From positions 28,954,001 to 29,018,000 of the forward strand of contig OX597829.1 in NCBI GenBank assembly GCA_951406725.2: 64,000 nucleotides of DNA, given 5' to 3'. Position numbers and translations under genes: made by a program. Shown here piece after piece: positions 1 through 64,000 of this stretch (the stretch's first letter is position 1; every line of letters starts with the position of its first letter). The notes below the pieces were generated by a model. That model saw only the letters and a program-made list of their open reading frames with translations, searched no databases and was not told the DNA's origin. This DNA is from Octopus vulgaris. Lineage: Eukaryota.

Positions 1-120
1 TTCTAATTTTTATATATATATTATATTTTGTGAAATTTGATTTAGTATTTCTAAATTGAATTTTTCCCTGTAAGTTAGGAATAACATTCCCTCAAATTAT
101 TATTATATATACATATATAT

Positions 121-159
<39 letters not shown>

Positions 160-411
160 TGTCTTAAATGTGGGTTTTGTCCCCATTAATGGGGATGGCT
201 GGATCTACCTCAATGCCAAAGAAGCTGAGGCAGGCAGGTGCAGCCCACCCCAACCTTTGGGCTAGCTGGTGCCCAGTCTCTTTTGCTATCATGAAGGAAT
301 GTACTCCATCTTAAAGTTGTAGACCAATGCTGCAATCTATTTGCAGTATGTATAAGAATTCCTCTCTTCAGCCCCCAAATTGGTAAAAATGGTTGGTGAT
401 CAGTTTGTAGC

Positions 412-1085
412 CTAAAATCTGTGAAATTTCTTCATAGCAAAAATAAGCGCAAAAGCTTCTTTCTCTACTTGACTATAGTTTTTCTCTGCAGCTCTCAGAG
501 AATGTGAGACATGAACCACCACCTTCATATTACCGTCTTTATATTTGTGTAGCATTACTGCTCCTATGCTGTGTTCAGAAGCGTCAGGAACATCATAAGC
601 CAGTGACAAATCTGATATTAATATTATTTTAATATCGTCAAATGCATTTTGACAATTTTTTTGCCAATTCCATTTTACATCCTTTTTTTTAGAAAATTAT
701 TCAGTGGAACTCTCAAATTGGCATGTAGTTTTAATAATAATTTGCTAGACCTAGAAAACTTTGTATGGTCATTATATTCGTTGGAGGAGACATATTTTTT
801 ATAATTCCATCTGTCAAGGAATCTGGTTGTCTTCCATTTCTATCAATAATTTGTCCTAAATACTTAATTTTAAGAAAAAAAATTCACATTTCTCCTCACT
901 CAGTGTGAAACCGTAATCTGTTATTTTCTCAAAAGCACCCTTTACATGCTCAACATACTAATCCTGAGATTCCCTTTTAATTAATACATCATACAGGTAT
1001 GGAATTGCAAATTTACAGTCTGCTAACATCACAGCTATAACCTGATGAAAAATTGCAGGTGCAACCTTGAGGCCAAATGGGAGCT
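412..1085 (-). mobile_element. Ty3/Gypsy pol fragment (RT C-terminal part plus RNase H-like domain), decayed
   Basis: Minus-strand translation gives PFGLKVAPAIF, YLYDVLI (degenerate YxDD), KYLGQII, SFLGLANYY, DASEHSIGAVM and EKNYSQVEKEAFALIFAMKKFHRF. Stops and frameshifts are present. Confidence 0.92.
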
Positions 1086-1159
1086 ACTACTTATAGTCGT
1101 TCAGTCAGTCTATTCTCACAGGGGGTGTTGTGACTCTCACAACAATAATCATCAACCCT

Positions 1160-1955
1160 AGTAATTGGCCAGTATTTTATTTTATTTGGCCTTAAATGGC
1201 TGAAAAGCAAATTTGACCATGACAGGATATGAATTCAAAATGTAAAAAGCCAGAACAAATACCGCAAAGAATTTTTATTCTTAGTGCTGTAACAATTCCG
1301 CCTGCCCTCCTTGCCACCTTATTACTCCTTTCTACTATGGACATAAAGCCTGAAATTTTGGTAGAAGAGGGCCAGTTGATTACATCAGCCCCAGTATTTG
1401 ATTGACACTTATTTTATTAGGTTTGAAAGGACGAAGGGCAAAGTTAACCTCAGCAGCATTTGAACTCAGATTGTAAGGATGGAAGAAATGTCACTAAGCA
1501 TTTTGCTTGGAGTGCTCATAGCTCTACCAGCTCACCACCAACTACTACTAATAATAATAATAGTAAAAATAATAATCGTTTCTGCTACAGGCACAAGGTC
1601 TGAAATTTTTAGGAAGAGGGCTAGTAGATTGCATCAGCCCCAGTACTCAACTGGTACTTATTTTAGCAACCCTGAAAGGGTGAAATGCAAAGTTGATTCC
1701 AACAGCTTTTAAATAATAATAACAACAATACTAATAATAATGGTTTCAAATTTTGCCACAAAGGCAGCCATTTTTGGGGAGGAGATAAGTCAATTACATC
1801 GACTCCAGTGATCAACTGGTACTTACTTTATCGAACCCAAAAAGATGAAAGGTAAAGTTGACCTTGGCAGAATTTGAACTCAGAATATAGTGACAGGTGA
1901 AATACCACTAAGCATTTTGTCTGGCATGCTAACAATTCTGGCAACTTGCTGCCTT
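1160..1955 (-). repeat. Cluster of about 4 old, diverged copies of SINE family B
   Basis: Repeated ACTGGTACTTATTTTAT...GAAAGG..AAAGT.GACC...ATTTGAACTCAGA blocks, matching the reverse complement of the copy at 62038. Confidence 0.85.
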
Positions 1956-1977
1956 AAATGATGATAATAATAATAAT

Positions 1978-2240
1978 GTGCCTATAGTAATTGCTAGATT
2001 GGAAACTGAGTAAAGATATAGACAAATGGTTGAAGGAGATTAGAATAGCATGCCCTGCAGAGCTTCTACAGAAAGTTTGCCTCTTAGGGACAGGCGAGAT
2101 TACCAAGAGGATTTTTAGCGCTTGAAGGACTGTTGAAAGCTTATGGATATCTAAGGTTACAGGTAGTACGTACTACCCACATAACTTCTATCAGAAATAA
2201 GAACAAAGCTGACTCAAATCAAAAATATTAATATTAATGA
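1978..2240 (+). mobile_element. Extreme 3' fragment of an R4/Dong-like RLE non-LTR retrotransposon
   Basis: VPIVIARL...KWLKEIRIACPAELLQKVCLLGTGEITKRIF* resembles the C-terminus of the element at 4034-5841. It starts directly after an (AAT)n run. Confidence 0.7.
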
Positions 2241-2399
2241 CAATATTTTCAAATTTTGCTATAAAGACAGCAACTACATCAACCCCAGTGCTCAACTGGT
2301 ACTTATTTTATCGACTCCAAAATGATATAAGGCAAAGCCAACCACGACAGAATTTAAATCCAGAATGTAAAAAGCTGGAAGAATTGCTGCTTGCTGCCT

Positions 2400-2413
2400 T
2401 GATGATGATGATG

Positions 2414-2450
<37 letters not shown>

Positions 2451-2477
2451 TAATAGTAATAATAATAATAATGATAA

Positions 2478-2530
<53 letters not shown>

Positions 2531-2536
2531 ATAATA
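2400..2536. repeat. Compound microsatellite (GAT)n(AAT)n(AGT)n
   Basis: Directly visible. Confidence 0.98.
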
Positions 2537-2707
2537 AGAGCACTCAGAGAGAGCAAACCTCTGCCGAGGCATCACCAATGTCCTCTCACTGATTAGCAGG
2601 GGATAATTTTTAAAATGAGAATATATGAATTAAACTCGACTACTCTCACAAACAAGAATACTAAAAATGAACCCAACCACTCTCAAAAATGACGTAAAAA
2701 AAAAAAC

Positions 2708-2942
2708 AAGGCGGTGAGCTAGCAGAAACGTTAGCACGCCGATCAAAATGCGCAGCGGTATTTTGTCTGCCACTACGTTCTGAGTTCAAATTCCACCGAG
2801 GTCGACTTTGCCTTTCATCCTTTCGAGGTCAATTAAATAAGTACCAGTTACACACTGGGGGTCGATGTAATCAACTTAATCCATGTGTTTGTCCTCGTTT
2901 GTCCCCTCTGTGTTTAACCTCTTGTGGGTAATAAAGAAATAG
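2708..2942 (+). mobile_element. SINE family B (tRNA-derived head, Meta-domain-like core), full length
   Basis: AAGGCGGTGAGCTAGCAGAAACG head, B-box-like GAGTTCAAATTCC, core GCCTTTCATCCTTTCGAGGTC..TAAGTACCAG and tail AATAAAGAAATA. Confidence 0.9.
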
Positions 2943-2993
2943 AAAAATGAAGTAAAAAAAACAGAAAAATAATCCAGAATCCTTGTCTGGTAC

Positions 2994-3260
2994 CTAATCA
3001 ATCCCAATGGTAGACATAAAATGTGAAGGTGAGTGTGCGAGCCATGTTTGTAATGCTGTGTATGTATTGTCTACATTGGGAACAGGGACAGTTCTCTCTA
3101 TGGAGGCCTTTTTTAGTCTATCCACTGATATAGTGTTTTTGTGACCATTAAGGTCTATAGTGAAAAATTTATCCATGCGTGAAACAAAACAGAAAGGACT
3201 TGCATGCAGTGCTGTTAACAGAGGTTTAACAACACTGTTGCACACAAAAACGTGAGTCGA
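2994..3260 (-). mobile_element. Gypsy integrase C-terminal remnant
   Basis: KPLLTALHASPF...KFFTIDLNGHKNTISVDRLKKA matches the GPF/GPY module followed by SIDRLK(P)A in Gypsy integrases. Confidence 0.75.
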
Positions 3261-3847
3261 AGAAATAAAGCTTCCTTCAAGACAGAGCTAGAAATGCAAT
3301 AGTCAAGTAGGTAAGAGGTTTTTAACAGGAGCGATATATTAAAAATTAGCAAAAGTAAAAATTGTCAAGGATAAATTAAATTTATTATTATTACTGAATA
3401 TGTTAGTGTTGTTTAATTTCTGAACGGTTTTGCTGCTGTTTGTTTATGTAGTTTGATCTCTTTATCCATCAGTTTCTATTAAGATAGAGAGGCAGGTAAA
3501 ATTAATAATAGAGAAACGAAAATAAAACTTTGGAAACAGCAACACCACCATAACTTAAGTGGAAACTATGAGCATGCTTTCAAGGGAGATAATCAGAGAA
3601 AGACTTGAAAGTGAATGTAAGATTGTAATACTTCATGTAAAGTAAAGTAAATATAACAAATAATCCAGAATCCTTGCCTGGTACTGGATCGATCCCAAAA
3701 TCTAAGCAGTTTGTGCCAGTCACGAGGCCAAACATCCATGAAAGTTTCATCTGAATCCATCCAGTGGTTCTTGAAATATCTAAGTACATGAACAAACAAA
3801 CAAACACATAATTGAAAACAATACCTCTGCAGTTGTTAAGGCAGAGA

Positions 3848-3849
3848 TG

Positions 3850-3919
<70 letters not shown>

Positions 3920-3936
3920 TAATAATAATACTAAGG

Positions 3937-4032
<96 letters not shown>
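3848..4032. repeat. (AAT)n microsatellite
   Basis: Directly visible. It is the source of the poly-Ile ORFs. Confidence 0.99.
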
Positions 4033-4033
<1 letters not shown>

Positions 4034-4035
<2 letters not shown>

Positions 4036-5841
4036 GGATGATTTAAAGCTCTTTGTAAAAAATAACCAACAAGTACTGGACTTACTAGCAACTGTTAAAC
4101 AGTTCAGTGATTAGACATCAGGATGGACTTTGGCCTCAATAAATGTGCAAAAGCTACCTTTATCAGGGAAAAAATGATAGAAACATCCAACATTAATCTT
4201 GACCAACAGAATGTCATAAAGGAGTTAGAAACAGCAGAGAGCTACAAATATGTAGGGGTATTTGAAGGTGATGGAATCAAACAGTCAATGATGTGGGAAA
4301 AGATCAGAAAAGAGTGTTATCACAGGGTGAGGGCAATACACAAGACACAACAAAATGCAAGATACAGGATCAAAGCAATCAACACTTTAGCCATACTAGT
4401 CAGGATTTACAGTTTCAATATTATTCACTTGTCAATTACTGAAATCTATAATCTTGACAGAAAAATACAAAAATTGTTGACAATGCACCACCCAAAGGCA
4501 GATATAGAATGACTCTACTTGCCAAGAAAAGAGGGTGGCCATGGACTTTTACAACTGGAATTAACAATGAATATTGCCACAATTGACCTAAACACCTACC
4601 TGAAAAACTCTGATGACTGTATCTTAAAACTTGTTTTAAAGCATGAAAACAAAAAAACATTACACTTAGTAACAAATCAGGCAAAGAAATATCTAAGTAA
4701 ATTCCATATGCAAAAAATCCCAGAATTAGACATACTGGAAACAAGCACAGAGAAAGCTAAGCATATGAAAACCCATGCTAAAACTGCTGCTTTAGATATT
4801 CTTACTGATAAATGGCAAGGAAAGCCTCTTAATGGCAAACACCCAAAGAGAACTATTAAGGCCAATGTTGACAAAGCCCTTACCCATCAATGGTTAGTGT
4901 CTTCTAGCTTAAAATCAGAGACAGAAGGGTTTATCATAGTTGCCAACAGCTTAAAGAACAGCAATAGCCCAACATATCATATATGTAAACAACAAAATGA
5001 AACCATTGATAATTTTGTCTCTGTGTGCAGTTTTCTTGTGTCTACAGAGTATCTCAACAGGCATAATAGAGCAGCACATTAGATTCACTGGGTAATTTGC
5101 AAAAACCTGGACCTGCCCCATGATAAAAACTGGTGGGAACACAAACTACTTTCAGTGCTTGAAAATGACCACATCTCACACATTTGGAACTTCACCATTC
5201 AAACTGACAGAAAGGTAAATGCAAATAACACAGACATTATATTGAAGGACAAAAATCATGCCTTCTCATCGATATGAGTGTCCCAATCAACATAAATGTA
5301 TATGTCAAGACCTACCAAAGACTGAGCAAGTATAAAGATCTTAAAATAGAAATTGGCAAAATGTAGAACTGCATGAGCAAAACAATACCTGTTGTTATAG
5401 GGGCGGGCCCTAAGAATGATAGCAAAAGGGGCTGATTGCTACCTAGCTCATATACCAGGAAATCCAAAAATGGAAGAAATTAAAAAAATAGTGCTCGTGG
5501 GAATTGCCCATATCCTACGTAAAGTATTGTCTATGCAATCCCCCAAACATTTTAATATGTAAACATCGTGAAAAATACTTTTAAATGTACATAACAGCAA
5601 ACACCTTTTGCTGTCATCTTAACATCACACTATCATCTTATAATCAAATTACTTTTAAAACAAACTTCTAATTTACTTTTGTTTTGACAGACGTTCTCGA
5701 GAACAATACTCTGTGCAAAAACAAATATATGACACCCTAGTCATAATACTAACTTGGACTTATAACTTGTCTCTTGAGGTTTCTGGGTGAGACTTGGGAG
5801 TCAACTTGTACAAATACAGAGCAAAAGCCAAACATAATAAT
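4034..5841 (+). mobile_element. 5'-truncated R4/Dong-like non-LTR retrotransposon (RT, zinc knuckle, restriction-like endonuclease), pseudogenised
   Basis: Begins at MDDLKLF (RT YMDD region). Then FGLNKCA, HPKADIE*LYLPRKEGGHGL, LKSETEGFII, (C)HICKQQNETI..C...YLNRHN, WNFTIQTDRK..ANNTDII, KYKDL and GIAHILRKVL. The 3' UTR ends in ATAATAAT. Confidence 0.93.
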
Positions 5842-6066
5842 CCTTTTGACTATAGGTACATTTATAGAAATTTTGGGAAAGTGGTGGGGGTTAGTTGATT
5901 ACATTGACCTTGGTACTTGACTGGTATTTTATTTTATCAACTTCAAAACTATGAATGGCAAAGCTATCTTCTGCAGCATTTGAACTCAGAAATTAAAAAA
6001 GCCAAACGAAAGGCTGCTAAGCATCTTATCCAATGTGCTAATGAGTCTGCAGCTTGCCACCTTTGC

Positions 6067-6101
<35 letters not shown>

Positions 6102-6123
6102 TGATGATGATGATGATGATAAC

Positions 6124-6208
<85 letters not shown>

Positions 6209-6210
6209 TA
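6067..6210. repeat. Compound (AAT)n(GAT)n(AAT)n microsatellite
   Basis: Directly visible. Confidence 0.98.
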
Positions 6211-6465
6211 AAAAATAGTGATAAAAAAAATAAATAGCCTTGGCAGTGCCGCTTATACACAAGTGACCTCAGCACATTGTTGCCAAATCTGAGGCAGCGC
6301 TGACAGATAAGATGGAAACTTGATATCTTGGTTTGTGAAAGTCGAGATCTTTATATTCATGATGAGGTGAGAAACTTGAGATATTATTGGAGATTATAAT
6401 TTAAATTTAACCAGGTAGAAACAAATAAGAACAAACGTGCGTGTTTGTATATATATATATTTATA

Positions 6466-6512
<47 letters not shown>

Positions 6513-7103
6513 CTTTTTACAGATAACTTTAAAAACTAGTTCAGGAGAGAATTAGAAATCAGCAACATTTAAGTTCAGCTTTACGTCAATGCTTAACTGA
6601 AAGCCCACTGGATGTTTGTTGTTGACTTTATGCGACTGTTGTTGTTTCATCCTCTGAGAAGTGTTACATTGTTTTGAAAGTTCGTTTGTTATATAATAAG
6701 CTCTGTTTAATTTGATACTTGCATGAAGGTCTTTAAATTAATAAGTGAACAGGAATCTTAACACACATTATTTCTCAAAGATGAATCCTCTCTATATATA
6801 TTATTCTTTTATTCTTTTAACTGTTTCAGTTGTTTGAGTGTGGCCATGCTGGAGCACCACTTTAAAGGGTTTCTAGTCAAAGAAATTGACCCCAGGACTT
6901 ATTCTTTGTATGGCCAGGACTTATTCTCTGTATGGCCAGTTCATATTTAATTGGTCCCTTTTGCCAAACCACTAAGTTATGGGGACATAAACACACCAAC
7001 AGCGGTTGTCAAGTGATGGGGTGAGGGTGGGGGCAAACACAGACACACACACATAAATATATACATGTATATTTTCATAAAAGCTTTTTGTATATATATA
7101 TAT

Positions 7104-7497
7104 ATCATCATCATCATCATCATCATCGTTTAACGTCCGTTCTCCATGCTAGCATGGGTTGGACGGTTCGACCAGGGATCTGGGAAGCCAGAAGGCTGCA
7201 CCAGACTCCAGTCTTATCTGGCAATGTTTCTACAGCTGGATGCCCTTCCTAACGCCAACCACCCCGTGAGTGTAGTGGGTGCTTTTTACGTGCCACCTGC
7301 ACAGGTGCCAGGCGAGGCTGGCAACGGCCACGGTCGGATTGGTGTATTTTATGTGCCACCGGCATGGAAGCCAGTCGAGGCGGCGCTGGCATTGGCCACG
7401 AGTTGGATAGTGCTTTTTACGTACCACCAGACCAGGGATCCTGGCTGGTTCAATTCGATTTCGCTTTCGCTTGCCCCAACATGTCTTCGCAAGCAAA
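7104..7497 (-). mobile_element. RTE-LINE 3' UTR/tail with ~63-bp internal units and (GAT)n tail, nested in a family A SINE
   Basis: Same sequence as the 3' UTR attached to the RTE ORF end at 18596-19480. Family A sequence continues on both sides (6803-7075 and 7515-7650). Confidence 0.85.
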
Positions 7498-7652
7498 GGG
7501 GGGTTGGCATACACACACAATGGACTTCTTTCAGTTTCCATCTACCAAATCTACTCACAAAGCTTTGGCCGGCCCGAGGCCATAGTAAATGACACCCAAG
7601 ATGCCATGCACTGGGATTGAACCATGAACCATGTGGTTGGGAAGCAAGCTTC

Positions 7653-7885
7653 TTATTTCTTTATTGCCTTCAAGAGGCTAAGCATAGAGGGGATAAACAA
7701 GGACAGACAAAGGGATTAAGTTGATTACATCGACTCCAGTGTGTAACTGGTACTTAATTTATCGACCCCAAAAGGATGAAAAGCAAAGTCGACCTCGGTA
7801 GAATTTGAACTCAGAACGTATCAGCAGACGAAAATACACTAATCATTTCGCCCGGCGTGCCAACGTTTCTGCCAGCTCGCCACCT
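7653..7885 (-). mobile_element. SINE family B, full length
   Basis: Reverse complement of the 62038-62270 type copy. Confidence 0.9.
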
Positions 7886-7987
7886 CCCTACCACACAGCC
7901 ATGCCTACTGTATTTCTGTTGAAATACACTGCCATTTTTTTTTCAATTAAGTTAGAAAATATTGGAGAAATTAGAAAATAAATTTAA

Positions 7988-8028
7988 CTTTCACCCAGGC
8001 GGCCCAGGTTCGATTCCTGGCATGGGAA
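7988..8028 (+). pseudogene. 3' half of tRNA-Glu(TTC)
   Basis: CTTTCACCCAGGCGGCCCAGGTTCGATTCCTGGCATGGGAA matches the anticodon loop, variable region, T-arm and 3' acceptor strand of animal tRNA-Glu(TTC). The 5' half is absent. Confidence 0.88.
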
Positions 8029-8040
8029 TATTACTTTTAT

Positions 8041-8162
8041 AGGCGTAGGAGTGGGTGTGTAGTAAGTAGCTTGCTTATGAACCACATGGTTTCGGGTTCA
8101 GTCCCACTGCGTGGTACCTTGGGCAAGTGTCTTCTACTATAGCTTTGGGCCGGTCGTATACA

Positions 8163-8205
<43 letters not shown>

Positions 8206-8415
8206 CTGTTTGTGTGTCTGTTTTTGTCCCCCCAACATCGCTTGACAACCGATGCTGGTGTGTTTACATCCCTGTAACCTAGCGGTTTGGCAAAAAGAGA
8301 CCAACAGAATAAGTACTAGGCTTATAAAGAATAAGTCCTGGGGTCGATTTGCTCAACTAAAGGCCACAGTCAAATGACTGAAACAAGTAAAAGGATTAAA
8401 AAAAAGTAAAAAGAG
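8041..8415 (+). mobile_element. SINE family A (tRNA-derived head, CORE-like ACCTTGGGCAAGTG, internal dinucleotide microsatellite; resembles octopus OR-type SINEs)
   Basis: GGCGTAGGAGTGG..GTGTAGTAAG head, GGGTTCAGTCCC B box and (GTAAAAGA)n tail. More than 20 copies occur in the window. Confidence 0.9.
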
Positions 8416-9228
8416 TTAGTAAGCTGGTTTTGTAGCATAAATTAGCATGAAGTTTTGATGGAAGATTTAAATTTAGATCACTTTAACCCTTTTGTTACCA
8501 TATTTCTTTTTGAAATGCATAGTCTTTGTTTCAATTAATTTTGAAACTTTGAAAAGACTTAGCAAGATAATTTTTCCTTATTGAATTAGTATTTTAAACA
8601 TAAATTTATATGAAATTTTGATGGAAGTCTTGAGATCATTTTAAAACAGGAAGTTTGTATTAGAGAACCAGGGGCACTATTTTAGGTTAGATAAAAAAAA
8701 AAGGTTAGACAAGTGAAAACTATTTGTGTTCTTTTGGCTCATTTTCTTGATACTAGACAAGTCTCACTTTCATCATCATCATCATCATCATCATTCACTT
8801 TCCATACTAGACAACAGTTAGACTATGTTATCCTAATCCAAAACAGATCTTGTTCAGAATTACTGCCCCTTACTGCCCTTTGAGTACCAAAATCACACAA
8901 TCTCTTGTAATCGAGGAACATAACAATCAAAAGCCAAGGTCCTTAAATCTGGCTCATGTGGTAGTTTTTTTCGTTTTTTTTTTTGACAGCAACAGCTGTC
9001 TCTTGTAGGCTTTGCTTGTTTTATTCTTTTAATTTTTTTACAAGATTACCATCATTCATGAAATATGGTCCCACAAAATGTTACCATATGCATGAATTTC
9101 TTTCAACAGAATCAGAGTTTTGGTACTGTGTTTTCATTGATTTTTGGATGAATTGCCCTCTATCACTCTCTCCCTCCTACCCCACATCCCTATTCTCCTC
9201 TTCTTCTACTACCACTACAACTATTATG

Positions 9229-9268
<40 letters not shown>

Positions 9269-10481
9269 GTACGATTACTGCTGCTGCTGCTGTTGAAAAT
9301 TCTGGGATTTTCAAATTTACATTAAGCTTATTTATGTGCAACGGAAGCTGTTTTAGTACCAAACAGTAATCTTTATATCTCACTTAACATGGGTATACTG
9401 ATATACTTTAAGAACACCATAGTACAGTGGTATTCAACTTGAGAATATAGATGTAAGTACTAAAAAGCACACAATTATCAGTAGTGAGCAAAAAATGTCT
9501 AGCAACAGCAGCAGAACTTCTAGATCGTGCGATTTCTGCATGCATGCATATCATCAGCAGCAGATATTGACTATCAGCGCAATACTAATAACCTGGTGTA
9601 GAACAATATACATATACCCTTCAATGAAGTGTTAGTTGAGTATAGAGAAAAAAAAAGTATAGTTGAGTGTTAGTCCCCAAAGTCCATCCCCTCCTCACCG
9701 TGGTGGGGATGCTGGCAACGGGTAGTGTCAGAGCTATGCCGTTGGGAACTTCGGTTCCTGGTAGGGTCACCCAAGGCAGATTGGTCTGACACCAAGTGGT
9801 ATTAGGGCCACAACCCGGCAGACGGGGCTCTGGTGAAAATCCTCGGAGTGTCTGCTTCGGCAATCGGCGGCTCCTCGGTCATTCTGTCCCTGCGTCTGCG
9901 GACAATCTGTAGCAAACAGGATGTCTCCACATGCGGGATTGTTGGGGACCACTTGTGAAATCCACATATTCACACGAAACTTCTTCCATGAGTAGAAGAA
10001 GCCAACTCAACGCACCCAGGGTGAATGTCGCCACAAGTACAAGTACAAGTAAGCTAGTTAAGTATAGAAAAAAAAGAGATAACAAAAGAATAAATGATTA
10101 TCTTATGAACTTCATTAGCTGACAACTGTTTCCTCTATATGATGTGGTGGATTCATAGTTGAGTGCCTGAGTTACAACTCATAGCCTCATCAGAGCTTCA
10201 AATATGAATTGCACTTCATATTTGAAACTTTAATGAAACTATGTGTATATGCACGTATGCATGCATACATACACACTTACATACATACATACATACATTA
10301 ATATGTGCAACTAAGTTTCCATAAATTAGAAACCTTAAAATAATATTTACATTCGACAGATATTTGTCCTCATCTTGTTTGTTGTTAACACGGTTTGGCT
10401 GATATACCCTCCAGCCTTCATCAGGTGTCTTGGGAAAATTTCGAACCTGGGTTCTCATTCCTAAGGTATTCTTCGATGTTA

Positions 10482-10527
<46 letters not shown>

Positions 10528-10534
10528 GCCCACA

Positions 10535-10606
10535 GGCATATGGCGTAGTGGTTAAGAGTGCGGGCTACTAACCCCAAGATTCTGAGTTCAATTCCAAGCA
10601 GTGACC
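10535..10606 (+). promoter_or_regulatory. tRNA-derived Pol III head (closest to tRNA-Thr(AGT) by eye)
   Basis: A box TGGCGTAGTGG at 10541-10551, anticodon-like loop CTACTAA in a GGG/CCC stem, and B box GAGTTCAATTCC at 10584-10595. Confidence 0.8.
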
Positions 10607-10608
10607 TG

Positions 10609-10791
<183 letters not shown>

Positions 10792-10836
10792 GAAGAATAC
10801 CTTAGGAATGAGAACCCAGGTTCGAAATTTCCCCAA

Positions 10837-10879
10837 GACACCTGATGAAGGCTGGAGGGTATATCAGCTGAAACGTGTT
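10837..10879 (+). ncRNA. Minimal type I hammerhead ribozyme motif (this copy lacks the cleavage triplet)
   Basis: GACAC-CTGATGA-A-GGCTG(gagggtatat)CAGCT-GAAAC-GTGTT. The copies at 61 kb retain AAACGTT-GTGTT. Confidence 0.7.
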
Positions 10880-12343
10880 AACAACAAAGAAGATGAGGAC
10901 AAATATCCGTCGAATGTAAATAATATAAATAATGTACATAATTCCTCATCTCTTAAATATAGAACTTAAAATAATATTCTATCCATAATTAGAATCTCAA
11001 TGAAGGCAATAATGGAATGTCGGTATATGTTATAATAAAAACATGAAAATCTCCATAAACCAAGGAATTTGGAACCCTATGACAATGAAGGACAACTTAG
11101 AACAATGAGACCTTAAAAATAAAAGATTCATCTGCAGCTCTCGGTGGTTCAAACTGGATACACAATCTATATGGGTGTCTTTTCAAAACATTGCCTGGTT
11201 TAAAAAGCCACATCAGACGTCATGATGATTTTAAGGTGTAGGTACAGGAGGTGGTCGGACTCTACATAAGGAGTGAGACAACCACCATATATATATATAT
11301 ATTATTGGATAATAGAACGTATGGTTTAGACCTGGTAGCTTACTGGTAAAGTAATCGTTATGTTCCTGAACCAGCTGTTGAATGTCCCACTCATGAGGGA
11401 TCAATGCTAGATGTGTCAAAACAATTGGTATGATTAATAATGAATTCTCGTATACTCCATCTTCTGTCTTTCACTTGCCATATATATATATAGCGGTTCG
11501 GCAAAAGAGACCGATAGAATAAGTACTGGGCTTACAAAGAATAAGTCCCGGGGTCAATTTGCCTGACTAAAGGCGGTGCTCCAGCATGGCCGCAGTCAAA
11601 TAACTGAAACAAGTAAAAGAGTAAAAGAGTATATATATATGCGTGTGTGTGTGAGTGTGTACTCTTTTATACTCTTTTACTCGTTTCAGTCATTTGACTG
11701 CGGCCATGTTGGAGCACCGCCTTAAAGAATTTTATATATAAAGAATTTTTTTTCTTTTTTTTCCATTCCTCTTCCCTTTTCTCTCCCTTTCTATTTCTCT
11801 TCCTTTTTTCCCCTCTATTTCAATCCCTTAAATATATTCATTAATTTAGCATCATGTATATTTACTTTGAAATAGCATTCTCTATCTACTTCTCTCAGCT
11901 GTAACCAAGATGGCAGAGTCAATATGTATTATGTTCTATTTATGTGATAAATCCTAAATGTTAAATTTTACTCTTACTCCACCTGAAGAAAATGGCTTTT
12001 ATATGAGATAATAGTTTTGTTCATCAATAAAGGACATATCTGAAACAGCTGTATTGAACCTCAACCCATTTGTATTATTGTTTATACATCCATACATATA
12101 TATATAAATATATTTTATTTGTTTCAGTCATTTGATTGCAGTCATGCTGGAACATTGCCTTGAAGAGGTTTTAGTCAAACAAATCAACCCAGGACTTATT
12201 TCTGAAGCCTAGTACTTATTCTATCAGACTTTTTTGCCAAACTGCTAAGTTAAGGGGAAATAATCACATCAACATTAGTTGTCAAACGGTGATTGCAAGG
12301 ACAAACACAGATGCAAAGACACACACACATAGATATATACATA

Positions 12344-12905
12344 TACAGGGTGTGTAAAGTATTTGAGGACATACCTTTTTTGGGGTCATTGCTGTATTTT
12401 ATTGCTAACCCTGTATAATCTTTGTTTCAGAAAATAATAATGGCAGACCTTCAGCTTACTCAAGAAATGAAGAGGCATGCTGTTACTGTGGTAAAAAAAA
12501 GCTGAGCATAGCAATTTAGAAATTTCTTGATTTTTAAAACTTGTCAAATCTTTCGTCTACAAAGTTTGTAAGGAGCTAGAGACTGCAGATAGAAATGATT
12601 CACCAGTATCAAAACATAAAAAGCATTCTAAATGCTCTGAAATCATCAGAACACCTGAATTTACCCAGAACGTTCAACAGACCATTGATTACAATCCCAG
12701 AAAATCCATGAGGTCAATTGCAAAAGATCTCAATGTCCCAGAAGGAACAGTTAGAAATGTTATCCATGAAGACATTAGATGTAAGTCTTATATGATGAGG
12801 AAAGGTCAATTTGTCAGAAAAAGCAAAAGAAAATCACTACATCAGATCTAAAAGGCTCTTAAACAAACTGAAAAACCCAACAGAAGGAGATTTGATTTGG
12901 TTTTA
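12344..12905 (+). mobile_element. Tc1/mariner-superfamily transposase N-terminal remnant
   Basis: TA-CAGGGTG terminus-like sequence, then ATG at 12440: MADLQLTQEMKRHAV...IIRTPEF...NPRKSMRSIAKDLNVPEGTVRNVIHEDI (HTH)...RSKRLLNKLK. Frameshifts are present and it is truncated before the DDD/E domain. Confidence 0.85.
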
Positions 12906-15404
12906 TAACAATTATTTCAACTACTATAACTGTTGTAGAAAAACTGGTGACTATAAAAAATAACCCGCTATAGAACAAACTATACTGCTGTAGATACCAC
13001 GAGAGAAACTCTCATATTATCTTTTACTGCAAAATGCATTCTTGTTTATATTACAAGTGGGGAGATAAATCCCTGAAACTATCACTTGATTTTGACTTTC
13101 TTTGGTCTCATCAGTGATGGATACCCAACTGCTAGAGATAGTGGCAATTCATCTTCCTGCTAGTAATGTATAGAAAAACAGTGCCAGAACAGGTGCCAGT
13201 GTTGTGATTAGCCAATGAGCTTATTGTATTGATCCCCAGGAAAAGCAAAGTTGTCCTTGGTCCTTGGCAGGATTTGATTTCAGTATATGAAGAGCCTGAA
13301 TGAATACCACAAGATATTTGTTTTTTCTACATTTCTAATGATTCTGCTAATCTACCAACAATAATTTTTTCTAGTATAGACACAAGCCCCCAAAAGACAA
13401 AAGGCGATATTGACTATAGTGGAATTTGAACTCACAGCGAAATTTGATTGTCAAAATGTCGTTAAACATTAACGACATTTTGTTTGGCATGCTAATGATT
13501 CTGACAGCTCACCACCTTACAATGTACCAATAAATAATCTTTTGGACTAAAGGCACAAGGCCTGAAATTTGGGGGATGGGACTAGTCAATTACATCAAGG
13601 CCAGCAACTTCAGGGGAGAGGACGAGCCAATTACATCATTTACAGTACTCAATTGGTACTTAATTTATTGACCCCCAAAAGGATGAAAAGCAATGTCAAC
13701 CTTGGCAGAATTTGAACTCAGAACATAAAGATGGACGGATGGACGAAATGCCATAAAGCATTTTGCCCACCTTACAATCTACAAATAAATAATAATAAAC
13801 AGTTTTGTTAAAAAGTCTTTGTTTTATTATTATTTTTTTTTTTTTTGTCATCATAAAGGAAAAAAAAATCTTTAAATGAGGCGTATAGTCATCTTTAGGT
13901 GTATCATCTTACTGAATGAAAACATAAACCATCATGTGTGTAGGACCATCCTCCTTTCAAAAGAATCCAAAGCAGAAATCTAAGTAGAATATATAATCCC
14001 TTTTACATTGTTCTTTGTTGTTTTTTGGTATTTTTGTTTGTTTGTTTTTTAATCATTTTTGAGTTGTTTTCTTTTTTTTTTTCTTTTTTTTCAGAAATGA
14101 TATTGCTGTTGTTATCGTTGTCATCATCTTTGCTTGATAAACCCACCCACCAACCTTCTTCACACATTACCCCCATTCAAATCTGGTCAAACTGCTGCTG
14201 TGACCCACAAGAAGCCAATCAAATAGCTCTGTTGACCCACAAACCTAACACACCTGATATGGCATGAAGAATGTTTACCGTTTCTTCTTAAATGTCACCG
14301 ATGGCTACTTTTTGCTTTTGTTTTAGTTTTATTGCTTTGTTTTGTGGAAGGATTTTATTTTATTATTGTTTTTCTTTTCTGTCTTTTTGTTTGTCTGAAA
14401 AGAGGAAATGTTGATATCAACAGGGTTCAATACACAACCACACACATTTGCATATAGGTAGGTGTGTGTGTGTGTGTGTGCATGAATACATCATGCTGTT
14501 GTTGATGATGACACACACACACACACACACATATACACATGTATATAATAATTTTAATGTGATCAACAGAAGAAAAAGAAACAAATAAAAAACATACTTC
14601 AGTTTTCTGACTAAAAAAACATAATTGCTTTTTGTATAATTCTGAAACATAAAATTACTTTTAAATTATCTTCAAATCTCACCTCTCTTTCACATTCTTT
14701 TCTCCCTTCTCTCTTTCTCCCCCACCTCCCTCTCTTGTTAATTGTACAAAAAATTGTTTATTTAGGGAACATTTTTATTCATTATCGAAAGCAGTTGACT
14801 TTAGCAAAAATATATTTTTAAAAAAATTTAAAAAAAGAAATATTTCCCCCTTTACTCCAATACTGTTTCAATTTCATAACATCCCCCTCCTGCTCGTTAT
14901 TTTCACTGATTAGGACTTCTGCAAGATGCTAATTAAACTTATTTCATGGTAGTAATATTTCTAATGAAATATGCTGTCCACATGTTCCAGTAAATTTTGA
15001 AAATAATCAAAGATTTGAAAGGATTTAGTAAAATAACTTTTCTTTTTCTCAGACAGTCATTTTCAAACTCTGAGTTAGGTACATAATCTTTATGACACCA
15101 AAATAGTCCTCGTATATAAGCAAAGGCATGGCTATGTAGTTAGGAAGTTCACTTTGCAACCACCAGGTTTCAGGTTCAGTCCCACTGCATGGCACTTTGG
15201 ACAAATGTCTTGTACTATAGCTGCAGGTTGACCAGTGTCCAATGAGTGGGTTTCCTAAATGGAAACTGTATGGAAAGCCATTGCATATTTATATGTATAT
15301 ATATGTGTGTGTGTGTGTGTAGATATATATATATGTGTGTGTATATATAAAAAATTTAAATAATGAGGGTCATCCCTTATACGTATATATATATGTGTGT
15401 GTGC

Positions 15405-15507
<103 letters not shown>

Positions 15508-15559
15508 GTTATGCTTTAACCATCCATTGAAAGTACCTGGAAGACCCTCCATAATCATT

Positions 15560-16280
15560 TTAAGAATTATAATCTATTTCATTTGATAACAGCAGTAAAA
15601 CAGCTAACTTCTTAGATGTGACTCCTGACTTAAATGCAAACTAGGGTTTACCCTTACCATAAGTCAAATGAATCATTGCAATATATCAATAATCCACCTA
15701 ATTTCCATAGATTTCCCCTTAATAGCATTATCACTGGTGTCTCAAGCAAGATCTCTAACCTATCAAGCTAAAGAGGATATCTTTAACAATCATACACTGT
15801 ACTATACCCATGGTTCTCCAGAATAATGGCTTCTGTGAGAGGCTCTCATATATTCCCAATACTAGACTAAAAGTAAATCTTGAATTTTTCTTTCCTAGTA
15901 TGGAATCTAAGCCCTCCAGGCTTGCCTCAACCTATCCACATCCCATCATACTGCAACCAAATTCCCCTGTTGCCCGTACCCACCTGGTATTCCAGTTACC
16001 TAAGAGGTTGAATAATCTCCAACTTACCCTGGGTAGCCTGCTCATCACTATGCCAGGTTCTAAGCCCTCCAAGGGCAGAAAGTAGGATATGTTATAGTTT
16101 GCACCATCATTCTCTCCCCGGGTTAAATCTTTACCCAAGCTATTTTTCAAAATCCTATGTTCTAATTTCCCACCATGCCATAATTATTACCCATCTTCAA
16201 TAAATCTCTGCTTAAAATCTCATACTCTGCAACTCCAAACTTGGGATCTATAATTGCTTCTTCCAATAGGCACAAACTTA
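15560..16280 (+). mobile_element. Penelope-like retroelement RT thumb/linker remnant (Naiad-like)
   Basis: TANFLDVT.DL, YHKSNESLQYIN, ISNLSS, DIFN, then *FAPSFS (degenerate WFNPPFS), NFPPCH and SYSATPNLGSII across frameshifts. Confidence 0.75.
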
Positions 16281-16829
16281 GCCATCTTACTGTGGGTTCA
16301 GTTTCACTGCAGAGCACCTTGGGCTAGTGTCTTCTAACACAGAGCCAAGTTGGTCAATGCTTTGGGAGTTAATTTTGTAGATGGAAACCGTGGAAACTCA
16401 TTGAATATACATATATGTAAGAGCATGTATCTATGTGTTTTGCGTTGTGCTTGTTACCACCACCACCACCACCATCATCACCACCATCACCACCTGAGTA
16501 ATGGTGTTGGCTTGCTTACATCTCCATAACTTAGTGTTTTGGCAAAAGAGACTGATAGAATATGTACCAGACTTAAAAAAGAGGTACTGGTTGAGATCTG
16601 TTCCACTAAAACCCTTCGAGGCTGTGCCCCAGCATGGCCACAGTCCAATGAATGAAATAAGTAAAAGATAAATGATACAAAATTACGATAGAGTGTTTTT
16701 ATTTACTGTGGGTTTGTTGTATTTTTGTTGCTTTTTTTGTTTTTTGTTGTTTTTTTTGTATCACAAAAAACCAGTTAGTATCAAGAGATGGCACCCAAAA
16801 GAGTTAATGATGACTATTACTCTTTTTTT

Positions 16830-17188
16830 TTTTTACTCTTTTACTTGTTTCAGTCATTTGACTGCGGCCATGCTGGAGCACCACCTTTAGTACTTATTCT
16901 ATCGGTCTCTTTTTGCCGAACCGCTAAGTGACGGGGACCTAAACACACCAGCATCGGTTGTCAAACAATGCTAGGGGGACAAACACAGACACACACACAC
17001 ATATACATATATATACATATATACGACAGGCTTCTTTCAGTTTCCGTCTACCAAATCCATTCACAAGGCATTGGTCGGCCCGGGGCTATAGCAGAAGACA
17101 CTTGCCCAAGATGCCACGCAGTGGGACTGAACCCGCAACCGTGTGGTTGGTTAGCAAGCTACTTACCACACAGCCACTCCTGCGCCTA
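16830..17188 (-). mobile_element. SINE family A
   Basis: Reverse complement of the family A consensus with a short internal deletion. Confidence 0.9.
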
Positions 17189-18545
17189 TGTTGATTTTAC
17201 CAGAACGAAACTCTTACAAGTACTGAAGTTTATAAAATTTCTTGGACAGACCGAAAAAAAAGGACATAATTAATCAGCATGGTTTCTTTCATGTGTTTTT
17301 CCTTCAAATTAAAACCATTGATTCCAGCAGTTACATTAACTTAAAGTCTTTCAGGAAGTTTTCAATTTCTGTGTCACATTTTAAACGATTGTTGGCACTT
17401 TTGATATGTATTTCCTTTTAAGACTTTTGTAAACAGGAAAAAAATATTTTGTGTGAAATTGGGCAGATACAGCAGTAAAGCTGGTGAATAAGTGGAATCC
17501 TATATTCTTTAAAGACGTCTTGGTACAATCGGTGCCCTGATGTAGCAGAGATGTTTAATGAAAAATGTATGAACGTTTTCAAGCTGGGAAAATTTAGTGC
17601 ACATTTTCCACATGAAGACAGGATGGTGGTTCAGAGGTTGAGAACCAAATTCAACTTGTCAAAATGAATTAACATATATTTTCATCCTTAAAAATTTGAT
17701 AAAATAAATACCAGTGGTTTACATTGGGCTAAATTGCCACACTTGTAAGGGGCAGCAGAAAATACTAACCTTAATTTTTTTTTATAAGAGAACTCAATTC
17801 TAGCAAAAAATATAAGTAAGTGGGCTTGACAGCTATCGAATCTTTCATATTTAAATAAACAAAACAAAACAAAAAAAAAAATTAGACAGCATTGATATAT
17901 TTTAAAGAGAAAAAAATAATGCATTAAAAAAAAAGATGACAAGAAGTAATGGTCCTTTGATGAATGCTTTCCTCTTTAGTTCTACAACTTTGTAGAAGCA
18001 CTTGTCAAAAAAAGGAAGACATCTTTGACAGCTACAGATTGAGGGTCTCACTGGTTGACTCCACAAAATATAGGGGGCTGTGCTTATTTATTATTTTAAT
18101 CTCTTCATATAAATCCACATCAAAAATACTAGAATACTGTGCTGCTTATATTCAGGAAAAAAAAACGCAAAAGAAAAAAAAAAAAAAATATATATTGTAG
18201 GAGTGGCTGTGTGGTAAAGAAGCTTACTTCCCAACAACATGGTTCAGGGTTTAGTCTCACTGCCTGGCACCTTGGGCAAGTGTCTTCTACTAGAGCCTTG
18301 GGCAACCAAAACCTTGTGGGTGGATTTGGTAGACAGAAACTGAAAAAAAAAACATTGTATACATCTATACACACAAACACATACACACACACTCATATAT
18401 ACTTGAAAATGGATGCGCGACATAGAAGGAAACTGAATGTAAACAAACATGGAGGGTCGTTAGACTAGAATAGTGAATGCTGAGAGAAATATTTTATTTG
18501 AAAAGAGTAAAGATAGAAGAGGGTGACGTTCTGTACCCATATATG

Positions 18546-18576
<31 letters not shown>

Positions 18577-18595
18577 GTATGTATGTATGTATGTC

Positions 18596-19480
18596 ATCAT
18601 CATCACCATTTAACGCCCGCTTTCCATGCTAGCATGGGGTTGGACGATTTGACTGAGGACTGGCAAACCAGATGGCTGCACAAAGCTCCAATCTGATCTG
18701 GCAGAGTTTCTACAGCTGGATGCCCTTCCTAATGCTAACCACTCCAAGAGTGTAGTGGGTGCTTTTATGTGCCACCAGCATGAGGGCCAGTCAGGCAGTA
18801 CTGGCAACAGCCCCACTTAAGCAGTGTTTTTATATGCCACCTGCACAGGAGCCAGTCCAGCAGCACTGGTAACGACCTCACTCAAATATTTTTCACATGC
18901 CACCCGCACAAGTGCCAGTAAGTGCCTTACTGGTAACAATCACGTTTGAATGGTACTTTTTATGTGTCACTGGCACGGAAGCCAGTCAGTTGCTCTGGCA
19001 GCAATCACGCTCAGATGGTGCTCTTAGCGCCCAACTGGCACAGGTGCCAGTCATTGAATTTGCGAATTTGATTTGATTTCAATTTCACTTACCTCAACAG
19101 GTCTTTGCAAGCAGAGTTTAGTGTCCAATGATGAAAAGGTATGCATAAGTGGGCTGGTTACACCCCTGGCACAGGCCACGAGGTTATGGTCTCATTTGGC
19201 TTGCCAGGTCTTCTCACGCACTGCATATTTCCAAAGGTCTCGGTCACTAGTCATTGCCTGGGTGAGGCCTAATGTTCAAAGGTCATGCTTCACCACCTCA
19301 TCCCAGGTCTTCCTGGGTCTACCTCTTCCACAGGTTCCCTCAACTGCTAGGGTGTGGCACTTTTTCACACAGCTATTCTTACCACATGACCATACCAGCG
19401 TAGTCATCTCTTTTGCACACCACATATGATGCTTCTTAGGCCCAACTTTTCTCTCAAGGTACTTACACTCTGTAGAGTAT
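18596..19480 (-). mobile_element. 5'-truncated RTE LINE (ORF C-terminus, 3' UTR with diverged ~63-bp tandem units, (GAT)n tail)
   Basis: VEGTCGRGRPRKTWDEVVKHDL*TLGLT..MTSDRDLW is a typical RTE C-terminus. Confidence 0.9.
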
Positions 19481-19884
19481 GCACACATATATGCATATAT
19501 ATATTATTTATATTATACACACATACACACACACACAGATATATACAGATATATACATATATATGTATGTATATGTATATATTTGTGTATCTATGTTTGT
19601 ACCCCCACCATCACTTGACAACTGATATTGGTGTGTCCCTGTAACTTAGGGGTTCAGCAAAAGAGACCAATAGAATAAGTACTAGGCTTACAAAGAATAA
19701 GTCCTGGGGTCGATTTGTTCGACTAAAGACGGTGCTCCAAAATGGCTGCAGTCAAATGACTGAAACATGTAAAAGAATAAAAGGATATATGAAGAAACTA
19801 TGCCATTATTTTTTTATGGAAACAATTTGCTAAGAAATACTGTGACTTTGACAACTTTTGTCTACTTTTGTTTATGTGGCTGTT

Positions 19885-20657
19885 AGGCTGGTTAGTCAGT
19901 TAATAAGCTGGTTGGCCACTTGGTTGGCTGGCTGACTGGCTGGTTAGTCAGTTGGTTGGTTGGTTGGTTGGTTGGTTGATTGGTCGGTTGCTTGGTCGGT
20001 TGGTTGGTTGGTTGGTCAGTTGGTTGGCTGGTTAGTTGGTTTGTCGGTTGGTTAGTTGTTTGGTTGGTTGATCAGTTGGTCAGTTGGTTGGTCGAGTGTT
20101 TAGTTGGTTAGTTGGTTCATTGGTTAGTTGGTTGGCTGGTCAGTTGGTTGGTTGGTTGGTTATCTGGTCGGTCAGTTAGTTGGCTGGTTGATTAGTTGGT
20201 TGATTGGTTAGTTGGTTGAATAGTTGTTTGGTTGGTTAGTTGGTCGGTCAGTTGGTTGGTTGGCTGGCTGGTTGGCTGGTTTGATGGTTGGATGGTTGGC
20301 TGAAATGTTAGCACACCGGGCGAAATGCTTTGCAGTATTTCGTCTGCCGTTACGTTGTGAGTTCAAATTCTGCCGAGGTCGACTTTACCTTTCATCCTTT
20401 CGAGGTCGATAAATTAAGTACCAGTTACGCACTGGGTCGATTTAATCGACTTAATACCTATGTCTGTCCTTGTTTGTCCCTTCTATGTTTAGCCCCTTGT
20501 GGGTAATAAAGAAACAGGTTGGCTGATTGGTTAGTTGGTTGGATGGTTGGTTTGTTGGTTGGTTGATTGGTTGGTTGGTCAGTCAGTTGGTTAGCTAGTT
20601 GGTCAGTTGATCGATTGGTCAACTGGTTGGATGGTTGTATGGTTGATTGGTTGATTG
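19885..20657. repeat. Degenerate (TTGG)n tract interrupted by a family B SINE (about 20300-20516)
   Basis: Directly visible. Confidence 0.95.
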
Positions 20658-20797
20658 ATATGATTTTGATATCACAGAATTCTTTAGGAATGTTGCGGAA
20701 TAACAAAATTCCTCTTATTTAATTATGAAATTCCAATCATGAATCAAGATCTTCATTAAGAATATCAAAGTAAATCTATTTGAGTAAGAACATCCTG

Positions 20798-20836
<39 letters not shown>

Positions 20837-21444
20837 CCAGACAGACAGACAAGCAGGTAGGCAGGCAGACTGACAGACAGCGTTGAGTGTTGCAGTGAAG
20901 AAGACAACCAAGGAATAATTGTTTGTAAAAATAAGAAAGAAGTCAGAAATTTTGTGATACAGTAATGAAATTTGTAAACAGGAAAACAGGAGTCAGTAAT
21001 GAATTAAATCAAGCCTGGAACTCAGAACATAAAGATCCTTATAATGAATATTTTTGTGTCCTGAAGTCCTTACATAGCCTTTCTTGGATGTTAGTTGTAG
21101 GATTTCGGGGAAAAGAAAATTAATATATGTAGGAGCTTTGCCCATATTAACAAGCTGTCGAGTTGAAAAACCACTCTGCTTTCTTTACCTCAAAATAAAA
21201 GAATGAAATGAGCTTGTCTTTTCTTCCTAAGTCAATCTAGTCTTCAGAGACAACCTGGTTTTTTGTCATAGACTAAGACCATTCCTTATCATAAAACAAT
21301 AAGTTAATCCATTAGAAGCTTTGAATGATAGATTAATGGATATGTTGGTTATCTTTAATCTTGGCTGTAACCAATTTATGATGTCACCATTACTATTCTA
21401 CTCAGTGACCCAGAATGACTGATCTTTCTCTATCTTTGTATATA

Positions 21445-21490
<46 letters not shown>

Positions 21491-21529
21491 TATATACAAA
21501 GATAGAGATATATACACATATACATATAT

Positions 21530-22016
21530 ATATAGCATAATAAATGCGAATGTCAGTGCGTCACACTATTTCAACTTCACTCCTAGAGGCTGTAGCCCAA
21601 CATATCATAGCATTTTGGAATCGGGGCAACTCCATGAGTTATATAAAAAACATTCTGGGTCAAATCCAGACCCACAATCCTGAAATATTGGATGCCCAAG
21701 TTTTCATTACTTCAATTGTTTCCAGCGATTTCTTTACGCGATTTTTTGCGATGAATTTTTTTGTATAATAACAATTTTTATAACTGTGAAATAAATAATC
21801 AAAATTAATTGTGAAATACAGCAATTATTTTTGGCAATTTTTTTACCTGATTTTTGCGTTTAATATGATGTCATTGGGATATGATTCTGGAAGAAGCAAT
21901 TGCAACAAATTCTCCAAAACAAGTCAGAGGTCTGTTTGCAGATCTTCCCAATCAGGGGCAGCTGCTTAAAAGCTGTATACTAGCTTAAAAGCAACCCAAC
22001 AGGCTTTTAAGCTAGT
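21530..22016 (+). mobile_element. Probable non-autonomous Helitron-like element
   Basis: Starts in (TA)n with ATAATAAATGCGAATGTC and ends with an inverted repeat and CTAG|T at 22012-22016. Confidence 0.5.
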
Positions 22017-22024
22017 ATTTACTG

Positions 22025-22410
22025 TTTTACTTGTTTCAGTCATGTGGCTGTGGCCATGCTGGAGTACTGCCTTTAGTCGAACAAGTCAACCCCAGGATTT
22101 ATTCTTTGTAAGCCTTGGTACTTATTCTATCGGTCTCTTTTTGCCAAACCGCTAAGTTATGGAGAACGTAAACACAGTTTCGGTTGTCAAGTGATGTTGG
22201 GGGGACAAAAACACACACACACACACACATATATATGTATACATATATATGACGGGCTTCTTTCAGTTTCCGTCTACCAAATCCACTCACAAGGCTTTGG
22301 TCAGCCCAAGGCTATAGTAGAAGACACTTGCCCAAGGTGCCATGCAGTGGGACTGAACCCAGGACCATATGGTTTGTAAGCCAACTACTTACCACACAGC
22401 CACTCCTACA
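22025..22410 (-). mobile_element. SINE family A, full length
   Basis: Matches the family consensus. Confidence 0.9.
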
Positions 22411-22414
22411 CCTC

Positions 22415-22819
22415 AAATCAAAATAGATGAACATCAATGGAATTTGCCTCCGTGCTGTGGGCACGTAACAAACACCATCCGATCGTGGCCGTTCGCCAGC
22501 CTCATCTGGCACCTGTGTCGGTGGCACATAAAAAACACCATCCGAGCGTGGCTGTCTGCCAGCCTCATCTGGCACCTGTGTCGGTGGCACATAAAAAACA
22601 CCATCCGAGCGTGGCCGTTCGCCAGCCTCGTCTGGCACCTGTGTCGGTGGCACATAAAATCACCCACTACACTCTCGGAGTGGTTGGCGTTAGGAAGGGC
22701 ATCCAGCTGTAGAAACACTGCCAGATCTGACTGGCCTGGTGCAGCCTTCAGGCTCCCCAGATCCCAGTTGAACCGTCCAACCCATGCTAGCATGGAAAGC
22801 GGACGTTAAATGATGATGA

Positions 22820-22823
<4 letters not shown>
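22415..22823 (+). mobile_element. RTE 3' tail containing three near-identical 63-bp tandem units
   Basis: AACACCATCCGA recurs at 22471, 22534 and 22598 (63-64 bp period). Ends GGACGTTAAA(TGA)n. Confidence 0.88.
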
Positions 22824-22854
<31 letters not shown>

Positions 22855-23255
22855 TTCCTCTATCTTTTACTTATTTCAGTCATATTAGACTGTAGCCATG
22901 CTGGGGCACTGCCTTGAAGAATTTTTAGTCAAATGAATTGGCCTCAATACTTATTTTCTTTTTTAAGTCTGGTACATATTCTATTGATCTCTTTTACTAA
23001 ACTACTAAGTTACAGAGACATAAATACCCCAACACTAGTTGTCAAGCAGTGGTGCAGGATACACACATTCACGCATGCACACATATGTATATATGGATAC
23101 AATGGGCTTCTTTCAGTTTCCATCTATCAAGTCCACTCACATGGCTTTGACAAGCCTGAGGATATAGTAAAAGTGGCTGGCAAAAACGCCACACAGTGAG
23201 ACTAAATCTGCTGCCATTTGGTTGGGAAGCAAATTCCTTACCACGCAGCCATGCC

Positions 23256-23345
<90 letters not shown>

Positions 23346-23347
<2 letters not shown>

Positions 23348-25065
23348 GGTTAATTGAAATATGTTTGTCATTTATTTCAACTGCTAAAAAGCAAATACAC
23401 TGCAGTTACCATGGAGAAAAATTTCTCTTATGGTAAAATGGTGTGAAAACACAGTTCAGGATCTTTTCGGTTTGACCGGCAGTTTTTTAAAATAATTTCT
23501 ACATGACTAAACACTTTTAAACTTCGTATACTGGTAGAATGTGTTTATAAAGCATCTTTTTCTCTTGGCTTTATTGAGAAAATTCTATAGTTTGTAAGAT
23601 ATTTGTTGTTTTTTCTTCAATTTCTGCAATTTCAACCAATCAATGACGTCTATTGAGGTGAAAACATTCTCTGCCGTATGAAAATATCCCTCTTTTAAGA
23701 AACAGATTGAGTTTATTTACATTTGTGAAGAAAAAAAAAAAATACCCTTCCCCCCACCCCTAACCCTAACCCTAAAACAGATTGAAATGCAATAGATCGA
23801 TACTAGGGTCATAATTATGGGTGACACTTTCATATGACACCGCTAGAAAAAACTGCCGTTCAAACCAAAAAGATCCAGAGTTCATTCTGTGTTGCCATCT
23901 GTTAGGAATCTCAGACATCGACGTTTCAAGTTTTATGACTCTTGTCAATGTGATTTACTTAAGAGAGATTTCTTTATTATGATCATAAGATCTAATATAG
24001 AAGGACAGCACAGTACAATACAAAACATTAATAAAGAAATACTCAGCGAGTTTTTTTCAGTTCGGTTTTTTTTTTTTTTAACAAAAATATATTAAGTTAA
24101 AAATAAATGATTTATGTGATTAAAAATTTTGATTTCCTTACATTTTTTTCTTGTTGGTCTACTGTCCAACGGCTACATCCTTTTTTCTTTTTTCTCGTGG
24201 TAGATTAAGTAGGGACACTCACTCCCAACTTCCTTACCACATCCTTCCATCTTTTCTCATATATACTTCTAGACAGGTGTCTCCTTTCCAGCCCTATCTT
24301 GCTTTTCAGGTGATACCTGAAGTTGTAAAGCATTCCAGGGCCGGAGATGAAGATCCCTGACTTCTTACCTTGTATTCTAGTTCTCCATGCACACTCTTTC
24401 ATAAATGCACCTGTACACAGAAAACAAGCCTCACCTTCCTTGGACAGTCTGGTGGGCGGAACATTCTTAATCACAGACTCAGCTGATAACTGTACTCTTC
24501 CCAGATGTGACAAAACGTGTTCTACGTAAATTATCATCTCCGAAAGATGGAGGTTTACTTAAGAGAGGCAATCCTGAATGAACTTAATAAAGCTTTAGCT
24601 TTATATATAATTCAGTCAACACATTGATTTGCACTGGTAGATCACCCAATCAAATAAATGACAAAGCATTGGCACAAAGCAGTGTTTAGGAATGAGCATA
24701 GTTTTGGTTATTTGAAATATGTTTGTCACATATTCTCACCATTTTACCATAAGAGAGATTTTTCTCCATAGTATCTGCAGTGTATTTACCTTTTAGCACA
24801 AATCAGTCAACATGTTGACTGAATTATATTAAAACCTACAGCTTTATTAAGTTCATTCAGGGTTGCTTCTCCTTGGTTCATCTCATTGACAAGAGCCAAA
24901 AAAACTCGAAACATCAATGTCTGAGATTCCTAACAGATGGCGACACTGAACAAACTGAGTCTTTTCACACCATTTTACCATAAGAGAGATTTTTCTCCAT
25001 GGCAACTGCAGTGTATTTGCCTTTTAGCAGTTGAAATAAGTGACAAACACATTTCATCTAACCTA
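23346..25065. mobile_element. Non-autonomous DNA transposon with ~190-bp terminal inverted repeats (TAG...CTA ends, possibly Academ-like)
   Basis: 23346-23458 plus 23885-23953 is the reverse complement of about 24879-25065. There is also an internal inverted pair at 24560-24630 / 24800-24872. Confidence 0.8.
23459..23876. mobile_element. MITE with GGATCTTTT...AAAAGATCC TIRs and 8-bp TSD, nested in the left TIR of the element above
   Basis: TIR of about 30 bp. Flanks are ACAGTTCA / AGAGTTCA, and removing the MITE restores the host TIR. Confidence 0.9.
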
Positions 25066-25108
25066 AATTCTGCTCATACCTAAACAATGCTTTGCGTCAA
25101 TGCTGCAT

Positions 25109-25594
<486 letters not shown>

Positions 25595-25715
25595 ATAAAG
25601 CGGGCTCCTCTCTCCCTCTCTTAAAATATTTCAAGGTATTTTGTCTGACACTGAAACGATTCATCAATAATAGTAAAAGAAATAATAAGAATTTCTAAGA
25701 ATTTCTAGTAGCCAA

Positions 25716-26450
25716 TTAATCCCCTTGATACCAACCTGCTTCAGACTGCCCTTGGCTCTATGCTATAAATTCCCTATTTTAATGTGAACTAAATTCAAAT
25801 CTATCAAAATTCCATGTTAATTTATGTCCCAAACGCTAGCTTATAAATGACAGTTATTTCACTAAATTTCTGGTTATTTTCAAAATTGATTAAAACAAAG
25901 GTAGTACTGTGTGGCACCTTGGACAAAGTGTCTTCTACTATAGCCTAGGGCCGACCAAAGCCTTGTGAGTGGATTTGGTAGACAGAAACTGGAAGAAGCC
26001 TGTCGTATATGTATATATATACGTGTGTGCGTGTGTGTGTGTGTGCTTGTGTGTCTGTGTTTGTCCCCCCGACATCACTTGACAACCAATGCTTATGTGT
26101 TTATGTCCCTGTAACTTACTGGTTCGGAAAAAGAGACTGATAGAATAAGTACCAGGCTTCCAAAGAATAAGTCCTGGGGTCGATTTGCTCAACTAAAGGC
26201 AATGCTCCAGCATGGCCACAGTCAAATGACTGAAAGAAGTAAAAGAGTAAAAAGAGAGTATATTTCAGCAGAAATATGGTAACAAAGGGGTTAAAGTGAT
26301 CTAAATTAAAACCTTCCCATCAAAATTTCCTCATTACTTATGTTCCAAACACCTGCTTATCAAAATTCTTCATTATTTTCAAAACCAATTGAAACGAAGG
26401 CAGTGTTTGGTTAACATATTTCAACAGAAATATGGTAACAAAAGTGTTAA
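25716..26450. mobile_element. piggyBac-like MITE (TTAA-bounded) with nested family A SINE at about 25910-26258
   Basis: TTAATCCCCTTGATACC ... GGTAACAAAAGTGTTAA imperfect TIRs. Related copies lie at about 7905-8710 and 29322-29683. Confidence 0.65.
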
Positions 26451-26909
26451 TGAAATACTTCCTATGTTATCTGCCGCATCTTCACCACTAAACACTCTCC
26501 ACCACCACATGCACACACACACACACGAACACACACATACACAGACACCATATGGTATTGATGAGTAACATTTTCCCAGTGGAGTTCAGCTACTTGGCAG
26601 TTATCATTCCAATCAGCAGATGTATATGTTTCTAGATTTGTGTGTGTGTGTGTGTTTCTTAGGGTTCTTTCATTTCATGGTTATTATCTTCCCTAATGAG
26701 TGCATATTGTGATTACGAGATGATCGCTGAAGGTTACTGATTGCTGAAGGATACTGATTCCCAGGTAGATTCCTTCTGGTAAACTTAAACTATGCAGGAA
26801 TCTGCAACAATTCTTCAGTTCTGTCCTCTATTGCTTTCACTTCGGAATAATTTACTAAGGTTTAAGGCAGTGAGCTGGCAGAATTGTTAATACAACAGGA
26901 ATAACATTT

Positions 26910-27335
26910 ATTCTTTTATTCTTTTATTTGTTTCAGTTATTTGACTGTGGCCATGCTGGAGCACCGCCTTTAGTCGAGCAAATCAACCACACAGCTTATT
27001 CTTTGTAAGCCAAGTATTTATTCTATCGGTCTCTTTTGCCGAACCGCTAAGTTACAGGGACATAAACACATAAGCATTGGTTGTCAAGTGATGTCGGAGG
27101 GTGGGGGACAAACACAGACACACAAGCACACACACACACACGCACACACATATATATATATATACATATACGACAGGCTTCTTCCAGTTTCTGTCTACCA
27201 AATCCACTCACAAGGCTTTGGTCGGCCCGAGGCTATAGTAGAAGACACTTGCCGAAGGTGCCATGCAGTAGGACTGAACCCGGGACCATGTAGTTTGTAA
27301 GCAAGCTATTTACCACACAACCACTCCTGCGCCTA
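26910..27335 (-). mobile_element. SINE family A nested in a family B SINE (26864-27500, +)
   Basis: The family B head lies before the insertion and its core resumes after it. Confidence 0.85.
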
Positions 27336-27883
27336 TTTAGCAATATTTCAGCCATCTTTACATTTTGTGTTAAAATGCTATCGATGTCGACTCTGCCTTT
27401 CATATGTTTGAGAGTCGATAAAATAAGTACGAGTTGAGTACCAGGGTCAATGTAATCAAATTACCCTACTCCTGAAATTGCTGGCCTTGGGCCAAAATAT
27501 AAAGATAATAATTGCAAAAGTTCTTTAGAATCAAAAACATCAGAGATCTGATTCTTTCCTGCCACCTACAGATTTGTAGTGTGTGTATGTGTGTGTATGT
27601 GTGTGTGTGTGCGCGTGTGTGTGTGTGTGCATAGGTTGAGTATGTATTTGAATTTGTATTGATATTGTGTATGTGCGTGCATGTGTGTATATGGGGGGGG
27701 GGGTTAGATGTGTATGAATGCATGGAAGTGTATGTATGTGTGGATGTGTGGGTGTGTATGGGTGGAGGTGTGTGCATGTGTATGCATGTTTTGTGTATGT
27801 GTGTGAATATGTATGAATGTGTATCAGTCTGGTGAATGGAAAGTATAAATATGCAAGGGTATATATATATATATATATATATA

Positions 27884-28236
27884 TTGCTTGCGAAGACCTG
27901 TTGGGGCAAGTGAAATCGGAATCGAAATTGAACCAATCCTATGACTGGCACCCAGCAGATGCCAGGACCCCTGGACTGGAGATACGTAAAAAGCACTATC
28001 CAAATCGTGGCTGATGCCAGCGCCGCCTCGCCTGGCACCAGTGGAGGTGGCACGTAAAAAGCACCCACTACACTCACGGAGTGGTTGGCGTTAGGAAGGG
28101 CATCCAGCTGTAGAAACATTGCCAGATAAGACCGGAGCCTGGTGCAGCCTTCTGGCTTCCCAGATCCCCAGTCGAACCGTCCAACCCATGCTAGCATGGA
28201 GAATGGACGTTAAACGATGATGATGATGATGATGAT
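27884..28236 (+). mobile_element. RTE 3' tail
   Basis: Near reverse complement of 7104-7497. Ends in (GAT)n. Confidence 0.88.
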
Positions 28237-28237
28237 A

Positions 28238-28650
28238 GCAGGAGTGGCTGTGTGGTAAGTAGCTTGCTTACCAACCACATGGTTCCAGGTTCGGTCCCAC
28301 TGTGTGGAACCTTGGGCAAGTGTCTTCTACTATAGCCTCAGGCCGACCAAACCTTGTGAGTGGATTTGGTAGACAGAAACTGAAAGAAGCCCGTTGTATA
28401 TATATATATATATATATATATGCGTGTGTGTGTGTTTGTGTGTCTGTGTTTGTCCCCCTAGCCTTGCTTGACAACCGATGCTGGTGTGTTTATGTCCCTG
28501 TAACTTAGCGGTTCGGCAAAAGAGACCGATAGAATAAGTACTGGGCTTACAAAAGAATAAGTCCCGGGGTCGAGTTGCTCGATTAAAGGCGGTGCTCCAG
28601 CATGGCCGCAGTCAAGTGACTGAAATAAGTAAAAGAGTAAAAGAGTAAAA

Positions 28651-28653
<3 letters not shown>
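28238..28653 (+). mobile_element. SINE family A, young full-length copy
   Basis: Matches the consensus with CpGs intact and a (GTAAAAGA)3 tail. Confidence 0.92.
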
Positions 28654-28697
<44 letters not shown>

Positions 28698-30081
28698 AGA
28701 ATGAATGTATGGTATGTGTGTGTGCATGTGTGTGTATGTGTGAGTGTGTGTGCATTGGATGTATTTGTACATGTGTGTGCATTAGAGTTTATATTTGCAT
28801 GAAAGTGAATATGTGAGAAAATGTGAATGTGTGTGTGTGTGGATGGCTAGTTGTATGTGTATGAGTTTGTGTGTGTGTTTGTGTGTGTGATTGTGTGCGT
28901 GTGTGTGTGTTTGTGCGTGTGATTGTGTGTGTGTGTGTGTGTGTGTGTGTTTTGTGCATGTGATTGAGTGTGTGTGTGTGTGTGTGTAGGCCTATGTTTA
29001 TGTCTGTGTATATCTCTGTGTTGGTATATGCATTATATATACTTGTACACCTGTGTATGTATATGTGTATGTATATTATTTATGTACATCTTATTTTAAT
29101 AGCTTAATCAGAACAGGAAAGGGAATGCCATCATGACCCTTTACAGAGCCTCCAAGAATGGTGGGAAGGAGAGAGAGGTAGGGACAAGGGGAAGTGGCCA
29201 TCAAACCAAAGACCTAGACTAAATGTTTGTAGCAGAGTGGATTCCCACTAAAGACCCTCAAGGACCAGGTGGTGGTAGTGGTGGCAGTGGCAGTGATGGT
29301 GGTACTATAGTCAACAACAGATAAACTCTTTTGATACCAACCCACATGAGACCACCCCTGGTTCTGTGATATAAACTTCCGGCTTTAAAGCAATTAAATT
29401 AAAACTTTTTATGTATCAAACCCTGCTTAATAATCACAAAGTTATTTTAGTAAATTCTTGATTATTTTCAAAATTATGATTGGAAAAAAATATTTCAGCA
29501 GAAAGAAGGTAACAAAAAGGTTAAAGTGAACTAATTCAAAATCCATATCATCAAAGTTTCAGGTTAATTTATGTATCAAATACCTGCTTAATAGTGAAAG
29601 AGTTATTTTAATAAACTCTTCGTTATTTCCAGAATTACGTAAAATAAAGGAAGAAGACTGAAATACTGTAACAGAAGCGTTAAGCCTACCACTCCAAAGC
29701 AGAAATGGCAGTTCTTCCAAAAGACTTCTTATACAGTTCCCATCTACCAAATTTCAATGACAAGGCTTTGGCCAGACCATACATATGGTAGAAGAAACTT
29801 GTCTAAGTAAGACACAGTGCTGTGGAATTGAACTCAGAATGGATGCCGCTGTTTCTGCGAAACAAAACTTTTGATCACATCTTCATACCCCCAACCAATT
29901 CACTGGATCTGAAAAATATGCTTTGGATTTGAACTGACGACCTAATCTACAAGGTGGTACTGTAATATCTAGCGCAGTTGGCTCATTTGACAAGAGTCTT
30001 TTACATTAGCACCGGGACAATCAAAGCCTTGAAAGTGGTTTAAGTAGGCAGAAACTCAAACAAGTCTGTTGTGTGTTTGTA

Positions 30082-30286
30082 TACTCTTTTACTTGTTTCA
30101 GTCATTTGACTGCGGCCATGCTGGAGCACCGCTTTTAATCAAGCAACTCGACCCCCGGGACTTATTCTTTTTGTAAGCCCAGTACTTATTCTATTGGTCT
30201 CTTTTTGCCGAACTGCTAAGTAACGAGGACATAAACACACCGGCATCGGTTGTCAAGCAATGCTAGGGGGACAAACACACACATGC

Positions 30287-30317
<31 letters not shown>

Positions 30318-30498
30318 TACGATGGGCTTCTTTCAGTTTCCGTCTACCAAATCCACTCACAAGGCTTTGGTCGGCCTGAGGCTATAGTAGAAGACACTTG
30401 CCCAAGGTGCCACGCAGTGGGACTGAACCCGGAACTATGTGGTTGGTAAACAAGCTACTTACCACACAGCCACTCCTGCGCCTATGTATATATGTATG

Positions 30499-30531
<33 letters not shown>

Positions 30532-30902
30532 TTTCTTTGATTCTTTTACTTGTTTCAATCATTTGACTGTGGCCATGCTGGAGCACTGTCTTTAGTTGAA
30601 CAAAATGACCCCGGGACTTATTCTTTGAATGGCTAATACTTATACTATTGATCTCTTTTGCCGAACCGCTAAGTGACGGGTACATAAACACACCAATATT
30701 GGTTGTCAAGCAAAGGTGCTGGGGACAAACACAAACACACAAACACACACACATACAACAGGCTTCTTTCAGTTTCCGCCTACCAAATCCACTCACAAGG
30801 CTTTGGTTGGCCCGAGGCTATAGTAGAAGACACTTGCCCAAGGTGCTACGCAGTGGGACTGAACCTGCAACCATATGGTTGGGAAGTAAGCTACTTACCA
30901 CA
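30082..30902 (-). mobile_element. Two adjacent family A SINEs (30082-30485 and 30540-30902)
   Basis: Both match the family consensus. Confidence 0.9.
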
Positions 30903-31218
30903 TATTTCATATATGTGTAAGTGTATGAGTGTGTATATACATATATATATATGTATGTATGTATGTATGCAATAAAGTATGACACAGTTGAAATCACCTC
31001 AAAATACATAACTCAACATAACTTTGTCTGTAGCTTATCAATATGATTGAAATGTTCACTGCATATGTACCTGTCTAAGATCTTTCAGTGAACCAAGTTT
31101 CATGCTTGTACAATGTTTAATATTCAAAATTCCAACGAAAATTTGAGCTGCAATAAAGCATGATATGCAGTTTAGATATATACATACATATTTAAATACT
31201 TCTATATATCTGTATGTG

Positions 31219-31250
<32 letters not shown>

Positions 31251-31559
31251 CATACATATATCATATACACAAGTATGTATGTATAAATATATATCTATCT
31301 ATCTATACATATATATATAAATACATATATACACACACACACATATATACATACATATATATATATATATATATACATCCTGTTCATGCTATTGTATTTG
31401 CATTATCATGTGTTTGAGAATAAATTATTTCTGTATCTCTGAATACATCTCAATACTTCTAAAGCAAACTTTGTTTACTTTCATAGTAAATTGAATTTAA
31501 TGTTAGCATTTTATAAAGCTAGATTTATAAATCCTAAAATTACAGAACAATTCATTACT

Positions 31560-31647
31560 GGGCAGTTTATCTTAAAGGTAAAGCACTTGATGCGTAATCG
31601 CAGGGATGTGAATTCAAGTCACATGGCTGGCCGGTAATGATTTTTTT
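31560..31647 (+). pseudogene. Degenerate tRNA-like sequence (Thr(CGT)-like) followed by T7
   Basis: GGGCAGT/GCTGGCC acceptor-like stem, D-arm-like TATCTTAAAGGTAAAGCA, loop containing CGTAA, T-arm-like TGAATTCAAGTCAC, then TTTTTTT. Confidence 0.5.
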
Positions 31648-31742
31648 CTGCAATATATGGATAGTTTATCCTGTTCATGCTATTGTATTAGCATCATCAT
31701 GTGTTTGAGAATAAATTATTCCTGTATCTCTCATATATATAT

Positions 31743-31797
<55 letters not shown>

Positions 31798-32240
31798 TTA
31801 ATAAAATAATAAATATGCATATATACATACATATATGTACGTACCTACATCGATATGTATATATACATGCATATATGGGTACAGGACACCAAAATGACGT
31901 CGAACACAATGAAAAATGTAAACATAAAAACAAAACCATGGAAACGGACATTTTTTTAAACAATGAAAAAACAGGGTACAAGACATACAACACAGGGAAA
32001 ATTCCCCTTCTTCAGCCGCCTCTGTTTCGTCCACTCCATATATATATAATTACATATGTATATATATATTTCATTTTTGGTTTGCAAAATATTTTATGTG
32101 AGTTCGTATGTTGAAGCATATTCTGTTGTGTCTCGGGAGAGTCATTCTCTTTTAGTGCCTTACAATTTAACACACTCTCTGGTAAAATTTCCTCTCATTT
32201 CCTTCTTTATTTTTCTAAAATTTTCGTTGTGTTTTGCAAT

Positions 32241-32662
32241 CAGGCGTAGGAGTGGCTGTGTGGTAAGTAGCTTGCTTACCAACCACATGGTTCCGGGTTC
32301 AGTCACACTGCGTGGCATCTTGGGTAAGTGTCGTCTACTATAGCCTCAGGCCGACCAAAGCCTTGTGAGTGGATTTGGTAGACGGAAACTGAAAGAAGCC
32401 CGTCGTATATATGTATATATATATATATATGTGTGTGTGTATGTTTGTGTGTTTGTGTTTGTCCACTAGCATTGCTTGACAACCGATGCTGGTGTGTTTA
32501 CGTCGCCGTCACTTAGCAGTTTGGCAAAAGAGACCGATAGAATAAGTACTGGGCTTACAAGGTATAAGTCCCAGGGTCGATTTGCTCGACTAAAGGCGGG
32601 TGCTCCAGCATGGCCGCAGTCAAATGACTGAAACAAGTAAAAGAGTAAAAGAGTAAAAGAGA
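32241..32662 (+). mobile_element. SINE family A, full length
   Basis: Matches the family consensus. Confidence 0.92.
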
Positions 32663-33249
32663 GTTGTTGACTCTGTCTATTATTCACATTGCACTCTTTT
32701 TGTTTGTTTATGTGCACGTGTGTGTGCATACACATGTATGTATGTATGCATGCATTATGTGTATGTGTGCATATGTATATATGTATGTTCATTTGCATGT
32801 ATGTATTCTGCATATTCATGTGTTTCTGTGTCCATGTTTGTGTGTGTGTATGTGTGTTTGCATGTGTGTATGTGTGTGTGTGTATCTCTGTCTCCTTGTG
32901 TGTGTATGTGTGTATGGGTGTTTTGCAACTATGTACTGTGTTTGTATGTATGAATGTGTATCTCCATATGTGTGGATGTGTGGATGTGTGTCTCCATATG
33001 TGTCCTTGTGTAAAGTGAAGTGTGTGTGTGTATATGGTCATGTGTTTCAGTCTTCAATTGTGTATGTGTGGTTGTCTGTTCAAATAACCTATGTACCTGT
33101 CCGTCTGTATGTTAATCTGTTTACTTTCATATCCATATGCCTACATACATGTGCATACACATATACACACACCCACATCTATCTACATAACAGCCCACTA
33201 ACTATTCTACTCTACCTGTATAAACTGTGGGTATGATCTCTACTACGTA

Positions 33250-33830
33250 TATTTCCTATTTAGTATTGGGAAATTTTCATTTATGAGGATGTATTCCTGT
33301 ATTTGTCTGAGTGTTGGGTCCTTTGGGTGCTTGGATAAGATGCAGATGTCAAGTTGACCTAGGTTGCCTCCACGTTGGTAGGGTGTGTTTTTTGTCGTCA
33401 TATTGTCTCAAATGTTCATTTAGTCATTCTGCAATGCTCCTAGATGTCTCCCCTATATATGTCATGTTCATATCTTTACAAGCACCTTCTATGCATCTTA
33501 TGCTGTAAACTACATTTCGAGTTCTACAGTTAATGCCAGGGCTAATCTCACATGCCATGCAGTTATCATTGGTGCATATGGTATTCTCAAAAGGGTACAT
33601 CGTACATAGTTGTGATCTGATGGAATTCCCTGGCTTTTCAACAATCTTTATGTTGAGTTTGATCTCCTTTGCAGCTTTCCTAAATCTACAGGCTAGTTCT
33701 CCATTGGCTGTGGCCTCTACAAACATTACTCCTTGATATTTGTTGGTTTTATACCACACGTTCACCTTGTTTGCTTTGTCACAAGTTCTTTGTATCCTAT
33801 TCCAGTCTTTGTTTCTATATCTAGGGCAGG
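33250..33830 (-). mobile_element. Penelope-like retroelement GIY-YIG endonuclease remnant
   Basis: VMFVEATANGELA...KIVEKPG...CTNDNCMAC...NCRTRNVVYSIRC...C...YIGETSRSIAE*LNEH. This is the VVY-YIG motif with an upstream Cys cluster and an in-frame stop. Confidence 0.92.
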
Positions 33831-34056
33831 TACCACTGATATCATTACATATAATGTTATCTAAATAGATAACATTATATGTAATGACCCACACACATGT
33901 GCACAAACAAACAAAACAGAGTCAATAACTATTGAAAAGGTTGCAGGATGCAATGAAAATTTTAGAAAAATAAAGAAGGAAATGAGTAGAAATTTTACCA
34001 GTGAGTGTATTAAATTATAAGGCACTAAAAGAGAATGACTCTCCCCAGACATAACA

Positions 34057-34102
<46 letters not shown>

Positions 34103-34109
34103 TATATTC

Positions 34110-34897
34110 TCTATATATAAAACTGAAATGCGTTTTTACCGCTTGGATCGCTTTCAAGGCCACTACATCCCGTCCGATTCACTCCAAAATTTACAGGGAC
34201 TTGTAAAATGAGGTGACGATGCCCGTGGGCTACCTTAGAAATCCCTATCTTAAAAGGTGTCGTTGCTAGGGCCAAAAACCCACTTTGACAAGTCCAGTGC
34301 CGTTCTTTAATGTATCTGTCTTCCTCAACTCACTCTCGCTATTTCCTCTCTTCCCAGCACTTTTTCACTCACTCTATTTCATACATTCCCATTACTTTCA
34401 CTTCCTCAAACGGCTTTCTTTTATGTATCTGTCTGCATTCATAGAGAGAATTACCATTGCCACCACCAACACACAATCATGACAACAAATATTATGAATC
34501 TCGCCATCCATTCTATTGTCTGCCTGTCAACGCGCCGATCGAGCAAATACAAACTGAACACACCAACGAGCGTTCGTGTTCTGGTGATAACATAGGTTTT
34601 TCGTATCTATTACATTTTAACATTTATTTAGAACCCTGCAAATTTTTCATGCTAAATTTTCATTTTTTACTACTTTATTATTTTTTCTTAAATTGATGCT
34701 TTTATTAAAATTAATTCTAATTGTCTGGGTCAACAGTTCGTTTCCTCGGAGGATATGGAAATTCCTATTACCCGTCAGAGAAATAACTCCAGCAGCTCAC
34801 AACTATTTCAACAAAGACAAGGTTACCTGCTTACCAGTCGAATTCAGCGTCAACGCTCACGTATGAGAGACACTCCAACACACACACACACACACAG

Positions 34898-34948
<51 letters not shown>

Positions 34949-36137
34949 GTGTGCATTATGTGGTCGGTCGGTTCAGCTGAAAAAATGCAGACCTATGTTA
35001 AAAGTGCTGGCAGTTTGCATGACAACTATTTTCTTTCCTCAAATGAAACGTGTGACCTCTAGGACAAAATTCCTCATCTTATAAAATGTGGCCCCAGTAC
35101 ACCCGAATGAAATTGGGTTATATTAACCAAAATGTGAAAAGGGGTCTAAATGGCGCTGGAAGGGGATTAAAATTTAAAGGAGTGGGTGTTTAGGAATTCT
35201 CTGTTACATCAAGCTAAAAAATTTGCGCCAGCCTTTTAATCGTCAATGTGTTGCCGTCCATGATGAAGAAGTTTTGAATGCTTGCCATGGTGAGTCTACT
35301 GTCGTGAGAAAGAATCACTTCAAAACTTGGTGTTTAGGGATTTTCTTTTACATCAACTTCAAAATTTTACGCCAGCCGTTAAACTGTCAAAACGTTGCTG
35401 TCCGTCGTTAAGAAATGCCAGCCATGGTGACTCTACTATCCTCACATTCTATCCCTTCAAACTTTGGTTTCCAATATTTTATTATTTCTATTCAGCTCGC
35501 AAGTTCGTCTGTCCCTTTTAAATGTCAGTGTTTTGCTGTCTGCCTTGAAGCAGACCTTTCCGTTGTTACTGCCTGATATTTATGATTGATCTTTCTAAAT
35601 ATTTTATTTCTCAACTTACTCAAGATCTTTTGTTGTTTATAAATGGGAGAGAGAAAGATAAAGATAGAGAGTAAGAGAAAGCGAGGGAGAGTCCGAGAGA
35701 AAGAAAGAGTAAGAGAGTGGGGAAAGTGAGAGAGAAAGGAGAGAGAAACAAAGAGGGACAATCATCATCATCATCATCGTTTAACGTCCGTTTTCCGTGC
35801 TAGCACGGGTTGGACAATTTGACCGGGGTCTGGGAAGCCAGGAGGCTGCACAATGCTCCAGTCTGATCTGGCAGTGTTTCTACAGGTGGATGACCTTCCT
35901 AACGCCAACCACTCTGTGAGTGTAGTGGGTGCTTTTTCGTGCCGCCGGCACAGGTGCCAGGGGGGCTGGCAGCAGCCACGATCGGTTGGTGCTTTTTACG
36001 TGCCACCGGCACAGAAGCCAGTCAAGGCGATGCTGCAATCGGCCACATCGGATGGTGCTTTTTACGTGCTGAAAGGAAGCAACAGAAAGTAACAACCACA
36101 CTCTTACCCGCGCGTAGAGCGGGTCACCTTCAGCTAG
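34110..36137 (+). mobile_element. Non-autonomous Helitron, containing an RTE tail (35761-36070, -)
   Basis: 5' TCTATATATAAAA. 3' hairpin ACCCGC-gcgtaga-GCGGGT at 36106-36124, followed by CTAG|T at 36134-36138. That both ends belong to one element is inferred. Confidence 0.75.
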
Positions 36138-36191
36138 TATATATAAATATATATGTATGTATATACATATAATGTGTGTGTGTGTATATAT

Positions 36192-36226
<35 letters not shown>

Positions 36227-37678
36227 CATATATATACATGTAATAAGCCTCAAAATTATGTGAATAAGAAGCAAATAGGTAACAAGCATGTCAAGATATT
36301 AATGCAAAACAGTGGCTCCATTTAATCTAACAATGCAAGCATTCCATCAATTTGAAATACAGCGCCATCTTCAGTTGCAATATACAAATTTTCAACAGTC
36401 AGGGTATTATATTATACATTTTAGCAAATATTTCATTAGAGCTACAGAAGGAAGGAATTCCATGCTACTACTAATGTGGCAGAATAAGCTTAAAGAGAAA
36501 CAACTACAATTTTGGAATGGCAGAAGTGGAAACACTGAGGGAGTCATGAGATTGGTAATTTAGCTAGAATTTTTATCTATCCTGTTATCATCATTAAAAG
36601 ATCTAATGCAGCTAGTATTAAGACACTAGGAGTTAAATTCTAGTTGCTGGTCATAAATTGATATTGTTTATTTATTCTCCTAAATCCTAATTTCCTATGG
36701 CTATATTCACTTGACCACATAAAAAAACAAATCTCAGAGGAAATTATTTAGATAGTGGCAAATGCCCAGAGAAATAGGTAGGGTGGGGGGTGACATAAAT
36801 TTTTTATTCCATTTGATGTTGGGGAAGTTGTTCCAGTGGTCACAGAGTCTCCAGATGAGTTGGGACAGTGAAGTGGAGTTTTTTCTACCCTTGCTCCTGA
36901 AGGAGTTTATATGCTGTGTATACCTTCCCTTACATACATACAAACAAACATGTATGTATGCATACATGCATACATACATGTATGTATGTACATGTGTCTG
37001 AATTACACAACCTTGTATCACTCAGCTCCATTACTTATCTCTATCATTCATGCTGCCTGCATAAAGAGTGATAGTATTGGACTTGACTATTACAAACACC
37101 CACACTACATTCCTTATTCATCAAGATACCAATGTATAAAAGGTTGTGTCAGATTTGTTTGTACCCAGGATCCACACTTTCTGTCTCTACACACCATTAT
37201 ATTTACTTTCTGTATCTACACACTACTACCCTAAATTTTCACTCCCTTTAGAAGTGAAGTAATAATTCATTTTTTATTATATGTACAAGGTCAGCAATTT
37301 TGTGGAGAGTTAGATGGTCAATTACATCAACCCCAGTGCTCAACTGGTACTTATTTTGGTTAACATTCTGTTTACCATTGTAAAAACATAAAGATAAATT
37401 GTCCTGGAAAATGAAAGCAAATTGTGATAGAAACTGGCAGTAATGACAGAATATACTTAGGTAACAAAGTGGGACTCTTTTACTTGTTTCAGTCATTTGA
37501 CTGCGGCCATGCTGGAGCACTGCCTTTAGTCGAGCAAATCGACCCCAAGACTTATTCTTTGTAAGTCTAGTACTTATTATATTAGTTTCTTTTGCCGAAC
37601 TAGGTTACAGGTATGTAAACACACCAGCATCGGTTGTCAATCGATGTTGGGGGGACAAACACAGACACACAAACATAT

Positions 37679-37728
<50 letters not shown>

Positions 37729-38289
37729 GAAAATGGGAATGAACCAACTAATGTGCTTCTCCATTTTCTTATTTGTAATATAAATTAATGGTAAAATATT
37801 TCTTTACCTTCACCCATTTAATACAATTAGTAAGTTTATTGCATTGCAATTAAAACACTGGTGTATTAATAATTGGGTATTATACCAACAGTATATTGGA
37901 TAAGTATTATCCCTTAGTGGGTTGGATCCACAACCCCTAACTTACTTGGTCTTATATACATATACATATATATATATATATATGATGGGCTTCTTTCAGT
38001 TTCTGTCTACCAAATCCACTCAAAAGGCTTTGGTCAGTAGAAGACACTTGCCCAAGGTGCCACGCAGTGTGACTGAACCTGGAACCATATGGTTCATAAA
38101 CAAGCTACTTACCACACAGCCACTCCTACGCCTAACAATGATTTATTTACAACATATTTTAATGAGCATGTGCAGCAAAACAAATTTAGAGATTGTGAAA
38201 AACTATTCACAAATCTCGTTTCATGCATCAATGACTGTCATGTTTCCCCATAAATATGATTGTTTTAATCTTATATAAAATATATGTTC

Positions 38290-39379
38290 CTGGATTTGGC
38301 ATTCCAGAGAGACTTCAAACAGGTCTTCATCATTACCGACCTGCCTACCTTATTCTTGGGGAAGATATCCTCCACCACTTCTCACTCCTCATGGATGCAG
38401 CATTTGTTGGGTAGCTCAACAGATTTATTGATTCCTGGTCACAGAGCAGTTACTCCTACTGTAAGCCTGTTGTTTGTCATTGATGAAAAACGAACTTTTC
38501 ACCATAGACATTAATAGGAGAAAAGAGACTGCCTCAACTGAAAGGGTAAAACAGGCTTTTACAGACACTCTGACACCAGTGCCACATACCCACCTCACAA
38601 ACACTGTTCACCAAAATATGCTACACCTTCATATTCACTATCCTCACACATGTCCGGGGCCGAACACGCGCTACACTGGAGGTATCAGTGGGCACATCTC
38701 CCGGCCCGAGAGGGTTGGGAAACCTCTGAACCACCTCCCATGACAGGGATCAGGGCCTGGAACCAAACCCGTGAATTAGGAATTCCTGGTAGGCACAGGT
38801 CATCAGCCCACGTCGATCATGTCCTTGCCCTTTGTACACACCACCCGTCGCTACTACCGACCAAACAATCCGGTGAGATCCTTGGATCTGGCCAACAAGT
38901 CCGCTTACACATGACAGCATTTCATGCTGTTGTTGGCACATTCTCTGATGGCCCAGAGAAGACAACTGAACCCGATCACTTAGAGGAAGTAAGATCGTAA
39001 CAATTACACACATTGTCCCCACCTCCATCTACATACTACAACTCACACTGGTCCACTAAGCTGTGCAAAACTATCTATATCTGAACTGGCTGATCTAGTG
39101 CAAACTGTGAACTCGCTTTACCACATAGAATTACCTTTTATGCATGTTTTCATTTTTGCTTTGCTGTGTTACTTTGCTCCATGTTCAGCATTTTGCATGT
39201 TTTCTTTCATACATTTCTTTTTCGGCCTTACTATGAGCTTTTCTGTTCCAATTTCTTTCCGGTCCTCCATCACAGAGTGCTGACTTTTCCGACTGGTCAT
39301 CGAAAGGGGGAGTATCTGTAGCAAACCCTACCAGAGAGAAAGGGAAACAAACAAGAGTTGCATTTCTTACTTTGCTACA
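38290..39379 (+). mobile_element. Gypsy 3' remnant: integrase C-terminus, polypurine tract and very short LTR-like unit
   Basis: FTIDINRRKETASTERVKQAF. PPT AAAGGGGGAG at 39303-39312, then TGTAGCAAA...TTTGCTACA at 39317-39379. Confidence 0.7.
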
Positions 39380-39586
39380 GGATATTCTGGAATGGGGTGC
39401 AACTTCCGGCAGGAATGCGGATAAGTGGCATTACCACTGGTTGATATAAAAGCGAAGTATTGCAAAATTCTCCCTCTTCCTCTTCTTGCCTTGCCTTGCT
39501 TCTTCCTCTTGTTGCTTGCCATACATAACACCACAACATAGAACATGCCTTTCAGAAAACCCACATGCTGGCTAAATATTAAATCG

Positions 39587-40010
39587 GATGTGGCTGTGTG
39601 GTAAGAACTTTGCATCCCAACCACATGGTTCCCGTTTCAGTCCCACTGCATGGCACCTTGGGCAAGTGTCTTCTGCTGTAGCTTTGGGCTGACCACAGCC
39701 TTGTGTGTGGATTTGGTAGACGGAAACTGAAAGAAGCCCATTTTATATATATATATATATACACACATACATACACATGTATATATTTATGTGTGTCTTT
39801 GTTCCCCCTCCCCCATCATTGCTTGACAACTGATGTCGGCATATTTATGTCCCTGTAACTTAGTGGTTCGGCAAAAGAGACCAATAGAATAAGTACTAGG
39901 CTTACAAGGAATAAGTCCTGGGGTCAATTTCTATGACTAAAACCTTTTAAGGTAGTGCTCCAGCATGAGCCCAGTCAAATGATTGAAACAAGTAAAAGAA
40001 TAAAAGAATA
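39587..40010 (+). mobile_element. SINE family A (diverged subfamily)
   Basis: Matches the family consensus. Confidence 0.88.
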
Positions 40011-40839
40011 TGTACATTCAAACTGTGGCCAGCAGGACTTTCTGAATGGCATGCTTGAGAAAAAAATTCGAATATTTTTTAATAGTGTTACCTACCTGAT
40101 AATAAATCATGTTTCATGCGGTTTACATCTCAAAAATGATTGCCCATACATTTTCTATACATTGATCATGTCACATAGATTATTTACATGGGATGTCAGT
40201 CGTCACTTTCTTTCACAATTTAGTTCTCAGTTTCTATTGCAATTTAGCTTCACTCACTTGGGCAATTTACATTCTTTTTACAATGGTAAACTACATGTAA
40301 ACCCTTATTTTACCCATTCTGAAAGGCAAAGTCAACCTCAGAAACATGAAAAAAAACCAGAAGAAATTAGGCCAAGTATTTTGTCTAGCATAGTAATGAT
40401 TCTACTATCTGACTAGCTTCATGGTTTCAAGTTTTGACAAAAGGCTAGCAATTTTAGGGGGAGTGTGTTAGTCGATTACATCGACACCAGTACTCAGCTG
40501 GTACTTACTTAATAGACCCCACCCCGCCCCTGAAAGGATGAAAGGCAGAGTTGACCTTGATGGAATTTGAACTCAGAACGTAGAGACAAATGAAAAACCA
40601 CTAACCGTTTTGTCAAGGGTGTTAACAATTCTGCCAGTTTGCCGCCTTTAAAAGTGGAATAATAATGGTTTCAAATTTTGGCACAAGGCCAGCACTTTTG
40701 GAGGAAGGAGTAAATTGATTACATTGACCCCAGTGCTCAACTGGTACCTTATTTTATCGATCCCAAAAGGCAATGTCGACCTCAGTAGAATTTGAGGCTC
40801 AGAACATAAAGACAAACGAAATGCCGCTAAGCAACTTGT

Positions 40840-41464
40840 GGATCTTTACCCTTTGACTGACAGATTTAAAAAATAACTTTTTGTAACTAAGCACTTTCAA
40901 ACTTCGTATACTGGTAGAATGTGTCACATAAAACATCTTTTACTCTTGGCGTTGTTGAGAAAATTCTATATTTTGGAAGTTATTTCTTGTTAAAGTTGTC
41001 GTAATTTAGTAATTTCAACCAATCAATGACGTGTATTCAGCTGAATAAAATTACTGCTGTTGTTTATCAACAACTTCTAGCGGCACATATTTCATCTCAG
41101 TCACATTTATATGAATAAACGCGTGTACCTGAAGCATGTTTACTTCATGGCACCACCATAATCGTTCGTGCTTCATTTTTCATTTTTTTTTCCGTAACTC
41201 CATCACTAAAACCCCAACCCTAACCCTAAAACCAGTATAAATGCACGAACGATGTCATAAATAACAATGACACGTCTTTGATTGGTTGAAATTACCGAAT
41301 TACGACAACTTTAACAAGAAATAACTTCCAAAATACAGATTTTTCTCAACAACACCAAGAGTAAAAGATGTTTTATGTGACACATTCTACCAGTATACGA
41401 GGTTTGAAAGTGTTTAGTTACAAAAAATTATTTTTTAAATCTGTCGGTCAAAAGGTAAAGATCC
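40840..41464. mobile_element. MITE/foldback element with ~190-bp TIRs (GGATCTTT...AAAGATCC), related to 23459-23876
   Basis: 40840-41030 is the reverse complement of about 41272-41464. It shares AACTTCGTATACTGGTAGAATGTG and TTCAACCAATCAATGACGT with the 23.5-kb MITE. Confidence 0.92.
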
Positions 41465-43374
41465 CAAAAACATTTACAAGAACGACAGTCACAGTAAGAA
41501 CAACATTAACTGCAACATAAACAACAGTGACACCACTACAGCTAGAGCATTAACAATAACAAGCAACAACAATAGCCGCAACAACAATGTAAACAAGAGT
41601 AATGGTTACCACAATGGTAACAGTAGCGAAAACGGTAAAAACAACAGCAGGGACGAAAATAGTAACAATAACAACAACAACAACAGCAGCAGCAACAGAA
41701 ACAGAAACGAAACCAACAGCGATAGCTACAATTGTAAGGGTAAAAGATAAAGCATTTTCTCTCCTTAATTGAGGCAGTTCCCAGTAACACCGTTACATAA
41801 AGCTCCGTCCCTAGTCATACAGATTCACAGGGCCAGTTTCCTGGGTTTCTGTAGTGTATTAATAATTTCTGACATGTGAGTGGACTGGAGTAACGTGAAA
41901 CGAAATGTTTAGCTCACGAACACAATGCATTACCCAGTCCAGGAATCGAAACTACAATCTTACAATCATGAGTCCACCACCCTAACTACTAAGTCACGCG
42001 CCTCCACAGCGATAACGAGAGTAACGGCAACAGCAATGACAATAACTATTGTTTTATTTTCAAGTCGGGTTTAATCAGCACATTATGTATGTCAGAGGTT
42101 ATCTTTACCTTTCGTCTTTCTAGGGATCGATAAAAAAAGTATCAGTCCATACACAGCAACGTTTCAAAAGGAGCCAGTGAGGCGGCTAAATTACCATAGA
42201 CAATAAATTTCTTTCCGGCAGAGACACAAGCTCTGAGATATAGGGTGAAGGAGTTAGTTGATACTACCGACCCTAGAACTGGACTGGTATATTATTTTAT
42301 CGTCACCAAAATGATAAAAGACAATATTGGCTTGGGCGGAATTTGAACTAAGAACACAACTCAACTAAAAACGGCAAGGCATTTTGTCAGACGATCTCAC
42401 GATTCAGCCAAATCGAGAAGGTTTTCAACTTTTTAAAAAAATTTATGCAGCACATAGCCATGCACGATGACTCATGTGAATGCTAAATTATATTTTGTTT
42501 ATTCGAAAACATCAATAAAGAGAAAGAAGACGACGAGCTGACAGAACCGTTAGAGCGACAGTATTTCTTCTGGCTCTTAATGTTCAAAGTTCAAATCCCG
42601 CCAAGGTCAACTTTGCCATTCTTTCTCCGAAGTGGATAATATAAAGTATCAATAACATACTTAAACCGACGATATCGACTAACCCAGCCACTCAATATCG
42701 CTGGACATGTGCCTAAGGGAGGACAAAGAAAAAAAAAATCTTTCGCAAATTTTGTTAGGGGTGGATGGAGTGTGGTGACAAAATAGTGTGTCAGTTTGAG
42801 AACAGCTTATGTACTGCCATCGATGCTCTCTTTCTCTCTCTGAAAAATTAGCGCTGTGCAGGCTAGTGGGGGATGAACTCCCCTCCAAAACCACCTCTCT
42901 CTCATATTTAATAATGGTTAAGATATGCCGTATGTCACGATGGTGCGTGCACCCGCACCCCTAAAACTCGACTGGCAGAATCGTTAAGAGCGTCAGATGT
43001 ATCTTGCAAATTTTACTTAGACTATCTACGTCCAGAATTCAAATACAGCTGCACTAGACTTTGTCTTGCAATTTTTCCTTGATTGATAAAATAAATAGTG
43101 AATCATGAGTCTAAATAATGGAATCGGTTTAAAATCTTATTAAGCATTCTAGATGTAAATGCAATCAAAACAAAAACAAAAAAAAATCTGAGAAATGTAT
43201 CCTTAGACAATGTATACGAATGGTCGGCAAACTTCTTATATAACATCGACCCTTACATGGAATCATTGATAACTTACACCCCTACAATGTAAATTTCTAA
43301 AATAAAAATAAGAAACATAGTTTATTGAAAAAAATTTTGATCTAAAAGCAATAATTCCTTCATTCTTTTGTGTG

Positions 43375-43800
43375 ATTACCTTGCCACTTTTGTTCAACCA
43401 GCTCTTTGATATTGCCCATCCATTGCTTTCTGTTCCTGCTTCTTGATTTACTACTCTCCCTTCCATGATAATGTCATCGAAACTTCTGCTCCTTTGAATA
43501 TGGCCGTAATAGATGAGATTTTTGTTTGTCGTCTTTCACCTAATTTATCTGATGATTCTTGTAAGAGACTCGTAACATCCTCCTGTACACCCACATTTCA
43601 AACTCATTGATTATGTTCTCTCAACATAATCAGATTTGTTCAGAGTCAATGCTTCGCAATCATAAATGCCAATGAGCCAAATAAAAGCTCGCACTAGCCT
43701 TGTTTTTAACGTAGGCACTTTTGTTGGTTCAGATGTTAAGCTTTTCCGTGTAACCTCTTCACAGTGTCATTATCACTTTTAAGAAAGATCTAAAGAATTT
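43375..43800 (-). mobile_element. Old RTE LINE 3' coding remnant
   Basis: LKTRLVRAFIWLIGIYDCEALTL, FEMWVYRRMLRVS and YYGHIQR...IIMEGRV across frameshifts. Confidence 0.85.
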
Positions 43801-45014
43801 AAAATTCAGTTCAATAAGGCAAAAATATGTGTTTTGATGAATATCAATAGTTATATAAATATTTGGCTGGAAATTGGTGAGACAGCTGCACTCTTCTACA
43901 TTCAGTTCGCCAATAATTCAGTACCTTTAATTCTCAAATTCGTTTCACGTGTTTATCGATAGTCACACAGACCCACTATCACTATTACGGTTAATACTGA
44001 CCACTTGATATAAAGGAAAGTTTGTTAACTACCATAAAGTATTTTGCCCCATACACCACTGACTCTGCACGAGGTCACACACGCGAGGAAGGCAATAATG
44101 GATTAAAATCGATCGCGTACTTGAGAAGTATTTTATTTCATCGACAACCCTGGAAGAATAAATGGCAAAGTCAAAGCATCAGCTGGATTCGAACTCACAG
44201 TGTCACGTTGCAAAAAGGACGTTACTTCATATATATATATATGAGACTGCATCTGATAAATCGATTTCCAGGTTATTACTAGTACCCTTATGCTTATCGA
44301 CCCCGGAAGAAGGAAATACAAAGTTCGTCCCAAGCGGGATTTGAAATCAGAATATAAAGCTACGTGGGTAGAACAGCGCACTGTAGCGAGGCCTAATAAA
44401 AGCTACCCTATTTATTTTGCCACATTAACACTGGTTACAAATTACGTAGGTGTGGTACAGGAATGGCTGTCAGATAGGCAAGCAGGCAGGGAGAAAGGGT
44501 TTGGGTGGGTAAAGAGAGAGAGAGAGGTAGGTTTGTTTGGATATAGGTAAGAACAGGTAGGTTGGGATAGGGAAGTGTAGGTAAATAGAGTATATGACGG
44601 CAGGTAGATAATAAGTAAAAGAAAAGTAGGCAGATATGTATATATAGGTAGGTAGGCAGGCAGGTAGCAGAGAAGATAGAGAGAAGATAAAATATGTGAA
44701 GAAAAACAAACAAGACACACAAGTAGGTAAAATGAATAAAGATGCAGTGAATAAGATTATTATTATTATTACTTTATTGACTTCAATGTTTTGGGCCCTT
44801 GTTGGTCAATGGAAGAAATCGTCATTATTATTCCTATCGTTGTCGGTGATAATGGACAAAACGATACTCCAAAGTTGATTTTCAGCATCCATAAGCGAAG
44901 TACTATATAGATGCATTCAAAAAAGAAACATGACAACCTATGCGAGGGAAGAAGTGAGCAGCTAAAAACAAAAACAAAATAAAACTTTAAAGGATTCGTC
45001 CTTCACAAGAAACC

Positions 45015-45862
45015 ATATTTGCCTTTCTCTTCCCTTTACCCTTTCAAAATCTCTGCCGCCCTCTCCTCCACCAACGTCCACTTCTTCTCTGTCTTCTTCC
45101 TTTATTATTTTTCCTGCCTTTCCTCATCCTCTTTATCAGTATCCTTCCCCTCTTGCTCCTACGTGTTTCTTACATCTTTTATTTTCTTTCTTTCTTTTTC
45201 CTCTTTACTGTCTGTGTCTGATACTCTTTCCTTCTCCCGCCCCACCTTTTTCTTTTCTTTCACCTCTGGTCGGTCGTATGTTTATTCTTTCATTATTGCT
45301 GTTGCAGTTGTTGTTGTTGTTACCCGCCCACCGGCCATACTCCCCCACTTCCCTCTCACTATCAGTATTTCTGCCTGACAGCTGTTCCCTCCCACCTTTC
45401 CTCTTTTCTCCCGCCTCCCCTTCAACCTTTATTATTTTTTTACCTTCGTTTCCTCCCACACTCACTTACTCTCCTCTCCTTCTCTCTTTCACCCCTCCTT
45501 TCTTATTATTGACTCTCTCTCTCTATCTTACATCCTTTTTTTACTATTCTACCCTCCTCCCTCTCTCAGTTAATACTTTTATTTCACACACGCTTACGCT
45601 TGCTTTTCTCTCTCATTCTCCTTTTCTCTCTCTTCCTCTTTTACCTCTCTACCTATTTATTTCACGTTCTCTCCCATTTCTGCTTCTATCTATGTTGTCT
45701 TTCTCTCTAATAGAGACACCTCTCTCTCTCTCCCACAAACTATATCTTTTAAACTTTTTTCTATCGCCTTCCCACACTCCTCCTCTCTATCTCACTTTCT
45801 CTCCCCCCTCTCTCTCAAATACACACACACATACACCGTCTACCTCCACACATACACTCTCT
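45015..45862. repeat. Pyrimidine-rich (CT) low-complexity tract (with further tracts at 47015-47350)
   Basis: Directly visible strand-asymmetric composition. Confidence 0.9.
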
Positions 45863-46739
45863 CTAGTTAACTTTACCAATTTCGCGCAGTACCATCAAGG
45901 TGTTCCTTCTTCGAACTCTACCGTTTCACAACTCCAGCTGTTTTCTCTTCCCGTCTCATATAATTTACTTACTATGCGCAAATAAATATCACACACACAC
46001 ACAGAGGCTACGTGTAAAGAAAACCTCTACAACACACTCATATGTATACATACATATATGCATGTATGTATTTCTTTTTACCTGTGTAGAGAATGAGTAT
46101 TACTTACACAAACGGTAGATCGTTAAAATATCATCACGTGTGTGCGTGTATAAATCTAATGGTTTTCATATAGGGTGTTTAGTCAGCTACATAAAACATA
46201 CGCAGAAATCAGGGCAACAAATTATTAGCGCGCGCGCACACACACACACGCACACATATATATACCCTCAAAATTCTGGTAAACAAATATACATAGCTTT
46301 TATATACGTACACAAATATACACACTTTTGCTTGCTTCGTCATTCCACTTGTATCAAATCAAATACAGAGACACGCTCACAAACACACGAACACGTGTAT
46401 ATGTGTATTAAAATATGAATCCATGTGTGTGTATGTATGTATATATACGTATATGCAACTTATGTATAAATGTTTATATGTACGTGTGCGTATGCATGCA
46501 TATACAGCGGGCATGCTTTCACACACGCATGCACAATATATATTATGCGCTAAATTCTGCATAAAATATTGCTAAGAGTGTGTGCGTGTCTAATTTTGTG
46601 TATATTTTATATACATGTAAGTTCAAATATACGTGTGTATAATTTATAGATATGCGTGTGGATATATATATATATATATATGTAAAATTTCTTATGCTTT
46701 TCACTTTTATTTCTTTATAATTATAAATGTGTGTGTATG

Positions 46740-46780
<41 letters not shown>

Positions 46781-47213
46781 TTCTATATAGTTGCTACCCT
46801 TCCCTCGCCTCTCTCATGGTGTGCTCCAAATCAACAGGAAGCGTGCATGGTTAAATTGTGCCGTGGCTGACCCATCTATCATACCAAAATAGGCTAACAA
46901 GTTACGGAAGGCTAATAGAAACAAAATTATCACCCCCTCTACCTCTGCCGTCACTCTTTTTCTTTTTTTTTTCCACACACACACACACACACACATCTAC
47001 ATATGTCTGTATGTATATGTTTTCTCTTATTTTTCTTTCTTTCATATTCTTTTTCCTGTCTTTCTTTCATTCTCTCTTTCTCTTTCTGTCTGACCTCTCT
47101 CTCTCTCTCTCTCTCCACCTTCTCTGTCTTACTGTCTGTCTATCTCTTTCTCTCCTTCACACACACATTCTCTCTGTGTGTTTATCTTTCTGTCTCTTTC
47201 TTTTCCTCACACG

Positions 47214-47258
<45 letters not shown>

Positions 47259-48099
47259 TCTCATACAACTCACACGCGCATTCTCTCTCGCTCTCTCTCT
47301 TATCTCTATTTCTTCCTTCCATCCATCTTTTCTTTCCCCATTTCATCAGAATGTCTTTACTTTGCCTTATTTTTTTTCTTCTTGCTTTCATGTATTTCGT
47401 CTTTCGTTTTATTTTTTTTTTGTGTGCGTGTGTAAACATGTATGCGTCTGTTTGAGTGTGTGCGCGCGTGCCTAATTACGTGTATGCGTGTGTGTGTGTG
47501 TGTACATGCTTGTATGTGGTTGAAACATATTAAAACTAAACTAAACAACAAACTAGTATGGAATAATCTATTAACCTTATTCCGTAATGCAAACCTTTTT
47601 TTAGCTCTTCATCTACGTTAAGCCACCTATTTCATGAATTCTTCAAAAGCTAATGGGCTGGACAAATTGCGTTACAAGAGTTTCATGTTCTTCCTTCTTC
47701 CATTCATTCATTTCTGCCTACTATCCATTTTTTTTTTTAACTTTTTTTGTTTCTTTGCATCTTTCTCTCGTTCTTCCTTTCTCACCTCTTTATTCCTACC
47801 TTTTATTTTCAAGTTTATTTTCTTTCTTAAAGAATGCTCCGTTCATTACCAAAAAGATAAACCCAGTCTCGCAATGAACTTCGTTTATCTTAATATTTTC
47901 CGATGTAAAATCCAATTTTTTTTTTTTTACTTATTTATTTATCCGGCAATCTTTCGGTTTATGTACATGTCGGGCAAGGTGAAAAAGTTAACCAACTGTC
48001 AAACACGGTTACACGGTAAACCACACCTTTCGTTTCATAGACTCTAATGATGCAACACGATTATATATGCACACAACAAAAGAGATACGCAGTTTCATC

Positions 48100-48630
48100 A
48101 AAATATCTCACCATGCATGGAACTTTGGGTGCTGGTGTACTTAGTCTCCAAATGCAGGAATCTATGTCTCATCAGGTGGTGAAGCAGCTCTGCAGGTGTT
48201 TCAGCCTCTTCCACCACAACACTGGAACTGCCCAGGGACACCCACCGATATAGGCAACACAACTCAAGCACAGCAGCACAAACTTTGTTGAACTAGATTT
48301 TGTGACTCTGGGCCAGATGTTTCTTCCATCCACAATGTTTGTTTTAGTTGCACCATTCATCCTCTCTCTTGAGCCAAATGTAATGACTTGCTTTCTCAGT
48401 AGCTTCTGACAATTTTCTAGCAACAGCCTTTCTCTCCTTTGCAACCACTTCAAGACACTTGAGCATCAAGTGAACTCTGGTTCCAAGAAATCCCATTCAC
48501 AGAGTTTAACCAACTCATTATATTTTCTGTCTTTCTTGAGGAAAGCATCTTCAATGCTCAGTTCCCAGGGAATGGTCAGTTTTACTATCTTTATTGCCTT
48601 CCTTTCCTTGCACAGAAATCTTTCTGGAAA
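48100..48630 (-). mobile_element. 3' end of a Hero/NeSL-like RLE non-LTR retrotransposon
   Basis: IVKLTIPWELSIEDAFLKKDRKYNELVKLC (ELTxPWE...KxxKY RLE motif), then GFLGT...RKLSEATEKASHYIWLKRE* and a 3' UTR. Confidence 0.85.
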
Positions 48631-49079
48631 ATGAAGATTGTGTGGTTTACCTTATCATGGTTTTGAGGTTATTTTCCTCTCAATTTATTGTCCACCATTA
48701 TATAAACATAAATATAAAAGCTCACCATTTATTGTTGTGAAAATAGTTTGCATTTTTCATAACTTTGTCTCTTTAAACAAGGTAGTTTACTCTGTTTCAT
48801 GGAGAAACTCAAGCTTATTCTTATTGTTATTTAGCCCAAGTCAACCACAATACGGCAGAATTATGATCAAAGGTATCCCAGTCATGTCCATCCTGTTCAA
48901 TAGTCATTGTGTTCTCCAAATTACATTTTTCTTTATTGTTTTTTAACAGTGATGCATGAGGCCCTGTACAGGTTATCAGAGAAAATTCCTCACTGCATTT
49001 AGACATGACTCTTTACAGTCAAAGTTCAAATCTTACCCTGATCAACTTTGCCTTTCATCCATCTGGAGTCAATAAAATA

Positions 49080-49465
49080 AAGGCGGTGAGCTGGCACAAA
49101 CATCAGCACACCAGGTGAAATGCCTAGCGGTATTTCGTCTGCTGTTATGCTCTGAGTTCAAATTCCGCTGAGGTCAACTTTGCCTTTCATCCTTTCGAGG
49201 TCGATAAATTAAGTACCAGTTACACACTGGGGTCGATGTAATTGACTTAATCCCTTTGTCTGTCCTTGTTTGTCCCCTCTATATTTAGCCCCTTGTGCGC
49301 AATAATGAAATAAGAGTCATTAGCATGCTGGCCAGAATACTTAGTGGTATTTTGGCTGCCGTTACGTTCTGAGTTCAAATTCCGCTGAGGTCGACTTTGC
49401 CTTTCATCCTTTCGGGGTCGATTAAATAAGTACCAGTTAAGCACTGGGATCGATGTAACCAGCTT
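49080..49465 (+). mobile_element. Tandem/nested family B SINEs
   Basis: A full copy at 49080-49293 followed by a 5'-truncated copy. Confidence 0.88.
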
Positions 49466-50287
49466 CATTATTCGAAAAAAGACACATTACAAAAAAAGTA
49501 TCAGTCCAATACTGAAATCGTCATCATCATCATCAACTAACCCTCACCTCTTAAAATTGCTGGCCTTGAATCTAAACTAGAAATCATTATTGCATATGGT
49601 CCTTATTTAAGATGGAAGTTTATGATTAGTTGTGACTCACCAGTGCAGGGGTTACCAAACTGTTGCAGCAACAAGATATGTCCCAATACCAAGAAAATTT
49701 CACCAAATACAACAAATATTTAAAGACGGCTGGTGGACACACAAAAGTCAAAACACTGTTGCTATTACAACTACCTTGAAGACACTGCTCCCTCTGGATA
49801 CATTACTGATTATCAGGAGTAATTTCTCATCTCAGAACTTCAAACTGAAATTCTGGATATAAAAGTTGATAATTATATTTCCTTTATCAAATAAAGTATT
49901 TCTCAATAACAAAATAATGAAGATGGAGTAGTACATCTTACAATGTAAAAATGGAAAACTTTAGTGCATTGGAAGAAGTTCTCATTCTCTTCATTAATTT
50001 ATTCTACTTCTTTATCACAAAACAAACTACAACACTTTTCTTCCCAAGTACTCAATAATTTCCTTTAAGAACATTGGACAAAATGCTTTCAATGATTACT
50101 TGTTCTGGTTTTTTTATGTTCTAAGTTTGGATCCTGCCAAGACCAATTTTGCCTTTCATCGTAGCAGGGAACATTAAAATAAAGGACCAGCCAAGTACAA
50201 GAATTCATGTAATCAAATGTTTCCCTCACTTGCAATTTCAGGTCTTGTGCCAATGTTAAAAGCAATATATATATATATATATATATA

Positions 50288-50445
50288 CTTTATTTTAAGC
50301 AGCAGAAAATTCAACAAAATCTGTTACTCTGAGTTTCTCGTTGCCGTTCATCAGACAGTTTTTGCTAGAAAAAACTGTCTGATGAACGGCAACGAGAAAC
50401 TCAGAGTAACAGATTTTGTTGAATTTTCTGCTGCTTAAAATAAAG
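50288..50445. repeat. Perfect inverted repeat, 76-bp arms, 6-bp spacer (inverted Penelope pLTR-like unit)
   Basis: 50288-50363 is the exact reverse complement of 50370-50445, with spacer GCTAGA. Confidence 0.97.
50375..50412 (+). ncRNA. Minimal type I hammerhead ribozyme (mirror copy on - strand at 50321-50358)
   Basis: CTGT-CTGATGA-A-CG-GCAA-CG-A-GAAA-CTC-A-GAG-TA-ACAG. Both core motifs are intact, with a GUA triplet and stem I CTGT/ACAG. Confidence 0.8.
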
Positions 50446-50771
50446 CATATTACTCTACCACTGGTATTTGAGTACTCTTTTTTCCACCTTGTTTCACATT
50501 TATGTGTTTACTCCGGTATATATATATATATATATATACAAGATAAGAAAATGGAGAAATACATCTAAATCAAATATCAATTACCAGATAATACTCAATC
50601 GCATACTTTATTAAACCACCACTTAAGAGACTGTAGGGTTAGATATAAAAAGCAGAACAAATCAGTGTACATAAAGGTATGTACATAAAAAAGTGTACAT
50701 AAAAAAGTAATGTTGTATAATAAGTAGAATATATATAAAAGAGAATATAAATATAAGTAAATATAAGTATA

Positions 50772-50912
50772 GATTACATCTTACAGCTGTTTCGGCCATG
50801 TAGATAAGTATGTCTCATTTTACCAATATTAGCCCTTTATGGTAGGTCAATATATAGATATAAATGAGACATTTACAAAAATATCATAAGGCCTCTTCGG
50901 AGATTATGTAAT
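50772..50912 (-). ncRNA. Penelope-type hammerhead motif with ~90-nt loop 2
   Basis: Minus strand reads ATCT-CCGAAGA-GGCC...GGCC-GAAACAGCTGTA-AGAT. The core has C instead of U at position 4. Confidence 0.65.
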
Positions 50913-52327
50913 ATAAATCAGTCTACATTTATACCCACATGGGTGTGGCTGCATACCCATAATACAACATATACATATACATATGAGTGCATATACTCAC
51001 ACTCTTATACATATAAAAATATACATATACATAATGATATAAGTAAATAATATAAATTAGTAAACATATATATGTGTTCTACATCCAATGTCTCAGTTTT
51101 TTGACTCAATATTGTGATAATAAACATACACAAATTAGTACCTAGATGCAAATATACATAGTCAATAGTACATTATATTGCTTCATACTAATTTCTAAAG
51201 TGTCATTAAAGTTAGCATCATTATCGTTGTATTAGTAATTTGTGGTAAATCATTTTACCTTTGCCCATATAATACAGTAAATGAATTGATTACATCACAA
51301 TCATTAACATTTATGTATTAACTTTGTTGGGTACTTCACTAGCAGTATATTGGATATATGTTATCCCATGGAGGGTTGCATTTACAACCCCTAACTCAAT
51401 TGGGTCACTGGAAAAGTGAGCTTCCCAGCAACAGAGTTTTGTTTTGTGGGTTTTTTTTTCTTTTCCAGGTTATTTTGCATGCTTACAGTAAACATGACAT
51501 TGAAATCACATGCAAATGGCTATTTCCCCCCACCAAAAGGAAAGATTTGCCTGCTATTTCTTGCACACCCTGCTACCACGTAAGAGGTATTTCAGATTCT
51601 TTATCACAAATAGCAGTTATGTGGTAGCAGAGCATGCTAGAAATAGCAGTCAAATGTTTGGAAGTGAGATATGTTGAATGCACTCAAAAAAAACCCTATG
51701 TAAAAATTTTTTATTTCACACCAAGGTTATGAACAGGTCTTTTACGAAATATTTATGCCAAGAAAACTTTGTAATGGTATTCACTTGAAAATAATTTTTA
51801 AAAAACATTAAATGGAGCCTAGTGCAGCCTTCTGGCTCACCAGCCCTTACTCAAACTGTCCAAACCAAGCCAGCATGGAAAGCGGATGTTAAATGATGAT
51901 GACGATGATGATGATTGTTTGTTTAAAGAAAGCTAAAATATAAATACTTATTGTACAAACAACTTACATTTTTGAAATCACATTCTAAATATTTCTAAAT
52001 GATTAAAATATTGTGTTTAACAAAAGTGAAAATAGAAACATTTTCTGTAAAAGAGTCGTATTTTTTCATTGTCAAGTCACTGTCTAATCGAAAGATAAGA
52101 GTTACTTCCCTTTCAGGATTAAGTTAATTTCAGAGACTTTCCATTTCCTGTTTCAGGTATTTATACCCCGAAAACCTTTAATATCTTCACAACCACTTAT
52201 TTATGCAAAATTTGTTTCATTCCATTCGTATTTACACTTCAGGGAAAACTTAATTCATAGTATTTTCCCATTGTGCCAGTTTGGCTGAGTAACATTGCAA
52301 GCAAGCAAGATTCAATCTGACTTTTAA

Positions 52328-52362
<35 letters not shown>

Positions 52363-53140
52363 GGTGCAGGTGTGATTGTGTAGTAAGAAGTTTGCTTCCA
52401 AACCACATGGTTTCAAGTTCAATCCCACTGCATGGCACCTTGGGCTAGTGTCTTCTACTATAGCCTCGGGCCAACCAAAGCCTTCTGGGTGGATTTGGTA
52501 AATGGAAACTGAAGGAAGCCCATCATATATATATATGTATATATATATATACATGCACACAAACACACACACACACACACACACACACATGAGTAAGCAC
52601 ATAAATGCAAAACAAGATGGAAAAAATAGTACTCAAATACCGAATGTAGAGTAATATGCTTTTATCATCATCATTATTTAACATCCACCTTGCAAGCTAG
52701 CAGAAGCCTGCACCAGACATCTGTGACTGTTTTGACAGGATTTTTACAGTTGGATGCCCTTCCTAACACCAACTATCCAGCATATATATATTTTGGCAGC
52801 TGCAGTATTTAAGGTTTACTTTTCCATGATTACATGGGTCGGATGGAGTTTACTAAGCAGATTTGTATGGCTAAATGCCCTTCCTAGTGCCACCCCTCAC
52901 TTGTTTCCAAAGAAGGTAATAATAATTTCCTTATGCCACACATGACCTTGCAGAATAATAATAGAAACGGATGAAACTGCTTGTATAACAGTGATACTCA
53001 TTTACAACTATCATGGATTAGCAAAACAAGGAGCCGCATATATGCATGCTCACATGCACATACACACACATATACATGTGTGTATAAATATGTATATAAA
53101 TATAAATGAAATATATATATATATAATATAATACAATATA

Positions 53141-53181
<41 letters not shown>

Positions 53182-53196
53182 CAATATAATATAATA

Positions 53197-53229
<33 letters not shown>

Positions 53230-53589
53230 ATACAATATAATAATATATATATAATATAATACAATATAATATAATATAAATATATATATATATTTATATG
53301 CATATATGGGTACAGGACGTCACCAACTGTGTAAACAACATGAAGTATGAAAACAAACGAGTTGAATAATGCAAACAACGAAAGAGAAAAATGGAAAACA
53401 GGACAAGTAACATGGAGAACGACACTTCATCAGTTGCTGGCTGTCTATCTACTCTTCAGTTCTAGCATTCAAGGACAATATGAGTCTTCAAAGACAGTTG
53501 CTCCCTTAAATTCCAAAATAAAATTTTGGATTTATGGCAGGTCAAAGCTGGGAACAAAAACAGGACAGTGGAGACGTATAAGGAAACTG

Positions 53590-53781
53590 ATGCCGTCATC
53601 ACTGCAGTACTAGTTCCCAGCCAAGTGTTTTTTCATGTTGGGGAACAGATGATAGTCAAATGGGATTAAATCAGGACAGTAGAGACAGAGATCAATCAGT
53701 TCAAAATTAGAGTCACACAACAGTCATTGATACCAAAGACTTGTGTGCAGGAGCATGATCCTGATGAAACAAAACCCTTTG
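53590..53781 (-). mobile_element. mariner transposase catalytic-domain fragment
   Basis: VLFHQDHAPAHKS...YCPDLIPFDYHLFPNMKKHLAG (HQDNAPAH and YSPDLAPSD motifs). Confidence 0.9.
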
Positions 53782-53849
53782 TGGGACAAAGAAGAAAATA
53801 TAAAAAGGAGAATTGAAGCTCTCTTACCTGTTGATTGGGGGGGGGGCAT

Positions 53850-54910
53850 CCTCACACAACCCACATAGTCATTTTCTTCTGTTGGTGATCCACACATTCT
53901 TCATGCTGTCCAGCTGCATACTGCCCTCTTCCTACCCCTGCTATACATGTTCTGTTTGGCTCTTCCGTCCTCAAGGACTCCCGATAGGGCCTACGCACTC
54001 TCCCACTTCCGCCTTCACCACAGCTTCAGCTCAATACCACACCTGCCCTTGATCTAACAATCACTATCACTTACATCCCTTTCATAGTCTTCCAGCCACT
54101 TAGGTGGACAAAGCTCTCTTCGGGATCATTGCAAGGATGTGGTGCCAACTTCTCCCTCCCTTTGTTCTTCATCACTGGAGAATCTCACATCCCTCCTGAC
54201 ATTTAGGATGTGGTGTGGCATGCCTTCCACCGACATGTTGTTATGAGAGTTCACTGCTGTCACTCTTCCTTTCCCCCATTGAGTTGTGCATTGCACATCA
54301 GTGGGTTTCACCCACTCTTCTTCCCTGATTTTGAACAAATACTGACTGTTCTTCTTCCCCAAAGGGTCGTGATTCCACGCTCAGGTGTATCATTCGTATC
54401 TAAACACAGCTTTTTGCAGGACCTTCTCTCCACCCTGTCCTGACCTTGGTGACATGTTGTACCAAAACACTGCTTCAATGGGGAAAATCTTCCCCCTCTC
54501 AGCCATGGCTTTGATTGAGCAATAGTGACACTCTACAATCCCATTCCTTCCAGGCCTATATGCTGCTGTGAAGAAACCTCTGGTATTCCATTGGTTGAGC
54601 ATTTCTTTCAACTGAGCCAAGCAAAACACTGTGCTGTCGTCCATCAACAGCTCATCAACTGGCCCCCATCTCCAGTAATACTGCATTTAGGACCTCTACA
54701 GTTTCAGCCACAGCTCTTATCCTAATTTCCTTCCATATTGCTATCCATCCTGGCCCACAGTCAACCATTGAGAGGTACTGCCTTCCCCGATAGTGCATCA
54801 TATCTATCACTAACTTCATCCAATCTTCTCCAACCTGAATCCTTCCTGCCTCATACACACCTGGTGTGGGGTCTATAGACTGGCATCTGTCACAACTCAA
54901 CACCACTTTC
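53850..54910 (-). mobile_element. Gypsy integrase remnant
   Basis: CDRCQSID, WMKLVIDMMHY...YLSMVDCG, GPVDELLMDDSTVF and AYRPGRNGIVECHYCSIK (degenerate CxxC plus DDE core) across frameshifts. Confidence 0.9.
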
Positions 54911-55430
54911 CATGGAACAGAGAGACAGTGATAGTTGTTAACTCCAGAAATAATGTCTCTGTGGATAAAATGTTACATCACATCTTGGATGTTCACAGAA
55001 TTGTTGCTTCATCAGACAATGAAGGTGGAAAAGAGGAAGCAAGCAGCACTCCATTCCTGCAGAGATCACAGTGAGTGGGATGGCTGTTGGTGTATGGCAG
55101 ATTTCAACAAAAAAGTACATTATTGATGAAGAAAAAAAAAAGGAATCACTTTAATGAGAACCTTGTGCCTGTTCACAATGGCACCATGCCCCACCACAAT
55201 TTTTCCAGGTCCCACCGGTGGGGGTGTATACCTCACGTTGGGAATCACTGAGCTAGAGAATAATTATTTGTTCATTAGTTTTAACACATTGTCTCAGATC
55301 AAATCATTTGCCAGGCAAGCTATGTCCTCTTAGCCGCATTATAGGCCACTGTGAACATAGATCAAAATTGAGCCCCTGTACCAGTAACCCTTTTCCCAGG
55401 CAAATTAGTGTATTGGACCCTAGTGTATTG

Positions 55431-56156
55431 TAGACTAATAGACGTAAATCTGTCTCACTGATAAAAATATATCTGTAAAGGAATTTGACAAATTAAGTAG
55501 CTTGCTTACCAACCACATGGTTCCAGGTTCAGTCCCACTGTGTGGCACCTTGGGCAAGTGTCTTCAAAGCCTTGTGAGTAGATTTGGTAGACAGAAACTG
55601 AAAGAAACCCATTGCATGTATATGTGTGTGTGTGTTTGTGTTTGTTCCCCCAACATCACTTGACAACCGATGCTGGTGTGTTTACATCCCTATCACTTAG
55701 CAGTTCAGCAAGAGAAACTGATAGAATAAGTACTAGGCTTATAAAGAATAAGTCCTGGGGTCGATTTGCTTGACTAAAGGTGGTGCTCCAGCATGGCTGT
55801 AGTCAAATGACTGAAACAAAGAAAAAAGAAAAAAGATAAGGACTGAAAGTGAGAACTGTTCCTGTTACTGTAGGTGCCCAAAGTATGATTTAAAAAAAGG
55901 GATGTCAGAAACATCTAGATAAGATCCCAGGAGAACCATGTCTCAGAGAAATCCAAAAGATTTTCCATAGAAAAATCCTCTCCCTTTAAATGTCTATGTT
56001 GTATTACAAGAAGATACTTCGCTACTGCCCCTACCACTTCCCCTTCCCAAGCTTTCAGTCAAACTGCAACATCCCTTATCCTTCACTCACCCTAGGACAC
56101 TGTGTGTATCTCAACAAGTAATTGTAAAAAACTAGCAGGTTAAAAGTATAAAAACA

Positions 56157-56191
<35 letters not shown>
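55431..56191 (+). mobile_element. 3' fragment of an R4/Dong-like element interrupted by a family A SINE (55497-55835), ending in (AAT)n
   Basis: CRLIDV...DKNISVKEFDKLS before the SINE and LKVRTVPVTVGA...HLDKIPGEPCLREIQKI after it. Confidence 0.8.
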
Positions 56192-56192
<1 letters not shown>

Positions 56193-56827
56193 GTTTCAAA
56201 TTTTGGCATAAGGCTAGCAAGTTCAAGGAAGGTACTAAGTCAATTACATTGAGCTCAGTATTCAACTGGTATTTATTTTATCAACCTCAAAGGGATGAAA
56301 GACAAAGTTGACCTCAGTGGAATTTGAACTAAGAATATAGAAGATAGACAAAATGCCACTAAGCATTTTGCCTAGTGTTGACGATTCTGCCAGCTCACCG
56401 CCTTCCACAAGGACAATATATTGAAATGAGTAAATATGTGTGAGGTTAGGAAGAGACTTTACAGTGTGTATTTCTGATGTTGAAACAACAGTGTGTGTTG
56501 GGTGAAAGAAAGCATTGTATTGTTTTGTGTGTGAGTAAAGACAATGTGTCAAACTACAAGAGAGTGGGGAGAGAGGGAGACAAACAGACACAGAGAGACA
56601 AAGACAGAGAGATAAACAGAAGAACGGACACTGAGATAGAAGCAGAGAAACAGACAGACAGATGACTCTATGGTAGATTATTTAACTGACAGTAAAACAG
56701 GACAAACACAAGGTTTATTTTTCAGATCAAATATGCTGCCATTTGAGTTAAATGGCTTAGCTGATTATATATAACAAATGACTTATGAATGATGACTGGA
56801 GACTAGGAGAGAACACACACACACACA

Positions 56828-56876
<49 letters not shown>

Positions 56877-57083
56877 GAGACAGAAAAAGAGAGAGAAAAA
56901 GTTGAAGTTCAAATCTTGGTAAGATCAGTTTGTCTTTTATTACTTTGGGCTAAATCAATAAAAGAACTTGTGTAGGTTTTGTGTTACCCTGGTATCCTTC
57001 CATAGTGATATACTGGATATTCCATTTGGTCAAAGGTGGGAGGGTCAAGTGCACATCTGTGATTGACTGTGATCACATCAGTA

Positions 57084-58131
57084 GGAGGTGGCATCAAAAT
57101 GTTCCAGGGCTAGTTATAACCTATTTACCTAAGTTATGCTGAAGGAGATGCTCGGTAAGTGGAATCTGCTCTGCTTCTTCAGAGTGGCATACAAGCTGAG
57201 CAGAAATGGGATTGTGGAAAGACACCATTACACGATCAAGGCCATGGAGGAGAGAGGATGTATCTCAGCACAGAAAGTAATTTACCAAACTTTTAACCTA
57301 TTTACCTAAGTTTTAACATCATCTCCTTCAAAATAGTCACATTGCACAGCAATACACTAGTCCCAGTATTCTTTCCACTTTTGGAATCCAGCATGGAAAT
57401 CATTTTCTGTAAGTGAGTAGAAGACTATCTGCAATTCACTCTTGATCTTGACAATGGTGTTAAAACAGCAACCTTTGCATTACATTTTCATCTTGAGGAA
57501 GAAATGTAAGTCCACATGTGCTAAACTGGGTGAATAGGGTGAGTGTGGAATGGAAGCAATATCATGTTTTTGGTGAGAAACTCATGAGTAAGGAGACCTC
57601 AGTAACAGGGTGCATCGTTGTCATGAAGAATGTAGATGTTAAGATTGGCTATATAGATTTAGACATTAAGATTGGCATCAATAATGTTGTTGATTGTCCT
57701 CCAACGATCCTCATGCACAAGTTGATGAACTTTCACCACATTTCCAGGTGTGATGCTCATGACAGGTCTTCCAGATTGTTCATTGTCTTCCAGAGATGTT
57801 CTGCTTTTGAAGCACCCATGTCACTCAAAATATTGCGTACAACCCATTGCTTTGTTGCTGAGCATGCTCAAAGTCTGTGTGGTAGACTTCCTGAGTCTAA
57901 TGCAAAATTTCACGTTGGGTCTTTGTTCCTGTCCATGACAAAATTCACAGACTACAGCATACATGTGATCACAAAAACATGAATTTCAGAACTTGCAAAG
58001 TAAACACAGTGATGTCGCTAGGCACACTGCCCCAGGAAAGTTACTGCTAACTCTCACTGCACACACAACCATATGCTGCAATTTGTTGGTGTGCTACAAA
58101 CCTAAACCAGGAACTTTTTGATACCATCTCA
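57084..58131 (-). mobile_element. Internally deleted mariner element with both TIRs and TA flanks
   Basis: TA-GGAGGTGGCATCAAAATGTTCC ... GGAACTTTTTGATACCATCTCA-TA. The minus strand encodes NVKFCIRLRKS, SLEDNEQSGRP, PYSPSLAHVD and DYFEGD. Confidence 0.92.
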
Positions 58132-58443
58132 TATCTAAATTAACTGGTAGTCAAAGCAGTGACAGGACAAACTCAGGGACACACATTCACACTTATACAA
58201 TCACACTCACACATACACACGCACACACACATGCACGCACATTCATGTGCGTGTGTGTGTGTATACCTGTGAGTAAGCAAATAAATGCAAAACAAGGTGG
58301 AAAAAATAGTATTCAAATGCCAAAATTTAAGCTGAAAAAAATTTTCACAAACTTACTCAGTTTCACGTCACCATTCTTTGAACAGTTGTAATTTTTCAGC
58401 TTTAATAAAAGTATGCACACACACACACACACACACACGCAAA

Positions 58444-59447
58444 GTGCATTCCAGAAGTTTTAAAAAGTTTTTAGAAGCAGTTATAACTATTCTATATTAT
58501 AGATTATTGTAATTTTAATAAACCAAAACTATGCGTCTAATTAGTGACTTTTATTATTCCAGAATGAAGGAAACAGTTGTAACAGCAATTTGAACACATC
58601 CTACTAAACATTGCTTGTTGCAGCTGACAAGTTTGGCAGAATGTAATCAGGGTGAAAGGCAGTGAGCTGGCAGAAACGTTAGCATGCCAGGTGAAATGCT
58701 TATTTCATTTGCCGCTACGTTCTGAGTTCAAATTTCGCCGAGGTCGGCTTTGCCTTTCATCCTTTCAGAGTCGATAAATTAAGTACTAGTTACACACTGG
58801 GGTCGATGTAATCGACTTAACCCCTTTGTCCGTCCTTGTTTGTCTCCTCTATGTTTAGCCCCTTGTGGGCAATAAAGAAGTAAGAATGTAATCAGCGTAT
58901 GAGGACAATTTGGAAGCTAGCTATGCATTAAAGTCTTGTGTTAAACTAAGCAAAAACATAACAGAAACTTACTGAAATACTCCAGGCTGCTTATGGATTA
59001 ACCTGCGTGAGCCCAGGATTTGTCATTTTGCTGACACAAGAGGCCAGATAAAGCAATTACACTGGGAAGATCATAATGAGCCCCTTTTTTGACAGCAAGG
59101 GTATCATCTACTGCCACTGGATTACCTTTGGTCAGATGGTCAACAGAGAGTACTTAGTGAAAGTTTTGAGGGAGTTCAGGATTGCAAAAGGTCGGAGCAT
59201 TTGTGCCAGTCTACATTTCCATTCTTGGTAACCAACTACGTGACAGAGATGGGCATCAAAACTCTGTCCTTCAACCTGCCTACAGGGGAGAATCTCAGGC
59301 ACAGTCAGTTTGAAGACATTGAGAAGATGAAGGAAGCTGTGACAAAGGCTGGATACCTTTACTTTGAAGGCGATTAGAGTTTTGTATACATTTGAAATTA
59401 ACAAACATCTCTTCTGAAAAAATCTCAAAAGTTCTGGAATTCATCCT
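58444..59447 (+). mobile_element. Second decayed mariner element with nested family B SINE (58656-58882)
   Basis: Imperfect TIRs CATTCCAGAAGTTTT / AAAAGTTCTGGAATT. Encodes YALKSCVKL..NITETY and FFDSKGIIYCHW...QMVNREY. The SINE is flanked by AGAATGTAATCAG at 58638 and 58883. Confidence 0.85.
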
Positions 59448-59887
59448 ACATCATCATCATCATCATTGTTTAATGTCCGGTTTCCATGCTGGCATGGGTT
59501 GGACGGTTTGACTGAGGACTGGCGAACCAGATGGCAGAAAATCAAGTTGAAAGAATGAATTTCGGTGGAGGAAATCGAATGAAGAAAATGCCGTTTAAAT
59601 CGAATGAGGAAAATGTTGTTTAAAAATTATTGATATTCATATATCTGTGTGGGTATAAATTTGAGCTAAAACTCTAAAAAAGTAGAATAAATCCATGATA
59701 AAAATTTGTGATGGCTGTATAAAGATAGAATCCCTACGATCGTCTCTTCTTCTGTGTGTAATCCATAAATGCGAGAGAATAAAAGTGATTATTTGTTACT
59801 TTTATTATTGAGATAAAACCAGAAGATACCATTATTAATTTATATTTTATACAAATGTAGATATGGCTGTGTATTGATCATAGGAAT

Positions 59888-60023
<136 letters not shown>

Positions 60024-60990
60024 ACAAATTTTTCTGTAATATAAGGACGCTTTACCTTATTTATGCTATTCAACATTATTATTATGCATTTGAGACTAAA
60101 ATATTTCCCTCTGTGAGTATATATATATATAAATACAAAATGGGACAAGAACGCAAAACATCCAGAAGACGATACAAAAAACACGGACGGGTCATTTGAA
60201 GCCTTTAATCTTCAGCCAAGAATCGGATCATCCTCGCAATTTCGGCTGATTAATCCTGAGATTGCTCCAATCTGGCCAGCCCCAAGGAAAAATTAAGCTA
60301 AGAGCATTAGATTCCTTGGAAAAAAGCTTCAAATGTATACGAAACAAGGATGGAAAAACGGATGATGTTACACGAATATAAATACAAAAATAATACAAAA
60401 AAACAATAATAATAATAATAACAGGACATTACAAGAGGCGTCTTTCGACTGGAAACGAATTGAATTCAGCTGGTGTGTTAGGAATTAAGCCTTTACAGCA
60501 GAGGAAAAATGTCGATGTAACAGCAACCTATATATGTGTGTGTGTGTATATGTATATGTGTTGTTGTTGTTGTTGCTGTTATATAGTTGAAAATTGTAGA
60601 AAAACAAAAGAATAACAAAAGACGAATTTATTATTATACAGTTGTTGGCTGTTGCTGGTCATGAAGTTACCATTAGTTCCACATCTATTATTGCGCTTTT
60701 AGCAATAAAGGCTACTCATCAGGTCCACTGACTGGAGGTACATAACCTCTTTACTAATGAAGGTAAAATTATAGTTTTGATCAGCTTGGTGGTGAAAGAA
60801 ACCCCTGATATGAAATTCTTTGAAGTGAAACCCCACTTCTGGGAGAGACAGAATTATCTCCCTTTGAATAGTTCCAGTTGTGCCCATTTTCAGTTTTATA
60901 TATACCTTTTACATTTTACTATTTTCAGTCATTAGACTGTGGCCATGCTGGGGCACTGCCTTGAAGAATTTTTAGTTGAACAAATTAACC

Positions 60991-61145
60991 ACATTATTTA
61001 CATTATTTACATTTGATAGATATTTGTACTCATCTTGTTTGTTGTTAACACAACGTTTTGACTGATATACCCTCCAGCCTTCATCAGGTGTCTTGGGAAA
61101 ATTTCAAACATGGGGTTCTCATTCCTAAGGTACTTTTCGTTGTTG

Positions 61146-61209
<64 letters not shown>

Positions 61210-61305
61210 TCACTACCTGGAATTGAACTTGGAATCTTAGGGTTAAGAGTGCGGGCTACTAACCCCAAGATTCCGAGTTTGATTCCAGGCAGTGATGTGA
61301 TGTGA

Positions 61306-61336
<31 letters not shown>

Positions 61337-61348
61337 TAATAATAGTAG

Positions 61349-61394
<46 letters not shown>

Positions 61395-61574
61395 TCGAAT
61401 AATACCTTAGGAATGAGAACCCAGGTTCAAAATTTTCCCAAGACACCTGATGAATGCTGGAGGGTATATCAGCCAAAACGTTGTGTTAACAACAAACAAG
61501 ATGAGGACAAATATCCATCAAATGCAAATTATGTAAATAATGTACATAATTCCTCATCTCTTAAATATAGAACT
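60991..61574. mobile_element. Second head-to-head dimer of the tRNA/hammerhead SINE, inserted in a family A SINE
   Basis: Minus copy 60991-61242 joins plus copy 61241-61574 within the tRNA heads. AAATTAACC is duplicated at 60982-60990 and 61575-61583. Confidence 0.9.
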
Positions 61575-62037
61575 AAATTAACCTCAGTACTTTATTTTAA
61601 AACCTAGTACTTATTGTATTGATCTCTTTTGCCGAAGTGCTCAGTTACTGGGATGTAAATACACCAGCACCAGTTGTCAAGTGGTGGTGGTAGTGGTGGA
61701 CAAACATGGACACAGAGACATAGACACATCATCATCATCATTTGACGTCTGTTATCCAGGGGCTGGACGGTATGACTGGGCTGGCGTGCTGGAAGGCTTC
61801 AGTCAGATCTGGCATAGTTTTCTACAGCTTGATGCCCTTCCTAATTCCAATCACACCGAGAATGTAATGGGTGCTTTTATGTGCCACCAGCACAGGTGAC
61901 ATTTGTGTGATACCGGGGTGCATTTATGTGGAAGTATCTGCCACAACTGTGATTTTGCTCGGCTTAATGGGTCTTCTTCTCAAGCATAGCATTATGCTCC
62001 ATGAGGCTGAAAATATATATATATATATATATATATG

Positions 62038-62270
62038 AAGGCGGCGAGCTGGCAGAAACGTTAGCACGCCGGGCGAAATGCGTTGCCATATTTCGTCTGT
62101 CGTTACGTTCCGAGTTCAAATTCTGCCGAGGTCGACTTTGCCTTTCATCCTTCCGGAGTCGATAAATTAAGTACCAGTTACACACTGGGGTCGATGTAAT
62201 CAACTTAATCCGTTTGTCTGTCCTTGTTTGTCTCCTCTGTGTTTAGCCCCTTGTGGGTAGTAAAGAAATA
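62038..62270 (+). mobile_element. SINE family B, young full-length copy
   Basis: CpG-intact consensus-like copy inserted in (AT)n. Confidence 0.92.
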
Positions 62271-62279
62271 TATATATAT

Positions 62280-62806
62280 AAGCACGAGCAAAATGCCCCC
62301 CCCCCCATCCAATGGACGGTGCTAATTCATATCTGCTGAATAAAAAGCAATTAAAAAATAATTAAGCATGCCTTTATTTCAATAAAATGTTTGGTTTTGT
62401 TAAGCTAAAGCAAAAAAAACTTGAGAAACTAAATAGTCTTTCCTTCCTTCATGCCAAGTTTGAAGAAAATATCTCTTTTGCATCTTACTTTTTTGGTCTC
62501 TTAAATATACTGCATTTTGTGGCATTATTTCAAGCCAGCCGGCTTTTTTTGCGCAAACTGCATGTGCATTTTTCTCACGTATGCGTAGTATCGATTGCAA
62601 CAGCTGATGTACTTGCGTGTACAAATGCACGTTCCTATGGCTTTATCGATCGCATTCTCACCTGGAATTGATTTTTGTAATTTTTTCAAGACTTATACAC
62701 ACCCTGATACCGTTGGTATCTACATATCAAATTTGAGCGCAATCGGATGGAGGATGCCCAAGATCCTAAAAGACACACACACACAGAACAGATTTTATAT
62801 AATAGA
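62280..62806 (-). mobile_element. Probable non-autonomous Helitron-like element
   Basis: The minus strand begins A|TCTATTATATAAAATCTGTTCTGTGTG (TC start after A). The 3' CTAG end is not clear. Confidence 0.5.
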
Positions 62807-63006
62807 TATATATATATAGACACACAGACACACGCACAAACATGATGGGCTTCTTTCAGTTTCTGTCAACCAGATCCACTCACAAGGGTTTGGTCATTTT
62901 GAGGCTATAATATAAGACACTTGCCCAAGGTGCAATGCAGCAGTACTGCACTCGGATCCATGTGATTGGGAAGCAAGCTTCTTACCTCACAGCTATGCTT
63001 GTGCCT

Positions 63007-63076
<70 letters not shown>

Positions 63077-63086
63077 CACATACACT

Positions 63087-63289
63087 TTACTCTCTTTTAC
63101 TCTTTTACTTGTTTCAGTCATTTGACTGTGGCCATGCTGGAGCACCGCCTTTAATCGAGCAAATCGACCCCAGTACTTATTCTATCGGTCTCTTTTGCCG
63201 AACCGCTAAGTTACGGGCACATAAACATGCCAGCATCAGTTGTCAGGCGATGTTGGGGGGACAAACACAGACACACAAACACACACATA

Positions 63290-63361
<72 letters not shown>

Positions 63362-63525
63362 TATGACAGGCTTCTTTCAGTTTCCGTCTACCAAATCCAC
63401 ATGCAAGGCTTTGGTTGGCCCGAGGCTATAGCAGAAGACAGTTGCCCAAGGTGCCACGCAGTGGGACTGAACCTGGGACCATGTGGTTCATAAGCAAGCT
63501 ACTTACCAGACAGCTACTCCTATGC
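63087..63525 (-). mobile_element. SINE family A, full length
   Basis: Matches the family consensus. Confidence 0.92.
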
Positions 63526-64000
63526 CATATAGAACCATTAGTGTGATAGCGTGGCATTTTGTGTGTACCAAGCAGCAAAATCCTAATTTAGTCGGTGTCA
63601 GTCAAGAGGTTGTAACTGCTAATGAAAAATAATTAAAATTTATGTAAACCACAAAATGTAAACAGGTAAAGAATACAGGATGATAGATTCTGACAGGAAC
63701 TGAAATGAGTAACACACTAATGTTAATGTGTTTTCTTTTGACTTGTTTAATTAATTAAACCTGATTGAATATTATAAAATAAAGAAAATAGAAGAAAAAC
63801 AGAAAGGTAAAAATAAAATGAAACACACACATACAAATACACACACATACACGCACATACACACACATCACAGAAACTGGAAGGAAATGTTGGTTAGTTT
63901 CTTTGGCAAAAAAAAAAAAACATTGGAATAATGGTTTTTGCCGATTCTCTGGAATATGAGTAAAATAGACTGAACTTTGGCATTTTGTTTCCAACATATT

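Follow-up and report, generated by a model that had tools for sequence, protein, structure and literature searches.

The closest described relatives of the repeat analysed here are Poseidon_Ac of the green anole (PAc; PMC11167929) and Pen2a of Adineta (PMC3846280). In the parts of these papers on which we draw, PAc and Pen2a combine a reverse transcriptase (RT) with a C-terminal GIY-YIG domain, their pseudo-LTR overlaps the start of the open reading frame (ORF) and contains a hammerhead, and their copies have two internal 3' ends bounding a 30-40-nt tail, an adjacent inverted pseudo-LTR and palindromic junctions. The octopus family shares all these features. Inverted 5' copies, a 30-40-nt tail at one end and 8-10-bp duplications are given as hallmarks of Penelope-like elements (PLEs) in sections of PMC3846280 and PMC8557442, and such a minimal type I hammerhead is described for animal PLEs in part of PMC4209133. 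The origin of the tandem and inverted structures of PLEs is stated to be open in the relevant passage of PMC8557442. Whereas the duplications of PAc and Pen2a measure 8-10 bp, those of the octopus family are mostly 11-14 nt long when end overlaps are counted. Moreover, unlike its counterparts as described in those papers, the octopus pseudo-LTR opens with a tRNA-like head carrying A and B boxes and continues with an (AAT)n spacer, and the 2,945-nt unit is free of T4 runs.

Other known elements, again as far as the cited parts of the literature describe them, resemble the unit in single traits. The SINE-like hammerhead repeats of Schistosoma (PMC6765202) place a type I hammerhead behind a Pol III-type promoter, an order that the octopus unit shares with its candidate promoter, but they are non-coding and arranged in tandem, whereas the octopus unit forms the terminal repeat of an element that is coding and inserts head-to-head. 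The TRIMp3 elements Cassandra, Helenus and Ajax (PMC10886601) carry a small-RNA-derived Pol III promoter within their terminal repeat, where the octopus family has its candidate promoter; they are non-autonomous LTR elements of <1.3 kb, whereas the octopus element is an autonomous PLE of 2.9 kb. Animal non-LTR retrozymes (10.64898/2026.07.22.740005) share the type I hammerhead and a relationship to PLEs, but form non-coding tandem arrays, while the octopus unit is the pseudo-LTR itself. The part of the 2026 octopus repeat annotation considered here (PMC13282606) mentions neither hammerheads nor Pol III.

Our main reading, to which we assign a probability of about 0.8, is that the locus at 60982-61583 represents a single insertion, in which two copies of the pseudo-LTR of a broken Penelope/Poseidon element of 2.9 kb lie head-to-head. 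This insertion was likely twin-primed from both nicked target strands, and the tRNA-like head of the family is likely an internal Pol III-type promoter.

Two head-to-head insertions in the window

The window, by which we mean the whole 64-kb stretch of DNA that was analysed, belongs to a genome of 2.8 Gb. The insertion at 60991-61574 consists of head-to-head arms between two copies of AAATTAACC, and the inverted arms are 91% complementary (60983-61114 and 61420-61551). In the list below, the duplications, the spacers, the tail and the B-box-like motif of arm 2 were read from the sequence, and the B-box-like motif of arm 1 from an alignment to the family head.

60906..61690, plus strand: high-copy repeat that hosts the insertion and is interrupted by it, approximate ends
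60982..60990, plus strand: left target-site duplication, AAATTAACC
60991..61245, minus strand: arm 1, pseudo-LTR copy with the short 3' site, 5'-truncated inside the head
61047..61092, minus strand: minimal type I hammerhead motif of arm 1, G12-to-A (61059), predicted inactive
61145..61205, minus strand: (AAT)n spacer of arm 1, approximate ends
61219..61230, minus strand: B-box-like motif of arm 1, in a truncated head without A box
61241..61245, no strand: junction microhomology GGTTA (5 nt), common to both arms
61241..61574, plus strand: arm 2, pseudo-LTR copy with the long 3' site, its 5' end missing up to a point within the head, A box included
61275..61286, plus strand: B-box-like motif of arm 2, with CpG decay
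61307..61391, plus strand: (AAT)n spacer of arm 2, approximate ends
61413..61574, plus strand: first 54 codons of the element's ORF, ATG at 61413, cut at the long 3' site
61442..61487, plus strand: minimal type I hammerhead motif of arm 2 inside the ORF start, G12-to-A (61475), predicted inactive
61544..61574, plus strand: 31-nt Penelope 'tail', the interval from the short to the long 3' site
61575..61583, plus strand: right target-site duplication, AAATTAACC
10334..10978, no strand: independent second insertion of this family, also head-to-head, with a duplication of 14 bp and arms that meet at the 5' palindrome of the head

When the insert and one AAATTAACC are removed in silico, the host repeat is restored and 18 other copies in the window align across the site, which agrees with the 9-bp duplication and the repeat target named in the initial annotation. 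The junction lies inside the heads, as claimed there, with GGTTA as the overlap. The plus arm terminates at ...TTAAATATAGAACT (61574), and the minus arm lacks these last 31 nt; at 10.3 kb the minus arm is shorter by about 40 nt. Both values fall in the 25-45 bp by which the inverted copy was said to be shorter, but calling that arm the inverted one is a convention, and across the pair loci the long end may belong to either arm. Similarly, (AAT)n spacers are present in both arms at 61 kb, but (AAC)n makes up part of the spacer at 10.3 kb. Over 46 aa, the ORF start at 61413..61574 shares 41% identity with the N-terminus of P0003, an intact protein of 847 aa. At both loci the arms match the family majority with 93-96% identity and one another with 90-95%, and the insertions are therefore old. 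The copy at 60982-61583 is predicted to be dead, since its A boxes and G12 are lost.

The duplication copies of the second locus lie at 10334-10347 and 10965-10978. The flanks of the two loci have scattered repeat pieces of at most 233 nt in common, and no collinear block was found between them. Thus, since the 10.3-kb locus also has a 14-bp duplication of its own, the two are independent insertions, as had been proposed, and not products of one segmental duplication, the counter-case raised at the time. No further copies of the repeat beyond the two head-to-head pairs were found within the 64-kb window.

The hammerhead has a 5-bp stem I (GACAC/GTGTT), the core CTGATGA and GAAA, and a 6-bp stem II. 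Its helix III is palindromic (self-complementary AACGUU), and pairing of this helix could be possible only between two molecules. An Rfam scan of the window gave no hammerhead match, and minimum-free-energy folds of the hammerhead and head regions were no more stable than shuffles (z -1.1 to 1.3). The reported G-to-A change at the CpG of GAAA is indeed found in both arms of the 61-kb locus, where A replaces the G that the family majority has at G12. Across the family this change is seen in 24/178 arms (in both arms of 2/21 pairs), compared with 29/158 and 21/179 at other CpG sites, and in the reads of four runs G is absent at G12 in 11-18% of the depth. Because G12 sits in a CpG and its A frequency is similar to that of other CpG sites, the change is best read as ordinary CpG decay, which would inactivate the predicted hammerhead motif.

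The window contains further repeats of note. At 50283-50450 there is a head-to-head pair of another repeat (98% perfect, 84-nt arms, no spacer) with a hammerhead-like core CTGATGA...GAAAC; it is probably the end of a different PLE family and also occurs in L035 and L077. A decayed frame at 33427-33921 on the minus strand, with a Cys-rich linker and a GIY-YIG motif, is a Neptune- or Naiad-type PLE fragment. The LINE ORF fragment at 4513-5079 on the plus strand resembles the restriction-like-endonuclease LINE of L258, and several long inverted pairs of host-type repeats, 84-94% complementary, lie at 26006-28553 and 40840-41464.

The repeat unit and its parent element

The loci surveyed are the 165 top-scoring matches of body, head, EN and RT queries and not a random sample. 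The unit consists of the tRNA-like head, the (AAT)n spacer and a 185-nt body with the minimal type I hammerhead, in this order. The body encodes a protein N-terminus, and the ATG of the ORF lies within it. At the 3' side of the element the unit adjoins the GIY-YIG stop, and at the 5' side it precedes the ORF. In 5/29 head-selected loci we found shared upstream sequence that translates as a GIY-YIG C-terminus. With this C-terminus as the query, head and/or body directly follow the stop in 29/29 further loci, and walking upstream reached the RT (Pfam RVT_1, E 2.4e-10). L290, the only 5'-complete copy among the loci examined, has head, body and ORF in succession. Thus, since it follows the GIY-YIG stop and runs into the ORF in L290, the unit is the pseudo-LTR of an autonomous PLE, and the designation 'SINE family' in the initial annotation has to be given up. 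Across the family loci, the pseudo-LTR is found at both ends of the ORF, together with the tail and an inverted 5' copy.

The family majority sequence, built from 122 segments, contains one 835-aa frame that starts at the ATG in the body, comprises RT and GIY-YIG domains and ends in a VYSIPCSCGRLYKG-type nuclease; the nuclease part was not itself scored in a Pfam-A profile search. Over residues 11-831 the frame is 57% identical to P0003, which comes from a public assembly and whose N-terminus matches that of the family frame. Homologues of the 835-aa protein carry PF00078, PF28514 and PF26215, and the proteins P0001-P0004 show 57-75% identity to the family. The family protein has the DKG motif and a CCHH motif that places two Cys within the GIY-YIG core, but no CX2-5CxxC linker finger, which the control L050 does have and which is a feature of Neptune and Nematis; these definitions are those given in part of PMC8557442. 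Based on its motifs and homologues, the family is thus predicted to be an EN+ PLE of the Penelope/Poseidon group. No intact copy was found in two sets of 150 hits from the genome, where the longest open frames measure 375 and 569 aa. Reads of five sequencing runs show that the family is present in organisms A-E. A search of these five runs for reads of the empty allele was dominated by paralogues of the host repeat and of the element, and recovered neither an empty nor a filled orthologous junction.

With tRNA-derived SINEs the family shares a head with A and B boxes (at the 61-kb locus the A box is lost). It differs from them in that the unit is contiguous with an ORF at both ends and in that copies end at two fixed internal sites rather than in a 3' poly(A) or simple-repeat tail. 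Moreover, the element is coding and its copies are head-to-head, unlike the non-coding tandem units of non-LTR retrozymes. A Penelope-mobilised SINE, our first reading, was replaced once the unit proved to be contiguous with the coding ORF. A decayed GIY-YIG frame upstream of L028 was considered as the parent and turned out to be an unrelated old PLE hit by a solo copy. A search with the flank of L027 found another repeat only, and three other PLE families, with frames of 781, 885 and 717 aa, were rejected as partners, having no sequence in common with the unit.

These families are of note in their own right. L050 and L055 belong to a young Neptune-type family with many open 781-aa frames, and L104 and L107 to a young 885-aa family whose 3' repeat contains a hammerhead-like motif with a long stem II. 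The very young 717-aa family (L124-L153; 21,764 first-look candidates) sits in (TA)n, often as inverted pairs, and 150/150 scored hits are 100% identical in protein. It has two 3' ends about 70 nt apart, a CCGAWGA hammerhead-like core and DKT without CCHH, and may be Hydra-like. The (AAT)n spacer of the pseudo-LTR has been hit repeatedly by other repeats and by restriction-like-endonuclease LINEs, which we take to be R4/Dong-like (L007, L025, L187, L200, L258, L262); such insertions can hide a second arm. Finally, at 4053-5231 of L266 as oriented, an intronless frame of 393 aa resembling a rhodopsin-type GPCR has a copy of the element about 60 nt upstream of it.

The tRNA-like head and a candidate promoter

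The family head contains an A box, TGGCGTAGTGG, and a B box, GAGTTCGATTCC, and its best tRNA alignment among the seven isotypes compared is to Arg-TCT; the Rfam scan of the window gave no tRNA match. Among body-selected arms that reach the B box, 15/29 have their 5' end between -15 and +3 of the tRNA-like sequence and one reaches the ORF; in the head-selected set, which is biased, these numbers are 24/33 and four. The commonest 5' end is at -7, and the DNA 5' ends cluster in a zone of 10-20 nt before the A box. Transcription may thus start about 7 nt before the tRNA-like sequence and be driven by the A and B boxes, a less certain step of the model, and the pile-up of 5' ends could instead reflect a polymerase stop at a small palindrome. 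In an older sister family, to which L342 led, the parts are arranged in the same way; this family has kept the A box, the B box and the hammerhead, while it differs in the anticodon arm and the spacer. Its loci L354-L383 have a tRNA-like head and a hammerhead of their own and also occur in inverted pairs.

The sense strand of the 2,945-nt unit contains no T4 run. Four ORFs of the three other PLE families contain 15, 13, 7 and 10, at or above their own shuffles. Seven decayed copies of the element (14,058 nt) have nine T4 runs and no T5 run, and a T4 variant at one site of the pseudo-LTR is found in 35/162 arms. For the ORF alone the depletion of T runs is modest (P 0.03 when compared with synonymous shuffles and 0.007 with base shuffles), and T runs are scarce in two LINE fragments as well (1 in 1,053 nt, 2 in 1,449 nt), as their shuffles predict. 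Taken at the level of sequence, these features suggest Pol III transcription of a coding retrotransposon. We put the chance that the element does use Pol III at even or slightly less. No PLE with a tRNA-type or Pol III promoter was found in the literature searched; Repbase, Dfam and supplements lie beyond that scope and may hold the family.

Alternatively, the Penelope element and its integration could be unchanged, with Pol II starting from a TATA-like box in which the upstream unit ends and the head being an old captured passenger; the 5' ends would then cluster at the Pol II start or at the palindrome. We consider this a real possibility, if one with odds well below even. The TATA-like TTTATAAG lies 34 nt upstream of the head and about 27-31 nt upstream of the common 5' ends, it is conserved in the sister family, the PLE promoters published in the parts of PMC3846280 and PMC8557442 used here are of TATA/Inr or intron-overlapping Pol II types, and the protein has to be translated from some transcript. 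However, the A and B boxes were retained though the sequence between them has diverged, the unit is without T4 runs while other PLE families match or exceed their shuffles, and the 5'-complete L290 has no TATA-like box.

Many copies consist of the pseudo-LTR only, with both the A and the B box intact, and could be transcribed by themselves, so they might form a true Pol III SINE sub-lineage that arose from the pseudo-LTR and is spread by the Penelope protein. We find this unlikely: short and ORF-linked copies are inseparable by sequence here, single insertions join short arms to ORF-bearing arms, and the numbers of first-look candidates, which are not copy numbers, are alike for body (1,901), head (1,434) and EN end (2,100).

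Two fixed 3' ends and the formation of the dimer

Of the 165 loci, 148 carry the body and 58 of these are head-to-head pairs. Duplicates of one locus were merged, and the 25/58 pairs without a detectable duplication were excluded from the count of end classes. The duplications of the remaining 33 are 8-20 nt long (11-14 nt in 27/33); duplications of at least 8 nt were found in 22/44 pair rows as against 5/455 mismatched-flank controls. The 3' ends of the body form two groups, at about positions 140-152 and 180-190, so that the fixed sites lie about 35-45 nt apart inside the ORF start. In 30/33 duplication-flanked pairs one long end is combined with one short end; long+long and short+short combinations do not occur, and in the other three one end is unclassed. 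In sets that were not chosen by 3' end, and with the long class extended to 195, the long+short combination is found in 23/24 pairs. Among 17 ORF-richer arms, 11 have the short end, 5 the long end and 1 an end of another kind. This strict pairing, with the ORF in either arm, fits twin priming from the two internal start sites known from the anole: in the part of PMC11167929 considered here, the Poseidon protein cuts and extends both strands in vitro and initiates at two internal sites flanking the tail.

Two subfamily variants are shared by the arms of a pair more often than expected by chance. At position 128, 5 pairs are GG, 17 AA and 1 mixed (Fisher p 1.8e-4), and at position 59 the concordance has p 0.019; the two positions were chosen among five sites examined, and overlap sufficed in 21/33 pairs. 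An all-site permutation test of variants shared by the arms was not significant (36 vs 28.9, P 0.15). Although it was not, the concordance of the two variants makes a common source element likely; gene conversion between the arms could also cause shared variants.

In the model that we favour, the element protein would cut the two target strands 9-14 nt apart, and both target 3' ends would prime reverse transcription, which would begin at the long internal site from one of them and at the short site from the other. The resulting cDNAs would stop at the 5' end of the RNA or earlier, anneal via a few shared bases (GGTTA at 61 kb, the palindrome TGCCC-NN-GGGCA at 10.3 kb) and be joined by repair that fills in and leaves the duplication. 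Less certainly, the many copies of SINE size would stem from priming behind the 5' pseudo-LTR, and the ORF-bearing arms from priming behind the 3' pseudo-LTR. In L1 twin priming, two primers from both target strands produce a head-to-head inversion with a microhomology junction, and L1 primes at the poly(A) as well as at internal sites that vary, on parts of the RNA that do not overlap. The octopus family resembles L1 in that both target strands would prime and in the inversion and the microhomology; unlike in L1, both its arms are copies of one sequence, started from two fixed sites. The literature searched contained no description of PLE twin priming or of strict end pairing.

The inverted arm might also result from self-priming (fold-back) on a palindrome or on an antisense template, without a second target-primed event. 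Palindromic junctions are frequent, including that of the 10.3-kb locus, and a fold-back was put forward for rotifer Penelopes (in part of PMC3846280). We hold this to be quite unlikely. It gives no reason for a second fixed 3' end, the 61-kb arms break at different positions of the head, and at L265, L270 and L258 the inverted arm is not the complement of the 5' end of the sense arm. Indeed, at L265 and L270 a whole inverted pseudo-LTR adjoins an arm that is cut inside the ORF, which a single-cDNA fold-back cannot explain. That two ordinary SINE copies were rearranged later, or that one locus was duplicated segmentally, is extremely improbable, since we found no point in its support, one duplication encloses both arms at 33 loci, the ends are fixed internal sites without a simple-repeat tail, and the flanks of the window loci are unrelated. 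Twin priming with microhomology end-joining is therefore favoured over fold-back and later rearrangement, its individual steps being those we infer.

The initial annotation had attributed the inversion to the integration mechanism, and the single duplication around both arms and the pairing of one long with one short fixed 3' end support this. The inverted dimer is, however, a known Penelope footprint and hence not new. The features worth following are that a coding PLE has a candidate tRNA-like promoter and that long and short ends are strictly paired. In its fullest form, our proposal would be that an autonomous coding Penelope lineage switched to a tRNA-type Pol III promoter, purged oligo-T terminators from its 2.9-kb unit and became bound to an obligate long+short twin priming, so that one type of transcript gives rise to thousands of SINE look-alikes and to ORF-bearing copies; we regard this as tentative, its chance falling just short of one half.

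The pairing of long and short ends over dozens of old insertions ties the two start sites seen in vitro to the inverted structure. The TRIMp3 study argues, in the part cited here, that autonomous partners must use Pol II (PMC10886601), and an element that is coding, has a Pol III-type promoter and lacks terminators would, if true, be an exception to this rule. It would also raise the question of how a coding element transcribed by Pol III gets translated. Moreover, some of the annotated tRNA-SINEs in such genomes would be the ends of PLEs, and a coding retroelement that is read by Pol III would offer a possible route to the birth of SINEs.
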